Positions 1 through 64,000 of a stretch of DNA of 64,000 bases are shown here, one piece after another. Position 1 is the first letter of the stretch. Each line of letters begins with the position of its first letter. The DNA comes from Polyangiales bacterium (GTDB taxonomy: Bacteria > Myxococcota_A > Polyangia > Polyangiales > Polyangiaceae), in NCBI GenBank assembly GCA_038231275.1, contig JBBRLQ010000010.1:1-64000 (forward strand), written 5' to 3'. Made by a program: the position numbers and the translations under genes. Below the pieces are notes generated by a model. It was given only the letters and a program-made list of their open reading frames with translations, searched no databases and had not been told where the DNA came from.

Positions 1-1
1 A

Positions 2-532
2 ATCGCCGGACCGTCGCCGAGCCTCCCGATCGCGCTCGCCCGGGATCCCAGCCCCACCGACGCTCATCGCTTCGCGGCCGTCTTCGCGACGTTGGCGTCG
101 TCGCCGGAGTTCCAGCGGCGCGCGCTCGGCAACGTGGCGCGCGTCGCCGCGGCGCAGGCGCGCACGATGACCCGCTCGTTTTTGTTCTCCGCGCGTCTCG
201 CCGCGGCGCGTGTCCTCCTCGACGCGAGCGCCGATCGGTTCGAAGAGCTCGCCGTCGACGTGCTGGGCGCGCCCATGCCGCGCGGCGACGTGCTGGGCCT
301 CGCGTGGCCGCGCTTTCGCGACGACGAGCCGTCGCGGATCCTCGCGCTCTTCACGTCGTTGCCGGTCACAGAGGAGCTCGTCCAGCGCTTCGACGACGAC
401 TGGTTCCGCAATCCGCGCGCGATGGTCTTCCTCCGCGCGCGGGCCAGCGCGCCGGCGTGGGACGACGCGACCGAGCTCGACGCAAGCGCCGTCGATCGCC
501 TCGCCAAGGCCTTCGAGGGATCCGTCGCGTGA
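2..532 (+). CDS. Hypothetical protein, 3' part (frame open from the window edge)
   Basis: Frame 2 is open from base 2 to TGA at 530-532 with GC-rich third positions; the stop overlaps the next GTG start. Confidence 0.65.
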   Translation: MAGPSPSLPIALARDPSPTDAHRFAAVFATLASSPEFQRRALGNVARVAAAQARTMTRSFLFSARLAAARVLLDASADRFEELAVDVLGAPMPRGDVLGLAWPRFRDDEPSRILALFTSLPVTEELVQRFDDDWFRNPRAMVFLRARASAPAWDDATELDASAVDRLAKAFEGSVA

Positions 533-1320
533 ACGGACCGCGCGCGCGAACGGCGCCGGCGGCGCTCGCCGTGGCGCTCGTGCTCTCCTCGTTTGCGCGC
601 GCCGTCGCGGCACCGCCGCTCGACCCGCTACCGTCGCTGCCGAGCGTCGCGCGGGTACGCGTCGAGGTCGCGTCCGATCGCGTGCTGGTGCTCGAGGACA
701 TCGCGCTCCCGCGCGGCGAGTGGCGGGCAGGCGATCTCGATCTCTACGTCGCGTTCGGCGCGCCCGGCGCTCCTCGCGCCTTCGACGCGCGGCTCCTCGC
801 GGTCCCCGACGGTGCGCTCGAGCCTGCCGACGGCGACGCCGGCGAGCCGCTGCCCTTCGATCGTGTGCCGCGCCGCCCCTCGACGGCGCACCCTCTCCTC
901 GGGCGCCCGCAGATGGCCGGCGCGGTCCTGCACGTGCGCGACGCCGCGTTCCGAAAGGCCGTCGCGCCCGGCAAGATGGCCATCCTCCGCGTCCGCACGC
1001 TCCTCGACGCTCCCCCGGAGGACGCGGAGCACGCCCGCGAGATCGTCGTGCGGCTCGGCGCGTCGAACGGTCAGCCGCTCACGCTGGGCCGCGTGCAGGT
1101 CGTCGCGTCGACGGCGAGCCCCAAGCTCAAGATCGCGCGCGCGGAGGCCCACCTGTGCGGGCCCGACGCCGATCCCTATCCCCTCGCCGTCACGCCGAGG
1201 CCGCCGTCGCCGCAAGGTCCGCAATCCGCGCCAAGCTCCGACGCGCGCGGGCCGATCGCGCCGGTCCTCGCCGTGCGCCACGCCACCGACGATCTCTGCG
1301 TTCGCTTCGCGGTTCAGTAG
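529..1320 (+). CDS. Secreted hypothetical protein
   Basis: GTGA overlap with the upstream gene; N-terminal signal peptide (ALAVALVLSSFARAVAA). Confidence 0.65.
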   Translation: MNGPRARTAPAALAVALVLSSFARAVAAPPLDPLPSLPSVARVRVEVASDRVLVLEDIALPRGEWRAGDLDLYVAFGAPGAPRAFDARLLAVPDGALEPADGDAGEPLPFDRVPRRPSTAHPLLGRPQMAGAVLHVRDAAFRKAVAPGKMAILRVRTLLDAPPEDAEHAREIVVRLGASNGQPLTLGRVQVVASTASPKLKIARAEAHLCGPDADPYPLAVTPRPPSPQGPQSAPSSDARGPIAPVLAVRHATDDLCVRFAVQ

Positions 1321-2378
1321 CCGATCTGATCGCCGTCGTCGGCGGGGCTGCTCGCGCCTGCTTCGTAGAAGTATCGGATCGACGCGCCAATGAGCGTGGC
1401 CGGGTTGTCGCCGACGACGTCGCGCCTCGCGCTTATCTCGAAGCTCCACTTGCGATCGATGTACCCGAGGCCTGCGCTCACCGCGTGGGTGCGCATGCCG
1501 TCGTCGTAGCGGTACCCGAGCCGAATCGGAAAATGCCCCGCGACGAAATACTCGCCGCCGACCATGAGGCGCCCGCGCACGCGCGTCCACGTCGTGAAGT
1601 CGGCGAGCCCGTCGGCCTCGATGGAGATCGCATCGTTCGTGTAGCCGATGCCTCCCTTCAGCAGCGTCGGCGCGAGGCCGGTGCCGGGGTTCGTGAGGTT
1701 CTTGCCGACGACGCCGACGCGCAGCCCGTTCGCCGGCGTCACCGACGCGCCGACGTCGAACGTGAAGTTGTTGAACACCGGCGCGCCGCCGGTTCCATCC
1801 GACGCGAAGCTCGGCCCCAGCGGACCTTCGCCGAGCGACTGCGCGGAGCGCAGGTAACGACCGGTGATGCCCGCCGAGATTCGATCGCCGAGCGGATATG
1901 CGAGCGTGAGGCGCAGATCGGTCCACGTCCGATGGATCCCGTTCGGGTCCATGATGTTCCACGTGCCGGCGAACCCGCCCGCGAGGCGGCTAGTGTTGGA
2001 GTCGACGACCGCGCCGCCATAGCTCTGTCGCCGCGACTCGGGCGAAATCGCAGCAATCCCCTCGAAGTGATAGACGTGCGCGAGCGGCAGGTTCGCCGGG
2101 TTCTCGTAGATTGCCACGGTCGACACGCCGAGCGCCGACTGCGCGCCGCCGAACGCGATGGTTCGCGGATTCTGCATTTCGCCGAGGTCGTACCCTTGCT
2201 CGGGCGACGTCGTCGATCGATCCGCGCGAGCGTCGCGGCTCGCCAGGAGCCCCCAAGCGACCGTCGCCGCAGACACCCACCGACGGATCTTCGACGCCGG
2301 CGGCAGCGGTCGGGCGAGGCACCTGAAACAGGCTCGTGAAGGTTGCACTGGGGCGGAACCTACCAAGCCCCCCCGCAT
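1314..2378 (-). CDS. Outer-membrane beta-barrel protein (FadL/PorV-like N-terminus); start uncertain
   Basis: PRTIAFGGA and AIYENPANL motifs; alternating beta-strand pattern (PIRLGYRYD, SAGLGY); signal-like N-terminus. Confidence 0.65.
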   Translation of the reverse strand: MRGGLVGSAPVQPSRACFRCLARPLPPASKIRRWVSAATVAWGLLASRDARADRSTTSPEQGYDLGEMQNPRTIAFGGAQSALGVSTVAIYENPANLPLAHVYHFEGIAAISPESRRQSYGGAVVDSNTSRLAGGFAGTWNIMDPNGIHRTWTDLRLTLAYPLGDRISAGITGRYLRSAQSLGEGPLGPSFASDGTGGAPVFNNFTFDVGASVTPANGLRVGVVGKNLTNPGTGLAPTLLKGGIGYTNDAISIEADGLADFTTWTRVRGRLMVGGEYFVAGHFPIRLGYRYDDGMRTHAVSAGLGYIDRKWSFEISARRDVVGDNPATLIGASIRYFYEAGASSPADDGDQIGY

Positions 2379-2386
2379 GTGGATAA
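2378..2386 (-). promoter_or_regulatory. Perfect DnaA box (TTATCCACA on the - strand)
   Basis: TGTGGATAA on + at 2378-2386, in the long intergenic region upstream of dnaA. Confidence 0.65.
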
Positions 2387-3038
2387 TTTTCGGCTCCTCG
2401 GCGCCAACCGCAGCCGTTGCCGCGCGTCAAGAGTCAACATTTCGACCCGTCGTGGTGGCTCGCCACGCGGTGCCGACCCCTCGACGAGAATCCGAAACAC
2501 CCCGGAAATCATCGGGCAACGTCGACTCTTGACAGGCGGATCGGCAGGAAAAAAAGGCAGTCCGTCCTACGTCAGAATGGAGCGTGCGGCGATTACGATG
2601 TGGCGTCGCACACTTGTCACGAGTTCGCCCCGCCGCCGAGGCGCAAAAGACATTTCGCGGGTGGTGTACAACCAATAATCGCAAATATTTTCATGCACTT
2701 GTGCATCTTTTAAACAATCGGCGTGACGCGGAGAACGGGGCGGTGATAGCTCCATCTCGTCTGCGTCACAGCTGGCCTTTTCGTCCAGCCGTCGACCCGG
2801 ACCATCACCGCGTTCGACTGCATCACCGTCCCCCTCCCGCCGGCTCGAGTCTTTCGGGTTCGGGTTCGGCCTCGGGGAGGATCGCGGCGCGGCTCGTCTT
2901 GTTTCGGTCTACTTGGGGTGCTTTGGCTGGCTCGCTGACGGGCTGGTCGTCGTTGGGCTTTGGAGAGACAGGGTAGCGGCGGGTCCGCGAAACGTAGATC
3001 CGTGGGGGGATCGGGCCGTAAGAGCTCCATCCTCGTTC

Positions 3039-3059
3039 CTCTCCACAGCCTGTGGAAAA
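3039..3059. promoter_or_regulatory. Oppositely oriented pair of DnaA boxes upstream of dnaA
   Basis: CTCTCCACA-GCC-TGTGGAAAA. The second box reads TTTTCCACA on - and fits TTWTNCACA; about 100 bp before the dnaA start. Confidence 0.65.
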
Positions 3060-3150
3060 CCTGTGCGGGTCCCTGGGGGAACCGCTCGGAGCTATTGGCT
3101 TTTTCTCTTCGGTTGGTCGGACACATCTTTCACGGGTTCAGAGGCGAACG

Positions 3151-4632
3151 GTGCAATCGGGCATGCAAGCTCCGCGGGAGCTGTGGAACGCGGCGGTCGG
3201 GTACACGCGAGAGAAGTCTCCCGCGACGTTCGACCAATGGTTCTGTGGGGTCCAGTTCGACAGCTTCACCGAGGGGGTGCTCAGCCTCCGCGCTCGGGAC
3301 GAGTTCGTCCGGGAGTGGGTGGACGAGCATTTCGTGCCGACGCTCGCGGATTTCATCGCGAGCCAAAGCGGCTTCAGCGTTCAGGTCGCCTGGACGATCG
3401 ACGTCGGGATGGAGGCGCCGGTCGTCGAGCGCCCCGTCACGCCGTCGGTGCGCATGCGCGCGCTGACCGTGGGGACCGAGGATGCTCCGCCTCCGTCGGT
3501 TCCGCCGCCTGCGTCGCGTCGTGAGGGCCATAGCGGCGCCGCTCCTTCGGTTCCGGCGCCTCCGGCCCCGCCGCCGGCACGCATGCAGGCCGTGGGTCCG
3601 CCGATCGAGGGGCTGAACGGGAAGTACACGTTCAGCAACTTCGTCATCGGCCCGTCGAACCAGCTCGCCCACGCGGCGTCGGTGGCGGCGGCCGGTGGCG
3701 GCGGTCCTCGCCACAACCCGCTCTTTTTGTGCGGCGGCACCGGGCTCGGCAAGACCCACCTCGTCCACGCGGTCGCGCACCGCGTGCGCTCCGAGCGCCC
3801 CGCGGCGCGCATCGTCTACATCTCGGCCGAGCGCTTCGTGAACGAGTTCGTCCAGGCGCTCCAAGATCAGCGCATGAACGATTTCCGCGCGCGCTTCCGC
3901 GAGCGGTGCGACCTCTTGCTCGTCGACGACATCCAGTTCCTCGCCAACAAGACCCAGACGCAGGAGGAGTTCTTCCACGCGTTCAACGCGCTCCACCAAG
4001 CCGACAAGCAGATCATCGTCACGAGCGACAAGTACCCGCAGCAGCTGGAGCGGATGGAGGAGCGCCTCATCTCCCGCTTCACATGGGGCCTCGTCGCCGA
4101 CATCCAGGGACCCGAGCTCGAGACGCGTGTCGCGATCCTGCGCAAGAAGGCGCAGCAAGAGGGCATCGAGATGGCCGACGACGTCGTCATCTACCTCGCC
4201 CAATCCGTTCGCAGCAACGTCCGCGAGCTCGAGGGCACGCTCATCCGCCTCGCCGCCAAGTCGAGCCTGCTCAGCCGGCCCATCGACATGGAGTTCGCGC
4301 GGCAGGAAATTTCGACCGCGTCGACGGCGCGCCTCAACGAGGCGAGCGTGGACGACATCCAGCGCATCGTCTGCCACCACTTCAAGCTCCGAACCGCGGA
4401 TCTCCTCTCGAAGGATCGCCACAAGAGCGTCGCCTTCGCGCGCCACGTCGCCATGTACCTCTGCAAGCAGCGCCTGAAGTGCAGCTTCCCGGAGCTCGGG
4501 CGCGCCTTCGGCAACCGCGATCACACGACGGTGATGAGCGCCGTCCGCAAGGTGGAGGCGCTCCGCGCGGACGACGCCGAGGTGCGCGCTCACATCGAGG
4601 CCATCGAGCGAAAGCTCGGCTCCGTCGACTAA
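3151..4632 (+). CDS. dnaA: Chromosomal replication initiator DnaA (start GTG 3151 or ATG 3163)
   Basis: YTFSNFVIGPSNQLA, NPLFLCGGTGLGKTHL (Walker A), LLVDDIQFL, TQEEFFHAFN, SNVRELEG, domain IV GRAFGNRDHTTV; Pro-rich domain II. Confidence 0.97.
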   Translation: MQSGMQAPRELWNAAVGYTREKSPATFDQWFCGVQFDSFTEGVLSLRARDEFVREWVDEHFVPTLADFIASQSGFSVQVAWTIDVGMEAPVVERPVTPSVRMRALTVGTEDAPPPSVPPPASRREGHSGAAPSVPAPPAPPPARMQAVGPPIEGLNGKYTFSNFVIGPSNQLAHAASVAAAGGGGPRHNPLFLCGGTGLGKTHLVHAVAHRVRSERPAARIVYISAERFVNEFVQALQDQRMNDFRARFRERCDLLLVDDIQFLANKTQTQEEFFHAFNALHQADKQIIVTSDKYPQQLERMEERLISRFTWGLVADIQGPELETRVAILRKKAQQEGIEMADDVVIYLAQSVRSNVRELEGTLIRLAAKSSLLSRPIDMEFARQEISTASTARLNEASVDDIQRIVCHHFKLRTADLLSKDRHKSVAFARHVAMYLCKQRLKCSFPELGRAFGNRDHTTVMSAVRKVEALRADDAEVRAHIEAIERKLGSVD

Positions 4633-4636
4633 CCGC

Positions 4637-5065
4637 TCAGCGCGTCATCAGCGCCATGCCCGCGAGCGCCAGCACGATCCCCGCCGCCCGTAGCGGCGAG
4701 AAGGGCTGCCGAAACGCGACCGTCGCGATCGGCAACAGCAGCACCGCGGCGGCCGCGTTCACCGCCACGCCCGACCACTGCAAGATCGCGCCGCCAGTGC
4801 GGTACGCGAGCAGAAATCCGATCTCGATGAGCAGCACCCCAGCGCCGAGCACGAGGACCTGCCACGAGAGCACCTGCGCGGTCCACGGCATGGGCGTCGC
4901 CGCGCCGAAGAAGGGCGACGCGACGAGCGCAAGCACGAACGCCACCGCGTACACCCCCATGAGCACGACCATCGGGTTCGAGCCCGGCGGCATCGCCTTC
5001 TGCGCGACGTGGTAGACGACGTTCCCGACCGCGGCGATACCCAGGAAGAAGAGCAGCTGGTTCAC
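4637..5065 (-). CDS. EamA/DMT-family small membrane transporter
   Basis: About 142 aa with 5 hydrophobic segments; YHVAQK, EIGFLLAYRTG and a terminal GIVLALAGMAL. Confidence 0.75.
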   Translation of the reverse strand: MNQLLFFLGIAAVGNVVYHVAQKAMPPGSNPMVVLMGVYAVAFVLALVASPFFGAATPMPWTAQVLSWQVLVLGAGVLLIEIGFLLAYRTGGAILQWSGVAVNAAAAVLLLPIATVAFRQPFSPLRAAGIVLALAGMALMTR

Positions 5066-5085
5066 GGGACCGCGCCCTGCCACGC

Positions 5086-5355
5086 TCAGTGCCGGGGGCA
5101 CTGGATGTGTGCGGTCTCGCACGAGTCCTGCGAGGCGAAGACGCGCTGGCAGTCCTCGCCAGTGCACACGCACTCGCGGCCGTAGATGCAGGAGATGCCG
5201 TTCCACAGGTAGCCGGCGCGACCGCCGCAGTTTTGGCCGGAGAAGCCGCCGGCCGAGTACGCCTTGCACGATCCCTGGCCCGGGCATCCCAACGTCCCGA
5301 AGGTGAGCACCGCGAGCGCCGTCGCCACAACCGCGCACGTGATGAGCCGTTTCAA
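5086..5355 (-). CDS. Small Cys-rich lipoprotein, Kunitz/BPTI-like
   Basis: TTG start overlaps the cysS stop; lipobox TLGC; 8 further Cys with YLWNGISC and FASQDSC. Confidence 0.6.
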   Translation of the reverse strand: MKRLITCAVVATALAVLTFGTLGCPGQGSCKAYSAGGFSGQNCGGRAGYLWNGISCIYGRECVCTGEDCQRVFASQDSCETAHIQCPRH

Positions 5356-6872
5356 ATCGTCACCCTCCAGCTCGAACCGTCTTGGCCGTCGAGCAGCTCC
5401 ACGCCCATCGCCGACAGCTCCGCGCGCAGCTCGTCGGCGCGCTTCCAGTCCTTCGTTTCGCGCGCGTCGGTGCGCGCCTTCACCTTGGCGTCGATCGCGG
5501 AGGCGTCGAGGCCCTTGATCTTCAGGCGCTTGGCCTTCGTCCGTGCGAAGTACTGCTCGCGCGTCGCCTGCATGAGGCCGAGCACGTTGACGCAGCCGTC
5601 GAGCGAGTTCACCGCGGCCGCCGCGAGCTTCTTCGCTTCGTCTTGCGCCGGCTTCTGGGTCTTCAGCTTGCCGATCTGGACGACGATCTCGTTGGCGGCC
5701 TTCGCGAGCTCGGCGAGGACGGCCAACGCCTGAGGCGTGTTGAGATCCTTGTCGAGCGCCGCCAGCACCTTCGCCGGCGCCTCGTCGACGATCTTCGCCT
5801 GCCCCTGCAGCACGTTGCCGACCTTCGCCTCGGCGCCCGCCGCCGCGGCCACCAGCGCGTCGCGTGTATTGTACAAATAATCGATCCGGCGCTCCGCCTC
5901 GTCGACGACTGGGAAGACGACGCGGCCGCTCTCGAGCTTGTCGACCTCGAAGGCGAGCGGGCCGCGGTAGTGCGTGCCCAGCAGGTAGTAGCGGAACGCC
6001 TCTGGATCGTTGCGCGAGGTGATGTCGCGGATCGTCACGAAGTTGCCGAGCGATTTGCTCATCTTCTCGGAGTCGACGCTGAGGAAGCCGTTGTGGAGCC
6101 AGTACTTCGCGAACTCGGGGCCCCAGACGCTCTCGCTCTGCGCGACCTCGTTCTCGTGGTGCGGGAAGATGAGATCCATGCCGCCGCAATGGATGTCGAA
6201 ATGCTCGCCGAGATATTTCTTCGCCATCGCAGAGCACTCGATGTGCCACCCCGGGCGACCCTTGCCCCACGGGCTCGGCCAGCCCCACTCGTCCTCCGCA
6301 CAGCCCTTCCAGAGGGCAAAATCCAGGGGATCGCGCTTCAGCTCGTTGGTGTCGACGCGCGCGCCGGCGAGGAGATCGTCGATGTTGCGGCGCGAGAGCT
6401 TGCCGTAGGGCGGGAAGCTCCGCACCTCGAAGTAGACGTCGTGCCCCTTCGGTGTCTTGACGGCGTAGGCGTGGCCCTTCGCGATGATCGACTCGATGAG
6501 CTCGACGATCTCGGGGATGTGCGTCGAGACCCTGGGCTCGTGGAGCGGCTTGCCGCAGCCGATCGATCGCAGATCGGCGGCCGCGCCGTCCCACATACGC
6601 GCGGAGAGGGCCAAGGGATCCTCGCCGTTCTCCTTCGCACGGTTCAGGATCTTGTCGTCGACGTCGGTGACGTTGCGCGTGTAGTTGACCTTGTAGCCGC
6701 GAGCGGCAAGGTGGCGCGCGAGCACGTCGAAGATCACGTACACGCGCCCGTGGCCGGCGTGCGAGAGGTCGTACGGCGTGACGCCGCAGACGTACATGGT
6801 GGCGACACCCGGCGTGCGGGGCTCGAACGCTTCGACCTTTTGTGTGAGGGTGTTGTAGAGGCGAAGGCTCAT
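5352..6872 (-). CDS. cysS: Cysteine--tRNA ligase
   Basis: LYNTLT, YVCGVTPY, HAGH (HIGH), DFALWK, GRPGWHIECSAM, DLIFPHHENE, KMSKSLGN. Confidence 0.98.
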   Translation of the reverse strand: MSLRLYNTLTQKVEAFEPRTPGVATMYVCGVTPYDLSHAGHGRVYVIFDVLARHLAARGYKVNYTRNVTDVDDKILNRAKENGEDPLALSARMWDGAAADLRSIGCGKPLHEPRVSTHIPEIVELIESIIAKGHAYAVKTPKGHDVYFEVRSFPPYGKLSRRNIDDLLAGARVDTNELKRDPLDFALWKGCAEDEWGWPSPWGKGRPGWHIECSAMAKKYLGEHFDIHCGGMDLIFPHHENEVAQSESVWGPEFAKYWLHNGFLSVDSEKMSKSLGNFVTIRDITSRNDPEAFRYYLLGTHYRGPLAFEVDKLESGRVVFPVVDEAERRIDYLYNTRDALVAAAAGAEAKVGNVLQGQAKIVDEAPAKVLAALDKDLNTPQALAVLAELAKAANEIVVQIGKLKTQKPAQDEAKKLAAAAVNSLDGCVNVLGLMQATREQYFARTKAKRLKIKGLDASAIDAKVKARTDARETKDWKRADELRAELSAMGVELLDGQDGSSWRVTI

Positions 6873-6934
6873 CGTTGGGAGAACCTTACCGCAAGCCGCC
6901 GCCAGACGTCCGGACGAACATGCTATTTAGGGCC

Positions 6935-7483
6935 ATGCTCCGTGAGGTGCTCGCTGCTGCCATCGCGCTCGCGTCCGCGCTTGCGATGGCGCCGGTGAGC
7001 GGCTGCGGGGGAGCGCGGTCGTCGTTCGACGGCGCGGTGTACCGGAGCGGCGCGATCGCGTTTCGCGTGCCGCAGGTCCCTGCGGAGTGGCGGCGCGTCG
7101 AGGTGACCGACGGCGCGCTCGCGTTTCGCGACGAAGCGCACGACGGCTCGGTGCTCGTGAACGCCCGCTGCGGCGAGAAGGACGGAGACGCGCCGCTCGT
7201 CGCGCTCACCAACCAGCTCGTCATGGGGACCACCGAGCGCGTGCCCATCGTCGAGGAGACGTTGCCGTTCGACGGACGCGAGGCGCGCCACACCCGCATG
7301 TCCGCCAAGCTGGACGGCGTCGCGCGCGAGCTCGACATCTTCGTCCTCAAGAAGGACGGTTGCGTCTACGACTTCGTGTACGTCGCCGCGCCGGAGCACG
7401 CCGCGGCCGGCGCGCCTGCGTTCGAGGGGTTCGTCCGAGGATTTCACACGGTCCCGGCCGGCGCGGCGTCGGGGGATCCGTGA
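6935..7483 (+). CDS. Lipoprotein, hypothetical, upstream of MlaE
   Basis: Signal peptide with lipobox VSGC; KKDGCVYDF; stop overlaps the mlaE-like GTG. Confidence 0.7.
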   Translation: MLREVLAAAIALASALAMAPVSGCGGARSSFDGAVYRSGAIAFRVPQVPAEWRRVEVTDGALAFRDEAHDGSVLVNARCGEKDGDAPLVALTNQLVMGTTERVPIVEETLPFDGREARHTRMSAKLDGVARELDIFVLKKDGCVYDFVYVAAPEHAAAGAPAFEGFVRGFHTVPAGAASGDP

Positions 7484-8328
7484 GCGCCAGCACGATCCCG
7501 CCGGCGCCGGAGAGCCGACGCTCGCTCGCGCCGCCCGTCGTGGAGGAGTCCTTCCTCGATCACAACATCGTGCGCGTTCGACACTTCGTCGAGCACTTGG
7601 GCAAGGTCGCGCTCCTCTCGTCGCGCACGTTCGGCAGCATCCTGAAGCGCCCGCTGGAGCTGCAGTCGACGTTGCACCAGCTCTGGATGCTAGGCGTCAA
7701 ATCGATGGGGATCGTCACCGTCACGAGCGTCTTCATCGGGATGGTCATGACCATCCAGTTCGCGTTCGGCCTCCGCCGGTTTGGAGGCCTCGAATACATC
7801 CCGCGCGTCGTCGTGCTGTCGTTCGCGCGCGAGTTGGCGCCGACGCTCACCGCCGTCATCGTGGGAGGGCGCATCGGAAGCGGCATGGCGGCGGAGGTCG
7901 GCGCGATGAACGTGACCGAGCAGGTCGACGCCATCCGCGCGCTCGGCGCCGATCCCGCGAAGAAGCTCGTCGTCCCGCGCGTCGTCGCCGCGATGATCGT
8001 GATGCCGATCCTCGGCACCTACGCGCTCGCGCTCGGCACGCTCGGGGCGGTCTTCATCTGCTACGTCCAGTTCGACATCGCCCCCTTCCTCTTCTACCGC
8101 TCGGCGCTCGACGCGATGCAGCTCGCCGACTTCTTCGCGGGCCTCGCGAAGACGCCGGTCTTCGGGTTCATCATCGCGATCACCGGCTGCCACTTCGGCC
8201 TCGAGACGCGCGGCGGGACCGAGGGCGTCGGGACGTCGACGACGCGCACGGTGGTCGTCGTGTCGATCGCGATCCTCATCGCCGACTTCATGATGACGAA
8301 GCTCTTCATCGCCTTCGGGGGCGGGTGA
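7480..8328 (+). CDS. mlaE: MlaE-family lipid ABC transporter permease
   Basis: RELAPTLTAVIVGGRIGSGMAAEVGAMNVTEQVDAIRALGADP, LVVPRV, GGTEGVG. Confidence 0.9.
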   Translation: MSASTIPPAPESRRSLAPPVVEESFLDHNIVRVRHFVEHLGKVALLSSRTFGSILKRPLELQSTLHQLWMLGVKSMGIVTVTSVFIGMVMTIQFAFGLRRFGGLEYIPRVVVLSFARELAPTLTAVIVGGRIGSGMAAEVGAMNVTEQVDAIRALGADPAKKLVVPRVVAAMIVMPILGTYALALGTLGAVFICYVQFDIAPFLFYRSALDAMQLADFFAGLAKTPVFGFIIAITGCHFGLETRGGTEGVGTSTTRTVVVVSIAILIADFMMTKLFIAFGGG

Positions 8329-8651
8329 AGTCGCTCGCGCGCGCGTCGTTGCCGGCGGTGGCGATGCTGCTCTCGCTCCCCGTCGCCATCGTCGGGATCG
8401 CGGCGCACGCGTCGCACGCGCGGGCACGTCGGGCGGCGGAGCAGCCCGCGATCGAAGAGCTCGCGCCGCGGTTGCCGACGAGTGATCTCGCGCTCTCGGG
8501 CGGCGCGCGGTGGCTTCGCGCGCCTTCGCTGGAAGAGCCAGGCGCCGCGTTCGCGGACGGCCCTGCGCTGCCCGATCCCGATCCGGCCGGCGGAGCGATG
8601 GCGCCGCCGCGCGAGGTATGGGCGCGCGAGACGACGAGGGCCACGAAGTGA
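8325..8651 (+). CDS. Small exported or membrane hypothetical protein
   Basis: GTGA overlaps at both ends; hydrophobic N-terminus. Confidence 0.55.
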   Translation: MKSLARASLPAVAMLLSLPVAIVGIAAHASHARARRAAEQPAIEELAPRLPTSDLALSGGARWLRAPSLEEPGAAFADGPALPDPDPAGGAMAPPREVWARETTRATK

Positions 8652-9817
8652 ACCGCTCCATGCTCGCGTACGCACTCGGAATGCTCGCGCGTCGGCGCGG
8701 CAAGACGATCGCGCTCACCGGCGGCCTGGCTCTCGCCGTGGCGTTGGTCGCCGCCGTCCTCTTCCTCGCCGACGCGCTCCGTGGTGAGGCCGAGCGCGCA
8801 CGCGCCGCGATCCCCGACGTCGTCGTGCAGCGCCTCGTCGGCGGGCGACCGGCCACCCTGAAGGTCCAGGACGGCAAGCGGCTCGAAGGGATCCCGTCGG
8901 TCGCGCGCGTCGACGCCCGCGTGTGGGGGTACCTCTTTTTGCCCACGCTGCAAGGCAACGTCACCGTCGTCGGCGTACGCGAGGGGAGCACCGCGCTGTC
9001 GACGGCGCCCTCCGGCGCGCTCTCCGCCGGAAAAGATCTCGCGCGCGGCGCCCACGAGATGGTCGCAGGCACGACGCTCGCGCGCGCGCTCGGGCTGCGT
9101 GTCGGCGACGGCCTCCAGCTCCCCTCGGCGACTCCTTCGCCGCTCCTCACCCTCGCCGGCACGTTCGATTCGAGCGTCGAGCTCTACGCCGCCGACGTGA
9201 TTCTGTGCGACGAGGAGGACGCGCGCGCGGTGCTCGGCCTCGCCGCCGACGAGGCGACCGATCTCGCGCTTACCGTGAAGAACCCCGACGAGGCGCGCGT
9301 CGTCTCGCGCACCGTCCTCGATCGCCTCCCGGGAACGCGCGTCGTCGAGAAGGAGCTGCTCGGCCGCGTCTATGCGCTCGTCTACGGCCGCCGCGCAGGG
9401 CTCGTCCTCGCCGCGTCGATCCCCGCAATTTTGGCGCTCCTCATCCTTGCGTGGGATCGCGCGAGCGGCCTCGGCCCCGAGGAGCGCCGCGAGATCGCGA
9501 TCCTGAAGGCGACCGGGTGGAGCACGCGCGACGTCCTCTCCGTGAAGATGCTCGAGGCGCTCCTCGTCGGCGCGCTCGGCACCGCGGCGGGGCTCTTCCT
9601 CGCGTACGGGTGGGTCTTCGTGATCGGCGCGCCAGGGTTGCGGCCTGCGCTCGTGGGGTGGAGCGTGCTCTATCCGGAGGCGCCGCTCACGCCGATGGTC
9701 GACGCTGCGCAGCTCCTCGCTGTGGCGCTCTCGGTGCTCGCGCCGTTCGTCGCGCTGTCGATCGTCCCCGCGTGGCGCGCGGCGGGGATCGACCCCATGG
9801 ATGCGATGCGGGGCTGA
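8648..9817 (+). CDS. FtsX/MacB/LolE-like ABC permease
   Basis: N-terminal TM, periplasmic domain, ERREIAILKATGWS, C-terminal IVPAWRAAGIDP. Confidence 0.88.
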   Translation: MNRSMLAYALGMLARRRGKTIALTGGLALAVALVAAVLFLADALRGEAERARAAIPDVVVQRLVGGRPATLKVQDGKRLEGIPSVARVDARVWGYLFLPTLQGNVTVVGVREGSTALSTAPSGALSAGKDLARGAHEMVAGTTLARALGLRVGDGLQLPSATPSPLLTLAGTFDSSVELYAADVILCDEEDARAVLGLAADEATDLALTVKNPDEARVVSRTVLDRLPGTRVVEKELLGRVYALVYGRRAGLVLAASIPAILALLILAWDRASGLGPEERREIAILKATGWSTRDVLSVKMLEALLVGALGTAAGLFLAYGWVFVIGAPGLRPALVGWSVLYPEAPLTPMVDAAQLLAVALSVLAPFVALSIVPAWRAAGIDPMDAMRG

Positions 9818-9840
9818 GGAAACCGCGGTATCGTACGAGC

Positions 9841-10284
9841 ATGGAGAAGCCGCCGCCGCCGGTCTTCACGATCGAGGGGATCAACGCGATGATCCCCCGT
9901 CTGAGCGATCTCGTCGGCAAGCAGCTCGATCGCCGTGGCATCATCGAGGCGAGGCTCAAGGATCTGGCGGGCATCACCGGCGAGGTCCCCGACGCGATCG
10001 CGCTCGCGCCCGACGACACCCCCGCCGCCGCTGATCTCAAGCGCGAGCTGATGATCCGCATCGACGAGTACCAGATCGGTTGGAAGGATCTCGAGGCGAT
10101 GGGCGCGGTGCTCAAGGACGCGCGTCAAGGCCTCCTCGATTTCTACGGCAACGTGGAGGGCAAGCTCGTGTGGCTCTGCTGGAAGTACGGCGAGGCCGAG
10201 GTGTCGCACTACCACGCGCTCGACGAGGGGTTCGCCGCGCGCAAAGAGCTCCGGACGAGCATCCGCCATCGCCTCCTCAACTAG
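9841..10284 (+). CDS. DUF2203-family protein
   Basis: FTIEGINAMIP...GLLDF...VWLCWKYGE...YHALDEGFAARK. Confidence 0.8.
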   Translation: MEKPPPPVFTIEGINAMIPRLSDLVGKQLDRRGIIEARLKDLAGITGEVPDAIALAPDDTPAAADLKRELMIRIDEYQIGWKDLEAMGAVLKDARQGLLDFYGNVEGKLVWLCWKYGEAEVSHYHALDEGFAARKELRTSIRHRLLN

Positions 10285-10287
10285 ACG

Positions 10288-10857
10288 ATGACCAAAGACC
10301 GAGCCGCCGCCGCCGCCGCGATCGACGCGTTTCTCCGCGCGATCGGCCGCGATCCGTCCCGCGAGCCCGAGCTCCGCGGCACGGGCGCGCGCGTCACGGC
10401 GGCGTTCCTCGATGAGCTGTGCCACGGCTACGACAAGGATCCCGCGGCGATCGTGGCGGCGAATCGCATCGCGACGGCGTCGACCGATCTGGTGGTCCTG
10501 AGGGGCACGCCGGTCACGACGATGTGCCCGCACCACCTCTTGCCGGCGACCGGCATCGCGACGATCGCGTTCCAGCCGCGCGGCGCGATCGTCGGGCTCG
10601 GCGCGCTCGTCGAGCTCGTCGACGCGTGCGCCCGGCGGCTGGTGTTGCAAGAGGAGATCGGCGCGCACGTGGCCGACGTGCTGCAGGCGACGCTCGACCC
10701 GGCGTGGTCGGGCTGTCGGCTCGTGCTCGAGCACGGCTGCGTCGTGCATCGCGCCGAGCGTCGTCATGGCGCGCGCATGGAGACGATGGCGCTGCGTGGC
10801 GATCCCTCCGCCGAAGCCCGCGCCACCGCAGAGCGCGCGCTGGGGCTCGGGACATGA
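10288..10857 (+). CDS. folE: GTP cyclohydrolase I (divergent)
   Basis: IGRDP.RE.L..T..RV, MCPHHLLP, ARRLVLQE and HGC motifs of the T-fold FolE family. Confidence 0.8.
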   Translation: MTKDRAAAAAAIDAFLRAIGRDPSREPELRGTGARVTAAFLDELCHGYDKDPAAIVAANRIATASTDLVVLRGTPVTTMCPHHLLPATGIATIAFQPRGAIVGLGALVELVDACARRLVLQEEIGAHVADVLQATLDPAWSGCRLVLEHGCVVHRAERRHGARMETMALRGDPSAEARATAERALGLGT

Positions 10858-11555
10858 GCACGCCGGACTTCGCGCCTCTCGCGGTCGTGACCGGCGCCGG
10901 CCGCGGAATCGGGCGCGCCATCGCGCGAGGGCTCGCGCGGCGCGGCCACGACGTCGCGCTCCTCTCGCGCACGTACGAGCAGCTCGAGGAGACCGCCGCC
11001 GAGATCGTCGCGCTGGGCCGCCGCGCGCTCGCGCTCCGCTGCGACGTCGCGAGCCCGCACGAGGTCGCCCACGCCCGCGCGCGCGTCGCCGAAGAGCTCG
11101 GCGTCCCCACGGTCGTGGTCAACAACGCCGGCGTCGTCCGCCGCGCGCTCGTCCACGAGATGAGCGACGAGGACTGGGACCAGGTCCTCGACATCAACCT
11201 CAAGGGCACGTTCCTCGTCACGCGCGCATGGCTCCCCGAGATGCTCCTCGCGAAGCGCGGCCGCATCGTCAACGTCTCGAGCATCTCCGGGACGCTCGGC
11301 ACCGCGCGCCAGTCCGCGTACTGCGCGGCGAAATGGGGCGTCATCGGCTTCACCAAATCCCTCGCCGAAGAGCTCGTGGGCACCGGCCTCGCGGCGCTCT
11401 CGGTGGTGCCCGGCTCGGTCGACACCGACATGCTGAAGGGGAGTGGATTTCCTCCTCGAATGACGCCCGAAGACGTGGCAAACGTGGTTCTGTACGCTGC
11501 GCTCGATGCCCCGAGCGCGATGAATGGCAGCGCTGTAGAAATGTTCGGGGGCTGA
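10854..11555 (+). CDS. SDR-family oxidoreductase
   Basis: TGAGRGIG, NNAG, YCAAK (YxxxK), PGSVDT. Confidence 0.92.
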   Translation: MSTPDFAPLAVVTGAGRGIGRAIARGLARRGHDVALLSRTYEQLEETAAEIVALGRRALALRCDVASPHEVAHARARVAEELGVPTVVVNNAGVVRRALVHEMSDEDWDQVLDINLKGTFLVTRAWLPEMLLAKRGRIVNVSSISGTLGTARQSAYCAAKWGVIGFTKSLAEELVGTGLAALSVVPGSVDTDMLKGSGFPPRMTPEDVANVVLYAALDAPSAMNGSAVEMFGG

Positions 11556-11566
11556 GGAGCACGGCG

Positions 11567-12226
11567 ATGAACGACGAGCAGAAGAACCTCGAAGCCGCCG
11601 TCGCCGAGATGCCGGTCTTCCCGCTCTCGCAGATTGTCCTCTTCCCGCGCGCGCTCCTCCCGCTGCACGTCTTCGAGCCTCGCTACCGCGCGCTCCTCAA
11701 GGACGCGCTCGGGACGCACAAGATCATCGCGATGGCGCTGGTCCCCGATCCGAACGACAAGGACGAGGCCGGTCAACCGCGCTTCGCTCCGGTGGCCGGC
11801 GCCGGCTTCATCGTCGAGGAGCAGCAGATGCCCGACGGCCGCTCCACCATCCTGCTCCACGGCGTCGCGCGCGTCCGCCTCGAAGAGCTGCCGTTCATCC
11901 CGCCGTATCGTCGCGCGCGCGCCACGATCCTCCACGACGCTCCCGCGATCGTCCCCGCCGCCGAGCGCACCGCCCTGCTCGCCGAGGCCACGGCGTTCGC
12001 CGGCGAGGTCGCCCGCCGCGACGATAGCTTCAGCTTCCGACTCCCGCAGAGCCTGGAGCCGGGCGCGATCGCCGATCTCTGCGCGCACCACCTCGTCATC
12101 GACGCGGCCGCGCGCCAGCGCATCTTGGAGACGCTCGACGTGAACGCGCGCGTGCGCATGGTCACCGCGGAGCTCGCCGTCCAGCACGGCAGCCTGCGCA
12201 AGATCGAGCCGAGCACGCTCCACTGA
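11567..12226 (+). CDS. LON peptidase substrate-binding (N-terminal) domain protein
   Basis: PVFPL..VLFP...LPLHVFEPRYRAL, PDGR; GGAG RBS. Confidence 0.88.
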   Translation: MNDEQKNLEAAVAEMPVFPLSQIVLFPRALLPLHVFEPRYRALLKDALGTHKIIAMALVPDPNDKDEAGQPRFAPVAGAGFIVEEQQMPDGRSTILLHGVARVRLEELPFIPPYRRARATILHDAPAIVPAAERTALLAEATAFAGEVARRDDSFSFRLPQSLEPGAIADLCAHHLVIDAAARQRILETLDVNARVRMVTAELAVQHGSLRKIEPSTLH

Positions 12227-12228
12227 CG

Positions 12229-12564
12229 ATGAAGTACGTTGGGCGCGTGAAGAAGAAGGCGCTCGACGAGACGCCCCTCGTCCACCTCGACTACCCGCCG
12301 TTCCACGTCCTCGTCGCGCGCGTCGGCCTCCGCTACTACGCGATGGAAGACGCGTGCAACCACGCCGGCGCGAGCCTCTGCGAGGGGTTCCGCGTCGACG
12401 ATCGCGTCGCGTGCCCGCTCCACGCGTACGTCTTCGATCTGAAGACCGGCAAGCTCCTCCAGCCCGAAGAGCTCTGCGACGATCAGCGGATGTTCGTTTG
12501 CGAAGAGCAAGGCGCCGACGTGGTCGTGTGGGACCCGGTGGTCCTCACGATCACGCCGCCGTGA
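12229..12564 (+). CDS. Rieske [2Fe-2S] ferredoxin
   Basis: CNH...CPLH...FDLKTG. Confidence 0.88.
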   Translation: MKYVGRVKKKALDETPLVHLDYPPFHVLVARVGLRYYAMEDACNHAGASLCEGFRVDDRVACPLHAYVFDLKTGKLLQPEELCDDQRMFVCEEQGADVVVWDPVVLTITPP

Positions 12565-12592
12565 CGCGGAGCTCGCTTGGTCAGGCGGTGAA

Positions 12593-15500
12593 TCAGTCGG
12601 TGACGTCGACCGTCGTGGTCCCCATCGTGCGGTAGTTCGTGTCGATGTAGTCGACGACCTCCATGAACCACGAGTCCATCTTGGGTCCGTCGGCTTGCGG
12701 CGACTCGTTCCAGAAGGTCCCGCGGATGCACTCCGGCGCGCCGCTCGTCCCGATGCGGCAGCGCCCGTCGACGTATACGACGATGAACTTCGGCATGCGC
12801 GTCGCGTACGATTTTTCGGCCGCGTTCATGAAGTTGTTGGTGATGATCGCGACGGCCTCGAGGTCGCGCGGATCTTGCCCGTACCCGTGGAGGACGTACA
12901 AAACGGGGTATTTCACGTCGCGGACGCGGTTGTCCTCGTTCGCGTAGCCGGGCGGTAGCGTGATCGCGATGGGGCCGGTGCGGTGGGTGCCCGGTCCCGT
13001 GAAGACCTTCTCGCAGCGCCCGGTCTTCTCGCACTCGAGGCCTAGCTCGTTCTTGGTCGTCGTTTGATCGTTGTCGCGCGCGAGGAGCGACTGCGAGCGA
13101 TCGGCGTCGCCCCAGCTCTTGGCGACGAAATAGAACGAGGTCTGGAGACGATCGAGGAGCTGGTCGGCGGTGCCGACGTGTTGCCCGTCGCCGTTGGTGA
13201 TCATCGCCGCCGTCGCGTCGACGGTGCCGTAGCGCACATTCGGGAAGTCGGGGATGTCCGCCCAGAGCAAGTTCGCGCCGACGTAGTTCTGCGGCTTGCC
13301 GGGCTGCTGTCCCGGGAGGTAGTCGAAGCCGTTGTAGAACGCCGTGGTGCGGAGCTGCGTGCCGTCGGCCTTGCGCCGCCCGGCGAGCGCGCCGTTGAGG
13401 TGGTTCGAGGCGACCGAGAAGTTCATCAGATCGCGGACGCCGCCGTCGGTCCACACGTCGAAGCGCATGAGCGCGTCGTCGGTGAGCGCTCCGCCAGGAA
13501 TGGCCGTATTCCACTGATGGACCATGCCGTGCGCGTCGTTCGCCTGGAAGCCGTCGAGCCCCTTCGATTGCGTGTACTTTCCATCCGATTCGCCGAAGTC
13601 GCCGGCGATGTGGAGGCCTGCGGTGCCCGCCACGCCGTCGAGGCCGAAGTCCTTGTACGGCTCGGTGTCGTCGTGGCGATGGTTGCCCTCGGTGCCGTTC
13701 GGGTTCACCTGGTAGTCGTAGTCGTCCTGGTTCGGATCGGGGTTGGTGACCGCGTCGTAGCCGGGCTCTTGCGCGTCGAAGAGGCCGTCGTCGCCGGTGT
13801 CGTCGTACGGCTCGTGGCCCTGGCTGATGACCGGCTCGGTCTCGTCGCGGAGGCCGTTGCCGTTCACGTCGACCGCGAGGCCGATCATCACCGGCGCGCC
13901 GGACGCCGCGGTTGGCTGCTGCCAGTGGTTCTCGTAGGGGCTCAGCCTCTTCTTCTTGTCGGGATCGTCGGTCGTCCCGTCGACGGCGCCGTCGCAGAAG
14001 CTGATGACCGGGTATTTGCCGTCGGGATTGTACTTCGCGTCGTAGTACCCGCTCGGCGCGACGTAGCCGTTCTTCAGGCGCCCGTTCGCATCGAGCGCGC
14101 AGCGGAACGCGTAGCACTGGTCCTGCCACTTCTTCTGCTGCTGCTCACCCGGATCGTTCGAGATCGGATCGACCGTGATCTTGCAATCGACGCCGGGCGG
14201 CATTCCCGTCGTGTCGCCGACGACCCACGGGTCCGTCGCCTTCGGCCCGTTCGGGAAGAACCAGAGCTTCGGGTCGGGGTTTTGCCCGGCCGCGCTGCCC
14301 ATCATGATCGACAGATCCTGGAAGATCTGGAGGTATTCGCTGCGCGGGAAGTGGCCGCCGTTGCCGTTGCCTTCCTGGTACCAAAAATTGTTGAAGTCCA
14401 TCGTGTGCGTGAGCGGGCCGTCGATCGGGTAGTCGCTCGGCGCGATCTTCGCGCACGTGGGGTTCGACGCCGGGCAGAAGCCGGCGAGGGCGTAGTTCTC
14501 GATGTACCAGAGGAGCCACGTCCAATCGGCGGGGCCGCCCATCGGCGCGATCGCGTCGAACTGATCGTGATGACGGAGGCCGAAGACCGACGCGCCCATG
14601 GCTCCCATCGAGAAGCCGACGACGGCGCGGTGCGTGAGCTTGCGTGAGCGGTGGCGCGTGCCGGCGTCGGGGGCGACGGCGGCCTGGTAGGTGCCGAACC
14701 ACGGCGACGCGAACTTGAGCGCGTAGCCGTCGCCGACCTTCTCGATGCGCGGGTTCGCGATCGTGATGGGGCGCGGCGCCTTCGCGCGCGGGCTCGTGAA
14801 GAGGACTTGGAGGTGACGCATGCGCGCGGCCGACGGAAACGTCGCCGGGTTGACTGGGATCGCGAAATCGATCTCGCGGTGAAGCGACTGGTTCAGCGAG
14901 AGGGGCGCTTGCGGCGTGAACGACACGGCCGGCCCGAGCGCGAGCGGCTTGCCCGGCGCGGCCGCCGTGAGATCGTCGGCGCACGCGAGCGCCGCGTTGA
15001 ACGACGGCAGGACGCGCGTGGCGGCGTTGTCCTTGTTGACGTCGCCTGGCGCGAAGGCCATCGCCGGGACCGAGAGGGAGGCGCTGGCCAGCGTGCCTTT
15101 GCCCTGGAGGACCGCGGGGGGCGCGGCGGTCTTGCCGTCGCTCACCGCGAACATCACCCCCTGCGCGCTCTCTCCCTTCGTGCACGTCGGCGCAGCGCCG
15201 TCGCGGACGTCGACGTCGAGCGACGCGGTGACCGGCGGATCCGTGGACGGCTTGAGCTGCCCGCCGACCTGGTCATCCGCGAGCGGCAGCGTCGCCAGGA
15301 TCGACGTCGTACCAATGGCGCCGCCGGTCAGCGTGAACGAGTAGGTCGCGTGGCGATAGTCGAGCTTCGCCGGAGGCGGTGGCTGCACGACCGACGCGCC
15401 CGCGCCGTCCACCGCAAAGGTTGCGGTCGGCGTGTTGCAGATGTCGGGGTCGACCGTCATCGTCACGGTCCGCGTCTGCCCTGGCGCGAGGACGACGTGC

Positions 15501-15670
15501 GGCGGATCGAAACGCATCGCACGCGCCGTGGGATTCGTCGTGTCGCAGACCTCTCCAGGCAGCAGAATCGGGCCGGTCGGGGTCGGCGGCGGGTTCGACG
15601 TCGTGGACGCGCAGTCGAAGAGGATGATCGCGGCAAGGAGACCGAGGGGGCGTTTCACGCGGCGGAGCAT
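12593..15670 (-). CDS. Large lipoprotein with an esterase (alpha/beta-hydrolase) domain and Ca-binding-like repeats
   Basis: Signal peptide ending in Cys (ILFDC); GFSMG nucleophile elbow; LPPGY and YPVLYVLHG; DVNGNG/DxGxDG repeats. Confidence 0.75.
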   Translation of the reverse strand: MLRRVKRPLGLLAAIILFDCASTTSNPPPTPTGPILLPGEVCDTTNPTARAMRFDPPHVVLAPGQTRTVTMTVDPDICNTPTATFAVDGAGASVVQPPPPAKLDYRHATYSFTLTGGAIGTTSILATLPLADDQVGGQLKPSTDPPVTASLDVDVRDGAAPTCTKGESAQGVMFAVSDGKTAAPPAVLQGKGTLASASLSVPAMAFAPGDVNKDNAATRVLPSFNAALACADDLTAAAPGKPLALGPAVSFTPQAPLSLNQSLHREIDFAIPVNPATFPSAARMRHLQVLFTSPRAKAPRPITIANPRIEKVGDGYALKFASPWFGTYQAAVAPDAGTRHRSRKLTHRAVVGFSMGAMGASVFGLRHHDQFDAIAPMGGPADWTWLLWYIENYALAGFCPASNPTCAKIAPSDYPIDGPLTHTMDFNNFWYQEGNGNGGHFPRSEYLQIFQDLSIMMGSAAGQNPDPKLWFFPNGPKATDPWVVGDTTGMPPGVDCKITVDPISNDPGEQQQKKWQDQCYAFRCALDANGRLKNGYVAPSGYYDAKYNPDGKYPVISFCDGAVDGTTDDPDKKKRLSPYENHWQQPTAASGAPVMIGLAVDVNGNGLRDETEPVISQGHEPYDDTGDDGLFDAQEPGYDAVTNPDPNQDDYDYQVNPNGTEGNHRHDDTEPYKDFGLDGVAGTAGLHIAGDFGESDGKYTQSKGLDGFQANDAHGMVHQWNTAIPGGALTDDALMRFDVWTDGGVRDLMNFSVASNHLNGALAGRRKADGTQLRTTAFYNGFDYLPGQQPGKPQNYVGANLLWADIPDFPNVRYGTVDATAAMITNGDGQHVGTADQLLDRLQTSFYFVAKSWGDADRSQSLLARDNDQTTTKNELGLECEKTGRCEKVFTGPGTHRTGPIAITLPPGYANEDNRVRDVKYPVLYVLHGYGQDPRDLEAVAIITNNFMNAAEKSYATRMPKFIVVYVDGRCRIGTSGAPECIRGTFWNESPQADGPKMDSWFMEVVDYIDTNYRTMGTTTVDVTD

Positions 15671-15814
15671 AGTCCGGCGACCGCCGTTCTCAGGCATCGC
15701 CGCTCGTTGGAACGAGCGCGCGGCGCAAATGAGACGCGGGGGCTCGACCTCTGTCTCGTGTAGGACGCTGCCGCACCGGGCACGCCCACGCGCGGGTTAG
15801 CGCTTCACACGGAC

Positions 15815-15871
15815 AAAAGAAAAGTGCCCACGCAAAGGGGCCGGGGGGGCAGCCTCACTTCACGCAGGCAC
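15815..15871 (-). ncRNA. Candidate sigma54-dependent small RNA (single hairpin, C-rich loop, U-tract), or a terminating leader
   Basis: - strand GTGCCTGCGTGAAG-TGAGGCTG-CCCCCC-CGGCCC-CTTTGCGTGGGCAC-TTTTCTTTT; the G-U pairs work only on the - strand; the 5' end sits at the predicted sigma54 +1. Confidence 0.6.
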
Positions 15872-15880
15872 TGGCCCTTT

Positions 15881-15896
15881 AGCATTACGTATGCCA
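15881..15896 (-). promoter_or_regulatory. Sigma54 -24/-12 promoter
   Basis: TGGCATACGTAATGCT on -; GG and GC at the canonical 12-bp spacing. Confidence 0.7.
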
Positions 15897-15958
15897 GGCC
15901 CTCTTCGTCATGGTTTCGCGTAGTTCAGATGCGATTCGGCGCCCTTGTCGTGCAAGTT

Positions 15959-15974
15959 TGAAATGTCCATTTCA
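15959..15974. promoter_or_regulatory. Palindrome, candidate enhancer-binding-protein site
   Basis: TGAAATG-TC-CATTTCA, about 90-100 bp upstream of the predicted sigma54 start. Confidence 0.5.
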
Positions 15975-16038
15975 GGAACGGGCGCGGCCCGGTTGGTAAA
16001 GTGGCCCCAGGCCCTCCCGAGACCCCCCGCGACTTCGC

Positions 16039-19000
16039 TCATTTACGTGTGCAGCGGAGCGGGTATCGCATCTGGACGGTCCGCGAGCTCGCGGAGACGA
16101 CGACCACCGGGATGGAGCCCGCCGGAGCCGGCCGAGTGGGGCCCGAACGGACGAGCGCGGCGGCCTGATCGCCCCCGAGAGCGCCCATCGTGCCTGCCAG
16201 GCGCTCCACGCAGGCGGCCGTCGGCGTGATGCGGACGCGTGCGTCCGTGGTCGAGAGCGAGCCGGCGCTTTTGCCGGCGACCTGAATTCGGACCCCGTTG
16301 TTCCACGGCGTGTCGAGCACCCACCCCGCGTCGTCCTCTCCGCAGAGCGGCACGGCCCCGCGATCGCCGAGGTCCGCGGCGCCGAGCGGCTCGGGCTCGC
16401 CGAGGGCTCCGGTGTCGACGTCGATCGGCAAGACCCAGCGGAGGGCGCCGGCGCGATCGGGGCTGGGCTGTCCGTCGACGACGAAGCCCAGGGCGCGGCT
16501 GTCGGAGCGGCGCGCGAGCCTCGACCCGCTGGGCCGCGAGTCCATCCCGGCGCGCGGGACGCGGGCGAGCTCACGCGCGGTGGCGCCGTCGAGCTGCAAG
16601 ATCACGTTGGTCCACTCGGTCGCCGGTGGCGTCGAGAGGTACCAGCGCCCGCCCATACGCACCGCCGACTCGATCTCGCCGAACGGCTCGCCGTCGGCGC
16701 GTCGCACCTCCACCGGCGCGCGCCCTTCTTCCAGCTCGAAGAGCGTGATCTCGTAGCCGCGCCCGTTCGATTTTCGCGCGGCAAGGAGCGCGTGCGCGCC
16801 GTCGTCGGAGACGCCGAGCTGCCACGTGGCCATGATCGGCACCGAGCTCGGTGAGGCGAAGCGGGCGGCGTCGAGGAGCATCTGCGGAGGCGCTGACGGA
16901 AGGGACGCGCGCACGTCTTGCCAACCGCCGAACGGAGAGACCCAGCGCGCGACCCATCGGCTCGCGTGCTCCCACTCGCCGTTCTTCGGTCCCCACGCGT
17001 AGACGCGCGCGAGCGGCCCGGTGCGGGGGAAGCGCTCGAGCCGCTCAGCGGCTTCGGCGGTGACGCCGCGCTCGTCGGGATGGAGCGTCGGCGGCGGCGA
17101 GACGTAGAACGGCGGCAAATCCATGCCGGTCGACGCGCCGAGGACCGAGATCGTCGCGCCGCCCCACGGGTTCATGATCGCGGTGCCGCCCCTCCGCACG
17201 GGCTCGGGCGGCGCCGCCGCGCGACGAGGCTCCGGCGGTGTCGGCGGCGACGGCATCTGCGGCTCGCACACGAGCTGGAGCGGCTCGGGTGATCGCGTTG
17301 GCGGCGGGCGCGGTGGCAACGGGACGTCGATCGCAGAGGACTTGCGTGGCGGACCCCAGCCGACGCGAAGCCAGCCGGCCGCCGTGCACCCGACCGGCCC
17401 GCACGCGCGCGCGCCGACCGCGCGCGCTGGCGTGAGCACGTCAGGAAGCTCGATCGGAGTCCACGTCATCCCACCGTCGATCGTCTCGACGCCGCGCCGT
17501 GACGCCGCCCACCCAAGGCCGTAGCGCCCGGCGACCATCGGCGCACCCGCGTCGTGGATGAACGGGCCGTGCGTGGTCCTCCCGTCGAGCACGATCTCGA
17601 GACCAAGCACCGCGCCGCCGGTGTCCACCCATCCGCCGAGCACGCCGGGCCGTCGCTCCTCCCAGCCGTCCAGCCACACGCCGAGCCGCAGCGCGCGCAC
17701 CACGTCTGCGGCAAGAGGCGCCGCGGGATCCGCGCCGCGCCCATGGATCGCGAGCGGCACCGTCTTCATGTCGACGCCATTTTTTAGGGTCAACCGCGCG
17801 GCTTCGAGATCGCCGTGAGGGACCGAGATCACCGCGATGCGCCCGTCGCCGAGCACGACGAGCCGATCGCCTGCCAAGGTGCCGGTGATCGGCAAGAGGT
17901 ACGGCGCGCCGCCGCGCGGGAGGACGCAGTACGACTGCGGCGGCGGTCGGACCCCTTCGCGATCGAGCGGAGGCGGAGCCGTGACGCCAGGATCTGCCCC
18001 TTGCGGATCGCACGTCCCGCGCGCCGCGACGGCGCCGTTGCCGAAGCCGAGGAGCGTGCGCGGCCGCTCGAAGCGCCACCTCTCCTGAAGCGCGCCGCGA
18101 GCGGCGTCGTACGCGTAGAGCACGGTCGGGCCGCGCACCTCTCCGCAGACGAAACCGAACGCGCCGGGCGCGCGCTCCGTCGGCAGCGCGAGGGCATGGC
18201 ATCGCGAAGGGGTGAGACGGAACGCGTCCGGCACATGCTCCACCAGCGCGCCGTCGCCGAGGCGCACGCGCGAGAGTGCGCCGTCGCGGGCCACGATGAC
18301 GGTCCCATCGCGGAGCGGCCACCCGTCCTCGATCGCCGCGACGAGCGGTCGCTTTCCCAGCGGCCGCGCGCCCTCGAGGGCCCCCCTCTCCTTCTCACTC
18401 TGCTTCTTCTCTCTCTCTCTCTCTCTCTCGCTCTCTCTCTCGCTCTCTCGCGCATGGAGATCGTCGCGATCGCCCTTCGCGGGAGGCGTCACCGGGCTCG
18501 CGCCGAGGCGACCGACCTGACCGTCGGGGCGCACCTCGAACCAGACCTCGTCGCGCGCGGCATCGAAGCCGCCCACGGCGATCTGTCCGTCGTGGAGGAG
18601 CACGTTCTTCACGTCGAGCGGGAGCTGCAGCGGACGCCACGTCGCGCCTGCGTCGAACGTCGCGACGGCACCTCGGAGATCGTTGACGGCGACCGCGCGC
18701 CAGCCGTCGGCCGCGACGTAACGCCCGACGAACGACGAGCCCGGCCACGGCCCGAGATCGAGCCGCGCGCCTGTGCGTCCGTCGATCGCCGTGTGCGCGC
18801 CGTTCGACGCACGGAGGTACACGCGGTCGAGGCCGAGCACGACGCTCTGCACGCTGGCGGTCGACTGGAAGATCGGCTTTGCCTCGGCGAGCCACTTGTC
18901 GGCGCGCCAGATCGTGCTCCCGAGGCTGCCGCTTCCGAGGACGAACAAGAATCCGCCGCCGAGGCGCTCGGGCAGCGCGATCGTCTGCAGCGGCGCTTGC

Positions 19001-19299
19001 GGGAGCCGCTCGTCGCTCGCGAGCACGGCTCCTGTCGGCAAGCTCACGACGCGGATGCCCGCCGCGATCGCGCGCAGCCCTCCTCCTGGCTCCACGCCGA
19101 GCGCGCGATCTTCGTGAACGGTCTCCGGCAACACGCGCGCGCCGCGCACGGTCGGGTCCGCCTCGGCGCCCGCGCCGTCCGCGTGGAGGCTACCGGCGCC
19201 CGGCGCGAACGCCGCGGGGCCAGGCCGCGCGCACGACGCCACCGCGAGCCCCCCCAAGGTCGGCAGGATCAGCGCCCGCCACGGCCAACGAACCGACAC
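16039..19299 (-). CDS. Large hypothetical lipoprotein (beta-rich, Asp-box-like motifs)
   Basis: Lipobox VASC; TFDAGATW and TIDGGMTW BNR-like motifs; Pro-rich linkers. Confidence 0.7.
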   Translation of the reverse strand: MSVRWPWRALILPTLGGLAVASCARPGPAAFAPGAGSLHADGAGAEADPTVRGARVLPETVHEDRALGVEPGGGLRAIAAGIRVVSLPTGAVLASDERLPQAPLQTIALPERLGGGFLFVLGSGSLGSTIWRADKWLAEAKPIFQSTASVQSVVLGLDRVYLRASNGAHTAIDGRTGARLDLGPWPGSSFVGRYVAADGWRAVAVNDLRGAVATFDAGATWRPLQLPLDVKNVLLHDGQIAVGGFDAARDEVWFEVRPDGQVGRLGASPVTPPAKGDRDDLHARESERESEREREREKKQSEKERGALEGARPLGKRPLVAAIEDGWPLRDGTVIVARDGALSRVRLGDGALVEHVPDAFRLTPSRCHALALPTERAPGAFGFVCGEVRGPTVLYAYDAARGALQERWRFERPRTLLGFGNGAVAARGTCDPQGADPGVTAPPPLDREGVRPPPQSYCVLPRGGAPYLLPITGTLAGDRLVVLGDGRIAVISVPHGDLEAARLTLKNGVDMKTVPLAIHGRGADPAAPLAADVVRALRLGVWLDGWEERRPGVLGGWVDTGGAVLGLEIVLDGRTTHGPFIHDAGAPMVAGRYGLGWAASRRGVETIDGGMTWTPIELPDVLTPARAVGARACGPVGCTAAGWLRVGWGPPRKSSAIDVPLPPRPPPTRSPEPLQLVCEPQMPSPPTPPEPRRAAAPPEPVRRGGTAIMNPWGGATISVLGASTGMDLPPFYVSPPPTLHPDERGVTAEAAERLERFPRTGPLARVYAWGPKNGEWEHASRWVARWVSPFGGWQDVRASLPSAPPQMLLDAARFASPSSVPIMATWQLGVSDDGAHALLAARKSNGRGYEITLFELEEGRAPVEVRRADGEPFGEIESAVRMGGRWYLSTPPATEWTNVILQLDGATARELARVPRAGMDSRPSGSRLARRSDSRALGFVVDGQPSPDRAGALRWVLPIDVDTGALGEPEPLGAADLGDRGAVPLCGEDDAGWVLDTPWNNGVRIQVAGKSAGSLSTTDARVRITPTAACVERLAGTMGALGGDQAAALVRSGPTRPAPAGSIPVVVVSASSRTVQMRYPLRCTRK
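18408..18449. repeat. (TC)n microsatellite inside the CDS, encoding a Glu-Arg run
   Basis: Perfect (TC)11 at 18408-18429, then interrupted CT repeats. Confidence 0.85.
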
Positions 19300-19415
19300 C
19301 CCTCGAGCGTAGCAGGCGGAGCGCCCGAGAAGCCCCCCCTAGAGGGTCAGATTGCCGCGCGGAACCGCTCGTGTTAGTGGCTCTGCCCTTCGGGACCCTT
19401 TCGCAGGTACAGACC

Positions 19416-19853
19416 GTGTCCTTCTTCGAAGACTTCAAGAAATTCGCGTTCAAAGGCAGCGTCGTCGATCTCGCCGTAGGCGTGATCATCGGCGGTGCGT
19501 TTGGCAAGATCGTCACGAAGTTGGTGGAGGACTTGGTGATGCCGGTCGTCGGGCTGGTGTTGCCGAGCGGGGACTGGCGAAACGCAGGGCTGGTGCTCCG
19601 GCACGCTCCCGATCCGAAGGACCACGTAATCCTGAAGTGGGGGGATTTCCTCGGAGCCATCGTCGATTTTATCGTTATCGCCGTCGTGCTGTACCTCGTC
19701 ATCTCCAAGATCGTCGCGATCGCGGAGCAGAAGTTGTCGAAGCCGAAGGCAGAAGAGGCGCCCAAAACCAAGGACTGCCCCTTCTGCCTCGAGGCGATTC
19801 CCGTGAAGGCCACGCGCTGCAAGGCCTGCACGTCCGAGCTCAAAGCTGCCTGA
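19416..19853 (+). CDS. mscL: Large-conductance mechanosensitive channel with a C-terminal Zn ribbon
   Basis: DFKKFAFKGSVVDLAVGVIIGGAFGKIV; C-terminal CPFC...RCKAC. Confidence 0.95.
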   Translation: MSFFEDFKKFAFKGSVVDLAVGVIIGGAFGKIVTKLVEDLVMPVVGLVLPSGDWRNAGLVLRHAPDPKDHVILKWGDFLGAIVDFIVIAVVLYLVISKIVAIAEQKLSKPKAEEAPKTKDCPFCLEAIPVKATRCKACTSELKAA

Positions 19854-19904
19854 GATTCCCTGTTGTCCTTCCCGCCGCGCTCGCGCGGTAACGTCGAGGT
19901 CCAT

Positions 19905-21707
19905 ATGCGTCGGCAACTGTTAACCTGCCTTGCGTTCGCGGCTACTGTGACCGCGGCTACCGCGGCCTTCGGGCAAAGCACGCCTGGCTTTGCGGTCGAT
20001 CGGTTCAACCCGTCCGAGCGCGGGAGCGAGTGGTTCGCGCTCGACTCGCTCGACATGCGCGGCAGCGCCCGACCCGCCATCGGCGTCGTCGGCGAGCTCG
20101 CGCTAAAGCCGCTCGCGATCCCGCAGGAGGGACCGGACGGCACGCACCTCACGGTGCTGAAGCACCAGTTCTATACGCACCTCGGCGCGAGCATGGTGCT
20201 CGGCGATCGCGTGCGCGCGGGCATCAACGTGCCGCTCCTCCTCTCCCAGGACGGGCAGAGCGGCCGAGCGTTCGGCCAGGACTACCAGGGCCCGAAAAAG
20301 GCAAGCCTCGGCGATCTCCGCTTCGGCGCGGATCTCCGGCTCGCCGGCCAGTACGGCGACGCGTTCATCCTCGCCGTCGGCGGCCAGCTGTTCCTGAACA
20401 CCGGCTCGGCCAACCTCTACACCGGCGACGATCGCGCGCGCGGCCAGGTTCACCTCAGCGCAGCGGGCGACATCGGCATCCTCGCCTACTCGGCGCGCGC
20501 CGGCTTCCTGTTCCACGAGAGCCACATCACCTTCGCCGGCCAGCCGATCGGCGACGAGTTCATCTGGGGCGGCGCCCTCGGTCTGCGCGTGGCCAACAAG
20601 AAGATGGTCATCGGACCGGAGATCTACGGCGGCACCCTCATCAGCTCGAAGCCGAGCAACCAGGTGCCGCTCGAAGTCCTCCTCGGCACGCACTACACGA
20701 TCGGCGAAGACTGGCGCATCGGCGCCGGCGCCGGCCCTGGTCTCTCCAAGGCCTACGGCTCGCCCGATCTCCGCATTCTCGGCTCGATCGAGTGGGTCCC
20801 CGGCTACCACCCGCCGGTTGCTGCGGCGTCCGACCTCGACGGCGACGGCATCCCCGACAACGAGGACGCGTGCCCGCGCAAGCCCGGCCCGCGCTCCGAC
20901 GATCCGACGAAGAACGGGTGCCCGATCCCGGCCCCGCTGGACAGGGATGGCGACGGCATCCTCGACAAGGACGACGCGTGCCCCGACGACGCGGGCCCCA
21001 AGACCGACGATCCGGCGACCAACGGCTGCCCGGACAAGGACGGCGACGGCATCCCCGACAAGGTCGACGCCTGCATCGACGTGAAGGGCGTCAAGACCGA
21101 CGACCCGAAGACGAACGGCTGCCCGCCCGACAGGGACGGCGACGGCATCCTCGACGCGGACGACGCGTGCCCCGACGTGAAGGGCGTCAAGACCGACGAC
21201 CCGAAGACGAACGGCTGCCCGCCCGATCCGGATCGTGACAAGGACGGCATCCTGAACGATGTCGACGCCTGCCCCGACGAGCCCGGCAAGGCGGATCCTG
21301 ATCCGAAGAAGAACGGCTGCCCGAAGGCCTTCGTGCAAGCGGGTCAGATCAAGATCACCGAGCAGGTGAAGTTCAAGTTCGGCAGCGCGCAGATCGAAGG
21401 CAAGGCCTCGGACGAGGTCCTCACCGCCGTCGTCTCGGTCCTGAAGGCGCACCCCGAGATCAAGAAGCTGCGCGTCGAGGGCCACACCGACAACGTCGGC
21501 GCGCCCGCGTTCAACAAGAAGCTCAGCGATGGCCGCGCGGCCAGCGTCGTCAAGTGGCTCACGGGCCACGGCGTCGCGAAGGACTCGCTCACGTCGCAGG
21601 GCTTCGGGCAGGAGAAGCCCATCGACTCGAACACGACAGCCGAAGGCCGGACGAACAACCGGCGCGTCGAGTTCCACATCGAGGGCGGAGCACCTCCCGC
21701 GAACTGA
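19905..21707 (+). CDS. OmpA-family outer-membrane protein: beta-barrel, thrombospondin type 3 repeats, OmpA domain (TraB-like architecture)
   Basis: Signal peptide; repeated DxDGDGIxDxxDACP..NGCP; VEGHTDNVG, LSDGRA and NRRVEF. Confidence 0.9.
   Translation: MRRQLLTCLAFAATVTAATAAFGQSTPGFAVDRFNPSERGSEWFALDSLDMRGSARPAIGVVGELALKPLAIPQEGPDGTHLTVLKHQFYTHLGASMVLGDRVRAGINVPLLLSQDGQSGRAFGQDYQGPKKASLGDLRFGADLRLAGQYGDAFILAVGGQLFLNTGSANLYTGDDRARGQVHLSAAGDIGILAYSARAGFLFHESHITFAGQPIGDEFIWGGALGLRVANKKMVIGPEIYGGTLISSKPSNQVPLEVLLGTHYTIGEDWRIGAGAGPGLSKAYGSPDLRILGSIEWVPGYHPPVAAASDLDGDGIPDNEDACPRKPGPRSDDPTKNGCPIPAPLDRDGDGILDKDDACPDDAGPKTDDPATNGCPDKDGDGIPDKVDACIDVKGVKTDDPKTNGCPPDRDGDGILDADDACPDVKGVKTDDPKTNGCPPDPDRDKDGILNDVDACPDEPGKADPDPKKNGCPKAFVQAGQIKITEQVKFKFGSAQIEGKASDEVLTAVVSVLKAHPEIKKLRVEGHTDNVGAPAFNKKLSDGRAASVVKWLTGHGVAKDSLTSQGFGQEKPIDSNTTAEGRTNNRRVEFHIEGGAPPAN
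21078..21226 (+). repeat. Identical 53-bp segments 96 bp apart (duplicated TSP3 unit)
   Basis: GACGTGAAGGGCGTCAAGACCGACGACCCGAAGACGAACGGCTGCCCGCCCGA at 21078 and 21174. Confidence 0.8.
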
Positions 21708-21724
21708 GGTCGCTTCGAACCTCT

Positions 21725-21771
21725 GCACAGCCGCCCGGCTTCGGTTCTCCGAGGTCGGGCGGTGGTGTTTT
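21725..21771 (+). terminator. Probable intrinsic terminator after the ompA-like gene
   Basis: CCGCCCGGCTTCGG-TTCT-CCGAGGTCGGGCGG followed by TGGTGTTTT. Confidence 0.65.
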
Positions 21772-21812
21772 GGGGGGCAGGACTTCGCGAAGAAACGCGA
21801 CGCCGCGAGCGC

Positions 21813-22949
21813 TCAGCGGCGCGATCGGCGAGCGCGACGGCGGGTGAGCGCGGCGGCGAGCGCGATCGCGGAGACGGCGAGGAGGCTCGCAGGGAGGGGC
21901 GCGCGCTCGGTCGTGCGGCACGAGCATCCACTCGAAGGGGAAGGTTGGGCGCCCAACGTGGGGCCTGTACCGGCGGCATCGGCGATCACGCCAGCATCAT
22001 CGGGCGGAGGCGGAGGCGGAGGCGGAGGGACGGCGCCGTCGGTGCCCGCATCGGAGACAGGGGCGCCGGGACACGTCGACGCGTGCGTGGTGCGGCTCTG
22101 CGCGCAGCTCGTTGGCGACGCGCACGCGGGCTGCGGAAGCGCAGGCGGCGAGCCGGTCGTGCCGATGTCGCCGCGGTTCGGATAGGCGGGCGCGAGCACG
22201 TCCCAGTGCGCGGCATCGGGCGGGTGCTCCATCCAGCCGAGAACGCGCTCTTGATACGTGTAGGATCCACCTTTCTTGGGATCGTACGGTCCGCGCCCGG
22301 CGGTGAGGTTGGGGTTATTGGGGTTGTTCGAGTACGCGAGGCCGTTGTAGGCCCAGATCGCGGTGTACCAGTCCTCGACCACGTCGGGATCGTTGTCGCC
22401 CACGCACTTCACGCTCGCCCACTTGTCGCGGAGGATCAGCGTGCCGGTGGCGAGGTTGTAGAGCGGATCCCCGGCGACCTTCGCGCGATCGAACGGCGGC
22501 GTCTCGCCTACGTGCATGCCGGTCGTGACCTGGCCGACGCCGTAGCCGCAGTCGAACGCCACGATCGTCCGCTCGGGCTTGCCGACCTCGCTTGCCGGGG
22601 CGTCGGGCACGCAGAACTGCTGCCAGTCGCTCTCCTGGATCGCGATCGCCATGAGCACGTGGCAAGGAAAGTGCGCGGGGACCTGCGTGAGCGGGTTGGG
22701 CTTTCCGCACCCGGAGCCCATCGTGCCGATCGCGGGACCGCCGGTGCCCCACGAGGCCTGTCCGCCGGCGACGGTCGTGAAGATGCCGTGCCACGCGCTG
22801 ACGGTAGGGTTCTTTCCCGGGACGGGATCCACGCCGCAGTTCTGGCCGCCCGCGGTGCCTGCGCGCGTGTAGCTCGGGCAGTACGCGCGCGCGCTCGGCG
22901 CGGCGAGCAGCAGTGTCACACCAATGGCGAGCGCGAGGCGACGCGTCAT
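21813..22949 (-). CDS. Lytic transglycosylase (SLT)-like protein with a MYXO-CTERM tail
   Basis: Signal peptide; AIAIQES, YGVGQV, DPLYNL and AIWAYNG motifs; C-terminal SGCSC, hydrophobic helix and RRR. Confidence 0.75.
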   Translation of the reverse strand: MTRRLALAIGVTLLLAAPSARAYCPSYTRAGTAGGQNCGVDPVPGKNPTVSAWHGIFTTVAGGQASWGTGGPAIGTMGSGCGKPNPLTQVPAHFPCHVLMAIAIQESDWQQFCVPDAPASEVGKPERTIVAFDCGYGVGQVTTGMHVGETPPFDRAKVAGDPLYNLATGTLILRDKWASVKCVGDNDPDVVEDWYTAIWAYNGLAYSNNPNNPNLTAGRGPYDPKKGGSYTYQERVLGWMEHPPDAAHWDVLAPAYPNRGDIGTTGSPPALPQPACASPTSCAQSRTTHASTCPGAPVSDAGTDGAVPPPPPPPPPDDAGVIADAAGTGPTLGAQPSPSSGCSCRTTERAPLPASLLAVSAIALAAALTRRRARRSRR

Positions 22950-23935
22950 CGCAGGCCGCCGCCGATCGGCTCGACGCGCTCGCCCGCCGCGGCGAGCCGG
23001 GCGACGAACGGCCCGTCGGGAGAGGCCGCAGCGGCAGTGGCCGACCATCGGACGTCCCCGTCGCGCGTGACGTAAGGCACCGGCGCCTCGTCGCGCTGCA
23101 CGTGGAGGCGCTCCTTGGTGCCCGCACGGAGATCGATTCGATCGACCACCCACGCGCGGCTGTCGTGATCGTCGCGGTTGCTCATCACGACGGCGCCGCG
23201 GCCGCGATCGACCGAGAAATCACGGGCGAACGGCAAGAGGGGAGTGACCACGCGCACGGCGCCGGAGCGGCGATCGATCGCGACGAGGTCGGCGCCCTCG
23301 AACGCGACGCGGTAGACGACGAGATCGTCGCCGAGCTCGCCGGCGATGTGCAGGGTGTAGCCGCTCCACGTCGTGATCCGGCGTGTCGCCCCCGTCTCGG
23401 CATCGACCGCGTCGAGGGCGATGGCGTCGGTGCGCAGGCGTCCTTGCACGGCCTCGTCGCGCGTCGGCCAGGATCCCGGCGCGCCGCGCTCGACGTAGAC
23501 GCTCCCGTCCGCTGACGCGAGCGGGCGGCTCGCGTGGTAGAGGCCTCGCACCAAAATGCGATCGCCGCGCGCGTCGACGAGGTGGAGCGCCGCACCCCAG
23601 TCGGCGTCGGCGGCGCCCGCCTCGTCGGCGACGAGCACGACGCCGCGACCTCCGGCGAGCACGTCACCGCGAACGACCGCGCCGCGCGCGTGCGGCACCG
23701 TCACGCGAAGGACCTCGCGGACGCTCGCCACACCGGATGCGCCAGGCACGTCCTCGACGACGCGAACCTCGCTCCTCTCGGCGTCTGCGTGCGCGGGCGT
23801 CGCGAGGAGCGCCACGGGACCAGGACCGCGCGCGGCCGCGGCAGGCGCGCTGGCGGCGCCGTGAGGAACCACCGCAAGACCGGCGAGGACCGCGACGACG
23901 GCAGCGGCGAGGGCGAGGCCACTCTTCCTCATCAC
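22946..23935 (-). CDS. Secreted hypothetical protein (beta-propeller-like)
   Basis: Signal peptide; stop overlaps the SLT start (ATGA). Confidence 0.6.
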   Translation of the reverse strand: MMRKSGLALAAAVVAVLAGLAVVPHGAASAPAAAARGPGPVALLATPAHADAERSEVRVVEDVPGASGVASVREVLRVTVPHARGAVVRGDVLAGGRGVVLVADEAGAADADWGAALHLVDARGDRILVRGLYHASRPLASADGSVYVERGAPGSWPTRDEAVQGRLRTDAIALDAVDAETGATRRITTWSGYTLHIAGELGDDLVVYRVAFEGADLVAIDRRSGAVRVVTPLLPFARDFSVDRGRGAVVMSNRDDHDSRAWVVDRIDLRAGTKERLHVQRDEAPVPYVTRDGDVRWSATAAAASPDGPFVARLAAAGERVEPIGGGLR

Positions 23936-23993
23936 CCTCAGTGTCGCACATTTTTGCTAAAGCCCCCGTCGCCGCGACCGTACGTCTTCCCGT

Positions 23994-24722
23994 ATGGCCT
24001 CCGAACCACGGGACGACCTCGTCGAGCAGGCACGCGTCGCGGTCCTCGGGACGCTCTGCGGCGGAATCGCGCACGAGATGTCGAACCCCTTGTCGTACAT
24101 CCTGGCGAACCTGCGGTTTTTGGCCGACGAGCTGCCCGGCATCCTCCGGCAGTCGCCGGACGCCTCGCGCCTCGACGCCGAGCAGAGCCTCGCGGACGCA
24201 CTCGAGGGCGTCGAGCGACTGGAGACGCTCGTAGGCACCCTTCGCGGATACGCCCGCGGCGACGCCGAGCGGCGAGGCCCGGTGGACGTCCGCGCGACCC
24301 TCGAGCGCGCGCTCACCCTCGCGAAGAGCGACCTTCGCCGCCGCGCGCGCGTCGTCCCGACGTTCGAGGGATCTCCGGTGGCCCTCGCCAACGAGGTCGG
24401 CCTCGTGCAGGTCGTCATCGCGCTGCTCCTCCATGCCTCCCGCTACTTCGACCCTCGCGACTCCGACCACGAGATCGCGCTCACCTGCGCCACGAACGGT
24501 CACGCGGTCGAGATCGCGATCCGCTTCGAGCCGCCCGTCGGCATGGATGGCCCCGCGCGCGGCGAGCCCTCCGACCTCGCGATGTGCCGCCGCGTGGTCG
24601 CCTCGCTCGACGGCGCCTTCCGCATCGCGCGTGAGGATCGAAAGACGACCTACTTCGTCAGCCTCCACGCGCACGCGCCGCCGCAGGCCGCCCGCGACAG
24701 CCTCCCGCCTCGCGCGGCGTAA
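23994..24722 (+). CDS. Histidine-kinase-like protein: HisKA with a degenerate HATPase and no sensor
   Basis: H-box GIAHEMSNPLSYILANL; N, G1 and G2 boxes degenerate. Confidence 0.75.
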   Translation: MASEPRDDLVEQARVAVLGTLCGGIAHEMSNPLSYILANLRFLADELPGILRQSPDASRLDAEQSLADALEGVERLETLVGTLRGYARGDAERRGPVDVRATLERALTLAKSDLRRRARVVPTFEGSPVALANEVGLVQVVIALLLHASRYFDPRDSDHEIALTCATNGHAVEIAIRFEPPVGMDGPARGEPSDLAMCRRVVASLDGAFRIAREDRKTTYFVSLHAHAPPQAARDSLPPRAA

Positions 24723-24738
24723 GACCCTCTCGGCCCGC

Positions 24739-26439
24739 CTACGGCGCCGACCGCTCCGCCTGCACTTCTGCCGGCAGCGGGAACCAACGGAGGTGCTCGA
24801 AGTCCGCCGACACCGGCGGCACGCGCCCGCCGCCCGGATCGTCCGGCGCCTGATCGAGGATGCGCCGCGCCTCGTCGATGTACGTCGGCAGCACCCACTC
24901 CGGCTCCGTGGCGTGGCGCGATCGGTACGTGAGCTTTCCCCCGCGGTACGAGAGATCCTTCAGGCGCATCGCCGGCGCCGTGAGGCCGCGCCGGTGTGTC
25001 CAGAGCCCTGTTTTTGGCTCGAAATCGTACTGCGGGAGCATCTTGTAGCCCTCGCTCGCGACGAGGCTCACGGCGTCCAGGATGAACTGGAAGACCGTCT
25101 CGCTCAAAAAATAGTTGAAGTTGACGCGCACCCACCCGGGCTTGATCCCCTCGCAGCCGCGCACGATCTCGCGCTCGAACTCCATCGACCGCTCGAGATC
25201 GATGCCGAGGAGGCGATGCCCGTAAGGGCCCGCGCACGCGCAGCCGGAGCGCGCCTGGATGCCGAACAGATCGTTCAGGAGCGTGGCCACGAAGTTGTGG
25301 TGGAGGTAGCGGCCTTTGTGGCGGACGACGAACGAGACGATCGACAGACGCCACGCGTCCTTGTTGCCGAGGAGGTTGATGTTCTCGTTCTTGCTCCACT
25401 CGGCGATCGCGCGCCGGATGAACGCCTCTTCGTGCGCGCGGATCGTCTCGACGCCGACGGCCTCCTTCAGCTGGAAGACGAGGCCGGCGCGCACCGACTC
25501 CACGATCGCCGGCGTTCCGCCCTCTTCGCGGTGCTCGGGATCGGCGAGGTAGCGATGCTCGAGAGGGTTCACGTACGCGACGGTCCCGCCGCCCGGCACC
25601 GAGGGGACGCGGTTCGTGAAGAGCGCGCGCTTGGCGACGAGGACGCCTGGCGTGCCGGGCCCGCCGATGAACTTGTGCGGCGAAAGGAAGATCGCGTCCT
25701 TGTACGCGAGGCCGGCGTCGGGGCCTTCGTACTTCGGGTTCATCTCGATCTGCACGTAGGGCGCCGCCGCCGCAAAATCCCAGAACGCGAGCGCGCCGTT
25801 CTTGTGGAGGAGCGTGGAGACCGCGCGCGTGTCGGTGCCGATGCCGGTGACGTTCGACGCCGCGGAGAAGCTGCCGATCTTGAGCCCGCGCGCCGAGTGC
25901 ACGGCGAGCGCGTTGCCGAGGTGCTCGAGCGAGACGTGGCCGTCCAGGTCTTCTGGGATGACGACGACGTCGGCGATTGACTCGCGCCACGGCAGCTCGT
26001 TCGAGTGGTGCTCGTACGGCCCAATGAAGACGACGGGCCGCTCCGCCGCGGGGATCTGCGCCGTCAGCTCGTAGCGCTCGTCCAGGTTCTTGGGGATCCG
26101 GACGTTGAGGACGTCGATGAGCTTGTTGATCGCGGCGGTGGCGCCTGAGCCGCAGAAGATGACGCAGTCTTCGTCGGTGCCGCCGACGGCTTCCTTGATC
26201 AGCAGGCGCGCGTCCTCGCGCAGGCGCGTCGTGTCGAGGCCAGTCGACGACGACTCGGTGTGCGTGTTCGCGTAGCGCGGCAAGACCTCGTCGCGGATGA
26301 AGTCCTCGATGAAGCCGAGTGATCGCCCCGAGGCGGTGTAGTCGGCGTACGTGATGCGGCGTGGGCCGAAGGGGCCGAGGAACACCTCGTCGTCGCCGAT
26401 GATGCCGGCGCGGATCGTGTCGATCAATCGCTCGGTCAC
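24739..26439 (-). CDS. Class V PLP-dependent aminotransferase (cysteine desulfurase-like)
   Basis: YADYTASGR, YANTHT, YEHHSN, ASNVTG, SPHKFIGG, GGTP, RSGCACA. Confidence 0.9.
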   Translation of the reverse strand: MTERLIDTIRAGIIGDDEVFLGPFGPRRITYADYTASGRSLGFIEDFIRDEVLPRYANTHTESSSTGLDTTRLREDARLLIKEAVGGTDEDCVIFCGSGATAAINKLIDVLNVRIPKNLDERYELTAQIPAAERPVVFIGPYEHHSNELPWRESIADVVVIPEDLDGHVSLEHLGNALAVHSARGLKIGSFSAASNVTGIGTDTRAVSTLLHKNGALAFWDFAAAAPYVQIEMNPKYEGPDAGLAYKDAIFLSPHKFIGGPGTPGVLVAKRALFTNRVPSVPGGGTVAYVNPLEHRYLADPEHREEGGTPAIVESVRAGLVFQLKEAVGVETIRAHEEAFIRRAIAEWSKNENINLLGNKDAWRLSIVSFVVRHKGRYLHHNFVATLLNDLFGIQARSGCACAGPYGHRLLGIDLERSMEFEREIVRGCEGIKPGWVRVNFNYFLSETVFQFILDAVSLVASEGYKMLPQYDFEPKTGLWTHRRGLTAPAMRLKDLSYRGGKLTYRSRHATEPEWVLPTYIDEARRILDQAPDDPGGGRVPPVSADFEHLRWFPLPAEVQAERSAP

Positions 26440-27551
26440 GGCGTGTGGTCGCCGAGCGTCCCGGCCTGGCGTCCGGTGATCTTGTCGAACACGTCGAGCC
26501 AGCTGCCGTGGAAGAGGTAGACGCGCGATGGCCCCACGGTGACCGAGCCTTGCGACGCGTTGCCGTCGGGGATCGGCACCTCCCACGCGCGGTCGCCGAC
26601 CTTCCCGTCGATCGCGGCGAAGTGCCAGCCGCCGGCCTGGAGTCGGAAGGACGCATACAGCCGACCGTCCACGAGCTCGACGATTCGGCCGGCGGCGGCC
26701 ACTACGCTCGTCGGATCCTCCGACTCGGCGATCGCGTGCTGCCAGCGGACCTTCTTCGACTTGGGCTCGAAGCCGACGGCCATCGGGACCGGCGTGCCGG
26801 GCGACTTGGCGCCCAGCGCGATCGCGACGTCTCCGTCGACGAGCACCTTCGACGGCGCGAAGCCGGGCGTCGAGGGCGCCTCGAGCTTCGGTCCCTTCGC
26901 CGCCCAACACCCTTGCGGCGGCGCCTCGACCGCCTTCGTCTCGGCGAGGGCCAGGTCCATCGCGACGTTCTTTCCGTCGGCGACGCGCGCCCACACCTTC
27001 GTCTTGTCGGCGCCGTAGACGCAGATCTCGGTGACGCGATCGCTCGTGTGGATCGTGCCGGTCTCGTCGCCGTTGGTCACGACGTAGAGGTGGACGGCGT
27101 TCGACTCGGCAGCGAGCAGGCGGCCGGCGACGAGCTGGAGGATGGGCGCCTTCTCGCCGCGCTCGATCACCGCGATGGGGCCGGCGCGCCAGAGGCGAGA
27201 GAGCGTCGCGCCGTCGAACGCGCCCACGAAGTAGCTGAGCTTGCCGTCGTCGCCGACCGTCGAGAAGAGGCCGACGACGTCCTCCATCTCGTCGCCGCCG
27301 ACCTGCGTGATGATCGGCGCGTCGTGCCAGTGGATCGCGCGCTCCGCGACGGCCGGCACCGAGGGGGCCGCGGCAGACGCTGCGGATGCCGCCGCAGCGC
27401 CCGGCTCGACCGATGCGCTGGTCGGCGTTGCGGCAGCGCGCGTGGGGCGGCGGAGCTGCAAAAACACGTTTGCCGCGAGCGCGCACAGGTTCAAGACCAG
27501 GACGACGAGGATGGCCGCGAGCAGGGCGTTCAGCTTGGCGTTCGGTCTCAC
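26436..27551 (-). CDS. Membrane-anchored PQQ-like beta-propeller protein
   Basis: N-terminal TM; AFDGATLSRLW, AIDGKVGDRAW and FDKITG repeats. Confidence 0.65.
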   Translation of the reverse strand: MRPNAKLNALLAAILVVLVLNLCALAANVFLQLRRPTRAAATPTSASVEPGAAAASAASAAAPSVPAVAERAIHWHDAPIITQVGGDEMEDVVGLFSTVGDDGKLSYFVGAFDGATLSRLWRAGPIAVIERGEKAPILQLVAGRLLAAESNAVHLYVVTNGDETGTIHTSDRVTEICVYGADKTKVWARVADGKNVAMDLALAETKAVEAPPQGCWAAKGPKLEAPSTPGFAPSKVLVDGDVAIALGAKSPGTPVPMAVGFEPKSKKVRWQHAIAESEDPTSVVAAAGRIVELVDGRLYASFRLQAGGWHFAAIDGKVGDRAWEVPIPDGNASQGSVTVGPSRVYLFHGSWLDVFDKITGRQAGTLGDHTP

Positions 27552-27648
27552 GTTCCTCGAAGGCTACCAGTCTCCGCGCCTCGGCGGGAGGCGGAGACCG
27601 CGCGGCGCGACGCCCCATGCCGGTCCGGGCTTGGTATGCTGGCGGACG

Positions 27649-29004
27649 ATGTCCTCCTGGTCTCCCCTCTCGTGGAAGTCGAAGGAAGCCGCGCAAGCCG
27701 TGGCGTACGACGATCCCAAAGAGCTCGCGCGCGTCACCGAGAAGCTGCACGAGCTGCCGCCGCTCGTGACCTCCTGGGAGATCGAGAAGCTGAAGTCGCT
27801 CGTCGCCGAGGCGCAAGTGGGCAAGCGCTTCCTCCTCCAAGGTGGCGACTGCGCGGAGACGCTCGCCGACTGCCGCTCGCCCATCATCGCCAACAAGCTG
27901 AAGATTCTGCTGCAGATGTCGCTCGTCCTCATCCACGGTGGGCATCGGCCGGTCATCCGCGTCGGGCGACTCGCCGGCCAATACGCGAAGCCGCGCTCGC
28001 GCCCGACCGAGACCAAGGACGGCGCCACGCTCCCGAGCTACTTCGGCGATCTCGTGAACCGCCCGGAGTTCACGCCCGAGGCGCGCCGCGCCGATCCGCA
28101 GCTGCTCCTTCGAGGCTACGAGCACGCGGCGATGACGCTCAACTTCATCCGCTCGCTCAGCGCTGGCGGCTTCGCGGACTTGCACCACCCCGAATACTGG
28201 GATCTCTCGTTCTTCCAGCGCTCCGAGCTGCCGGAGTCGTTGCGTGTAGGATACAAGAAAATGAGCTCGCAGATCGCCGAGGCGCTGCGGTTCATGGAGG
28301 CGCTCGGCGACAGCAGCGTCGAGTCGATGTCGCGCGTCGATTTCTACACGAGCCACGAGGGGCTGAACCTCGAGTACGAGTCGGCGCAGACGCGCGCGGT
28401 GCCGCGGCGCGAGGGGTTCTTCGATCTCACGACGCACATGCCGTGGATCGGCGAGCGCACGCGCGCGTTGACGGGCGCGCACGTGGAGTTCTTCCGCGGC
28501 GTGCGCAACACGGTGGGCGTCAAGCTCGGCCCCTCCGCCGATCCGGCCGAGGTGGTGGAGCTCTTGAAGACGCTGGATCCCGTGAACGAGCCTGGCAAGA
28601 TGGTCCTCATCACGCGCATGGGAGCCGGCGCCGTGGAGGCGAAGCTGCCCGCGCTGCTGGAGGCGGTGACGCGCGCCGAGCGACGGGTACTCTGGGTGAG
28701 CGATCCGATGCACGGCAACATGATCCAGACCTCGTCGGGCCTGAAGACCCGCGACTTCGATCAGATCCTGCGCGAGGTGGAGCTCTCGTTCGACGTCCAC
28801 GCGCGCACGGGCACGCGCTTGGGCGGCGTCCACTTCGAGCTCACGGGCGACGACGTGACCGAGTGCATCGGCGGTGGGATCACCGAGGCGGACCTCGACA
28901 AGAGCTACCTCACCGCGTGCGACCCCCGTCTCAACTACCGGCAGGCGCTGGAGATGGCGTTCCGCGTCGCGGGGAAGATGAGCGACTCCCGCACGTCGGG
29001 GTGA
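27649..29004 (+). CDS. Class II DAHP synthase
   Basis: FLLQGGDCAE, GRLAGQYAKPRS, YTSHEGL, WIGERTR, DPMHGN, GGVHFE, CDPRLN. Confidence 0.95.
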   Translation: MSSWSPLSWKSKEAAQAVAYDDPKELARVTEKLHELPPLVTSWEIEKLKSLVAEAQVGKRFLLQGGDCAETLADCRSPIIANKLKILLQMSLVLIHGGHRPVIRVGRLAGQYAKPRSRPTETKDGATLPSYFGDLVNRPEFTPEARRADPQLLLRGYEHAAMTLNFIRSLSAGGFADLHHPEYWDLSFFQRSELPESLRVGYKKMSSQIAEALRFMEALGDSSVESMSRVDFYTSHEGLNLEYESAQTRAVPRREGFFDLTTHMPWIGERTRALTGAHVEFFRGVRNTVGVKLGPSADPAEVVELLKTLDPVNEPGKMVLITRMGAGAVEAKLPALLEAVTRAERRVLWVSDPMHGNMIQTSSGLKTRDFDQILREVELSFDVHARTGTRLGGVHFELTGDDVTECIGGGITEADLDKSYLTACDPRLNYRQALEMAFRVAGKMSDSRTSG

Positions 29005-29020
29005 GCCCCTCCGGTGCCCG

Positions 29021-30004
29021 TCACGCCGCGACGGGGCGACGTGCGCCCTCGAGCAGCTCGAGGCATTGCGCGAGCGAGTCGCACACATTGAGCTGACGAC
29101 GAAGCTCTGCGGCGCCGTGCAGGCCCTTCAGGTAGCCCGACAAATGTCGACGCGTGACGCGCACGCCGTACGGCTCGCCGCGCGCCTCGACGTTGGCGAG
29201 GAGGTGCTCCTTGCAGAGATCGATGCGCTCGTCGGACGTGGGGCCCGGGAGGTCTTCGCCGCGATCGAGCTTCGCGCGGATCTCGCGGAAGACCCACGGG
29301 TGCTCGATGGCGCGGCGGCCCACCATGACGCCCGCGCATCGCGTCGTCGCGAGCGCGCGATCGGCGTCGTCGCCCGTCTTCACGACGCCGTTCACGATGA
29401 CCGGGATCGTCACGACCTCGCGCGCCTTCGCCGCCCACGTCCAGTCCGCGGCGCCGCTGTGCCCCATCTTCGCGGTGCGGCAGTGGATGGTGAGCGCGCG
29501 CACGCCCACGTCTTCGAGCCGGCGCGCGAGGTCGACGATGGGCATCTCCGACTCGGGGCCGTAGCCGATGCGCGTCTTGACGGTGACGGGGAGCGAGACG
29601 CTCTCGACGACCATCTTCGCCATCGCGACCATCGCCGCCGGATCGCGCAGCCACCCAGCCCCTGCGCCGCGGCCGGCGATCTTGGGAACCCAGCAGCCGC
29701 AGTTGATGTCGAGGTAGAACGGCTCGGCGCTCGCGGCGTAGCGCGCGGCCTCGGCGAGGCGCTCGGGATCGGCGCCGTAGATCTGGATCGCCGTGAGCTC
29801 GTCGTCGGGCGCGAGGGCGATCTTGCGGCGCGCGTTGCGACAGCCGCGCAGGAGGCCCTCGACGTTAACGAACTCGGTCAGGCAAATCTCCGCGCCGTGC
29901 TTGCGGCAGAGGCGCCGAAACACCGCGTCCGACACGTCCTCCAGCGGGGCGAGGAGGGCGGGCCGGCGCGAGAAAAGCTCGTCGAAACGGGAGGAATCGT
30001 GCAC
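29021..30004 (-). CDS. dusB: tRNA-dihydrouridine synthase (DusB-like)
   Basis: LAPL, QIYG, DINCGC, GAGAG, PVTVKTRIG, IHCRT, VNG, GVMVGR. Confidence 0.88.
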   Translation of the reverse strand: MHDSSRFDELFSRRPALLAPLEDVSDAVFRRLCRKHGAEICLTEFVNVEGLLRGCRNARRKIALAPDDELTAIQIYGADPERLAEAARYAASAEPFYLDINCGCWVPKIAGRGAGAGWLRDPAAMVAMAKMVVESVSLPVTVKTRIGYGPESEMPIVDLARRLEDVGVRALTIHCRTAKMGHSGAADWTWAAKAREVVTIPVIVNGVVKTGDDADRALATTRCAGVMVGRRAIEHPWVFREIRAKLDRGEDLPGPTSDERIDLCKEHLLANVEARGEPYGVRVTRRHLSGYLKGLHGAAELRRQLNVCDSLAQCLELLEGARRPVAA

Positions 30005-30115
30005 GTCGAGGCGGCTGTGTAGCGCAAAATTGCGTCGTGCGCACGCCTGCTCGACCGCTCCTTGCCTGGGCGTACCGGCGGTGCTTTGGTCGCGATTCGC
30101 GGTAGCCTGACGTTC

Positions 30116-30631
30116 GTGAACGGCCCCCCGTATGCAGACGGTCCCCCGCCGCCCCAGAAGAAGATGAGCGGGTGCGTCATCGCGCTCATCGTCGGCGGTG
30201 TCGTGCTGCTCCTCGGCAGCATCGCCGTCGGGATCGGCGTTTACGCGTTTGCCACGAGCAAGGTCGGCAAGACAGCTTTCAAGGTCATCGGCGAGGGGAC
30301 CAAGATCGCCGAGAGGGGCCTGAAGGCGCCGGGCACACCAGAGATCCGCGCGCTCGGCTGTGAGCAGGCGATGGTCCTCGACATGAAGGACTTCGCCGCC
30401 CTCATGAGCGATCTGGTCGACGCCGGGACCGACGCGGGCATGCCCGACGGCCTCATGATCACTTGCCAGGTGCAGAGCGCCACCAAGAGCCCGGCGTGCG
30501 ACGTCATCGCGTCGACGTACGTGAAGGCCGTGGGCGTCGCGAGCGCCGACTTCACCGTGACCGTGCAGACCCCGAACGGCAAGAAACCCATCTGCGAGTC
30601 CACCTACGACACGAAGGGCGCTCCGCGTTGA
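30116..30631 (+). CDS. Membrane-anchored hypothetical protein
   Basis: Pro-rich N-terminus, then a KKMSGC TM helix; four Cys in the extracytoplasmic part. Confidence 0.65.
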   Translation: MNGPPYADGPPPPQKKMSGCVIALIVGGVVLLLGSIAVGIGVYAFATSKVGKTAFKVIGEGTKIAERGLKAPGTPEIRALGCEQAMVLDMKDFAALMSDLVDAGTDAGMPDGLMITCQVQSATKSPACDVIASTYVKAVGVASADFTVTVQTPNGKKPICESTYDTKGAPR

Positions 30632-30659
30632 CGACGTCGCCCGCGGGCAAGCGTGTCTC

Positions 30660-31277
30660 TCATGGCGCCGGCGATGCGAGGAGCACGCCGAGGAGATCCT
30701 CCGCAGCGGCGAGCGACCAGACGCGGATGGTCAAGGTGAAGGAGCCCTGACGCATCTCCGCGTCCCCCGACGAGGGGCAGACGGACATCCCCATCGGCTC
30801 GCCGTACCCCCGGTACGCGTACGAGAGGCTCATGTGCTCGCCGGCCTTTCGCGCCTCGATCGTTCGGTGAAACTCGTCGTACTCGTCCTCGACGCTGGCG
30901 CGCCGGTCGACCACGAAGCCGCGGGCCTCCACGAGCGCGATCGACGCCTCGAACGTGCAGGGGTCGAAGAGGCCCTGCAGCGCGGCCAGCTCGTCGAAGG
31001 CGCGCGCGGCGTCGGCAACCTTCACGTGGTACCGCGTCTCACCGGCCCAACCTACCGCGACGAGCGGGCCGAACGTCGTCGTGTGGTCCACGAAGTCGGC
31101 CTCCGCGCAGAGACCACGACGAACGACATCCGCACGCAGCGGCCCGCGGGTGGTCGTGCACTTCGTCACGTCCATCGGCACGTCTTTGATCACGAGCGCG
31201 TTCTCGCGCACGCGGACGACCGACCAGCCCGCCGCCGCCAGCCGCGCCCGCATCTTCTCCGACTCGCCGGCCGCCAT
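30660..31277 (-). CDS. Hypothetical protein
   Basis: GGAGGG RBS before the ATG; normal codon pattern. Confidence 0.6.
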   Translation of the reverse strand: MAAGESEKMRARLAAAGWSVVRVRENALVIKDVPMDVTKCTTTRGPLRADVVRRGLCAEADFVDHTTTFGPLVAVGWAGETRYHVKVADAARAFDELAALQGLFDPCTFEASIALVEARGFVVDRRASVEDEYDEFHRTIEARKAGEHMSLSYAYRGYGEPMGMSVCPSSGDAEMRQGSFTLTIRVWSLAAAEDLLGVLLASPAP

Positions 31278-31445
31278 CTAGCCCTCCGGTGGGTCGCCAC
31301 AGAATGCCACGCGACGGCGCGAGGCTGCCCCGAAATCAATCCCGCTGCGCGCCCTGCCGGACGGACGGCCATTGACGCGTAGGGAAGCCCTGGTACGAGA
31401 CGCCCGTACCACATTGCTGCCCTCGGAGAAGGCGCGCCCCGACGC

Positions 31446-32156
31446 ATGAACTACTACTGGATGTACTATGCAGCGACCTTCTTCCTCGCGTTCGCGGAGA
31501 AGAACCCGAAGGTTGGCGCCATCGCGCTCGTCTTCTTCGTGCTGCAGCCGTGGCTCCCCGATCCGGTCGTCCTCATCAAGAACCTGTCGCGCATCGGCCG
31601 GCTGCGGCGCCTCTCGTCCATGAACGCCGCGAACGTTCCGGCGCGGCGCGACCTCGGCCTCGCGTACCTCGATCTCCGGATGCCCAGGACCGCGCTGCAC
31701 TGGCTCGAGGAGGCGCAGAAGCTCGATCCGCACAACCAAGAGATCGCCTACCTCCGCGGCGTCGCGCGCCTGAAGGCGGGCGACGCCGAAGGAGCGCTGC
31801 GCGCGTTCGGCGAGGCGGTGGGGATCGATCCCGACAAGGGCGAGCCGTTCTCCAGCAAGAACCCGCGCGGCAACGAGCGCACCTTCCGCCGCTTCGGCGA
31901 GGCGTACCTCGGCGCTGCCGACGCGCTCGAGCGCCTCGAGCGATTGCCGCAGGCCGAGGAGGCGCTCCAAGTGAGCTCGACGTACAACACGTCGTCGCTC
32001 GAGCCGCTCGTGCGTCTGTCGCGCGTGCGGCGCCGGCAGGGCAACAAGGACGGCGCGCGCGAGGCCTTGCGCGAGGCACGGCGGACGTGGGGGCAGCTCC
32101 CGGGGTTCATGAAGAGGAAGCAACTCGGGCTCTACGTCCGCGCGGTGCTGGGCTGA
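31446..32156 (+). CDS. Membrane-anchored TPR protein
   Basis: Two N-terminal TMs; TPR-like helices (LGLAYL..., EAQKLDP, YLRGVA). Confidence 0.8.
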   Translation: MNYYWMYYAATFFLAFAEKNPKVGAIALVFFVLQPWLPDPVVLIKNLSRIGRLRRLSSMNAANVPARRDLGLAYLDLRMPRTALHWLEEAQKLDPHNQEIAYLRGVARLKAGDAEGALRAFGEAVGIDPDKGEPFSSKNPRGNERTFRRFGEAYLGAADALERLERLPQAEEALQVSSTYNTSSLEPLVRLSRVRRRQGNKDGAREALREARRTWGQLPGFMKRKQLGLYVRAVLG

Positions 32157-32158
32157 CC

Positions 32159-33100
32159 ATGCGACGCGGCGCGATCTGGTCCTTCGCGGCGAGCATCGCT
32201 TTCGTCGCGTGCTCCTCCTCTAGTGCGCGTGCCCCCGACGCCGTCGACGCCGGAGCGGACGGCGCGATCGCGGACGCGTCGTCGGCCGATGCCCCGAATG
32301 ACGCGGCGCCGCCCGCATGCAACGGCCACCCCGAGCTGTGCGCGCGCCGCTTCGACGAGGTCGCGTTTCCGTGCACGCACAACGCGTACTCGACGGCGGC
32401 GTACGGCTTCGACCCGCCGTACCGGAATCAGGACAGCGGGATCGCCAAGCAGCTCGTCGACGGCGTGCGGTGCATGATGCTCGATGTCTACGACGACGCC
32501 GGCGCGCGCGCGCTCTGTCACGTGTCGTGCGCGCTCGCGAAAAAATCGCACCTCGAAGTCCTCGCCGAGCTGAAGGCGTTCCTCGACGCGAACCCGCGCG
32601 AGGTGGTGACGCTCGACTACGAGGACTACGTTCCGGCCGCCGATCTGCTCGCCGACCTCGCGACCGCGGGCCTCGCCGCGATGCTCGTGGCCGCGGACCC
32701 CGCCGCGGGCTGGCCGACGCTGGGCGCGATGATCTCGTCGAACAAGCGCCTCGTCGTCGGCGTCGAAGGAATCACCACGAAGACGAGCCCGCCCGCGGGC
32801 ATCTACGAATTTTATTCGATCGCGTGGGACACGCCGTACACGTTCACCCAGCCCGCCGACTTCTCGTGCGCGCTGAACCGCGGGCAGACGACGAACGCGC
32901 TCTTCCTGGTGAACCACTGGCTCAGCACCAACAGCCTGCCGGACAAGAGCAAGGCCCCTGTCGCCAACGCCTACGCCGCGCTGTACGGACGCGCGAAGGC
33001 GTGCGGCGACGGCGCGCACGATCTACCCAACTTCGTCGCGGTCGACTTCTACGAGACGGGCGATCTGTTCCGCGTCGTCGCCGCGCTCAACGGCTTCTGA
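32159..33100 (+). CDS. PI-PLC-like phosphodiesterase lipoprotein
   Basis: Lipobox FVAC; CNGHPELC, THNAYS, QLVDGVR..LD, LCH, NPREVVTL, PNFVAVDFY. Confidence 0.85.
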   Translation: MRRGAIWSFAASIAFVACSSSSARAPDAVDAGADGAIADASSADAPNDAAPPACNGHPELCARRFDEVAFPCTHNAYSTAAYGFDPPYRNQDSGIAKQLVDGVRCMMLDVYDDAGARALCHVSCALAKKSHLEVLAELKAFLDANPREVVTLDYEDYVPAADLLADLATAGLAAMLVAADPAAGWPTLGAMISSNKRLVVGVEGITTKTSPPAGIYEFYSIAWDTPYTFTQPADFSCALNRGQTTNALFLVNHWLSTNSLPDKSKAPVANAYAALYGRAKACGDGAHDLPNFVAVDFYETGDLFRVVAALNGF

Positions 33101-33110
33101 AGAGAGCGCC

Positions 33111-33494
33111 TCACGTGACGGACGCGACGGCGGCCTCGCGCGGCTTTCCGTAGCGGATGACGACGTAGCCGACGATCGCGCCGACCAGCGCGCCCGGCAG
33201 CATGATCTTCCAGTAGTAGTCGGCGCGGCCATAGTGCGTCGCGTTCATGTGCGCGATCGGGAATGTGATGAGCGCCGCGAGGGCGGTGCCGACCGCGATG
33301 CCCAGGGTGGGGTTCTTCATGCGGCGCGCGATGAGGCCGACGAGCACGCCTGCCAGGAGGCCCTTGAATGTGGAACCGATGACGATGCCGCCGATTTGAT
33401 CGCTCATTTCGGGAGAGGAGACGAGCGCCGAGAGGCCGTCGATCGCGCCGAGGCCGGCGCCGGCGAGAAGACCGAGCAAAGGACGATTGAGCAT
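33111..33494 (-). CDS. Small Gly-rich membrane protein (about 4 TM)
   Basis: 127 aa, hydrophobic; divergent from the ECF gene. Confidence 0.7.
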   Translation of the reverse strand: MLNRPLLGLLAGAGLGAIDGLSALVSSPEMSDQIGGIVIGSTFKGLLAGVLVGLIARRMKNPTLGIAVGTALAALITFPIAHMNATHYGRADYYWKIMLPGALVGAIVGYVVIRYGKPREAAVASVT

Positions 33495-33676
33495 GGAATC
33501 TGTCTCCGGTTCGATGAGTGGAGCGAAACGCAGCGGAGCGAAACGCTCCTGGGGAAAATGGCCGCCCACGCAGCCCCGAAGCTCTCTTCGACGTCCGCGC
33601 GGGAGTCTTTCGAGAAAAGGTGCACGTCGAAAGCGGGCGGCGTCGATTGTCGCGCCTCGGCGTGCGACGTAGGCTG

Positions 33677-34435
33677 ATGAGCATCGTGCCCGACGACTCC
33701 GCGATCGGCAACGCGCGGTTTCCCACGACGCGCGGCTCGGCGGTGCGCGGCGCGACGAGCCCGGATCCGTCCGAACGCGCGCGCTCGTGGGCGGCGCTGG
33801 TCGCGGCGTACTGGAAGGCGGCGTACAAATACGTCCGAATGCGTTGGAGGGCGTCGCGCGAGGACGCCGAGGACGCGACCCAGGGCTTCTTCGAGGGCGC
33901 CATCAGAGGGGACGCGTTCGCGTCGTTCGATCCGGCGCGCGCGCGGTTCCGGACGTTCTTCCGCGTATGCCTCGACCGGCACGTGATGGACGTCCGCAAG
34001 GCGACGACACGGCAAAAGCGCGGCGGCGGCGCGACGAACCTGTCGCTTGATTTTGGCGAGGCCGAGCGCGAGCTGTCCCTCGCGAGCGCCGCTACCTGGG
34101 AGTCGCCGGAGGAGGGCTTCGATCGCGAATGGCGCCGCAGCCTCTTCACGCTCGCGGTCGCGGCGCTCGAGGAGGAGCTCGCGACGTCTGGCAAACGAGG
34201 GCATTTTGAGCTCTTCGCGGCGTACGATCTCGTCGATCCCGCAGGGCGGCCCACCTACGACGCGCTCGCGGCGTCGCGCGGCGTGCCGGTGACGACCGTG
34301 ACGAACCACCTCGCGTTCGCGCGTCGTGAGCTCCGACGCCTCGTCCTCGAGAAGCTCGCCGAGATCACCTCGAACGACGCCGAGCTCGATCGGGAGGCGG
34401 CGTTCCTGCTGGCAAAGCCGACGGAGCCGGGCTGA
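33677..34435 (+). CDS. ECF sigma-70 factor (STK-associated type)
   Basis: N-terminal RFPTTRGS, region 2 YWK..Y.YVR, DAEDATQGFF, RFRTF, KRGGG, FDREW; region 4 HTH. Confidence 0.85.
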   Translation: MSIVPDDSAIGNARFPTTRGSAVRGATSPDPSERARSWAALVAAYWKAAYKYVRMRWRASREDAEDATQGFFEGAIRGDAFASFDPARARFRTFFRVCLDRHVMDVRKATTRQKRGGGATNLSLDFGEAERELSLASAATWESPEEGFDREWRRSLFTLAVAALEEELATSGKRGHFELFAAYDLVDPAGRPTYDALAASRGVPVTTVTNHLAFARRELRRLVLEKLAEITSNDAELDREAAFLLAKPTEPG

Positions 34436-35334
34436 TGTGGCTGCCCGACGACGTGCTCGATCACGTGCGCGAGGTCGCCGACGCGCCGGATCTCTCGGCG
34501 ACGAAGTACCGCATGGTGGGACCGCTGGGGCGCGGCGGAATGGGCGCGGTCTACGCGGTCGTCGACGAGGCGCTGGGCCGCGAGGTGGCGCTCAAGGTGT
34601 CGTTCGCGCCGGCATGGTCGACCGAGACGACCGAGCGCGTGCGACGCGAAGCCAGGATCCTCGCGCGCTTGGAGCACCCGGGGATCGTGCCGGTGCACGA
34701 CGTCGGAACGTTGCCCGACGGCCGCGTCTACTACGTGATGAAACGCGTGCGCGGCGAGCGGCTCGACGCCTGGGCAAAGGTCAACCTCGACGTGCGCGCG
34801 CAGCTGCGGCTCTTCATGCGCATCTGCGAGGCGGTCGCCCTCGCGCATGCTGAGGGGATCGTGCACCGCGATCTAAAGCCGGAGAACGTGATGGTCGGTG
34901 CGTTCGGGGAGGCGCTCGTCATGGATTGGGGCGTCGCGAAGGAGCTAGATGACGCCGAGCCGGACGGCGCGGTGCTTGGCACGCGCGCGTACATGGCGCC
35001 CGAGCAAGCGCGCGGCGAGGCGTCGAGGACGGGGGCGTGGTCCGACGTCTATTCACTCGGCGCGGTGCTGAAGTTTCTCCTCGCCGCTCCCGCGCCGCCG
35101 CCGCTCGCCTCGATTTGCCGCAAGGCGATGGAGCCCACGCCCGAGGCGCGGTACCCGTCGGCGGTCGCGCTCGCCGACGACGTGAGGCGGTTCACCGACG
35201 GTGAGCCGGTGCACGCGCATCGCGAGGGAGTCGGTGAACGCCTGGCTCGATTTGCAGCTAAAAACGCGGTGGTTCTCTCACTGCTCGCGGCCTACCTGCT
35301 CTTGCGGGTGCTGCTCGTCGCGTTCTCGCGTTGA
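34435..35334 (+). CDS. Ser/Thr protein kinase with a C-terminal TM
   Basis: GRGGMGAVY, VALK, HPGIV, HRDLKPEN, DWG, GT..YMAPE; TGATG coupling to the ECF gene. Confidence 0.93.
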   Translation: MWLPDDVLDHVREVADAPDLSATKYRMVGPLGRGGMGAVYAVVDEALGREVALKVSFAPAWSTETTERVRREARILARLEHPGIVPVHDVGTLPDGRVYYVMKRVRGERLDAWAKVNLDVRAQLRLFMRICEAVALAHAEGIVHRDLKPENVMVGAFGEALVMDWGVAKELDDAEPDGAVLGTRAYMAPEQARGEASRTGAWSDVYSLGAVLKFLLAAPAPPPLASICRKAMEPTPEARYPSAVALADDVRRFTDGEPVHAHREGVGERLARFAAKNAVVLSLLAAYLLLRVLLVAFSR

Positions 35335-35341
35335 GCGATCT

Positions 35342-38230
35342 TCAATCGTCGTCGTCGTCGCCGTCGTCGGACCTGCGCGACAAGAGGGGCGGCGTCTCCG
35401 ACACGCATCCGGCCGCGCGCACGCCGAGGCCGCACGCGAGCTGACGGTTCCAGAGCTCGGTCGGCAGCGTGTCCTCGTGGCGGAAGTCCATGCCGCGCGT
35501 CAGCAGCCCCCAGCTCGCCGCGTCGCCCCGCGCGCGCGCCGTCGCCTCGCCGGGTCCCGGAGGCGGCAGCGGCAAGCGCGACGTACGGAGCACCGCCGGC
35601 ACGATGGCAGCGATCGGCGCGAGGTTCGCGTTCACGTCGAACGCTTCCTCGATCGGCCGCGCCGTCGCGTCCTGCTGGCCGAGCGGCGGCAAGCCAAGGA
35701 GGAGCCCGATCGTCCGCAGCACACTGGGCGTCGTGTACGGCGTCGACACCACCGCCCCGCCGCGCTTCACGTGCCCGCCCGCGAAGAGGACGAAGCTCCG
35801 GTGCGCGTCGACGTGATCGGCGCCGTTCTGCGCGTCGTCTTCGAGCTTCACGATGACCGTGCTCTCCCAGAACGGGCTCCGCGAGATCTTCTCGACGAGC
35901 CGCCCGAGCGCGTAGTCGTGATCGGCGATCTGATGATCGGGCGTACCGAGTCCGTCCTCTGCGTGATCGAAGTGTCCGAGGTGATCGTGCGGCAGGCGAA
36001 CGAGCGACAGCGTCGGCAGCTCCCCCTTCGCGACGAGCTCGTCGAAGTCGCGCTCCCACGCCATCTCGCGCCAGTAGTCCGCGAACGTCATATCGAAGCC
36101 GCGGTAGTACGGATCGGTCCGATCGAGCAGCGCGCGCGCCGTCGGGAAGGCCACGCGCGTCTTCGACTCCCACGGCGTCGGGAGCGGCGGCACCTTGGCG
36201 GGATCGGCGTCGGGCAGGCCGTACCGGAAGTCCTCGCAGAAGACGCCGTAGTTGCGCACCGTGCGGCCCGCCGCGAGCGCCGCGTCCCACAAGAATCCAC
36301 GACCGCCGACGTCGGGCCCGTCGATCGCGCCGACGTCCGCGGTGCCGGGGAGGAGATCGGGATCGTCGGGCGTCTTCGGGTTCCACGCCTTGCGCTGCGC
36401 GACCGACGAGAGGCCGACGTTGATGCCGCGGTTGCCGCCCTCCCAGTCGTAGCTGTGCACGCCGCGCCCCGCGTACTCGACGGGGATCGCTTTCTCGGCG
36501 ACGTCGGTCGACCGGCCGCCGACGCTCCACTGCCAGCCGTCGCCGGACACGCCGCCGGAGTCGAAGAAGCGATCGAGCGTCACGAACGTGCGCGCGAGCT
36601 GGTGGTGGTTCGGGGTGATCGCCTCTCCCCAGAGCACAAGCTTCGGATCGCCGTCGGCGCCGCGAACGTCGCCGAGGATCTGATCGTAGGTCCGGTTCTC
36701 GCCGATGACATAGACCACGTGCTTCACGCGTCCGAGGAGCGCCGCGAAGACGCTGGGCGGTCGCTCGATGTCGTCGGCGACGACGAAGCGATTGTTCGCG
36801 AGCGCCTGCGTCGTGAGCGTGTCGAGGGTCGCGCCCTTCGGAACGGGGAACGATACGAGCCCACCGTGCGTGAGCTGCGGCGCGTACTGGTTCTTGGTTC
36901 CGGGATCGGAGCTGCTGTAGCCGCGGGCGCGATCGGACCACGGGCCGCCGGGGTTCGGGCCGGTCGGGCTCTTGCCGTGCGCGACGAAGAGCCGGTCGCC
37001 GCTGCCCGAGACGCTCACGGCGTTCGGGTAAAATCCGGTCGGCACGAGGCCGGCGACCTCGCCCCGATCGCCGTCGAGCCGGACGATCGCGAGCGTGTTG
37101 TTCCCTCCGTTGGTGACGTAGAGGGTCTTCTCGTCGGGCGAGAGCGCCACCGAGTTCGGGTTCGATCCGCGTAAGAGGAGCGCGGTTTTGGGCGCGCTCA
37201 TGGCGGCCGCGGTGCCGATCTCGCCGACGACCTTGCCGGCGGCGACGTCGATCACGCTGACGGTGTCGCTGTTCGCGTTGGCGACGTAGACGCGCGTCTC
37301 GCGTGCGTTGGCCACGAGCTTCGTCGGCTGGCCGCCCACCTTGATCCTGCGCGTGACCCTCGCCGCGGCGAGATCGATCTCCACGACCTCGCGATCGCGC
37401 TGGCACGCCACGAGCGCGCGCGTCTCGCCGAGGGCCACGATGCCCGCGGGAAATTCCCCGCCCGTGGCGCCCCCGCCAGGCGCGAGGCGAACCTCGGCGA
37501 TCACCGCGCGCGTGGCGGCATCGACGATCGAGACCGTGTCGTTCTCGTGGTTGGCGACGAGGACGCGGGCGCCGCTCCGCGTGACCGCGAGACCGCCGGC
37601 GTAGGGGCCTTGATGGATTCCGAGCCCGTGCGTGTGCCCAAGCGCGATCGGCTCCCCGCGCGCCGTGAATCGTCCGGCGGCGTCACGCGCGAGCTCGTGG
37701 AGGGCATCGTCGGAGCCCCCGCTCACCCATACGCGGGCCCCATCGGGCGAGAAGGCGATTCCTCCGAACGCGTTCGGGATCGGTACCACGTGGGTCTCGC
37801 GCGGCGCGCCGCCGGGGCCGTCGTAGATGCAGACGGACTCGCGCGAGCCGTCCTCCAGCTGCTTTCCCTCGGCGTCGAAGGTCAGGTTGTAGCCGCTCGT
37901 GAGCACGGCGAGCGTTCGCGTGTCGGGCGAGAGCGCGGTCGCGACGGCGTTGCCCGCGCGAAACGCGGGCGCGCGCGCCAGGTGAGGGTCGAGCTCGAAG
38001 ACGCTGGAGCCAGGCGCGGCGTCGGGGGTCATCGACGCCCCCGTCGGAAGGCCCACGATGTCGGTCCCGAAGAGCGACCCCTTGGCCGCGACCTGACCCG
38101 GCGCAAGGTCGCGCGCACGGTAGCGCGCGCCGTTGGGCACCCGCGCCGGCACCGCCCCCATCCCGCACGCCGCGAGCACCCCGGAGAGCGTCGCCCAGCG
38201 CGTCACCCAGCCGATTGCACCCCGCGCCAT
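35342..38230 (-). CDS. YVTN/YncE beta-propeller fused to a phosphoesterase (alkaline phosphatase-like) domain
   Basis: YVANANSDTVSVID repeats; KHVVYVIGENRTYDQ, SGDGWQWS, LPHDH, EDDAQNGADHVDAHRS. Confidence 0.88.
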   Translation of the reverse strand: MARGAIGWVTRWATLSGVLAACGMGAVPARVPNGARYRARDLAPGQVAAKGSLFGTDIVGLPTGASMTPDAAPGSSVFELDPHLARAPAFRAGNAVATALSPDTRTLAVLTSGYNLTFDAEGKQLEDGSRESVCIYDGPGGAPRETHVVPIPNAFGGIAFSPDGARVWVSGGSDDALHELARDAAGRFTARGEPIALGHTHGLGIHQGPYAGGLAVTRSGARVLVANHENDTVSIVDAATRAVIAEVRLAPGGGATGGEFPAGIVALGETRALVACQRDREVVEIDLAAARVTRRIKVGGQPTKLVANARETRVYVANANSDTVSVIDVAAGKVVGEIGTAAAMSAPKTALLLRGSNPNSVALSPDEKTLYVTNGGNNTLAIVRLDGDRGEVAGLVPTGFYPNAVSVSGSGDRLFVAHGKSPTGPNPGGPWSDRARGYSSSDPGTKNQYAPQLTHGGLVSFPVPKGATLDTLTTQALANNRFVVADDIERPPSVFAALLGRVKHVVYVIGENRTYDQILGDVRGADGDPKLVLWGEAITPNHHQLARTFVTLDRFFDSGGVSGDGWQWSVGGRSTDVAEKAIPVEYAGRGVHSYDWEGGNRGINVGLSSVAQRKAWNPKTPDDPDLLPGTADVGAIDGPDVGGRGFLWDAALAAGRTVRNYGVFCEDFRYGLPDADPAKVPPLPTPWESKTRVAFPTARALLDRTDPYYRGFDMTFADYWREMAWERDFDELVAKGELPTLSLVRLPHDHLGHFDHAEDGLGTPDHQIADHDYALGRLVEKISRSPFWESTVIVKLEDDAQNGADHVDAHRSFVLFAGGHVKRGGAVVSTPYTTPSVLRTIGLLLGLPPLGQQDATARPIEEAFDVNANLAPIAAIVPAVLRTSRLPLPPPGPGEATARARGDAASWGLLTRGMDFRHEDTLPTELWNRQLACGLGVRAAGCVSETPPLLSRRSDDGDDDDD

Positions 38231-38392
38231 CGCTCGCAGCCTACCCGGCAACGCTGCGGGTCGGCCTCTGGAAATTGCTCATGAGATCAATGAAATCGAT
38301 CCATTTAGACTGATCATACAATCAGCAGTGTGAAACTGTTGCCACAGCCGTTCCTTGACCGGCGTTGGGGCCTCGTGTATCCGAGAAGCGGC

Positions 38393-38677
38393 ATGGGAAT
38401 CAGTCGGTTCACCTGGTCGCAGATTCGGCAGACGGAGGAGTTCCGCGGGCGCTGGGTCGCACTCGACAACTGCAAGTACGACGCGCGGACCGCCCAGCCG
38501 GTAGAGGGCAGCGTTGTCGACTCGGACGAGGATCTCGTCGAGCTTTGCAGCCGCATCCAGGACGGCCAAAGCCGCCACTGCGCGATCGTCTTCTGCGACG
38601 ACGCCGCCGAGGTCGATCCCCCCTCCTCCCGCCCCCCGAGCGTCCGGCCGCCGGTCGATCGCCCGTACACGCACTAA
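38393..38677 (+). CDS. Small hypothetical protein
   Basis: FRGRWVAL...VVDSDEDL; upstream TTGACC-17bp-TATCCG. Confidence 0.65.
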   Translation: MGISRFTWSQIRQTEEFRGRWVALDNCKYDARTAQPVEGSVVDSDEDLVELCSRIQDGQSRHCAIVFCDDAAEVDPPSSRPPSVRPPVDRPYTH

Positions 38678-38813
38678 GCGCGGCGCGCTTAGTTTGACGG
38701 TCGTGTGGGGCCTCCGGCCCCTCCACCACTTCGTGGCAGAGGCCTCCCCCGATCGCCTGCGGCGAAGGCGTGCCGGGCACGCCGGCGTGCTTGAGAGGTT
38801 ATTTCTTGAGGGG

Positions 38814-40052
38814 TTACTTAACGACGGGGCGCAGGATGGTTTTGCCGTCTTTGACGGTGACCTCGAAGTCGACCTTCTTGCCGCCGTGCTTCTCTTTGAG
38901 CTTCTCGCTCGATTCGCGGAGGTTCTTGGAGAGCGACTCGTAGGACAGGCCGGCGGTCGACTCCTTCTGCGCGCGCTTCGTCTCGACGTACTGTGAGTAG
39001 AGCTGGCGTAGGCGCTGCTCGGAGAGGTCCCCCGGCTTCGGCGCGGGCCTCGGCTCCGGGGGCTTCGCGCCGTTCGGGCCCGGACGCGTGCTCTTGCGGG
39101 TCGGCCGGGCTGCGCCGTCTCTTGGTGGCGGCGGCGTGCTCCTTCGCTTCGTGGTGGCCGGCTGGGGGGGAGGAGCGGCATGAGCGGCAGGAGCGGCAGG
39201 AGCGGCTGGAGCGGCTGGAGCCGGGGCCGCGGCAACTGCAGGTGCTGCAGGCGCGAGTCTCGGGACGGACGCTGGCGCGACCGCCGCCGGAAAGAGCGGC
39301 ATCCTCGCGGGGCGCGGCGGCGTGGCAGCGGGCGGAAGCATGGCCTTCGCGTCCGTCCGCGAGAGGTGCCTCTGCGACGGACGCTCCTCGATCGGCCCCG
39401 GCGGCGCCTCGTACGGGATCCCCAGGTCCGGCGGATCGAGGCTCATGAACCGCCGCGACTCGGTGGGCCGCGGGATGTCTGGCATGTCGAAGTCCGGCGG
39501 CGCTGCGGGCCGCAGCGTGTCCGGCGCGTCCGCGTCGAGATCCGAGCCTCCCATGAGATCGTCGAGGTTGGCGTCTTCGCTCATCAGATCGTCGAGATCG
39601 ACGTCGATCTCGATCTCTTTCGCCGCGCCGCGCCGCTGTGCACCGGTGCCGAAGCGCTCGTTCGCGCGCCGCACGTCGCGCTTGTACGTACCTTCCTCGA
39701 TCTGCCGCACGATGCGCGCCCAGTACGACTGGTACGTGTTGTACCGCTGCAGCGTGTTCTGGAACTTGAAGCGCAGCGCCGTGTTCCGGATCTGGACCTT
39801 GCGCAGCTCCTGAAGGCGCCGCTCGACGTCCTTGATCTGGACGTGAGGCATCAGCTTCTCGATCCCCATGAAGTACATGTCGTACGCGGCGCGCAGGCGG
39901 TCGACGCGCTGCTCGAGCTCGGTCACCAGCGTCTCGAGATCTTCCTGCTGCTCTTTCTGAGCCCGCTGGCGCGCTTGCCGAGTGCCGGGCTTCGTGTTGC
40001 CGGGCTTGGTGGTGCCGGGCCTCGTCTGGTTGCTGGTCTTCGGCTCGGCCAC
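38814..40052 (-). CDS. MXAN_5187 C-terminal domain-containing protein
   Basis: N-terminal helical domain (YDMYFMGIEK..P, RNTALRFKF), Pro/Ala linker, C-terminal LYSQYV...KHGGKKVDFEVTVKDGKTILRP. Confidence 0.75.
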   Translation of the reverse strand: MAEPKTSNQTRPGTTKPGNTKPGTRQARQRAQKEQQEDLETLVTELEQRVDRLRAAYDMYFMGIEKLMPHVQIKDVERRLQELRKVQIRNTALRFKFQNTLQRYNTYQSYWARIVRQIEEGTYKRDVRRANERFGTGAQRRGAAKEIEIDVDLDDLMSEDANLDDLMGGSDLDADAPDTLRPAAPPDFDMPDIPRPTESRRFMSLDPPDLGIPYEAPPGPIEERPSQRHLSRTDAKAMLPPAATPPRPARMPLFPAAVAPASVPRLAPAAPAVAAAPAPAAPAAPAAPAAHAAPPPQPATTKRRSTPPPPRDGAARPTRKSTRPGPNGAKPPEPRPAPKPGDLSEQRLRQLYSQYVETKRAQKESTAGLSYESLSKNLRESSEKLKEKHGGKKVDFEVTVKDGKTILRPVVK

Positions 40053-40086
40053 GGCCTCCCCAGTCTACCCCCTCGGATCGCCAAGA

Positions 40087-40189
40087 GCAGAAGTCGTTTG
40101 ACCGTCGCGGTCAAACGACTGGCGCGACCCACCAGTGGCCGCAGAAGTCGTTTGAGCGTCGCGGTCAAACGACTGGCGCGACCCACCAG
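40087..40189. repeat. Two 49-bp direct repeats (54-bp period), each containing a 13-bp-arm palindrome
   Basis: GCAGA-AGTCGTTTGACCG-TCG-CGGTCAAACGACT-GGCGCGACCCACCAG at 40087 and 40141 (one mismatch). Confidence 0.9.
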
Positions 40190-40192
40190 GGG

Positions 40193-41194
40193 CTAGAGAG
40201 GCGTGATCTTCACGTTGTCGAAGCAGACCTTGACCTGCCACTCGTTGAAGCCGAAGTGGTCGTGGCCCATGCCGGTGAGCGGGCTCGCGTCGGCGAAGGT
40301 CAGGTACTCGAGGTCGTCCACGTAGAATTTCACGGTCTTGCCATCGGTCCGCTCGACCTTCACGTGGTACTGCTGGCCGCGCACGACGGGCTTCTGGCGC
40401 GGGTCGTCGCTCGTCGGATCGACCTTGATTTCCTTGCGATCGTCGCCGTGTTCGTTGATCCGCGCGAGCACGTGGAACTTGTTCTTCCAGCCGCCAAAGA
40501 TGGCCAGGTACGAGGTCGCGTTCGTGTACGACGTGCTCGTCGCCGCGGAGACGCCGTCGCCCCAGATCTCGGATTTCAGGTCCCCCTCCTCCGAGTAGGT
40601 GATGGCGTCGTACTCGACGCGCGCGTTCACCGGGAGGGTGCGCTTCAGCCAGATGCCGTGATTCTTCGCGTTCTGGCCGCAGAGCTTCCCGTTCTCGACG
40701 CGCCACGCGTGGAGGACCGGGGAGGTGACCATCCAGTCGGGGCCGACCGGCTCGGCTTCGGCATTGACGACCGGACCGGTGTCGGCCACGGCGATCGCGG
40801 CGCCCGCTTCGGTCATGGCGTCGGTGCGTGCGTCGGAGCCGCGCGCGGCGTCGGTCACGTGGGCGGCGTCGGTCGCGGCGTCCCCGAGGGCGATGAAGGT
40901 CGGCGTCAGGGTGCCGTTCGCGCCGCCGTCGCCGGTGTTCGCGCCGAACGGCGTGTTCGGACGGTCGAAATTGTCGGAGAAGGGAGCGGTCATCACGTTC
41001 ACGGACGCACGGACGGTCGAGGTCGGCGTCGCCGACGCGCTGGGCGGGCCGGAGTCGGTCGGGGTGCTGTTCCCGGGCGGAACGCAGGCCGCTCCAAGGA
41101 CGGGGCAGAGCCAGCCGATGCGGGCGAGCCGCCCGAAAAGCGAGCGGCGGAAGGGAGGGGCGGACGAGGACCGGGACCGGGCGTTCACGGCCAC
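40193..41194 (-). CDS. Lipoprotein with a concanavalin/lectin-like beta-sandwich
   Basis: Lipobox-like GAAC; low-complexity DA-rich linker; FSDNFDR, WRVENG, YHVKVER and FDNVKIT. Confidence 0.7.
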   Translation of the reverse strand: MAVNARSRSSSAPPFRRSLFGRLARIGWLCPVLGAACVPPGNSTPTDSGPPSASATPTSTVRASVNVMTAPFSDNFDRPNTPFGANTGDGGANGTLTPTFIALGDAATDAAHVTDAARGSDARTDAMTEAGAAIAVADTGPVVNAEAEPVGPDWMVTSPVLHAWRVENGKLCGQNAKNHGIWLKRTLPVNARVEYDAITYSEEGDLKSEIWGDGVSAATSTSYTNATSYLAIFGGWKNKFHVLARINEHGDDRKEIKVDPTSDDPRQKPVVRGQQYHVKVERTDGKTVKFYVDDLEYLTFADASPLTGMGHDHFGFNEWQVKVCFDNVKITPL

Positions 41195-41247
41195 TTTTTA
41201 GCACGACGTGCGATTGTCGCGGCTTTTGTGTAAGAACGTCCCTGGCC

Positions 41248-42765
41248 ATGCACCCCATCCTGCTCCGCATCCCATTGCCCCACCGGCCGCTCAAGATCTG
41301 GTGGGCGCTCGTCGCGTTCTCCGTCATCGCTCTGCTCTACGGCGCGTGGTCGCAGCGGAAGCAGGACAAGCAAGGCGCGCTCGGCGCGATCCTGGTGGGC
41401 ATCGCGGCCGCCGCGGGCGCCTGGTACTTCCGAGACAAGACCTACGAGGCGGAGTTCGTTCCCATCTACTCGTACGGCGTCATGCTCGGCCTCTCGCTCG
41501 TCGTGGGCTGGTACTTGACGCTGACGCTGGCGGATCGCGACGGCTTGCCCAAGGAGACGATGGCCAACTGCTACGTCTTCACCGCGGTAGCCGCCATCAT
41601 CGGCTCGCGCATCCTCTACATCGCCACGAACCTCGACGAGTTCAAGACGTTCTCCGACGTCTTCGCGCTGCGCCGCGGCGGGCTCGTGGCGTACGGCGGC
41701 TTCCTCGGCGGCTACGTCGGCAGCTGGATGTACCTCTCGCGAAACCGCATCCGCCTCATGCCGTGGGCCGACGTCGCGGTGCCGAGCCTCGCGGCGGGCC
41801 TCCTCGTTACGCGCATCGGCTGCTACCTCTTCGGCTGCGACTTCGGCACGACGCTCGGCAAGGACGCGCCGATGTGGCTGCAGAAGCTCGGCACCTTCCC
41901 GCACTGGCCCGACACGACGCTCGACAGCGGACAAGGCTCGCCGGCGTACGTGCGCCACCTCGTCACGCACCACGACAAGGCGCTCGCGTTGAACTCGTCG
42001 TTGCCCGTGCACCCGACGCAGATCTACGAGTCGCTCTGCGGCCTGCTGCTCCTCGTCATCCTGCTCATGCAGCGGAAGAACCAGAAGTTCCGCGGCCAGA
42101 TCTTCTTCCTCTTCGTGTTCGGGTACGGCGTCCTCCGCTTCCTGCTCGAGGTCATCCGCGACGACGAGGAGCGCGGCACGTACGGGCCGGTGATGGCGCA
42201 GCACGTCCTCATCCCTGGCGCGCTGCTCCTCATGGCGCTCGGCTTCACGTTCGGAATCGCGCTCGGCATCCAGAACGAGCGCGTCCGCACGGCGGCGCGC
42301 GTCCTCGCGCTCCTCACGCCGCTCGCCGCGTTCTTCCTCTTGAAGCCCGCGAGCTTTGGCGAGACCACCACCGTGCAGCTCTCGACGAGCCAGTGGATCG
42401 GGCTCCTCACAGCGCTCGCCGTCTCGTTCTTCTACGCGAGGTTCTGGGAAGAGGCGCGCAAGAACCCGAAGGCCGCGATGAGCCTCGGCCTCCCCGAGTC
42501 GGTCGCCGAGAAGGTGCGCGCCGAGCGTGAGGACGACGAGGAAGAAGAAGAAGAGGCAGAAGAGGACGAGAAGGAAGCGGAGACCGCGAAGGACGCCGAC
42601 GCGTCGTCCGACGACCTCGAGAAGAAACGCAAGACGAAGACCTTGGCCGAAGCGCCGAGCGCGAAGCGCGAAAAGAAGCTCGTCGGCAAGGACAAGAAGG
42701 CCGAGCCCAAGGCCGACGCAGAAGAAGACGACGCGCCGGCGGGCGCGGAGCCCGAGAAGACGTAG
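41248..42765 (+). CDS. lgt: Prolipoprotein diacylglyceryl transferase with an extended C-terminus
   Basis: MHPIL, SYGVM, IGSRILY, GGLVAYGG, RIGCYLFGC, HPTQIYES, RFLLE.IR.D. Confidence 0.93.
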   Translation: MHPILLRIPLPHRPLKIWWALVAFSVIALLYGAWSQRKQDKQGALGAILVGIAAAAGAWYFRDKTYEAEFVPIYSYGVMLGLSLVVGWYLTLTLADRDGLPKETMANCYVFTAVAAIIGSRILYIATNLDEFKTFSDVFALRRGGLVAYGGFLGGYVGSWMYLSRNRIRLMPWADVAVPSLAAGLLVTRIGCYLFGCDFGTTLGKDAPMWLQKLGTFPHWPDTTLDSGQGSPAYVRHLVTHHDKALALNSSLPVHPTQIYESLCGLLLLVILLMQRKNQKFRGQIFFLFVFGYGVLRFLLEVIRDDEERGTYGPVMAQHVLIPGALLLMALGFTFGIALGIQNERVRTAARVLALLTPLAAFFLLKPASFGETTTVQLSTSQWIGLLTALAVSFFYARFWEEARKNPKAAMSLGLPESVAEKVRAEREDDEEEEEEAEEDEKEAETAKDADASSDDLEKKRKTKTLAEAPSAKREKKLVGKDKKAEPKADAEEDDAPAGAEPEKT

Positions 42766-42771
42766 CGGATT

Positions 42772-43241
42772 TCAGCCTCGGGCGTCGGCGGCGTCGCCTG
42801 CGTCTGCAGCATCGCGCGGCGCGTCGACGGGCGCGTGGCGATCTGGAAGCCGGAGCACGTCTTGTCGCCGCTGCAGCTCGAAAAGTTCGTGCCGCACCCC
42901 TGCGTGTTGCCGGCCCACTCGCACTGCGTGCACGTCAGCGAGCCGAGCGGACCGAACACCTTGTCGCACGAGCACGTCGTCCCGCGCCACCCGGAGATCC
43001 CGAGCACGCACTCTCGGCACGTGTCGCTCACGCCCTCGACGCGCGCGACGCACTCCGAGATGCACGCCGCCGCGTCTTTGGCGCCGCACGGATGCCCTTT
43101 GCTCGGCGAGCACGGCGAGCGACAGTAGTCGGCGGCGGTGGGCGGTGCCGCCGGGCCCGTCGACCGCACCGTGCACGCGGTGACCAACGCGATCGCACAC
43201 GCACCCACCGCAACTCCCCGCCCGACCCGCTTGGTTCGCAT
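42772..43241 (-). pseudogene. Cys-rich lipoprotein with a probable frameshift near 42840
   Basis: Lipobox VTAC and many Cys in one frame. The typical DAADAGDA tail and the stop at 42772 lie in another frame; the first frame otherwise runs 330 bp into lgt. Confidence 0.5.
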
Positions 43242-43526
43242 GCACCTCCGGCGTGCACCAACTATACCGATCGGGATATCGCTCGCTTGCGCGTGTCGAA
43301 CCCTCCTCCGTCGCATCATTCTCTTCGCACCCGCCGCGCGCGGTTCGCACCCGAGCCGTACGCCCCCCGAAAATGTCGTCCAACAACTCGAATTGTAGAG
43401 TGGGGATTTGTAGTAAAAATCAGGCGGTTGGCGGGCGCGATGCAGGTGTCTATCGTTAGACAACGGGTCGTCGGCGGTGCATCCAATAATGCGCGGCGGA
43501 CGAATCCACCCACGGAGGAGGCCAAC

Positions 43527-45134
43527 ATGCGGGTGCTATTGGTGATGCCGACGCCGTTCGACAACGGACGCCTCGGGTTGGAGAACGTCGTGTGGCTCTC
43601 CGAGCCGGTGGCCCTCACCGCGGTCGGCGCCGCCGTCGGGGGCGATCACGAGGTGCGCGTGCTCGACATGCGGCTGGAGGACGAGGACGCGCTCGCTCGT
43701 GAGCTCGTTCGCTTCCTGCCTGACGTCGTCGGCACGACGAGCATGACCACCGACGCCTACCAAGCGAAGGCGGTGCTGCGCATGGCGCGCTCGATAAGGC
43801 CGGACGCGCTGACCGTGGTCGGTGGCCACCACCCGACGTTGTGCCCCGACGAGTTCGACGAGCCGTACGTCGACGTCGTCGTGCAGGGCGAGGGCGAGCT
43901 GACCTTTCGCGAGCTGTGCACGCGATGGGACGCGCAGCGCGGCGCGAACGATCGCACCTTCGCCGGCGTGAGAGGGGCTCGCTACCGCGACGCCGACGGC
44001 GTCCGCCGCGCGAACGGCAAGCGCGAGCAGACGGCGAACCTCGACGAGCTCCCGGCGCCGGATCGCCGGCTCATCGCAAAGTACAAGGGTCGCTACTTCT
44101 TCACTGGCATTCGCCCGATGGCGTCGATCTTCACGAGCCGAGGGTGCTCGTTCGATTGCAACTTCTGCGCGATCTGGGAATTTTACGAGCGGCGCACGCG
44201 CTTCCTCTCGGCCAAGCGCATCGTCGACCAGATGGAGGCGTGCGACGAGCCGTTCGTCTTCGTGCTCGACGACAATTTTCTCACCAGCAAGAAGCGCGCG
44301 ACCGAGCTGTGCGACGAGCTCGAGCGCCGCGGCGTGAAGAAATACTGGCTCACCCAGGGGCGCACCGATTTCGCCGCCGATCACCCGGAGCTCATCGCCC
44401 GCCTCGCGCGGAACGGGCTCGTCATGGTGCTCTCCGGCTACGAGTCGAACGACGACGACAACCTCGCCGCGCTCCGCAAGAAGAACACCTGGCAGAAGAA
44501 CCAGCGCGCCAACGAGATCATGGCGGACAACGGCATCTTCATGACCGGAATCTTCATGGCGCGCGCGGACTGGACGGTCGCGCAGTTCGAGCAGCTCTTC
44601 GAGTACGTGCGCAGCCTCAAGATCGCGATCCCGCTCTTCACGATCTTGACGCCGCTCCCCGGCACGCAGCTGTTCCACGCGTACAAGGACCAGCTCCTCA
44701 CGACCGATCACCGCCTCTTCGATCTGCTCCACGCCGTCCTGCCGACGCGTCTCCCACGCGACGAGTTCTACAAGCAGATGTGCCGCTTCTACGACGAGAC
44801 CGACTCGAGCGTGCGCGCGGCCTTCGAGGTGTTCGCGAAGCGGCGGACCAAGTTCGTCGCCAAGATCCTCGTTGGCATGGCGTGGTTCTACGCGCGCACG
44901 TGGCGCTACCAGCGCGTGCACTACGACTACCGCTCGTTCCTGCGCGACGAGGAGGGGCTGATGAACGGGCCTGGCGCCAAGGCGGGCCTGACGTGGGAGG
45001 ACGTGACGTACCCGCGCGGCGACGAGCACGAGGCGGAGAAGGCGCAGAAGAAGCAGAAGGCGCCGGACGGCCTCGTGCGTTTGCGCATCCCCAAGAAGAC
45101 GTGGGTCGACGAGCTGGAAGGAGCGGCGGAGTGA
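43527..45134 (+). CDS. Cobalamin-binding radical SAM enzyme (class B, HpnR-like)
   Basis: GGAGGAGG RBS; B12 domain (EPVAL, VVGGHHPT, GEGE); SRGCSFDCNFC; DDNF; TPLPGT; FDLLHAVLPTRLP. Confidence 0.9.
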   Translation: MRVLLVMPTPFDNGRLGLENVVWLSEPVALTAVGAAVGGDHEVRVLDMRLEDEDALARELVRFLPDVVGTTSMTTDAYQAKAVLRMARSIRPDALTVVGGHHPTLCPDEFDEPYVDVVVQGEGELTFRELCTRWDAQRGANDRTFAGVRGARYRDADGVRRANGKREQTANLDELPAPDRRLIAKYKGRYFFTGIRPMASIFTSRGCSFDCNFCAIWEFYERRTRFLSAKRIVDQMEACDEPFVFVLDDNFLTSKKRATELCDELERRGVKKYWLTQGRTDFAADHPELIARLARNGLVMVLSGYESNDDDNLAALRKKNTWQKNQRANEIMADNGIFMTGIFMARADWTVAQFEQLFEYVRSLKIAIPLFTILTPLPGTQLFHAYKDQLLTTDHRLFDLLHAVLPTRLPRDEFYKQMCRFYDETDSSVRAAFEVFAKRRTKFVAKILVGMAWFYARTWRYQRVHYDYRSFLRDEEGLMNGPGAKAGLTWEDVTYPRGDEHEAEKAQKKQKAPDGLVRLRIPKKTWVDELEGAAE

Positions 45135-45991
45135 AGCCGGCGAAGGAGTTCCTCGCGGAGTTGCGTCGCGAGATCGAGACGCACCCGGCGACCAACCACG
45201 TCTTCTTGAACCGAATCGCGACGGCGCCGTTCTCGCGCGAGGACTACAAGGTCTTCGGCGAGAATCACTACCCGCTCGTGTGCGTCTTCACGAGCTACCT
45301 CGAGCGGCTCTTGTGCCGCGCTCCGTCGAGCGAGGCGAAGCTGTGGCTGGCGAAGGTGCTCGTCGACGAGTACGGCGAAGGCTCGCGCGGTGAGGATCAC
45401 GCGACGCTATACGGCCATTTCTTGCGTGCGTGCGGGAGCGACGTGCCGGGGCGGCTCGACGTTCGCGTGCCGGGCCCCGCGAACGAGTTCATCCGCGAGC
45501 ACCGTCGCATCGTCGCCGACGAGCCGTTCTTGGTCGGGCTCGGCGCGGTCGGGCCGGGCCACGAGTGGGCGATCCCCAGGATGTTCGAGGCGGTGATCCC
45601 AGGGCTCCGTCGCGCGGGCATCGAGGAGGCAGCGATCGGATACTTCACGCTGCACGTCGATCAGGACGAGGACCACGGCGCGTGGCTCGAGGAGGCGCTC
45701 GCCCTCTACGCGACGACGGAAGAAGCGCAAGCGCAGGTGCGACGCGGAGCGATGCTGAGCCTTGCGGCGCGCGCGCGCTTTTGGAGCGGCGTGCAGCGCG
45801 CGGTCGTGAAATGGCGGCAGCCGCGCGCGGCGAGGCCGGACGGCGCACGCCCCCGATCGATCGCCCACGAGATCGCCCTCACCGCGTGGGACGGATGGCG
45901 GACCGGTCAGCGCCTCGAGGCGGGCGTACGTGCGCTCGCCGAGCGGGCGCGGCCGACGATGCAAAAGCTCTACGCGCAGATCCGCGCGTGA
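45131..45991 (+). CDS. Heme-oxygenase-like diiron oxidase (PqqC/CADD/TenA fold)
   Basis: GTGA overlap with the rSAM gene; ligand pattern DEYG...H, HE, YFTLHVDQDEDH. Confidence 0.8.
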   Translation: MKPAKEFLAELRREIETHPATNHVFLNRIATAPFSREDYKVFGENHYPLVCVFTSYLERLLCRAPSSEAKLWLAKVLVDEYGEGSRGEDHATLYGHFLRACGSDVPGRLDVRVPGPANEFIREHRRIVADEPFLVGLGAVGPGHEWAIPRMFEAVIPGLRRAGIEEAAIGYFTLHVDQDEDHGAWLEEALALYATTEEAQAQVRRGAMLSLAARARFWSGVQRAVVKWRQPRAARPDGARPRSIAHEIALTAWDGWRTGQRLEAGVRALAERARPTMQKLYAQIRA

Positions 45992-46016
45992 CGGCCTCGT
46001 CGGGTAAGCTCGCCCG

Positions 46017-46952
46017 GTGAAGCTCGTCACGCGTCGTCGCGCGCTCGCTGCCGCGTTGGGCGGCATCGGCATCGGCGCCGTGGAGTACCTGTCGCTGCGC
46101 GGCACGTTCGACCACGCGTTCGTGCGGCCGACGGACGGACGCGAGCGTTTCGCGCAGAGCCGCACCGAGCTCGCGGCGTCGGCGTCGCTCTCGGACGGCG
46201 CGCTCGTCCACGTCGGGCACTCCACGCACCTCCTGTCGGTCTCGGGCGTGCGGTTCCTCACCGATCCGTGGTTCTACGATCCGGCGTTCGGCGCGCTCTC
46301 GCACGCGCGCGGTCCGGCGACGCTGCCCGAGCAGATCGGGGACCTCGACGGCCTCCTCGTGACCCACGATCACGCCGATCACGCCGATCTCCGCGCGATC
46401 GATCGGCTCGACAAGCGCGCCAAGGTGATCGTCGCGACCGACGAGCTCGCCGCGCGCGTGCGTGCGCTCGGCTACAAGGAGATCTTCGTCCTGCGCGCCG
46501 GCGAGACCATGACAGTCCTCGGCGCCAGGGTGACGGCCGTGCCGGCCGAGCACGACGTCTACGAGGTCGGGTACGTCGTCGAGGGGGCGGGGAGACGCGT
46601 GTACTTTGCAGGTGATACGCGGCTGTTTCCGGGGATGGACGCCATCGCGGAGCGCTTCACGCCGACCGCGGCGATCCTGCCGGTCGACGGGACACGCATC
46701 GCGGGCGGCGCCATGCACGTGATGACGCCGGACGACGCCGTGATCGCCGCAAAGAAGCTCGGCGCGCGCCTGGTCGTCCCCTCGCACGCGGAGGCGTTCT
46801 TCTCCGATCCGCTGGCCAAGTACGTCCTCGCGTCGATGGTGGACGGCGCCGCGGCGGCCTTCGCGCGCGCGGTGGCGACCGGGGTGCCGTCAGCGCGCTG
46901 CGCGGTCCCGCAACCCGGCGAGTTGGTGCCGCTCCCGACCGGTCACGCTTGA
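46017..46952 (+). CDS. MBL-fold metallo-hydrolase (UlaG-like) with a possible Tat signal
   Basis: GHST, LTDPW, THDHADHAD, PAEH, YFAGDT, PSH; N-terminal TRRRAL. Confidence 0.88.
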   Translation: MKLVTRRRALAAALGGIGIGAVEYLSLRGTFDHAFVRPTDGRERFAQSRTELAASASLSDGALVHVGHSTHLLSVSGVRFLTDPWFYDPAFGALSHARGPATLPEQIGDLDGLLVTHDHADHADLRAIDRLDKRAKVIVATDELAARVRALGYKEIFVLRAGETMTVLGARVTAVPAEHDVYEVGYVVEGAGRRVYFAGDTRLFPGMDAIAERFTPTAAILPVDGTRIAGGAMHVMTPDDAVIAAKKLGARLVVPSHAEAFFSDPLAKYVLASMVDGAAAAFARAVATGVPSARCAVPQPGELVPLPTGHA

Positions 46953-47000
46953 GTCCGTTGGTTCGCGCGGCAAATCCGAGCTAGAACGCGTGTATCGCTC

Positions 47001-48044
47001 ATGAGAGCCCTTGCCCCGTTTCTTCGCCTCTTCTTCTTCGCCCTCGTCCTCTTCGTGCCCGCGCGTGCGTTGGCCGACAAGGCGGCGGTCCTGCAATTCA
47101 CCAGCGTAGGACAGGCGACGAGCACCGACTTGAACGCCGCGCGCGACGCGACGAAGGCGGCCGCGGTCGCCAAGGGCCACACGCTCGCGTCCGACTCCGA
47201 GATGCTCGCCGCGCAGATGGCCGTCAAGGATGGCACGGCCGACACGAGCGAAGAGTACCGCGCCGCAGGTCGCGCGAGCGGATCGCAGTGGACCGTCGGC
47301 GGTCGCGTCGATCCGAAGGAGGGCGGCTACCGCCTCGAGCTCGAGGCGTGCCAGGTGGAGACCGGGCGCGTCGAGTCGCTCGCGCGTGACATAACGCCGG
47401 CCGACGCGACGGCGGAGATTGGCGAGATGCTCGCGCTGCTCTTGCGACCCGAGGGCATCGGGACCGCCGACATTCCGTGGCAGCACGGGAAGCCGAAGCC
47501 GCCCAAGCCCGTGCCTCCTCCCACGCCGCCGCCGCCCGTGCCGCCACCCACGCCGCCGCCTCCGCCTCCTCCGCCGGCGGTGAAGCACGCGTACGCCGAG
47601 GGGCATCCGCTCGCGCTCGGCGGCGGTGTCGCGCTGACGAGCGCCCTCTCGCGCCCGAAGAATGCGACGGGGTCGCCCACCGCGCTCTCGCTCGAGGCGA
47701 GCGGAGGCTACGCGCTCGACGCGCTCCCCGGCCTCGAGCTGCGCGCCGATTTCGCGGGCTCGGTCGTGGGGCCTGGCTCGATCTTCTTCGACGCCGGCGC
47801 GCGCTACGCGATTCCGATCGTCCCGACGGCGCGTCTCTTCGTGGGGCCCGAGGCGACGATCGGCGCATTTTTTACGACCGGTGGCGATCGCACCGCCCGC
47901 TTCTACGCGCGCGGCTCGGCGTTCGTCGCGCTCGGGATCGGCGAGCGGGTCCAGGTCGATTTGAGCGCGGACATCGCGCCGGTGCTCGGCTCCTCTACGC
48001 TGGTCCTCGCGGGCGGCACGCTGCGCGGCCTCGTTCGGTTCTGA
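47001..48044 (+). CDS. Secreted protein with a poly-Pro linker and a C-terminal beta-barrel-like region
   Basis: Signal peptide ending ALA; PPPP linker; terminal Phe. Confidence 0.65.
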
Positions 48045-48496
48045 TGCTCCTCGCGACGCCCGACGCGACCGACGCGCTCGGCGTTCGGATCGCCGCGGTC
48101 CTCGTCCCCGGTGATCTCGTGCTCCTCTCGGGAGACCTCGGCGCTGGCAAGACGCACCTCGCGCGGGCGATCGCGCGCGCGCTCGGCGTGCCTGAGGACG
48201 TGCCGATCACGAGCCCGACCTTCACGCTCGTCCAGGAGTACGAGACGAAGGCCGCCCCGCTCGTTCACGCGGACCTCTATCGCCTCCGCGACTCTGCACA
48301 AGGGTTGCCCGTCGAGATCGCGCGCCTCGGCCTCCGCGAGCGGCGCGCAGAAGGAGCGATCGTGATCGTCGAGTGGGGCGAAGGCGCGGAGAACTCGCTC
48401 GGCGGCGAGGCCGATCTGGTCGTCCAGCTCGCCGCGCGCGGCGAGACGAGTCGCGTCGCGGTGCTGAGCGGTCCACGTGCGGATGAGGTAGGCTGA
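48044..48496 (+). CDS. tsaE: tRNA t6A biosynthesis ATPase TsaE
   Basis: [31 protein letters not shown]. Confidence 0.93.
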
Positions 48497-48503
48497 CCGG
48501 AAG

Positions 48504-50915
48504 GTGAGCGAGCCTCGACCGCTCCACGTCGTGCTGGCCGGGCTGCTCGTGGGGAGCATCGCCTTCGCCGTCGCCGCGAGCGCGCCGCAACGACGAGCGC
48601 GCCTCCCCGAGCTTGGCCTGAAGCGCGCCGGCGCCGGGACGCTGCTCGGCGGTCGCGCGACGTCGTTCACGCTGCACGGCGCGCGCGGCGCGATCACGCT
48701 GCGGAGCCGCGACGAGCCGGTCGGACGAGACATCACCGTGTCGATCGTCGTCAACGGCACGCCGCGGCTCCTGTCGATCGGGCGACAGGATCTTCACGCG
48801 TCGGAGAAGGGCTCGTTCGCGGCGGCGATCCCGCTGTCGCTCGGCGGCGAGGAGGTCGGAGCCCTCTTCGATCTACACGTCGAGCCCGAGGACGACGCGC
48901 TCGTCGCCGATCTTCACCTCTCGCCGAAGGGCCCGCTCGCCGCCGCGCACACTGTGGCGCTGCGGATGGAGACGGAGGCGGGCGGGCGGCCGGCGTTCGT
49001 GAGCGGCACCGGCAACCTGGCCGATCTCGGCGTGACGACCGGCAGCATCGTCGTCCTCGACACGACGCCGCGTCCGCTCGGCTTTGCGTCGGCGCGCGGC
49101 CCCCTCGGCGTCGCGCTCATCGCCGAGGACGGCGGCACCGATCCCAAGACCCCGATGCGCCTCGCCGTCACGAGCGCCGAGGTGACCTTCGACGGCACCA
49201 AGGAGTCGACGGTCGGCCTCCGCGTGATCCTCGGCGCGTCGACGGGCGCGATTTGGCGCGGGCTCTTCGCGGCGACGGAGACGCCGACCGCGCGCGTACG
49301 CGGGATCGTGACGGGAACGACCGAGCGCGCGCAGGTGTTCGGGCTCGACGCGGAGGGGGCGCCGCGCGTACGCGTGCAGACCGAGGCGGGCGGCCGCTTC
49401 GTCTTGGATGTGCCCACCACCGTCACGCAGTGGTACGCGGCGCTCGACCCGACACGGACGAGCGCGCCGAGCTCGTACACGCCGGGGCTCCCGTGGGAGC
49501 TGCGCCTCGACGTGTCGCCGGGCGGCGAGCTCGCGATGCGCGTGACCGACAGCGACACCGGCGCGCCGCTCACCGCGCGGGTCGTCGTCCACGGCATCGA
49601 CGGCACACTCGATCCGAGCTTCGGCCCCGACTACCGCGCGTCGGGTGCCGGTCCGATCATCGACTCCCTCCGCGGCGAGATCATGACGCCGCTCCCCGCA
49701 GGCCGCTACCGCGTCGCCGCGACCAAGGGCATCGAGTGGTCGATCGACACGAAGATCGTCGAGATCGTCGGCGGTCGCAGCGCGAGCGCCGAACTCGCGC
49801 TCCGCCACGTCGTCCCCACGCCCGGCGTCGTCGGCTGCGATCTCCACGTCCACGCGCGCCCCAGCTTCGACTCGCCGGTGTCGGTCGAGGATCGCGTGCT
49901 CTCGCTCGTCGCCGCCGGCGTCGACTTCGCGGTGCCGACCGAGCACAACCTCGTCGGCGACTACGGGCCGGCGCTCGAGACGCAAGACCTCGCCAACCAG
50001 CTCGCGTGGGTGCACGGCGTCGAGGTCACCACCTTCAACCCGCGCTTCGGTCACTTCGGCGTGTTCCCGTATCCGCCGGGTCCTGCGCCGCCGTATCGCC
50101 AGACCAGCGTGGGCGCCATCTTCGCCGCCGCCCGCCGCGGCGATCCGAACCGCGTCCTCGTCATCAACCACCCGCGCTTGCCGCAGGCCATCGGCTACTT
50201 CGAGATCTTCCAGTGGGCCTCCGGGACGCCCGCGCCGCCGCCGCGGATGCGCACCGACTTCGACGCGATCGAGGTCTACAACGGGTACGACGCCGCGCGC
50301 CCTTACCGCGTCGACGCAGTGCTGAAGGATTTTTACGCGCTCCTGAACCTCGGACATCGCTACGCGGCGATCGGCAGCAGCGACTCGCACCGCATCCAGT
50401 TCAGCTGGGCCGGCTATCCGCGGACCATGGCGCGCGTCGGCGACGCCGCGGCCGCGGAAGGTGGCGGCTCGATCGACACCGCGGCGGTCGTCGCCGCGAT
50501 CAAGAAGGGGCACGCGACGGTGACGAGCGGCCCGATGCTCGACGTCGACGTGCGCGGCGCGGGGCCCGGCGACGAGATCGAGACCACGGACGAGCTCGTC
50601 CCCGCCCACGTCACCGTTCGCGCCGCTCCGTGGATCGACGTCACCTCGCTCGAGGTCATCGTCGGCGGCCAGGAGGTCCAGAAGACCGCCATCGTCGGGC
50701 GCCCCACCGCCCTCGGCCCCGAGGCGGGTACGCTTGAGGAGGCGCACACGCGGACGATCCGCTTCGACGGACAGCTCTCGATCCCCGTCGGACCGGCCAG
50801 CACGTGGATCGTGATCGTCGCGCGCGGCGCCCGCGCAATGGACGACATTCTGCCCTTCATGCCCGTGCCTCCAATGGCCTTCACGAACCCGATCTGGATC
50901 ACCCGTCCCCGCTGA
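48504..50915 (+). CDS. PHP-domain metallohydrolase (CehA/McbA-like), exported
   Basis: DLHVH, TEHN, GVEVT, GHF, INHP, IEVYNG, SSDSH, FTNPIW. Confidence 0.85.
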   Translation: MSEPRPLHVVLAGLLVGSIAFAVAASAPQRRARLPELGLKRAGAGTLLGGRATSFTLHGARGAITLRSRDEPVGRDITVSIVVNGTPRLLSIGRQDLHASEKGSFAAAIPLSLGGEEVGALFDLHVEPEDDALVADLHLSPKGPLAAAHTVALRMETEAGGRPAFVSGTGNLADLGVTTGSIVVLDTTPRPLGFASARGPLGVALIAEDGGTDPKTPMRLAVTSAEVTFDGTKESTVGLRVILGASTGAIWRGLFAATETPTARVRGIVTGTTERAQVFGLDAEGAPRVRVQTEAGGRFVLDVPTTVTQWYAALDPTRTSAPSSYTPGLPWELRLDVSPGGELAMRVTDSDTGAPLTARVVVHGIDGTLDPSFGPDYRASGAGPIIDSLRGEIMTPLPAGRYRVAATKGIEWSIDTKIVEIVGGRSASAELALRHVVPTPGVVGCDLHVHARPSFDSPVSVEDRVLSLVAAGVDFAVPTEHNLVGDYGPALETQDLANQLAWVHGVEVTTFNPRFGHFGVFPYPPGPAPPYRQTSVGAIFAAARRGDPNRVLVINHPRLPQAIGYFEIFQWASGTPAPPPRMRTDFDAIEVYNGYDAARPYRVDAVLKDFYALLNLGHRYAAIGSSDSHRIQFSWAGYPRTMARVGDAAAAEGGGSIDTAAVVAAIKKGHATVTSGPMLDVDVRGAGPGDEIETTDELVPAHVTVRAAPWIDVTSLEVIVGGQEVQKTAIVGRPTALGPEAGTLEEAHTRTIRFDGQLSIPVGPASTWIVIVARGARAMDDILPFMPVPPMAFTNPIWITRPR

Positions 50916-51019
50916 CCCCCATCGGGAAGCGGCGCTACGGCGTCGGACGAAAAGGTGGTACGTTTTCGGGGCGGCTTGGACTACACGTTGGGCTGAAATT
51001 TCGGGGGAATCGGGGCACT

Positions 51020-54000
51020 TTGAACCAAACCTTTGGCCGATACCGATTGCTCGAGCGGCTCGGCCAAGGCGGCATGGCCGAGGTGTTCAAGGCCAAGAGC
51101 TACGGCGTCGAGGGCTTCGAGAAGGTCGTCGTCATCAAGCGCATCTTGCCCGAGCTCGCGCGGAGCAAAGAGTTCGTGGACATGTTCATCCACGAGGCCA
51201 AGCTCGCCGTTCGCCTCTCGCACGCGAACATCGTGCAGGTCTTCGATCTCGGCATCGCGCCGGGGGAGGACGTCCTCGGGTCGCGCCGGCCCGACGCCTA
51301 CTACATGGCGATGGAGTTCGTGCACGGGTTCGACCTCGCGTCGCTCCTCGCGCGGTGCCGCCGGCAGCAGCTCGTCCTCCCGATCGACATGGGCGTCTAC
51401 ATCGCCGCCGAGGTCGCGAAGGGCCTCGACCACGCGCACCGGCGCCGCGACGAGCAGAGCAAGGCGCTCGGCATCGTCCATCGCGACGTGTCGCCGCAGA
51501 ACGTTCTCTTGTCGCTGGAGGGTGAGGTCAAGGTCACCGATTTCGGAATCGCGAAGGCGAAGGGCGCGCTCGAGTCGCCGGCCATCGAGGACACGCGCTC
51601 GCGCCAGCTCCAGGGAAAGTTCGGGTACATGAGCCCCGAGCAAGCGCGCGGCGAGAGCGTCGATGCACGGAGCGATCTCTTCTCGCTCGGCGTCGTCCTC
51701 TACGAGATGGTCGCCGGCGTGAACCCGTTCGTCGCGCCGACGACGTTCGAGACGTTGCGCCGCGTGCAGGCGTGCGAGTACCCGCCGGTGGAGCTCCTGC
51801 GCCCCGACGCGCCGCCCGAGCTCGTCGCGATCCTGAAGACGGCGATGTCGAAGAACCCCGACGAGCGGTACGCCGACGCGGGGCGCATGTACGAGGCGCT
51901 CCTCGCGTTCCTGTACTCGCAGGGCCGCAGGTTCGGCGCCCACGATCTCGCGGAGTTCATCGGCACGTTCCGCGCAGGAGACGACGCGGCGCCGGGCGCG
52001 ACGATGGACGGGCCGCTCCTCGACGGCGACCACCACGAGCGCGGTTCGAACGAGCGCACGCCGGTGGAGATCCCGCTGCACGGTACGGGACCGGCGCGTC
52101 ACGACTCGTCGGCGTCGATTCGCATCGTGGACGTCGGTCGCGCCGCGGAAATGGGCGAGCGGCGCGAGGTGACGGCGCTCGTGATCGAGCTCCCCGCGCG
52201 CGGCGATCAAGCGGTGGGCGGCAAGGCGCAAGAAATCGTGTCGCGCTACGGCGGACGCGTCGTCAAGAACGAGCCCGAGCAAATCGCCGCGCTCTTCGGC
52301 CTCGGCGAGCCCGACGGCCGCGACACCGAGGTCGCCGTAAGGTGCGCGCTCGTCGCCTTGCGCGCGCTCGACGGTCCGCGGCGGCCCAGCGCCGGGCTTC
52401 ACACCGGGCGCATCCACGTCGCGCACTCCGGAGAGCCTACGCAGGACGAGCGTCTCAGCGCCCTCGTCGCGACCGCGCAGACGCTCGCGCGCGCGCGCGA
52501 GGGGCAGCTCGCGATCTCGAACGCTGCCACGCGTCAGGTGCGCAACTTGTTCTCGCTCGAGCCGATCCCCGATCCGGCGATGTCGTCGTTGGGGCAGCTC
52601 GTGAAGGACGTCACCGGTCCCAGCGAGAGCTTCGGGCGCTTCGTCGGCCGGAAGGACGAGCTTCGCAAGATCGGCGAGATCCTCGCGGCGGCGACCAAGA
52701 AGAACGCGCGCATCCTGACGGTGCGAGGCGATCATGGAATCGGCAAGACGCGCCTCCTCGTCGAGGTAGAGCGTCGCCTCCGCAAGGGGGGATACAACGT
52801 CGGCTGGCACCAGGCGACGTGCCCGCCGCGCGGCCGCGAGCTTCCGCTCTCCGGAATCATGTGCATGTTGCAGGTATTGTGCGGCGTCTCCGACGGCGAT
52901 CCGCACGAGCGCATCATGACCGTGCAGCCGCGCCTGCGCGCGCTTGGCCTCCACGACGACGACGTGGGCGCCATCTTGAGCGCGCTCGGCGCCAGCGTCG
53001 TGGCGCCGTTGGCCGGCAACGCGAAGACCGCGCTCCGCAGCGCCTTCGCACGCATGGTGACGAGCCTCTGCGAGGACCGCCCCCACACATTTGCCTGGGA
53101 CGCCGCGCACTCGATGGACTCCGAGAGCTTCGCGCTCCTCGAGTCGGTCTTCCAGCGGCTCGCGCACGTTCGCGTCGTGTTCGCGTTCGCGGCGCGCGCG
53201 GGCTTCTCGCATCCGCTCGAGACGCTGCCGTCCCACGCCGGGCTAGAGTTGTCGGATCTCGCGGCGGAGGACGTGGAGCGCCTCGTGGCGCTGCGACTCG
53301 GCATCGATCGCGCGCCCGACGAGCTTCTTCGTTTCGTCCGCGAGCGCGCCGGCGGTCACCCGCAGTTCATCGAGGAGGTGCTGAAGGCCCTCGTCGACGC
53401 GCGTGCGGTCACCGTCGCCGACAAGCGCATCGTGTCCATGAAGCTCGTCGGCCAGGAGCTCGCGCTGCCGAAGACGCTGCGTGGCCTCGTCGCGTCGCGC
53501 GTCGCGCGCCTAGCGCCCGCCGATCGGGCGACGTTGCAAGCCGCGGCGGTGCTCGGCGATCCAGTGAACGCGGCGGTGCTGGCGCAGATGCTTGGGCAAG
53601 CGATGAGCCTCCTCGAGCGATCGCTCTCGACCCTGAAAGAGCGCGATTTTCTGATCCACGTCGGCGCGAGCGAGCTGCGTTTCACGTCGCCGATCGTTCG
53701 CGAGGTCGTCGCCGACGCGCTCACCGCCGAGGCGTCGCGCGAGATGCACGCCGCCGCCGGCACCGCGCTCGAGAACGTCCTCGGCGACAAGGCGTGGGAG
53801 CAAGCGGCGCGCATCGCCGCGCACCTGTACGAGGCCGGCGATCGCGAGCACGCGGCGTCGTATTTCGCGAAGAGCGGAGAGCGGCGGCTCGAGGCGCGCC
53901 AGGTCGAAGCGGCGACGCGCGACTACGCCCGCGCGATCGAGCTCTGCGACACCGCGATGCGCACGCCGAAGGAGCTCGCGGGATGGCTGGCGGGGCTCGC

Positions 54001-54967
54001 GTCGTGCGTGCGTCTCGTGCGCTCGCTGCCCGAGGCGAGCGAGACGTGCGAGCGCGTCCTCCAGCGCATCGATCAGGGCGACGATCTCCCCACGCGTGTC
54101 CGCGCGCGCATCGACGCGGGGCGCATCTTGACGGCGCTCCATCTCTTCGATCTCGGTCGCGAGAAATTCGCGGACGCCGAGCGCATCGCGAAGGGGAGCT
54201 CCAGCGAGGGGCTCATCAAGTCGGCGCTCGTCGCGTCGACCGAGCTCACGGGACGGCAGGGCGATTTCAAGCGCAGCCTCGAGCTCCTCGAGCGCATCCA
54301 GCACATCGTCACCGGCGAGGGCGACAAGGCCGAGGAGCACAAGATCCTCATGAGCCTCTCGCAGGCGCACGCGGCGATGAACGATCGGCGCGCCGCTTTG
54401 TCGGCCCTGGAGCGTGCGGAGGCGCTCACGCCGAACGATCCGATGGCGGCGTGCGAGCGACAGAAGCTGCGCGCGCTCATCGACTACTTCACGCGCGACT
54501 GGCGCGCGGCGGCGGTCTCCTGCGAGAAGGCCGTCGACATGGCGCGCCGCGAGGGGCTCACCTACGAGGTGACCGTCAACCTCCACAACCTGGGCGACAT
54601 CCTCCTACGGCTCAACGACTTCGCGCGCGCGTACGGGGCGCTCCAACAATCGCTCGCGCTGTGCGAGGAGCTCGGGTACGAGCGCCTCGCGAGCCACAAC
54701 CGCATGTTCCTCGCGTTCCTCGACGCGGCCGCCGGCGACGCGAGCGCGGAGGCGGTGCTCCTCCAGGGCATTCGGTATGCGGAGTCGAACGACTTCACTT
54801 GGGACGTCATCAGCGGGCGCTGGCTCCTGGCACAGCTCCAGCACAGACGCGGCGCGTTCGACGCCGCGCGGCTCGAGTTCCAGAAGCTCCTCGACATCGC
54901 GCGGAAGGCCGGCAATCGCCTGGCGGCCGACGACTGCGACGCCGCGCTTCGAGCGATGGCGAGCTGA
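51020..54967 (+). CDS. Ser/Thr kinase, degenerate cyclase-like domain, STAND/AAA ATPase and TPR
   Basis: GQGGMAEVF, HRDVSPQN, DFGIAK, GKFGYMSPE; FVGR..EL, GDHGIGKTRL, GGHPQFIEE; C-terminal TPRs. Confidence 0.9.
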   Translation: MNQTFGRYRLLERLGQGGMAEVFKAKSYGVEGFEKVVVIKRILPELARSKEFVDMFIHEAKLAVRLSHANIVQVFDLGIAPGEDVLGSRRPDAYYMAMEFVHGFDLASLLARCRRQQLVLPIDMGVYIAAEVAKGLDHAHRRRDEQSKALGIVHRDVSPQNVLLSLEGEVKVTDFGIAKAKGALESPAIEDTRSRQLQGKFGYMSPEQARGESVDARSDLFSLGVVLYEMVAGVNPFVAPTTFETLRRVQACEYPPVELLRPDAPPELVAILKTAMSKNPDERYADAGRMYEALLAFLYSQGRRFGAHDLAEFIGTFRAGDDAAPGATMDGPLLDGDHHERGSNERTPVEIPLHGTGPARHDSSASIRIVDVGRAAEMGERREVTALVIELPARGDQAVGGKAQEIVSRYGGRVVKNEPEQIAALFGLGEPDGRDTEVAVRCALVALRALDGPRRPSAGLHTGRIHVAHSGEPTQDERLSALVATAQTLARAREGQLAISNAATRQVRNLFSLEPIPDPAMSSLGQLVKDVTGPSESFGRFVGRKDELRKIGEILAAATKKNARILTVRGDHGIGKTRLLVEVERRLRKGGYNVGWHQATCPPRGRELPLSGIMCMLQVLCGVSDGDPHERIMTVQPRLRALGLHDDDVGAILSALGASVVAPLAGNAKTALRSAFARMVTSLCEDRPHTFAWDAAHSMDSESFALLESVFQRLAHVRVVFAFAARAGFSHPLETLPSHAGLELSDLAAEDVERLVALRLGIDRAPDELLRFVRERAGGHPQFIEEVLKALVDARAVTVADKRIVSMKLVGQELALPKTLRGLVASRVARLAPADRATLQAAAVLGDPVNAAVLAQMLGQAMSLLERSLSTLKERDFLIHVGASELRFTSPIVREVVADALTAEASREMHAAAGTALENVLGDKAWEQAARIAAHLYEAGDREHAASYFAKSGERRLEARQVEAATRDYARAIELCDTAMRTPKELAGWLAGLASCVRLVRSLPEASETCERVLQRIDQGDDLPTRVRARIDAGRILTALHLFDLGREKFADAERIAKGSSSEGLIKSALVASTELTGRQGDFKRSLELLERIQHIVTGEGDKAEEHKILMSLSQAHAAMNDRRAALSALERAEALTPNDPMAACERQKLRALIDYFTRDWRAAAVSCEKAVDMARREGLTYEVTVNLHNLGDILLRLNDFARAYGALQQSLALCEELGYERLASHNRMFLAFLDAAAGDASAEAVLLQGIRYAESNDFTWDVISGRWLLAQLQHRRGAFDAARLEFQKLLDIARKAGNRLAADDCDAALRAMAS

Positions 54968-55085
54968 ACGATCTGTTGAGCCACGCGAGTGGCACGCTGC
55001 GGCGCGGCTGCCATGGCACGGCCCCTCAAACCCTCTTTTTCTCGGCCATTTCGTGCGCGGTACGCGCGCTGCACCACCTCGGACC

Positions 55086-56201
55086 ATGCATAGCTTGGCT
55101 CTTCGTGCGCTCCTTGGTTCGATCGTCGCCGCCGCCGCCGGCGCAAGCGCCTGCACCCTCATTTCGAAGGATGACCCGGCGTGCCCTCACACCGTCGTCG
55201 ACAAGAGCTCGGTGAAGGACGTGCCGCCGGCGACCGCGTGCTCTGTCTTGGCGTCGATTTTTTCGTCCTCCGGCGCGCCCAACAATATCTGCTCCCGTAC
55301 GTGCGGCGACAGCACGGTCAACGACTGCCAGCTGCCTGACGCCTACGTGACGGCGTTTCGGGCGGCGAACCCGAACGCGTACGCCGCCGACGCCGGCCAG
55401 CCAGTGTGTCCGACGACGACGGGGCCCACCGTCGCGCTCACGTGCCAGGAGATCCACAACGAGGGCACGTACCATAGCAGCTGTCCGATCGACGGGCGGC
55501 GCCCGGCGGGGCTCGAGGCGGTGCTTGTCGCCGACGCGCCGGCGGTGGGGAGGTACTTCGCAGGCTGCGCGCACCTCGAGGCGGCGTCGGTCTTCGCGTT
55601 CCGGGTCCTACACCGGGAGCTGCGTGCCCACGAAGCGCCGCGCGACCTCGTGCGTCGTGCGGGAAGAGCTGCGGCGGAGGAGGTTCGCCACGCCGCGATC
55701 ATGACCGAGCTCGCAGCGCGGTTCGGCGCCACGGCCCTCGCGGCGCGTGTGACGTCGCGTCCGGTTCACCCCGTGTTCGAGATCGCGCTGGAGAACGCGG
55801 TGGAGGGCCTCGTGAGGGAGACCTTCGCCGCTGCGGTCGCGCTCTTCCGCGCGGAGAATGCTTCGGACGCGCACGTGCGCGCCGCGATGCGCGCGATCGC
55901 CGAGGACGAGTGTGGGCACGCCGCGTTCAGTGCGGATCTCGACGCCTGGGCGCGGGCGCGGCTCGACGCTCGAGAGAACACGCGGCTCGACGCCGCGATG
56001 CGCGCTGCGATCGAGGATCTCGCCGCCGAGTTTGCGCACGAGCCCGAGCCCGAAGTAAGGCGGGTCGCTGGAGCGCCGAGCGCGGCTCAGGCGAAGCGGA
56101 TTCTTGGGATGCTTGCGCGGGACCTGTTGGGTGGCCCGGGCCGTGTCGTTTTCGGGCACGGGCACGGGCAGGTTTGGGAGGGAGAGGCGCGGTCGGGGTA
56201 G
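55086..56201 (+). CDS. Lipoprotein with a Cys-rich N-terminus and a ferritin-like diiron domain
   Basis: Lipobox ASAC; DGRRP; HLEAASV, EEVRHA, ENAVEG..RE, EDECGHA. Confidence 0.8.
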   Translation: MHSLALRALLGSIVAAAAGASACTLISKDDPACPHTVVDKSSVKDVPPATACSVLASIFSSSGAPNNICSRTCGDSTVNDCQLPDAYVTAFRAANPNAYAADAGQPVCPTTTGPTVALTCQEIHNEGTYHSSCPIDGRRPAGLEAVLVADAPAVGRYFAGCAHLEAASVFAFRVLHRELRAHEAPRDLVRRAGRAAAEEVRHAAIMTELAARFGATALAARVTSRPVHPVFEIALENAVEGLVRETFAAAVALFRAENASDAHVRAAMRAIAEDECGHAAFSADLDAWARARLDARENTRLDAAMRAAIEDLAAEFAHEPEPEVRRVAGAPSAAQAKRILGMLARDLLGGPGRVVFGHGHGQVWEGEARSG

Positions 56202-56232
56202 CGGCAGGGCGCGTGCATCGTACGATGGGGTG

Positions 56233-57654
56233 ATGCACCCCGCGCTCGCACGATGGCTGGTCCTAGGGGCCACGCTTCTTGCGCTCGGGTGCGAGCGGCC
56301 GTTCCTCGCGAGGGATGGAACCCTAGTGTTTCCGGAGACTGGCGCGCACGGGGCGCAGATCGTCACGGCCAACGGGCTCGAGTACCACGACAGCGACGAT
56401 GTCCCGGAACGCCTCGTCGTGCGGGACCCCAGCGAGCCGTGGCGGGCGCCGATCGGGTTCATTTTGCCCCAGAGCGGCCGCTTCACCAGGACGAGCAGTC
56501 CCACCGTGGTCACGACCGACGGGCTCAACATCGTGCTCCGGCCCAGCGACACGCGCGTTCCGTCGTGGGGGGGCGAGGTGCTCGTGCGCATCGACGTGAT
56601 CGCGCCGGCGGCCGAGGGGACGGCGCGTTTCGGGGAGAACGTCGCCATCGTGGTGGACGACGGGCCGGACGTGGCCCACCTCGCCGACGTCGCGATGGGG
56701 CAGCTCTCGGCGCGCGATCGCGTCGCGATCGTCGACGCGCGGGGCGGCAGCGCGATCGTGCCGCCAATGCCCGCGACGCACCGCTCGATGGTGCGCGCGG
56801 CGATCGAGAAGCGACTTGGGACGCGTCGCGGTCCCATCACCCTCGCTGCCGCGCTGCGATCGGCGAGCAGCGCGTTCGGCCCTCAGGGCGCGCGGCGCGT
56901 GCTCGTCCTCACGACGACGCCCGGCACGCAGGCGCACGGCGACGAGGTGCGCGCAGAGCTCGTTCGGCTCATGCGCGACAAGGCGATCGTCTCGGCGGTG
57001 GCGGCGGGCCCGCGAAGCGACGAGTCAGCGATCCTCGATCTCGGCGCGAGCGGCCTCGGCGGCTCCTGCTCCGATCCCGACCTCGTCCAGCGCGAGCGCG
57101 CGGTGCGCGACGCGGTGCCGCCCGCCGGTCTCCTGGTCTTCCGCGGCGTGACGCTCACGTTCGAAGGAACGCCGGCGCCGTCACACGTCCTCGAGGCGTC
57201 GGGCGGCGACGTGATGTGGCACCTCGAGTCCGGCGAGCTCTCGCTCGGCGACGTGCACGCCGGCGAGGCGCGCACCGAGGTCGTTCGCGTGACGGTGCCG
57301 CCGTGGGTGCCAGGTGAGCCGTTCAGCTTCCGCGTGAGCGCCCACGTCGACGACGTGACGCGCGGCATTCCGCGCGAGTTCGTCGCCGACGTCCCGTGCA
57401 TGTACGACGACGACATCGAGCGCATCGCCGAGTCACGCCACGGAGACGTCATCGCGTACGCCTCTGCGCTGGCGGCGCTCAAGCGCCTCGACGCGGCGTT
57501 CGCGGGCGACGGCGTCATCCGCACCGGCGGCCTCCGTAAGCTCGCCCAGCTCCACGCGCGCTCGATGTCCGCCTTCGCGAACGACTCGAAGGATTTCGCC
57601 GCGCGCGAGCAGGCCGATCTCCTCACGGCGCTGCTGATGGCCGTCGAGCGCTGA
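56233..57654 (+). CDS. vWA-like domain lipoprotein (degenerate MIDAS)
   Basis: Lipobox ALGC; NVAIVVD, LSARDRVAIV, RRVLVLT, LGDVHAGE. Confidence 0.65.
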   Translation: MHPALARWLVLGATLLALGCERPFLARDGTLVFPETGAHGAQIVTANGLEYHDSDDVPERLVVRDPSEPWRAPIGFILPQSGRFTRTSSPTVVTTDGLNIVLRPSDTRVPSWGGEVLVRIDVIAPAAEGTARFGENVAIVVDDGPDVAHLADVAMGQLSARDRVAIVDARGGSAIVPPMPATHRSMVRAAIEKRLGTRRGPITLAAALRSASSAFGPQGARRVLVLTTTPGTQAHGDEVRAELVRLMRDKAIVSAVAAGPRSDESAILDLGASGLGGSCSDPDLVQRERAVRDAVPPAGLLVFRGVTLTFEGTPAPSHVLEASGGDVMWHLESGELSLGDVHAGEARTEVVRVTVPPWVPGEPFSFRVSAHVDDVTRGIPREFVADVPCMYDDDIERIAESRHGDVIAYASALAALKRLDAAFAGDGVIRTGGLRKLAQLHARSMSAFANDSKDFAAREQADLLTALLMAVER

Positions 57655-57660
57655 GTCGCT

Positions 57661-59202
57661 TTACGCGTGGACGTCGCTTCGCGAGGTGGCGCCCGGCGAC
57701 GGGATCGTCGGCGTCTGCCGCTGAACGGGCCCGTCCTCGGCGACGAGATCGTACGAGGCCGCGTCGAACTTGCGCGTCTTCCACCGGAACTCGAACGTGA
57801 AGCTCGGCCAGAGGGTGGTGTTCCGCCCGCTCTTGGTGCGGTACCAGCTCGCGCAGCCGCTCGACCAGACGGTGCCGGCGAAGCGCGTTTGGAGCCCCTC
57901 GTTGTAGGCGCGCAAGGTCTCCGGCTTCACGTCGACGGAGCGGAGACCGCGGGCGCGCATCGTCTTGATCGCGTCCAGCACGTACGCGATTTGCGACTCG
58001 ATCATGTAGATCATCGACGAGTGGCCGAGCGCGGTGTTCGGGCCGAAGACGATGAAGTAGTTCGGGAAGCCCGCGACGGTGGTGCCGAGGTAGGCCTCGC
58101 AGCCGTCCTTCCACGCGTCGTTCAGGTGCCGGCCGCCCTTGCCGTACAGATCGAACGGCGCCATCTGCTCGGCGGCGACGAAGCCGGTCGCGAGGACCAG
58201 CGTGTCGACTGCGTGCTTCACGCCGCCTTTGGTGAGCACGCCGTCCGCCTCGATCCGATCGATCGGATCGGTGACCAGCTCGACGTTCTTGCGCTGGAGC
58301 GCCGGGTAGTAGTCATTCGTGAGGAGCACGCGCTTGCAGCCGAGTCGAAACGTGGGCGTCAGCTTCTTGCGGAGCTCGGGATCGGCGACCGTCCGGTGCA
58401 AGTACTTCGTGGCCTGCGCTTCGCCGATGCGCATCATCGTCTTGTTGCCGAAAAAGCCGAGCGCGACGATCTCATTGCGCGTGTAGATCGCCGCGCGCGA
58501 CGCCTTTTGAGACATCGGGTGCGCCTCGAAGCGGGCGCGCTCACCGTCTGTGAAGGGGCGATCGGCCTTCGGCATGATCCACGGCGCGGTGCGCTGGAAG
58601 AGGGCGAGGTGCGCGGCCTTCTTGGCGACCTCGGGCACGATCTGAATCGCGCTGGCGCCGGTGCCGATGACCGCGACGCGCCGGCCGTCGAGCTCGCACG
58701 ACTCGTCCCACTGCGCGGAGTGGAACGTCTTGCCCCCGAACGACGCGAGGCCGGGGATGTCCGGGAGGACCGGCCTTGTGAGCCCGCCGCTGCCCGACAC
58801 GAGGACCCGCGCGCGTAGCGTCTCGCCCTTCGCCGTGTCGACGATCCACTCGCCGGCGGTCTCGTCCCACCGCGCCGAGGTCACGCCGGAGTCGAAGCGG
58901 ATGTGCGGCGCGAGCCCGTATTTCTCCACGCAGCGCTCGAGGTACGCGAGGATCTCCTTCTGCGGCGCGAAGGTCCGCGACCACTTCGGGTTCGGCTCGA
59001 ACGAGAAGGAGTAGAGGTTCGACTCGACGTCGCACGCCGCCCCGGGGTAGCGGTTCGCGCGCCACGTGCCGCCGATTCCGCTCGCCTGCTCGAGGATCGT
59101 GAAGTCGTGGATCCCCTCTTGCTTCAAGCGAATCGCCATCCCGAGGCCCGAGAAGCCGGTGCCGACGATGACGATGTGCTCGGTGCGCGCGGTCTTCTTC
59201 AC
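57661..59202 (-). CDS. Flavin-dependent Baeyer-Villiger-type monooxygenase
   Basis: GTGFSG, GGTW..N.YPG..CD, FGGKTFHSAQWD, GTGASAIQ, GCKR, ATGF. Confidence 0.93.
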   Translation of the reverse strand: MKKTARTEHIVIVGTGFSGLGMAIRLKQEGIHDFTILEQASGIGGTWRANRYPGAACDVESNLYSFSFEPNPKWSRTFAPQKEILAYLERCVEKYGLAPHIRFDSGVTSARWDETAGEWIVDTAKGETLRARVLVSGSGGLTRPVLPDIPGLASFGGKTFHSAQWDESCELDGRRVAVIGTGASAIQIVPEVAKKAAHLALFQRTAPWIMPKADRPFTDGERARFEAHPMSQKASRAAIYTRNEIVALGFFGNKTMMRIGEAQATKYLHRTVADPELRKKLTPTFRLGCKRVLLTNDYYPALQRKNVELVTDPIDRIEADGVLTKGGVKHAVDTLVLATGFVAAEQMAPFDLYGKGGRHLNDAWKDGCEAYLGTTVAGFPNYFIVFGPNTALGHSSMIYMIESQIAYVLDAIKTMRARGLRSVDVKPETLRAYNEGLQTRFAGTVWSSGCASWYRTKSGRNTTLWPSFTFEFRWKTRKFDAASYDLVAEDGPVQRQTPTIPSPGATSRSDVHA

Positions 59203-60053
59203 GAGAGCCCCACGCTCGACAAGTAGGTCGCCGCGAGGTGGTCGGTGTCCGCCTGGGAGGGGTGGAAATCGCGTCGCATGTACTCGAGGATTCCACGTCG
59301 GAAGACGCTGCGCGAGCCCATCTTCGCGCGCGCCGCCCTTGCGTCCTGGCGAAGGCGCCCGAGGGTGAGCTTCGGCTCTTGCGCGAGGAGGCTCGTCGTC
59401 GCCGCGGTCCAAAAGCCGCCGAGGAGCGCGGTGGCGAGGACGAGCCCGGTCATGCGCAGCGCATAGCTTGGCGCGACGGCGCGCAGCACGTCGAAGGCGA
59501 CCGCGCGGTGCTCGATCTCCTCCGACGCGTGCCACAGGAGGAGGTCTCGCATCGACGGGTGCGCATGATCGAGGATGCGCTCGCCGAGCACCTCTTCGGC
59601 GAGAATGGCGGTGAAGTGCTCGCACGCCGCGGTGGTCGCGAGGCGCAGCGCCGGCGGCGAGATTCGCTCGACGAACCCGAACGCGATCGCCTCGTAGATT
59701 CGAAGGAAGCGCTCGATCTCGAAGCCCTGCGCGCGCATCACCTCGAAGAAGCGCTCGTGCTCCTTCGCGTGCCGCCCCTCCTGCCCGAAGAAGCCGCGCA
59801 CCTGCGCGACCAGCCGCGGATCGCCCAGCTCTTTCAGGTAGTGGTTCACCGAGCGGACGAAGAAGCGCTCGCCCGCGGGGAAGAGGAGGTTCACGCCGTT
59901 GACGACCTGGGTGGCCCACACGTTCCCGGCGAACCAGTGGCGGGGGATCGCACGGTCGAGGGGGAGGACCGGGGCGCGGGGCTTCGGAGGCGCGTTGGCG
60001 ACGGGAGCGACGGGAGCGACGGGAGCGCGGGGGAGGGAGGAGGTGGCCTGCAT
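59199..60053 (-). CDS. 'Metal-dependent hydrolase' family protein (ferritin-like dimetal)
   Basis: FPAGERFF, GQEGRHAKEH, ACEHFTA, WHASEEIEHRAVAFD, FHP; overlaps the BVMO start. Confidence 0.85.
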   Translation of the reverse strand: MQATSSLPRAPVAPVAPVANAPPKPRAPVLPLDRAIPRHWFAGNVWATQVVNGVNLLFPAGERFFVRSVNHYLKELGDPRLVAQVRGFFGQEGRHAKEHERFFEVMRAQGFEIERFLRIYEAIAFGFVERISPPALRLATTAACEHFTAILAEEVLGERILDHAHPSMRDLLLWHASEEIEHRAVAFDVLRAVAPSYALRMTGLVLATALLGGFWTAATTSLLAQEPKLTLGRLRQDARAARAKMGSRSVFRRGILEYMRRDFHPSQADTDHLAATYLSSVGLS

Positions 60054-60056
60054 CGT

Positions 60057-60106
60057 TATTGACTCCGATTCAATGACGGTAGCGTCTATTGACCCAAGGT
60101 CAATAG
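60057..60106. promoter_or_regulatory. Two TATTGA-N7-TCAAT(A/G) operators (probable TetR sites)
   Basis: TATTGActccgatTCAATG at 60057-60075 and CTATTGACC-caa-GGTCAATAG at 60086-60106. Confidence 0.75.
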
Positions 60107-60168
60107 CGCCTTGGGCAGATTTTCGACGGGGGTTGCTGCGTCGCCGCACGTGTGGGAGCAAATGGGCC

Positions 60169-60669
60169 ATGGCACGCGCCCGCACCAAGCTCCTCGTCCT
60201 CGCCGTCGTGGCCGCCGCGACGCTCCTCGGCCTCCGTCTCACCCGCAGCGATTCCGCCGATCCGGGCGCGTCCGGTGACGAGGCGTTGATCGACGGCCGC
60301 TTCTGGGTCGAGGGGCGACCCGAGAAGCTCACCGACTACGTGCACGGCGCGTTCTTCATCAGCCGCGCCAACCTCGGCATCTTCGAGCGCGCGAGCGCGT
60401 ACGACATCCGCTTCGAGATCTTCGATCTCTCGCGGTCGGGGACCAACCTGAAGATCTTCTTCCCGCAGACGAAGAAGGAGTCGAAGAGCACCTTCACGCT
60501 GAAAAAATGCTCGGATAAGCCGCCGTTCGACCTCTGCCTCGATCTCGCGGACAACCCGTGGGGCGGGCCGAAGCGCTACTACGGCTTCGAGAAGCCCGAG
60601 GACGAGCGCGCGATGCTCGGCGATCGCGCCTCGCGCATGCGGGCGCGCGTGCCTGCCGCCGCGCGTTGA
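60169..60669 (+). CDS. Exported or membrane-anchored hypothetical protein
   Basis: N-terminal hydrophobic helix; PFDLCLDL..NPWGG.RYY. Confidence 0.7.
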   Translation: MARARTKLLVLAVVAAATLLGLRLTRSDSADPGASGDEALIDGRFWVEGRPEKLTDYVHGAFFISRANLGIFERASAYDIRFEIFDLSRSGTNLKIFFPQTKKESKSTFTLKKCSDKPPFDLCLDLADNPWGGPKRYYGFEKPEDERAMLGDRASRMRARVPAAAR

Positions 60670-60679
60670 CGGCGCGGCC

Positions 60680-61477
60680 TCACTTCATGCGCGCGGCGAC
60701 GATGCCGACGAGCGAGCGGTACGACGCCGGGGCTGCGCGCTTGAGGCGCCAGAACCATCGGCCATCGGCCATCGGGACGCAGTAGAGCTCGTTCTTCTCG
60801 CACGAGCGGATCGACTTCGCGGCGATCTCCTCGGCGGTCTTGCCGCGGTCGACGAGCTTTTGACCCATCGCGCGCTCCTTCTCGTTGGGGAAGCGGCCGC
60901 CCTTGACGATGTTCGTCTTGAAGAACGTCGGGCAGAGGACGGTGACGCCGATCTTGGTGCCGCTCACCTCGGCGGCGAGCGTCTCGGAGAGCGCGATGAC
61001 GCCGGCCTTCGCGACGTTGTACGCGCCCATGCCCGGCGCGGTGAGCAGGCCCGCCGCCGACGCGACGTTGAGCACGTGGCCGTGGCCTTGGCGGCGCAGG
61101 CGCGGGACGAAGGCGTGGCACCCGTGGATGACGCCGTACAGATCGATGTCGAGCGTCCAGCGCCAGTCCTCGATGGGCGCCTCGCCGATGTTGCCGCCGC
61201 TGCTGACGCCGGCGTTGTTGACGATCAAATCGACGTCGCCCTCGCACGCGGCCTCCAGCGCTTGGACGTCCTCGAGCTTGGAGACGTCGCATCGCACGCA
61301 CTTGGCCGACGCGGCGCCGGCAGCGAGGGCGAGCTGCGCGGTCTCGGCGCACCCCTTCTCGTCGACGTCGGACAGCACGAGCGGCGACTTGCGCGCGGCG
61401 AGGTGGAGGGCGAGCGCGCGGCCGAAGCCGCTGCCCGCGCCGGTGATGACGGTGCGAGGTGCGTGAGGGAGCGCCAT
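60680..61477 (-). CDS. SDR-family oxidoreductase
   Basis: TGAGSGFG, NNAG, ASAAG, YNVAK, CPTFFKT. Confidence 0.92.
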   Translation of the reverse strand: MALPHAPRTVITGAGSGFGRALALHLAARKSPLVLSDVDEKGCAETAQLALAAGAASAKCVRCDVSKLEDVQALEAACEGDVDLIVNNAGVSSGGNIGEAPIEDWRWTLDIDLYGVIHGCHAFVPRLRRQGHGHVLNVASAAGLLTAPGMGAYNVAKAGVIALSETLAAEVSGTKIGVTVLCPTFFKTNIVKGGRFPNEKERAMGQKLVDRGKTAEEIAAKSIRSCEKNELYCVPMADGRWFWRLKRAAPASYRSLVGIVAARMK

Positions 61478-61495
61478 GGGTGCGTCCTAGGTTGT

Positions 61496-61514
61496 TATTG
61501 AACGTAAGTCAATA
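61496..61514. promoter_or_regulatory. TATTGA-N7-TCAATA operator between the SDR and tetR genes
   Basis: TATTGAacgtaagTCAATA in the divergent intergenic region. Confidence 0.75.
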
Positions 61515-61532
61515 GTGGGCTAGGCTCGAAGC

Positions 61533-62201
61533 GTGGTGGTTGCGCAGAAGCGGCCGGCGGCGCGGAAGGCGCGGACGCGGCTCGAGGTGGACGAGCGCAA
61601 GGGGCAGCTCCTCGCGATGGGGATCCGCGTCTTCAGCGAACGTTCGTACGACGAGGTCTCCGTCGACGATCTCGCGCGCGCGGCGGGCATCTCGAAGGGC
61701 CTCCTCTACCACTACTTCCCGACGAAGCGCGATTTCTACATCGCGGCATTGAAGCAGGCGGCCAGCGATCTCGTCGCGCGGACGGAGACTCCCGAGGCGG
61801 CGTCACCAGAGGAGAGCGTCGTCCTCGGCCTCCACACGTATTTCGATTTCGTGGAGGAGCACGGTGGCGCGTACCTGGCGCTCGTTCGCGGCGGGCTCGG
61901 GACGGATCCCGAGGTGTACGGAATTCTCGAGGGGACGCGCGCCACGTTCGTCGAGCGCATCGTGGAGGAGCTCCCCGCGCCTGCGCGGCCTGCGTCGCCG
62001 GTGCTGCGCGCGCTCTTGCGTGGGTGGCTCGGCTTCGTCGAGGCGACGGTCACCGAGTGGCTGCTTCGTCGCGACGTGACGCGCGAGCAGCTGGTGCCGC
62101 TCATGACGGCGGTGCTCGGCCAATGCGTGGCGATGGGAGCGGCCGCGATCCCGCCGCCTCACGCGCGCGGCAAGCGCCGAGCAGCGCCCGTCAGCCGGTG
62201 A
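61533..62201 (+). CDS. TetR/AcrR-family transcriptional regulator
   Basis: FSERSYDEVSVDDLARAAGISKGLLYHYFPTK. Confidence 0.93.
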   Translation: MVVAQKRPAARKARTRLEVDERKGQLLAMGIRVFSERSYDEVSVDDLARAAGISKGLLYHYFPTKRDFYIAALKQAASDLVARTETPEAASPEESVVLGLHTYFDFVEEHGGAYLALVRGGLGTDPEVYGILEGTRATFVERIVEELPAPARPASPVLRALLRGWLGFVEATVTEWLLRRDVTREQLVPLMTAVLGQCVAMGAAAIPPPHARGKRRAAPVSR

Positions 62202-63021
62202 GGATGCCCGCGCTCGTCAGGCCGTTCGACCCCACGTCGTAGAGTCGGATTCGCGGATGGCCCTCGCGATCTTCGACGGTCGCGGGCGCGCCGAAGACGC
62301 GGTTCTTGCCGATCCCTCCGACGAGGCGATCGAGCGCGCGGTGCATGTGCCCGTGGAGGAGCTGCACGTGCGGGCTCTTCGCGAGCACGTCGACGAGGCG
62401 CGTCGCGCCGCGGAGGCCGTCGATGAACTGCCAAAGCCGGCGCGCGTGCGAGAACGGTGGGTGGTGCGTGACGACGACGAGCGGCACGTCGCGGAACGCC
62501 GGATCATGGATGCGATCGCCGAGCGCGCGGGCGGTGTCGGCGTGAAGCTCGCCGCCGGAGAGGGCGACGTTTTGGAAGCGCGATGTGTCGACCGGCAGCA
62601 CGACGAAGCCGCGACGCTCGACGACCTGGCCCGCGCGCGCCGCGCTCGACGACGCGTACGCGCGGAGCGGGCCTTCGAGCGCGCGCGTCCAGGCGTCTCC
62701 CGTGGTGTACGCGTCGTGATTGCCCGGGACGAGCGTCACGCTCTCGGGCGCGATGCCCGAGGAGTCGAGCACCTCTGCAAACGCCTCGAACTGCGCGTCG
62801 GTGCCCATCTCGGTCAGATCTCCCGAGACGACGACGTGCTCGGCGGCCGACGCCTTAGCGAGGGCCAGCGCGCGTTCGAGCTTGCGAAGGCGCGCGTCCG
62901 CGTCGAGCGGCCTGTGGATGCTGACGAACTTCAGACCCCAGCCGTAGGCGTCCCGCGACCGTTCCAACGTATGGACGTCCGAGAGGTGCGCGATGCGCGA
63001 GACATGAGCCGACGCCGACAT
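62191..63021 (-). CDS. Calcineurin-like metallophosphoesterase
   Basis: HLSDVH, SGDLT, PGNHD, HHPP, HGHMH. Confidence 0.9.
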   Translation of the reverse strand: MSASAHVSRIAHLSDVHTLERSRDAYGWGLKFVSIHRPLDADARLRKLERALALAKASAAEHVVVSGDLTEMGTDAQFEAFAEVLDSSGIAPESVTLVPGNHDAYTTGDAWTRALEGPLRAYASSSAARAGQVVERRGFVVLPVDTSRFQNVALSGGELHADTARALGDRIHDPAFRDVPLVVVTHHPPFSHARRLWQFIDGLRGATRLVDVLAKSPHVQLLHGHMHRALDRLVGGIGKNRVFGAPATVEDREGHPRIRLYDVGSNGLTSAGILTG

Positions 63022-63101
63022 TGACTGCTCCGCAAGCTAAGATGCCGAATCATGGAAGCATGATGCACGCGCGCGCGTGATTCCACGATCTGGCTTGAAA
63101 A

Positions 63102-63923
63102 TCAGCGCGGGGGAGGGACGCTCCGCAGCGCGCCGATGAGCGCGTCATGGATTTTCCCATTGGTGGCCACGAGGTTGGCGAGCTGGTGCGCTTGGAGGAG
63201 ATCTGGCGACATCCCGTCGAGGCTCGAGATGCGGCCGCCGGCGCCGAGGACGATCGCGGCGCCCGCGGCGAGATCCCACGGGCGCAGCTTTCGCTCCCAA
63301 TAGCCGTCGTAGGTGCCGTCGGCGACGAAGCAGAGATCGATCGCGGCCGATCCGCAGCGACGCACGGCTTGAGCTTGCCTTTTGATGGCGACGAACGCGT
63401 CGAAGTTGTTGTCGGCGCTGGTCTTGCGGTCGTACGGGAAACCGGTGCCGAGCATCGCGGCGTCGAAACGATCCGTACGGCTGACCTCGCATGGCGCGCC
63501 GTTGCGCGTTGCGCCGCCCGACGCGGAGCCGGTCCAGGTGAGATCGAGCGCGGGCGCATAGACGACGCCGAGGTGCGGTGCGCCGCCGACGGTGAGCCCA
63601 ATCGAGACACAATAGAAAGGGTGGCCGTGGACGAAGTTCGTCGTGCCGTCGAGCGGATCGACGTACCACGTGGGATCATTGGGATCGGGCGCGCTCTCGC
63701 CGCCAGCCTCTTCGCCGACGCACGCGAAGCCGGTCTCACGAACGAGGCGCTCGCGCAGGTACTCCTCGCTCGCGCGATCGTACTCGGTGACCAGATCGAC
63801 GACGCCCTTGTGCTCCGCGACGGGGCGATGGCGAAAGCCGGGGGCCAAGATCGTGGCGGCCTGTCGCGCGGCGTCCGTCGCGAGGAGGAGGAGCGCGGGC
63901 TCGTGCTTCTGCGCGACGCTCAC
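63102..63923 (-). CDS. suhB: Inositol monophosphatase family protein
   Basis: DLVTEYD, GEE, WYVDPLDGTTNFVHG, TGFPYD, RRCGSAA, WDLAAG. Confidence 0.9.
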   Translation of the reverse strand: MSVAQKHEPALLLLATDAARQAATILAPGFRHRPVAEHKGVVDLVTEYDRASEEYLRERLVRETGFACVGEEAGGESAPDPNDPTWYVDPLDGTTNFVHGHPFYCVSIGLTVGGAPHLGVVYAPALDLTWTGSASGGATRNGAPCEVSRTDRFDAAMLGTGFPYDRKTSADNNFDAFVAIKRQAQAVRRCGSAAIDLCFVADGTYDGYWERKLRPWDLAAGAAIVLGAGGRISSLDGMSPDLLQAHQLANLVATNGKIHDALIGALRSVPPPR

Positions 63924-64000
63924 GCCAGCCTCGCGAGGAGCCTCGGGTAGATTCCGCCGAACGCGCCGTTCGAGAGGACCGCGATCGTGTCGCCCGGCTG
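63920..64000 (-). CDS. mpl: 3' end of murein peptide ligase Mpl (partial)
   Basis: QPGDTIAVLSNGAFGGIYPRLL* resembles the Mpl C-terminal SNGGFGG motif; overlaps the suhB GTG. Confidence 0.7.
   Translation of the reverse strand, partial: QPGDTIAVLSNGAFGGIYPRLLARLA

Follow-up and report, generated by a model that had tools for sequence, protein, structure and literature searches.

A sigma-54-type promoter and a C-loop hairpin between two protein genes

In the 64,000-nt window, the whole stretch of DNA that was analysed, the minus strand between a gene for a 1086-aa protein and a gene for an esterase-domain protein carries a sigma-54 box, a single long hairpin with a C-rich loop and a U-tract (Table 1). 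These elements, together with an upstream palindrome, had been described in an earlier note made from the sequence, and all of them were found on the minus strand where that note had placed them, including the exact GG-N10-GC spacing of the promoter box. The 9.28-Mb genome has rpoN and, this box included, 19 strict matches to the promoter pattern, and the 16-nt palindrome is the sole occurrence of its own pattern there. The proposed position of the transcription start stood as well, with the correction that it lies one base inside the stem and not on its first base. A simple terminator scanner did not call the hairpin (0 found). It is well supported by the sequence comparisons below that the locus is a conserved independent gene for a predicted sigma-54-driven hairpin RNA of 55-60 nt, and this predicted RNA represents an uncatalogued, conserved family of Polyangiaceae myxobacteria.

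Table 1 Features of the RNA locus and its two neighbouring genes (window coordinates)
Feature	Position	Strand	Basis or remark
Upstream neighbour, 1086-aa protein, not part of the unit	16039..19299	-	No Pfam family
Leftover right half-site TGAAA of a degenerate second activator site	15970..15974	-	20 nt upstream of the main site
16-nt palindrome of the earlier note	15974-15959	-	Sequence
Predicted activator (bEBP) site TTKCA-N4-TGMAA, PxrR-type	15950..15963	.	Motif matrix
Sigma-54 -24/-12 promoter	15881..15896	-	Strict match, GG-N10-GC
Putative sRNA	15813..15872	-	55-60 nt, +1 at 15870 (+/- 2) to U-tract; ends inferred
Single long hairpin, predicted also as terminator stem	15824..15871	-	14-bp basal stem, small bulges, apical helix
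Apical loop with C7, predicted to be the seed	15843..15849	-	C-run
U-tract, predicted 3' end	15812..15823	-	T-rich run right after the stem (U-tract of the earlier note at 15823-15815)
Esterase-domain protein encoded downstream, outside the unit	12593..15697	-	PF00756 over cut-off, whole protein

On the minus strand the stretch folds better than its shuffled versions (z = -4.4 to -5.8; none of 200 shuffles equally good), and on the plus strand the same stretch gives z = +0.25. The stem has the five strand-specific G-U pairs that had been claimed, four of which lie in the 14-bp basal part and one in the apical helix. The C6 loop of the earlier note is present too and, should the last apical pair be open, becomes a G-C7 loop of 8 nt; the six loop C were unpaired with a probability of 1.0 in the fold computation. 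A C-run of 6-10 occurs in every aligned member of the family, for which both the search pattern and the models select, and in 86 of 97 aligned rows the 8-nt segment that directly follows the stem has at least five T.

The unit recurs as a covarying RNA family

BLAST with the 211-nt region recovered the hairpin in 17 of 36 genomes of the same family and in none of 24 others (E < 0.002), and the similarity was limited to the hairpin, the flanks having diverged. A covariance model from 19 sequences confirmed 78 of 80 loci taken from a pattern scan with at least 119 matches; the two that failed (L086 and L104) were left out as chance. The 97 matches retained in all correspond to 94 distinct loci of Polyangiaceae type, among which some species may occur twice, and the RNA unit thus recurs in at least 94 such loci. 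Most of the named relatives are Polyangiaceae bins, and the window very likely derives from this family. Model R1 matched 21 of 25 family genomes, as well as 9 of 9 and 4 of 25 genomes of two further families of the order (f11 and f22, respectively), and the RNA was found in 37 of the 151 genomes of the order. The one-hairpin layout and a sigma-54-like box are present in all 11 of the f11 and f22 matches listed (10 from f11 and one from f22). Matches of model R2 below about 35 bits outside the order, where this model picks up ordinary terminators, were not counted.

Two-sided changes were observed in 10 of 18 pairs among the 94 sequences and in 17 of 18 pairs among 35 diverse sequences. Covariation in the diverse set was 0.65; shuffles gave 0.22 and slid controls no more than 0.13. 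These figures overstate the significance, since the sequences are related and were aligned by fitting to the model, while the pattern itself is not in doubt. Likewise, the invariant columns of alignment A2 are not independent evidence, since it was model-fitted and pattern-selected over the apical helix and 3' arm. The earlier note had named conservation and covariation in relatives as the check on its hairpin, and both are found: the hairpin is kept across the loci, with strong covariation in the diverse set.

A second paralogue lies in this genome (G000:C7:14340-14406, plus strand; L056). Its single hairpin closes a C8 loop, and it has a sigma-54 box of its own, weaker activator sites and a gene neighbourhood conserved in several genomes. 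BLAST within the genome returned no second copy, and this paralogue surfaced only with the covariance model. Paralogues keep the loop and change the stems. In one genome (G007) the unit is tandemly duplicated with a motif and a box for each copy, and the pxr paralogues of Cystobacter are described as having their own promoter each (PMC5568312). Promoter box, activator motif, covarying hairpin and U-tract travel together as a unit.

Neighbouring genes and the terminator and attenuator readings

The 1086-aa protein encoded upstream gave no match against Pfam and NCBIfam. Weak BNR-repeat leads (score at most 0.89) and an internal RE-repeat were noticed in it, and the protein is family-wide, occurring in 59 of 80 family genomes. 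Its gene is the same-strand upstream neighbour in 81 of 94 loci by tblastn and in 88 of 94 by ORF clustering, an arrangement that would suit a hairpin acting only as the intrinsic terminator of this gene. Such a reading also draws on a plain terminator with a C6 loop elsewhere in this genome, and on metatranscriptome contigs from four datasets, which cover the hairpin of other organisms and in many cases extend through the promoters. We nevertheless consider it very improbable. Among loci selected only on the upstream protein (the best 30 of 60 matches), 17 orthologues had no hairpin, and each of the 13 with a hairpin also carried a sigma-54-type box. Moreover, paralogues of the same layout adjoin other genes, and the box, whose first base is 25-27 nt ahead of the stem in all but two of the 39 loci having one, is a conserved promoter for which a terminator has no use. 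The terminator-only reading, which the earlier note had set against its own proposal, was rejected on these counts.

The same note had offered an attenuator for the downstream esterase as its alternative, and a role as attenuator or leader of that gene has, in our judgement, next to no chance. Although the esterase is the same-strand downstream neighbour in 30 of 94 loci, the hairpin faces a convergent proC-like gene in 41 and a convergent Rieske-like one in about 14, so that convergent genes lie downstream in at least 55. Two of the 17 hairpin-free loci (L271 and L280) appear to join the upstream gene directly to an esterase-like gene, which thus stays where the unit is lost. Both readings were rejected because the genes downstream differ between loci and the unit disappears as a whole.

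In the window, an in-frame GTG of the esterase gene follows a -10-like hexamer at a distance of 7 nt (15671-15656, minus strand). The esterase probably starts at this GTG (15658) behind its own hexamer, which suggests a leaderless mRNA. Such hexamers precede crude starts in 1164 of 7732 cases genome-wide, compared with 199 in the control window; before the esterase start the hexamer is present in the window and in 9 of 30 scored loci against 15% genome-wide, a weak point against the attenuator.

An activator motif common to the family and to Pxr-type loci

The palindrome proposed as the enhancer is present in its place but is not itself conserved. The conserved element is an overlapping site, TTKCA-N4-TGMAA, of which the palindrome contains the left half together with a leftover half-site 6 nt upstream. 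This leftover half-site is also found in the two same-genus genomes, and tandem activator sites with a period of about 20 nt stand upstream of Pxr. With a matrix from 63 other Polyangiaceae loci, the site in the window scored 22.7 bits and ranked third of 11 genome sites with at least 17 bits. None of the 55 other sigma-54 boxes of this genome carries the motif (maximum 11.4 bits). Allowing at most one mismatch, all 35 loci whose only promoter pattern is a sigma-54 box have the motif, compared with 1 of 1548 control windows, and its distances fall into groups around 55-56, 66-68 and 76-78 nt, spaced by roughly one turn of the helix. The same Polyangiaceae-only matrix, from which the window's own site was excluded, also finds the motif upstream of all six Pxr-type loci, with 21.5-25.4 bits and two or three sites each. 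Five other high-scoring copies (G000:C23:123763, C1:677777, C2:611388, C2:301774 and C17:52662) have no clear sigma-54 box nearby and are possible further regulon members.

In 47 of the 94 loci (L008-L016 and L064-L140) the -24 box is gone and a TTGCWT-N17-TA pattern is found instead, with TG-C-TA in the old -12 position, giving a nearly unchanged start. By its consensus we take this pattern to be a housekeeping-sigma promoter, and a switch from sigma-54 to a housekeeping-type promoter thus appears to have taken place in these loci. The activator motif is kept in 25 of the 47, and 22 have no motif within 160 nt; both promoter patterns occur in 4 of the 94 loci, and neither was recognised in 8. 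Given these loci without a -24 box, a recognised promoter or a motif, PxrR control would not be universal in the family.

A PxrR orthologue in the genome

In a FastTree analysis of the 73 bEBP-like proteins of this genome, the one encoded at C2:66466 was sister to the PxrR clade with a support of 0.999. It is the only one of the 73 that groups with PxrR, and it keeps the PxrR recognition helix. The helix motif was found in 29 of the best 30 order-wide PxrR-like matches, and in 5 of 29 loci the DNA motif lies directly downstream of the pxrR orthologue, which is the position of the pxr promoter in Myxococcus. The motif behind pxrR often precedes a receiver-only gene. PxrR-like matches were obtained in 134 of 151 genomes of the order (E <= 1e-20) against 37 of 151 for the RNA, and co-occurrence of the two therefore adds nothing.

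In this genome, the region behind the pxrR orthologue (L231, G000:C2:67905-68460) holds the motif together with a weak sigma-54 box; a receiver-only gene also lies there, followed by queA and tgt, a layout also seen in several relatives. In another locus (L241), a motif and a sigma-54 box about 240-330 nt behind pxrR precede a small GC hairpin whose loop is C-rich and which gave no model R2 match. A G6 run before the receiver-only gene behind pxrR was considered as a feedback target and rejected, as it is absent from other loci.

We assign the motif to PxrR by inference from these co-locations. The literature searched yielded no map of PxrR binding sites, and the motif in the window offers a candidate site for this regulator. 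As the motif is common to the Pxr loci and the genome has one PxrR orthologue, the RNA is likely to be PxrR-driven and to be built like the first hairpin of Pxr.

Proposed action of the C loop on G-rich ribosome-binding regions

We think it rather likely that a PxrR-type sigma-54 activator turns the gene on and that the RNA represses mRNAs in trans, its C loop pairing with G-rich ribosome-binding regions. PxrR bound at the motif would activate the sigma-54 polymerase, and transcription would proceed from the first stem bases to the U-tract. Since start and end would flank the stem, the hairpin is predicted to be both the RNA body and the terminator; with both ends in or adjoining the stem, the RNA is also predicted to be stable without processing. 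The loop would nucleate G-C pairing without Hfq, for which no gene was found in the genome (94% complete). According to published work on Pxr, mutation of the loop abolishes function and the RNA level is not lowered (PMC5684412), and Pxr contacts map near SD sequences in proximity ligation (bioRxiv 10.1101/2025.09.11.675593). The 6C RNA is reported to use its C loops without chaperones (PMC6486639), and the window RNA has the corresponding feature, an exposed conserved C-rich loop in a genome in which Hfq was not found.

The anti-SD action proposed in the earlier note needs a correction here, since the pure C loop suits G runs far better than the canonical SD. Its calculated pairing was -12.8 to -17.2 kcal/mol with G-run ribosome-binding sites of five to seven G, compared with -5.9 kcal/mol with GGAGG, the commonest SD of this genome, with which the loop pairs poorly. 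Relative to crude gene starts, called with no SD information, GGAGG peaks at -15 to -6 and the G5 and G6 runs peak at -10 to -6, where 44 G6 runs were counted as against 2-21 in the other bins. This peak indicates that G-run ribosome-binding sites exist as a target class.

A PxrR-driven RNA could instead leave ribosome-binding sites alone and titrate a poly-C-binding protein as a decoy, or sponge up another RNA, which seems unlikely to us. The variation of the C-run from 6 to 10, the poor complementarity to GGAGG and the paralogues that retain the loop and change the stems would fit such a role, and the genome-wide scan of loop targets in 7744 start regions gave no outlier. For the first loop of Pxr, the published account leaves target pairing versus chaperone binding open (PMC5684412). 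The enrichment of G-run SD-like words at ribosome-binding distance in this genome speaks for mRNA targets instead, as do the contacts with mRNAs reported for Pxr (TRIC-seq, 10.1101/2025.09.11.675593) and for the 6C RNA (PMC6486639).

Comparison with GlmY/GlmZ, 6C and Pxr

The regulatory layout resembles that of GlmY/GlmZ in Enterobacteriaceae, whose sRNA genes are described as depending on sigma-54 together with an NtrC-type regulator of their own, and as having passed in some lineages to an overlapping sigma-70 promoter (PMC3045617), comparable to the 47 loci with an apparently replaced promoter here; RNA structure, regulator and target are unrelated. The mechanism proposed above is borrowed from the 6C sRNA of Actinomycetota, which likewise has C-rich loops in a high-GC, Hfq-free host (PMC6486639). 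In contrast, 6C has several such loops and belongs to another phylum, and the RNA described here has no Rfam match.

Pxr (RF01812), known from Myxococcus and other Cystobacterineae, is the closest likeness. Both RNAs have a sigma-54 box, an upstream TTKCA-N4-TGMAA motif and a hairpin that begins at the predicted +1 and whose apical helix of 3-5 bp carries a loop of 8 nt, seven of them C (U-C7 in Pxr and G-C7 here, with U-C7 also in some family members), and both occur with a PxrR orthologue and without Hfq. However, Pxr is about 108 nt long with three stem-loops including the conserved SL3, and the window RNA has about half of this length, with one hairpin followed directly by the U-tract and no separate third stem-loop, which Pxr is reported to need for accumulation (PMC5684412). 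The distance from +1 to the C-run is 21 nt here and 33 nt in Pxr. Whereas pxr directly follows pxrK-pxrR, the RNA gene does not adjoin pxrR, which lies on another contig in this genome (the RNA was beside pxrR in none of 30 pxrR loci), and no PxrK orthologue was shown.

The earlier note had proposed an unannotated sRNA of about 57 nt, possibly an analogue of Pxr. Conservation, covariation and the shared activator motif sustain the RNA, and the motif carries the link to Pxr beyond analogy. The Rfam scan it suggested confirmed that no family exists for the unit and returned two chance snoRNA matches but no Pxr; at the gathering score of RF01812 (80 bits) nothing was found in the region or in the genome. 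For comparison, six metagenome loci with the first Pxr hairpin were used, five of which are true Pxr loci with 111-127 bits. The sixth (L183:1846-1990, minus strand) is a divergent Pxr-like RNA behind pxrR that falls below the Rfam cut-off; its first stem has the highest family-model scores of the Pxr loci (17.7-18.5 bits), and it is a possible bridge form. A Pxr search in 151 + 401 genomes of the GTDB phylum found none, which is not evidence of absence, as the search had no positive control and Myxococcaceae seemed to be missing from the set.

In all six loci the sigma-54 box places the start of Pxr about 12 nt upstream of the Rfam start (e.g. L181:2126-2250 and L182:487-612), and from this predicted start Pxr folds into a long hairpin with the C loop and a second hairpin that is the terminator, the extension pairing with the SL2 region. 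Such a 5' end would merge SL1 and SL2 into a single hairpin. In terms of these predicted folds, the window RNA has the layout of Pxr except that its first hairpin also serves as the terminator, and it probably belongs to the same regulon as Pxr. We do not file it as Pxr, and descent from a common RNA does not follow from these comparisons.

With regard to origin, there is close to an even chance that the RNA is a PxrR-regulon member independent of Pxr that converged on a C-loop hairpin, a reading compatible with repression in trans. Besides the missing Rfam match and the separation from pxrR, the 5' arm, though similar by eye, resembles Pxr at the level of chance (median p 0.27 versus shuffles). 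The family models score the Pxr hairpin at 10.8-13.3 bits, and the 13.3 bits of model R2 lie under unrelated terminators, which reach 22.3. C-loop RNAs are moreover reported from unrelated phyla, 6C being an example (PMC6486639). The motif, sigma factor, start-in-stem geometry and N-C7 loop that Pxr and the RNA have in common argue against independence, and loss of the sequence signal is to be expected, since the stems already vary freely within the family. It is quite possible, though somewhat less likely than not, that the RNA is the minimal Pxr core, a PxrR-driven C-loop hairpin predating the Myxococcus/Polyangium split.

Pxr is described as gating fruiting-body development in Myxococcus, and its gene as confined to Cystobacterineae and arisen within this one suborder (PMC5684412; PMC8538405). 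In the literature compared, from which Chen 2014, Yu 2016, Chen 2019 and the Whitworth 2020 survey stood apart, no Polyangiaceae RNA of such kind is described. If the minimal-core reading is true, Pxr would be no recent invention of the Cystobacterineae. It would then consist of a hairpin plus a separate terminator, the processed form Pxr-S would closely match what Polyangiaceae produce directly, and an RNA of 55 nt could substitute for Pxr. With a widespread family in another myxobacterial order that has the activator motif, sigma factor and loop in common with Pxr, both the origin of Pxr and its active core become testable by complementation.
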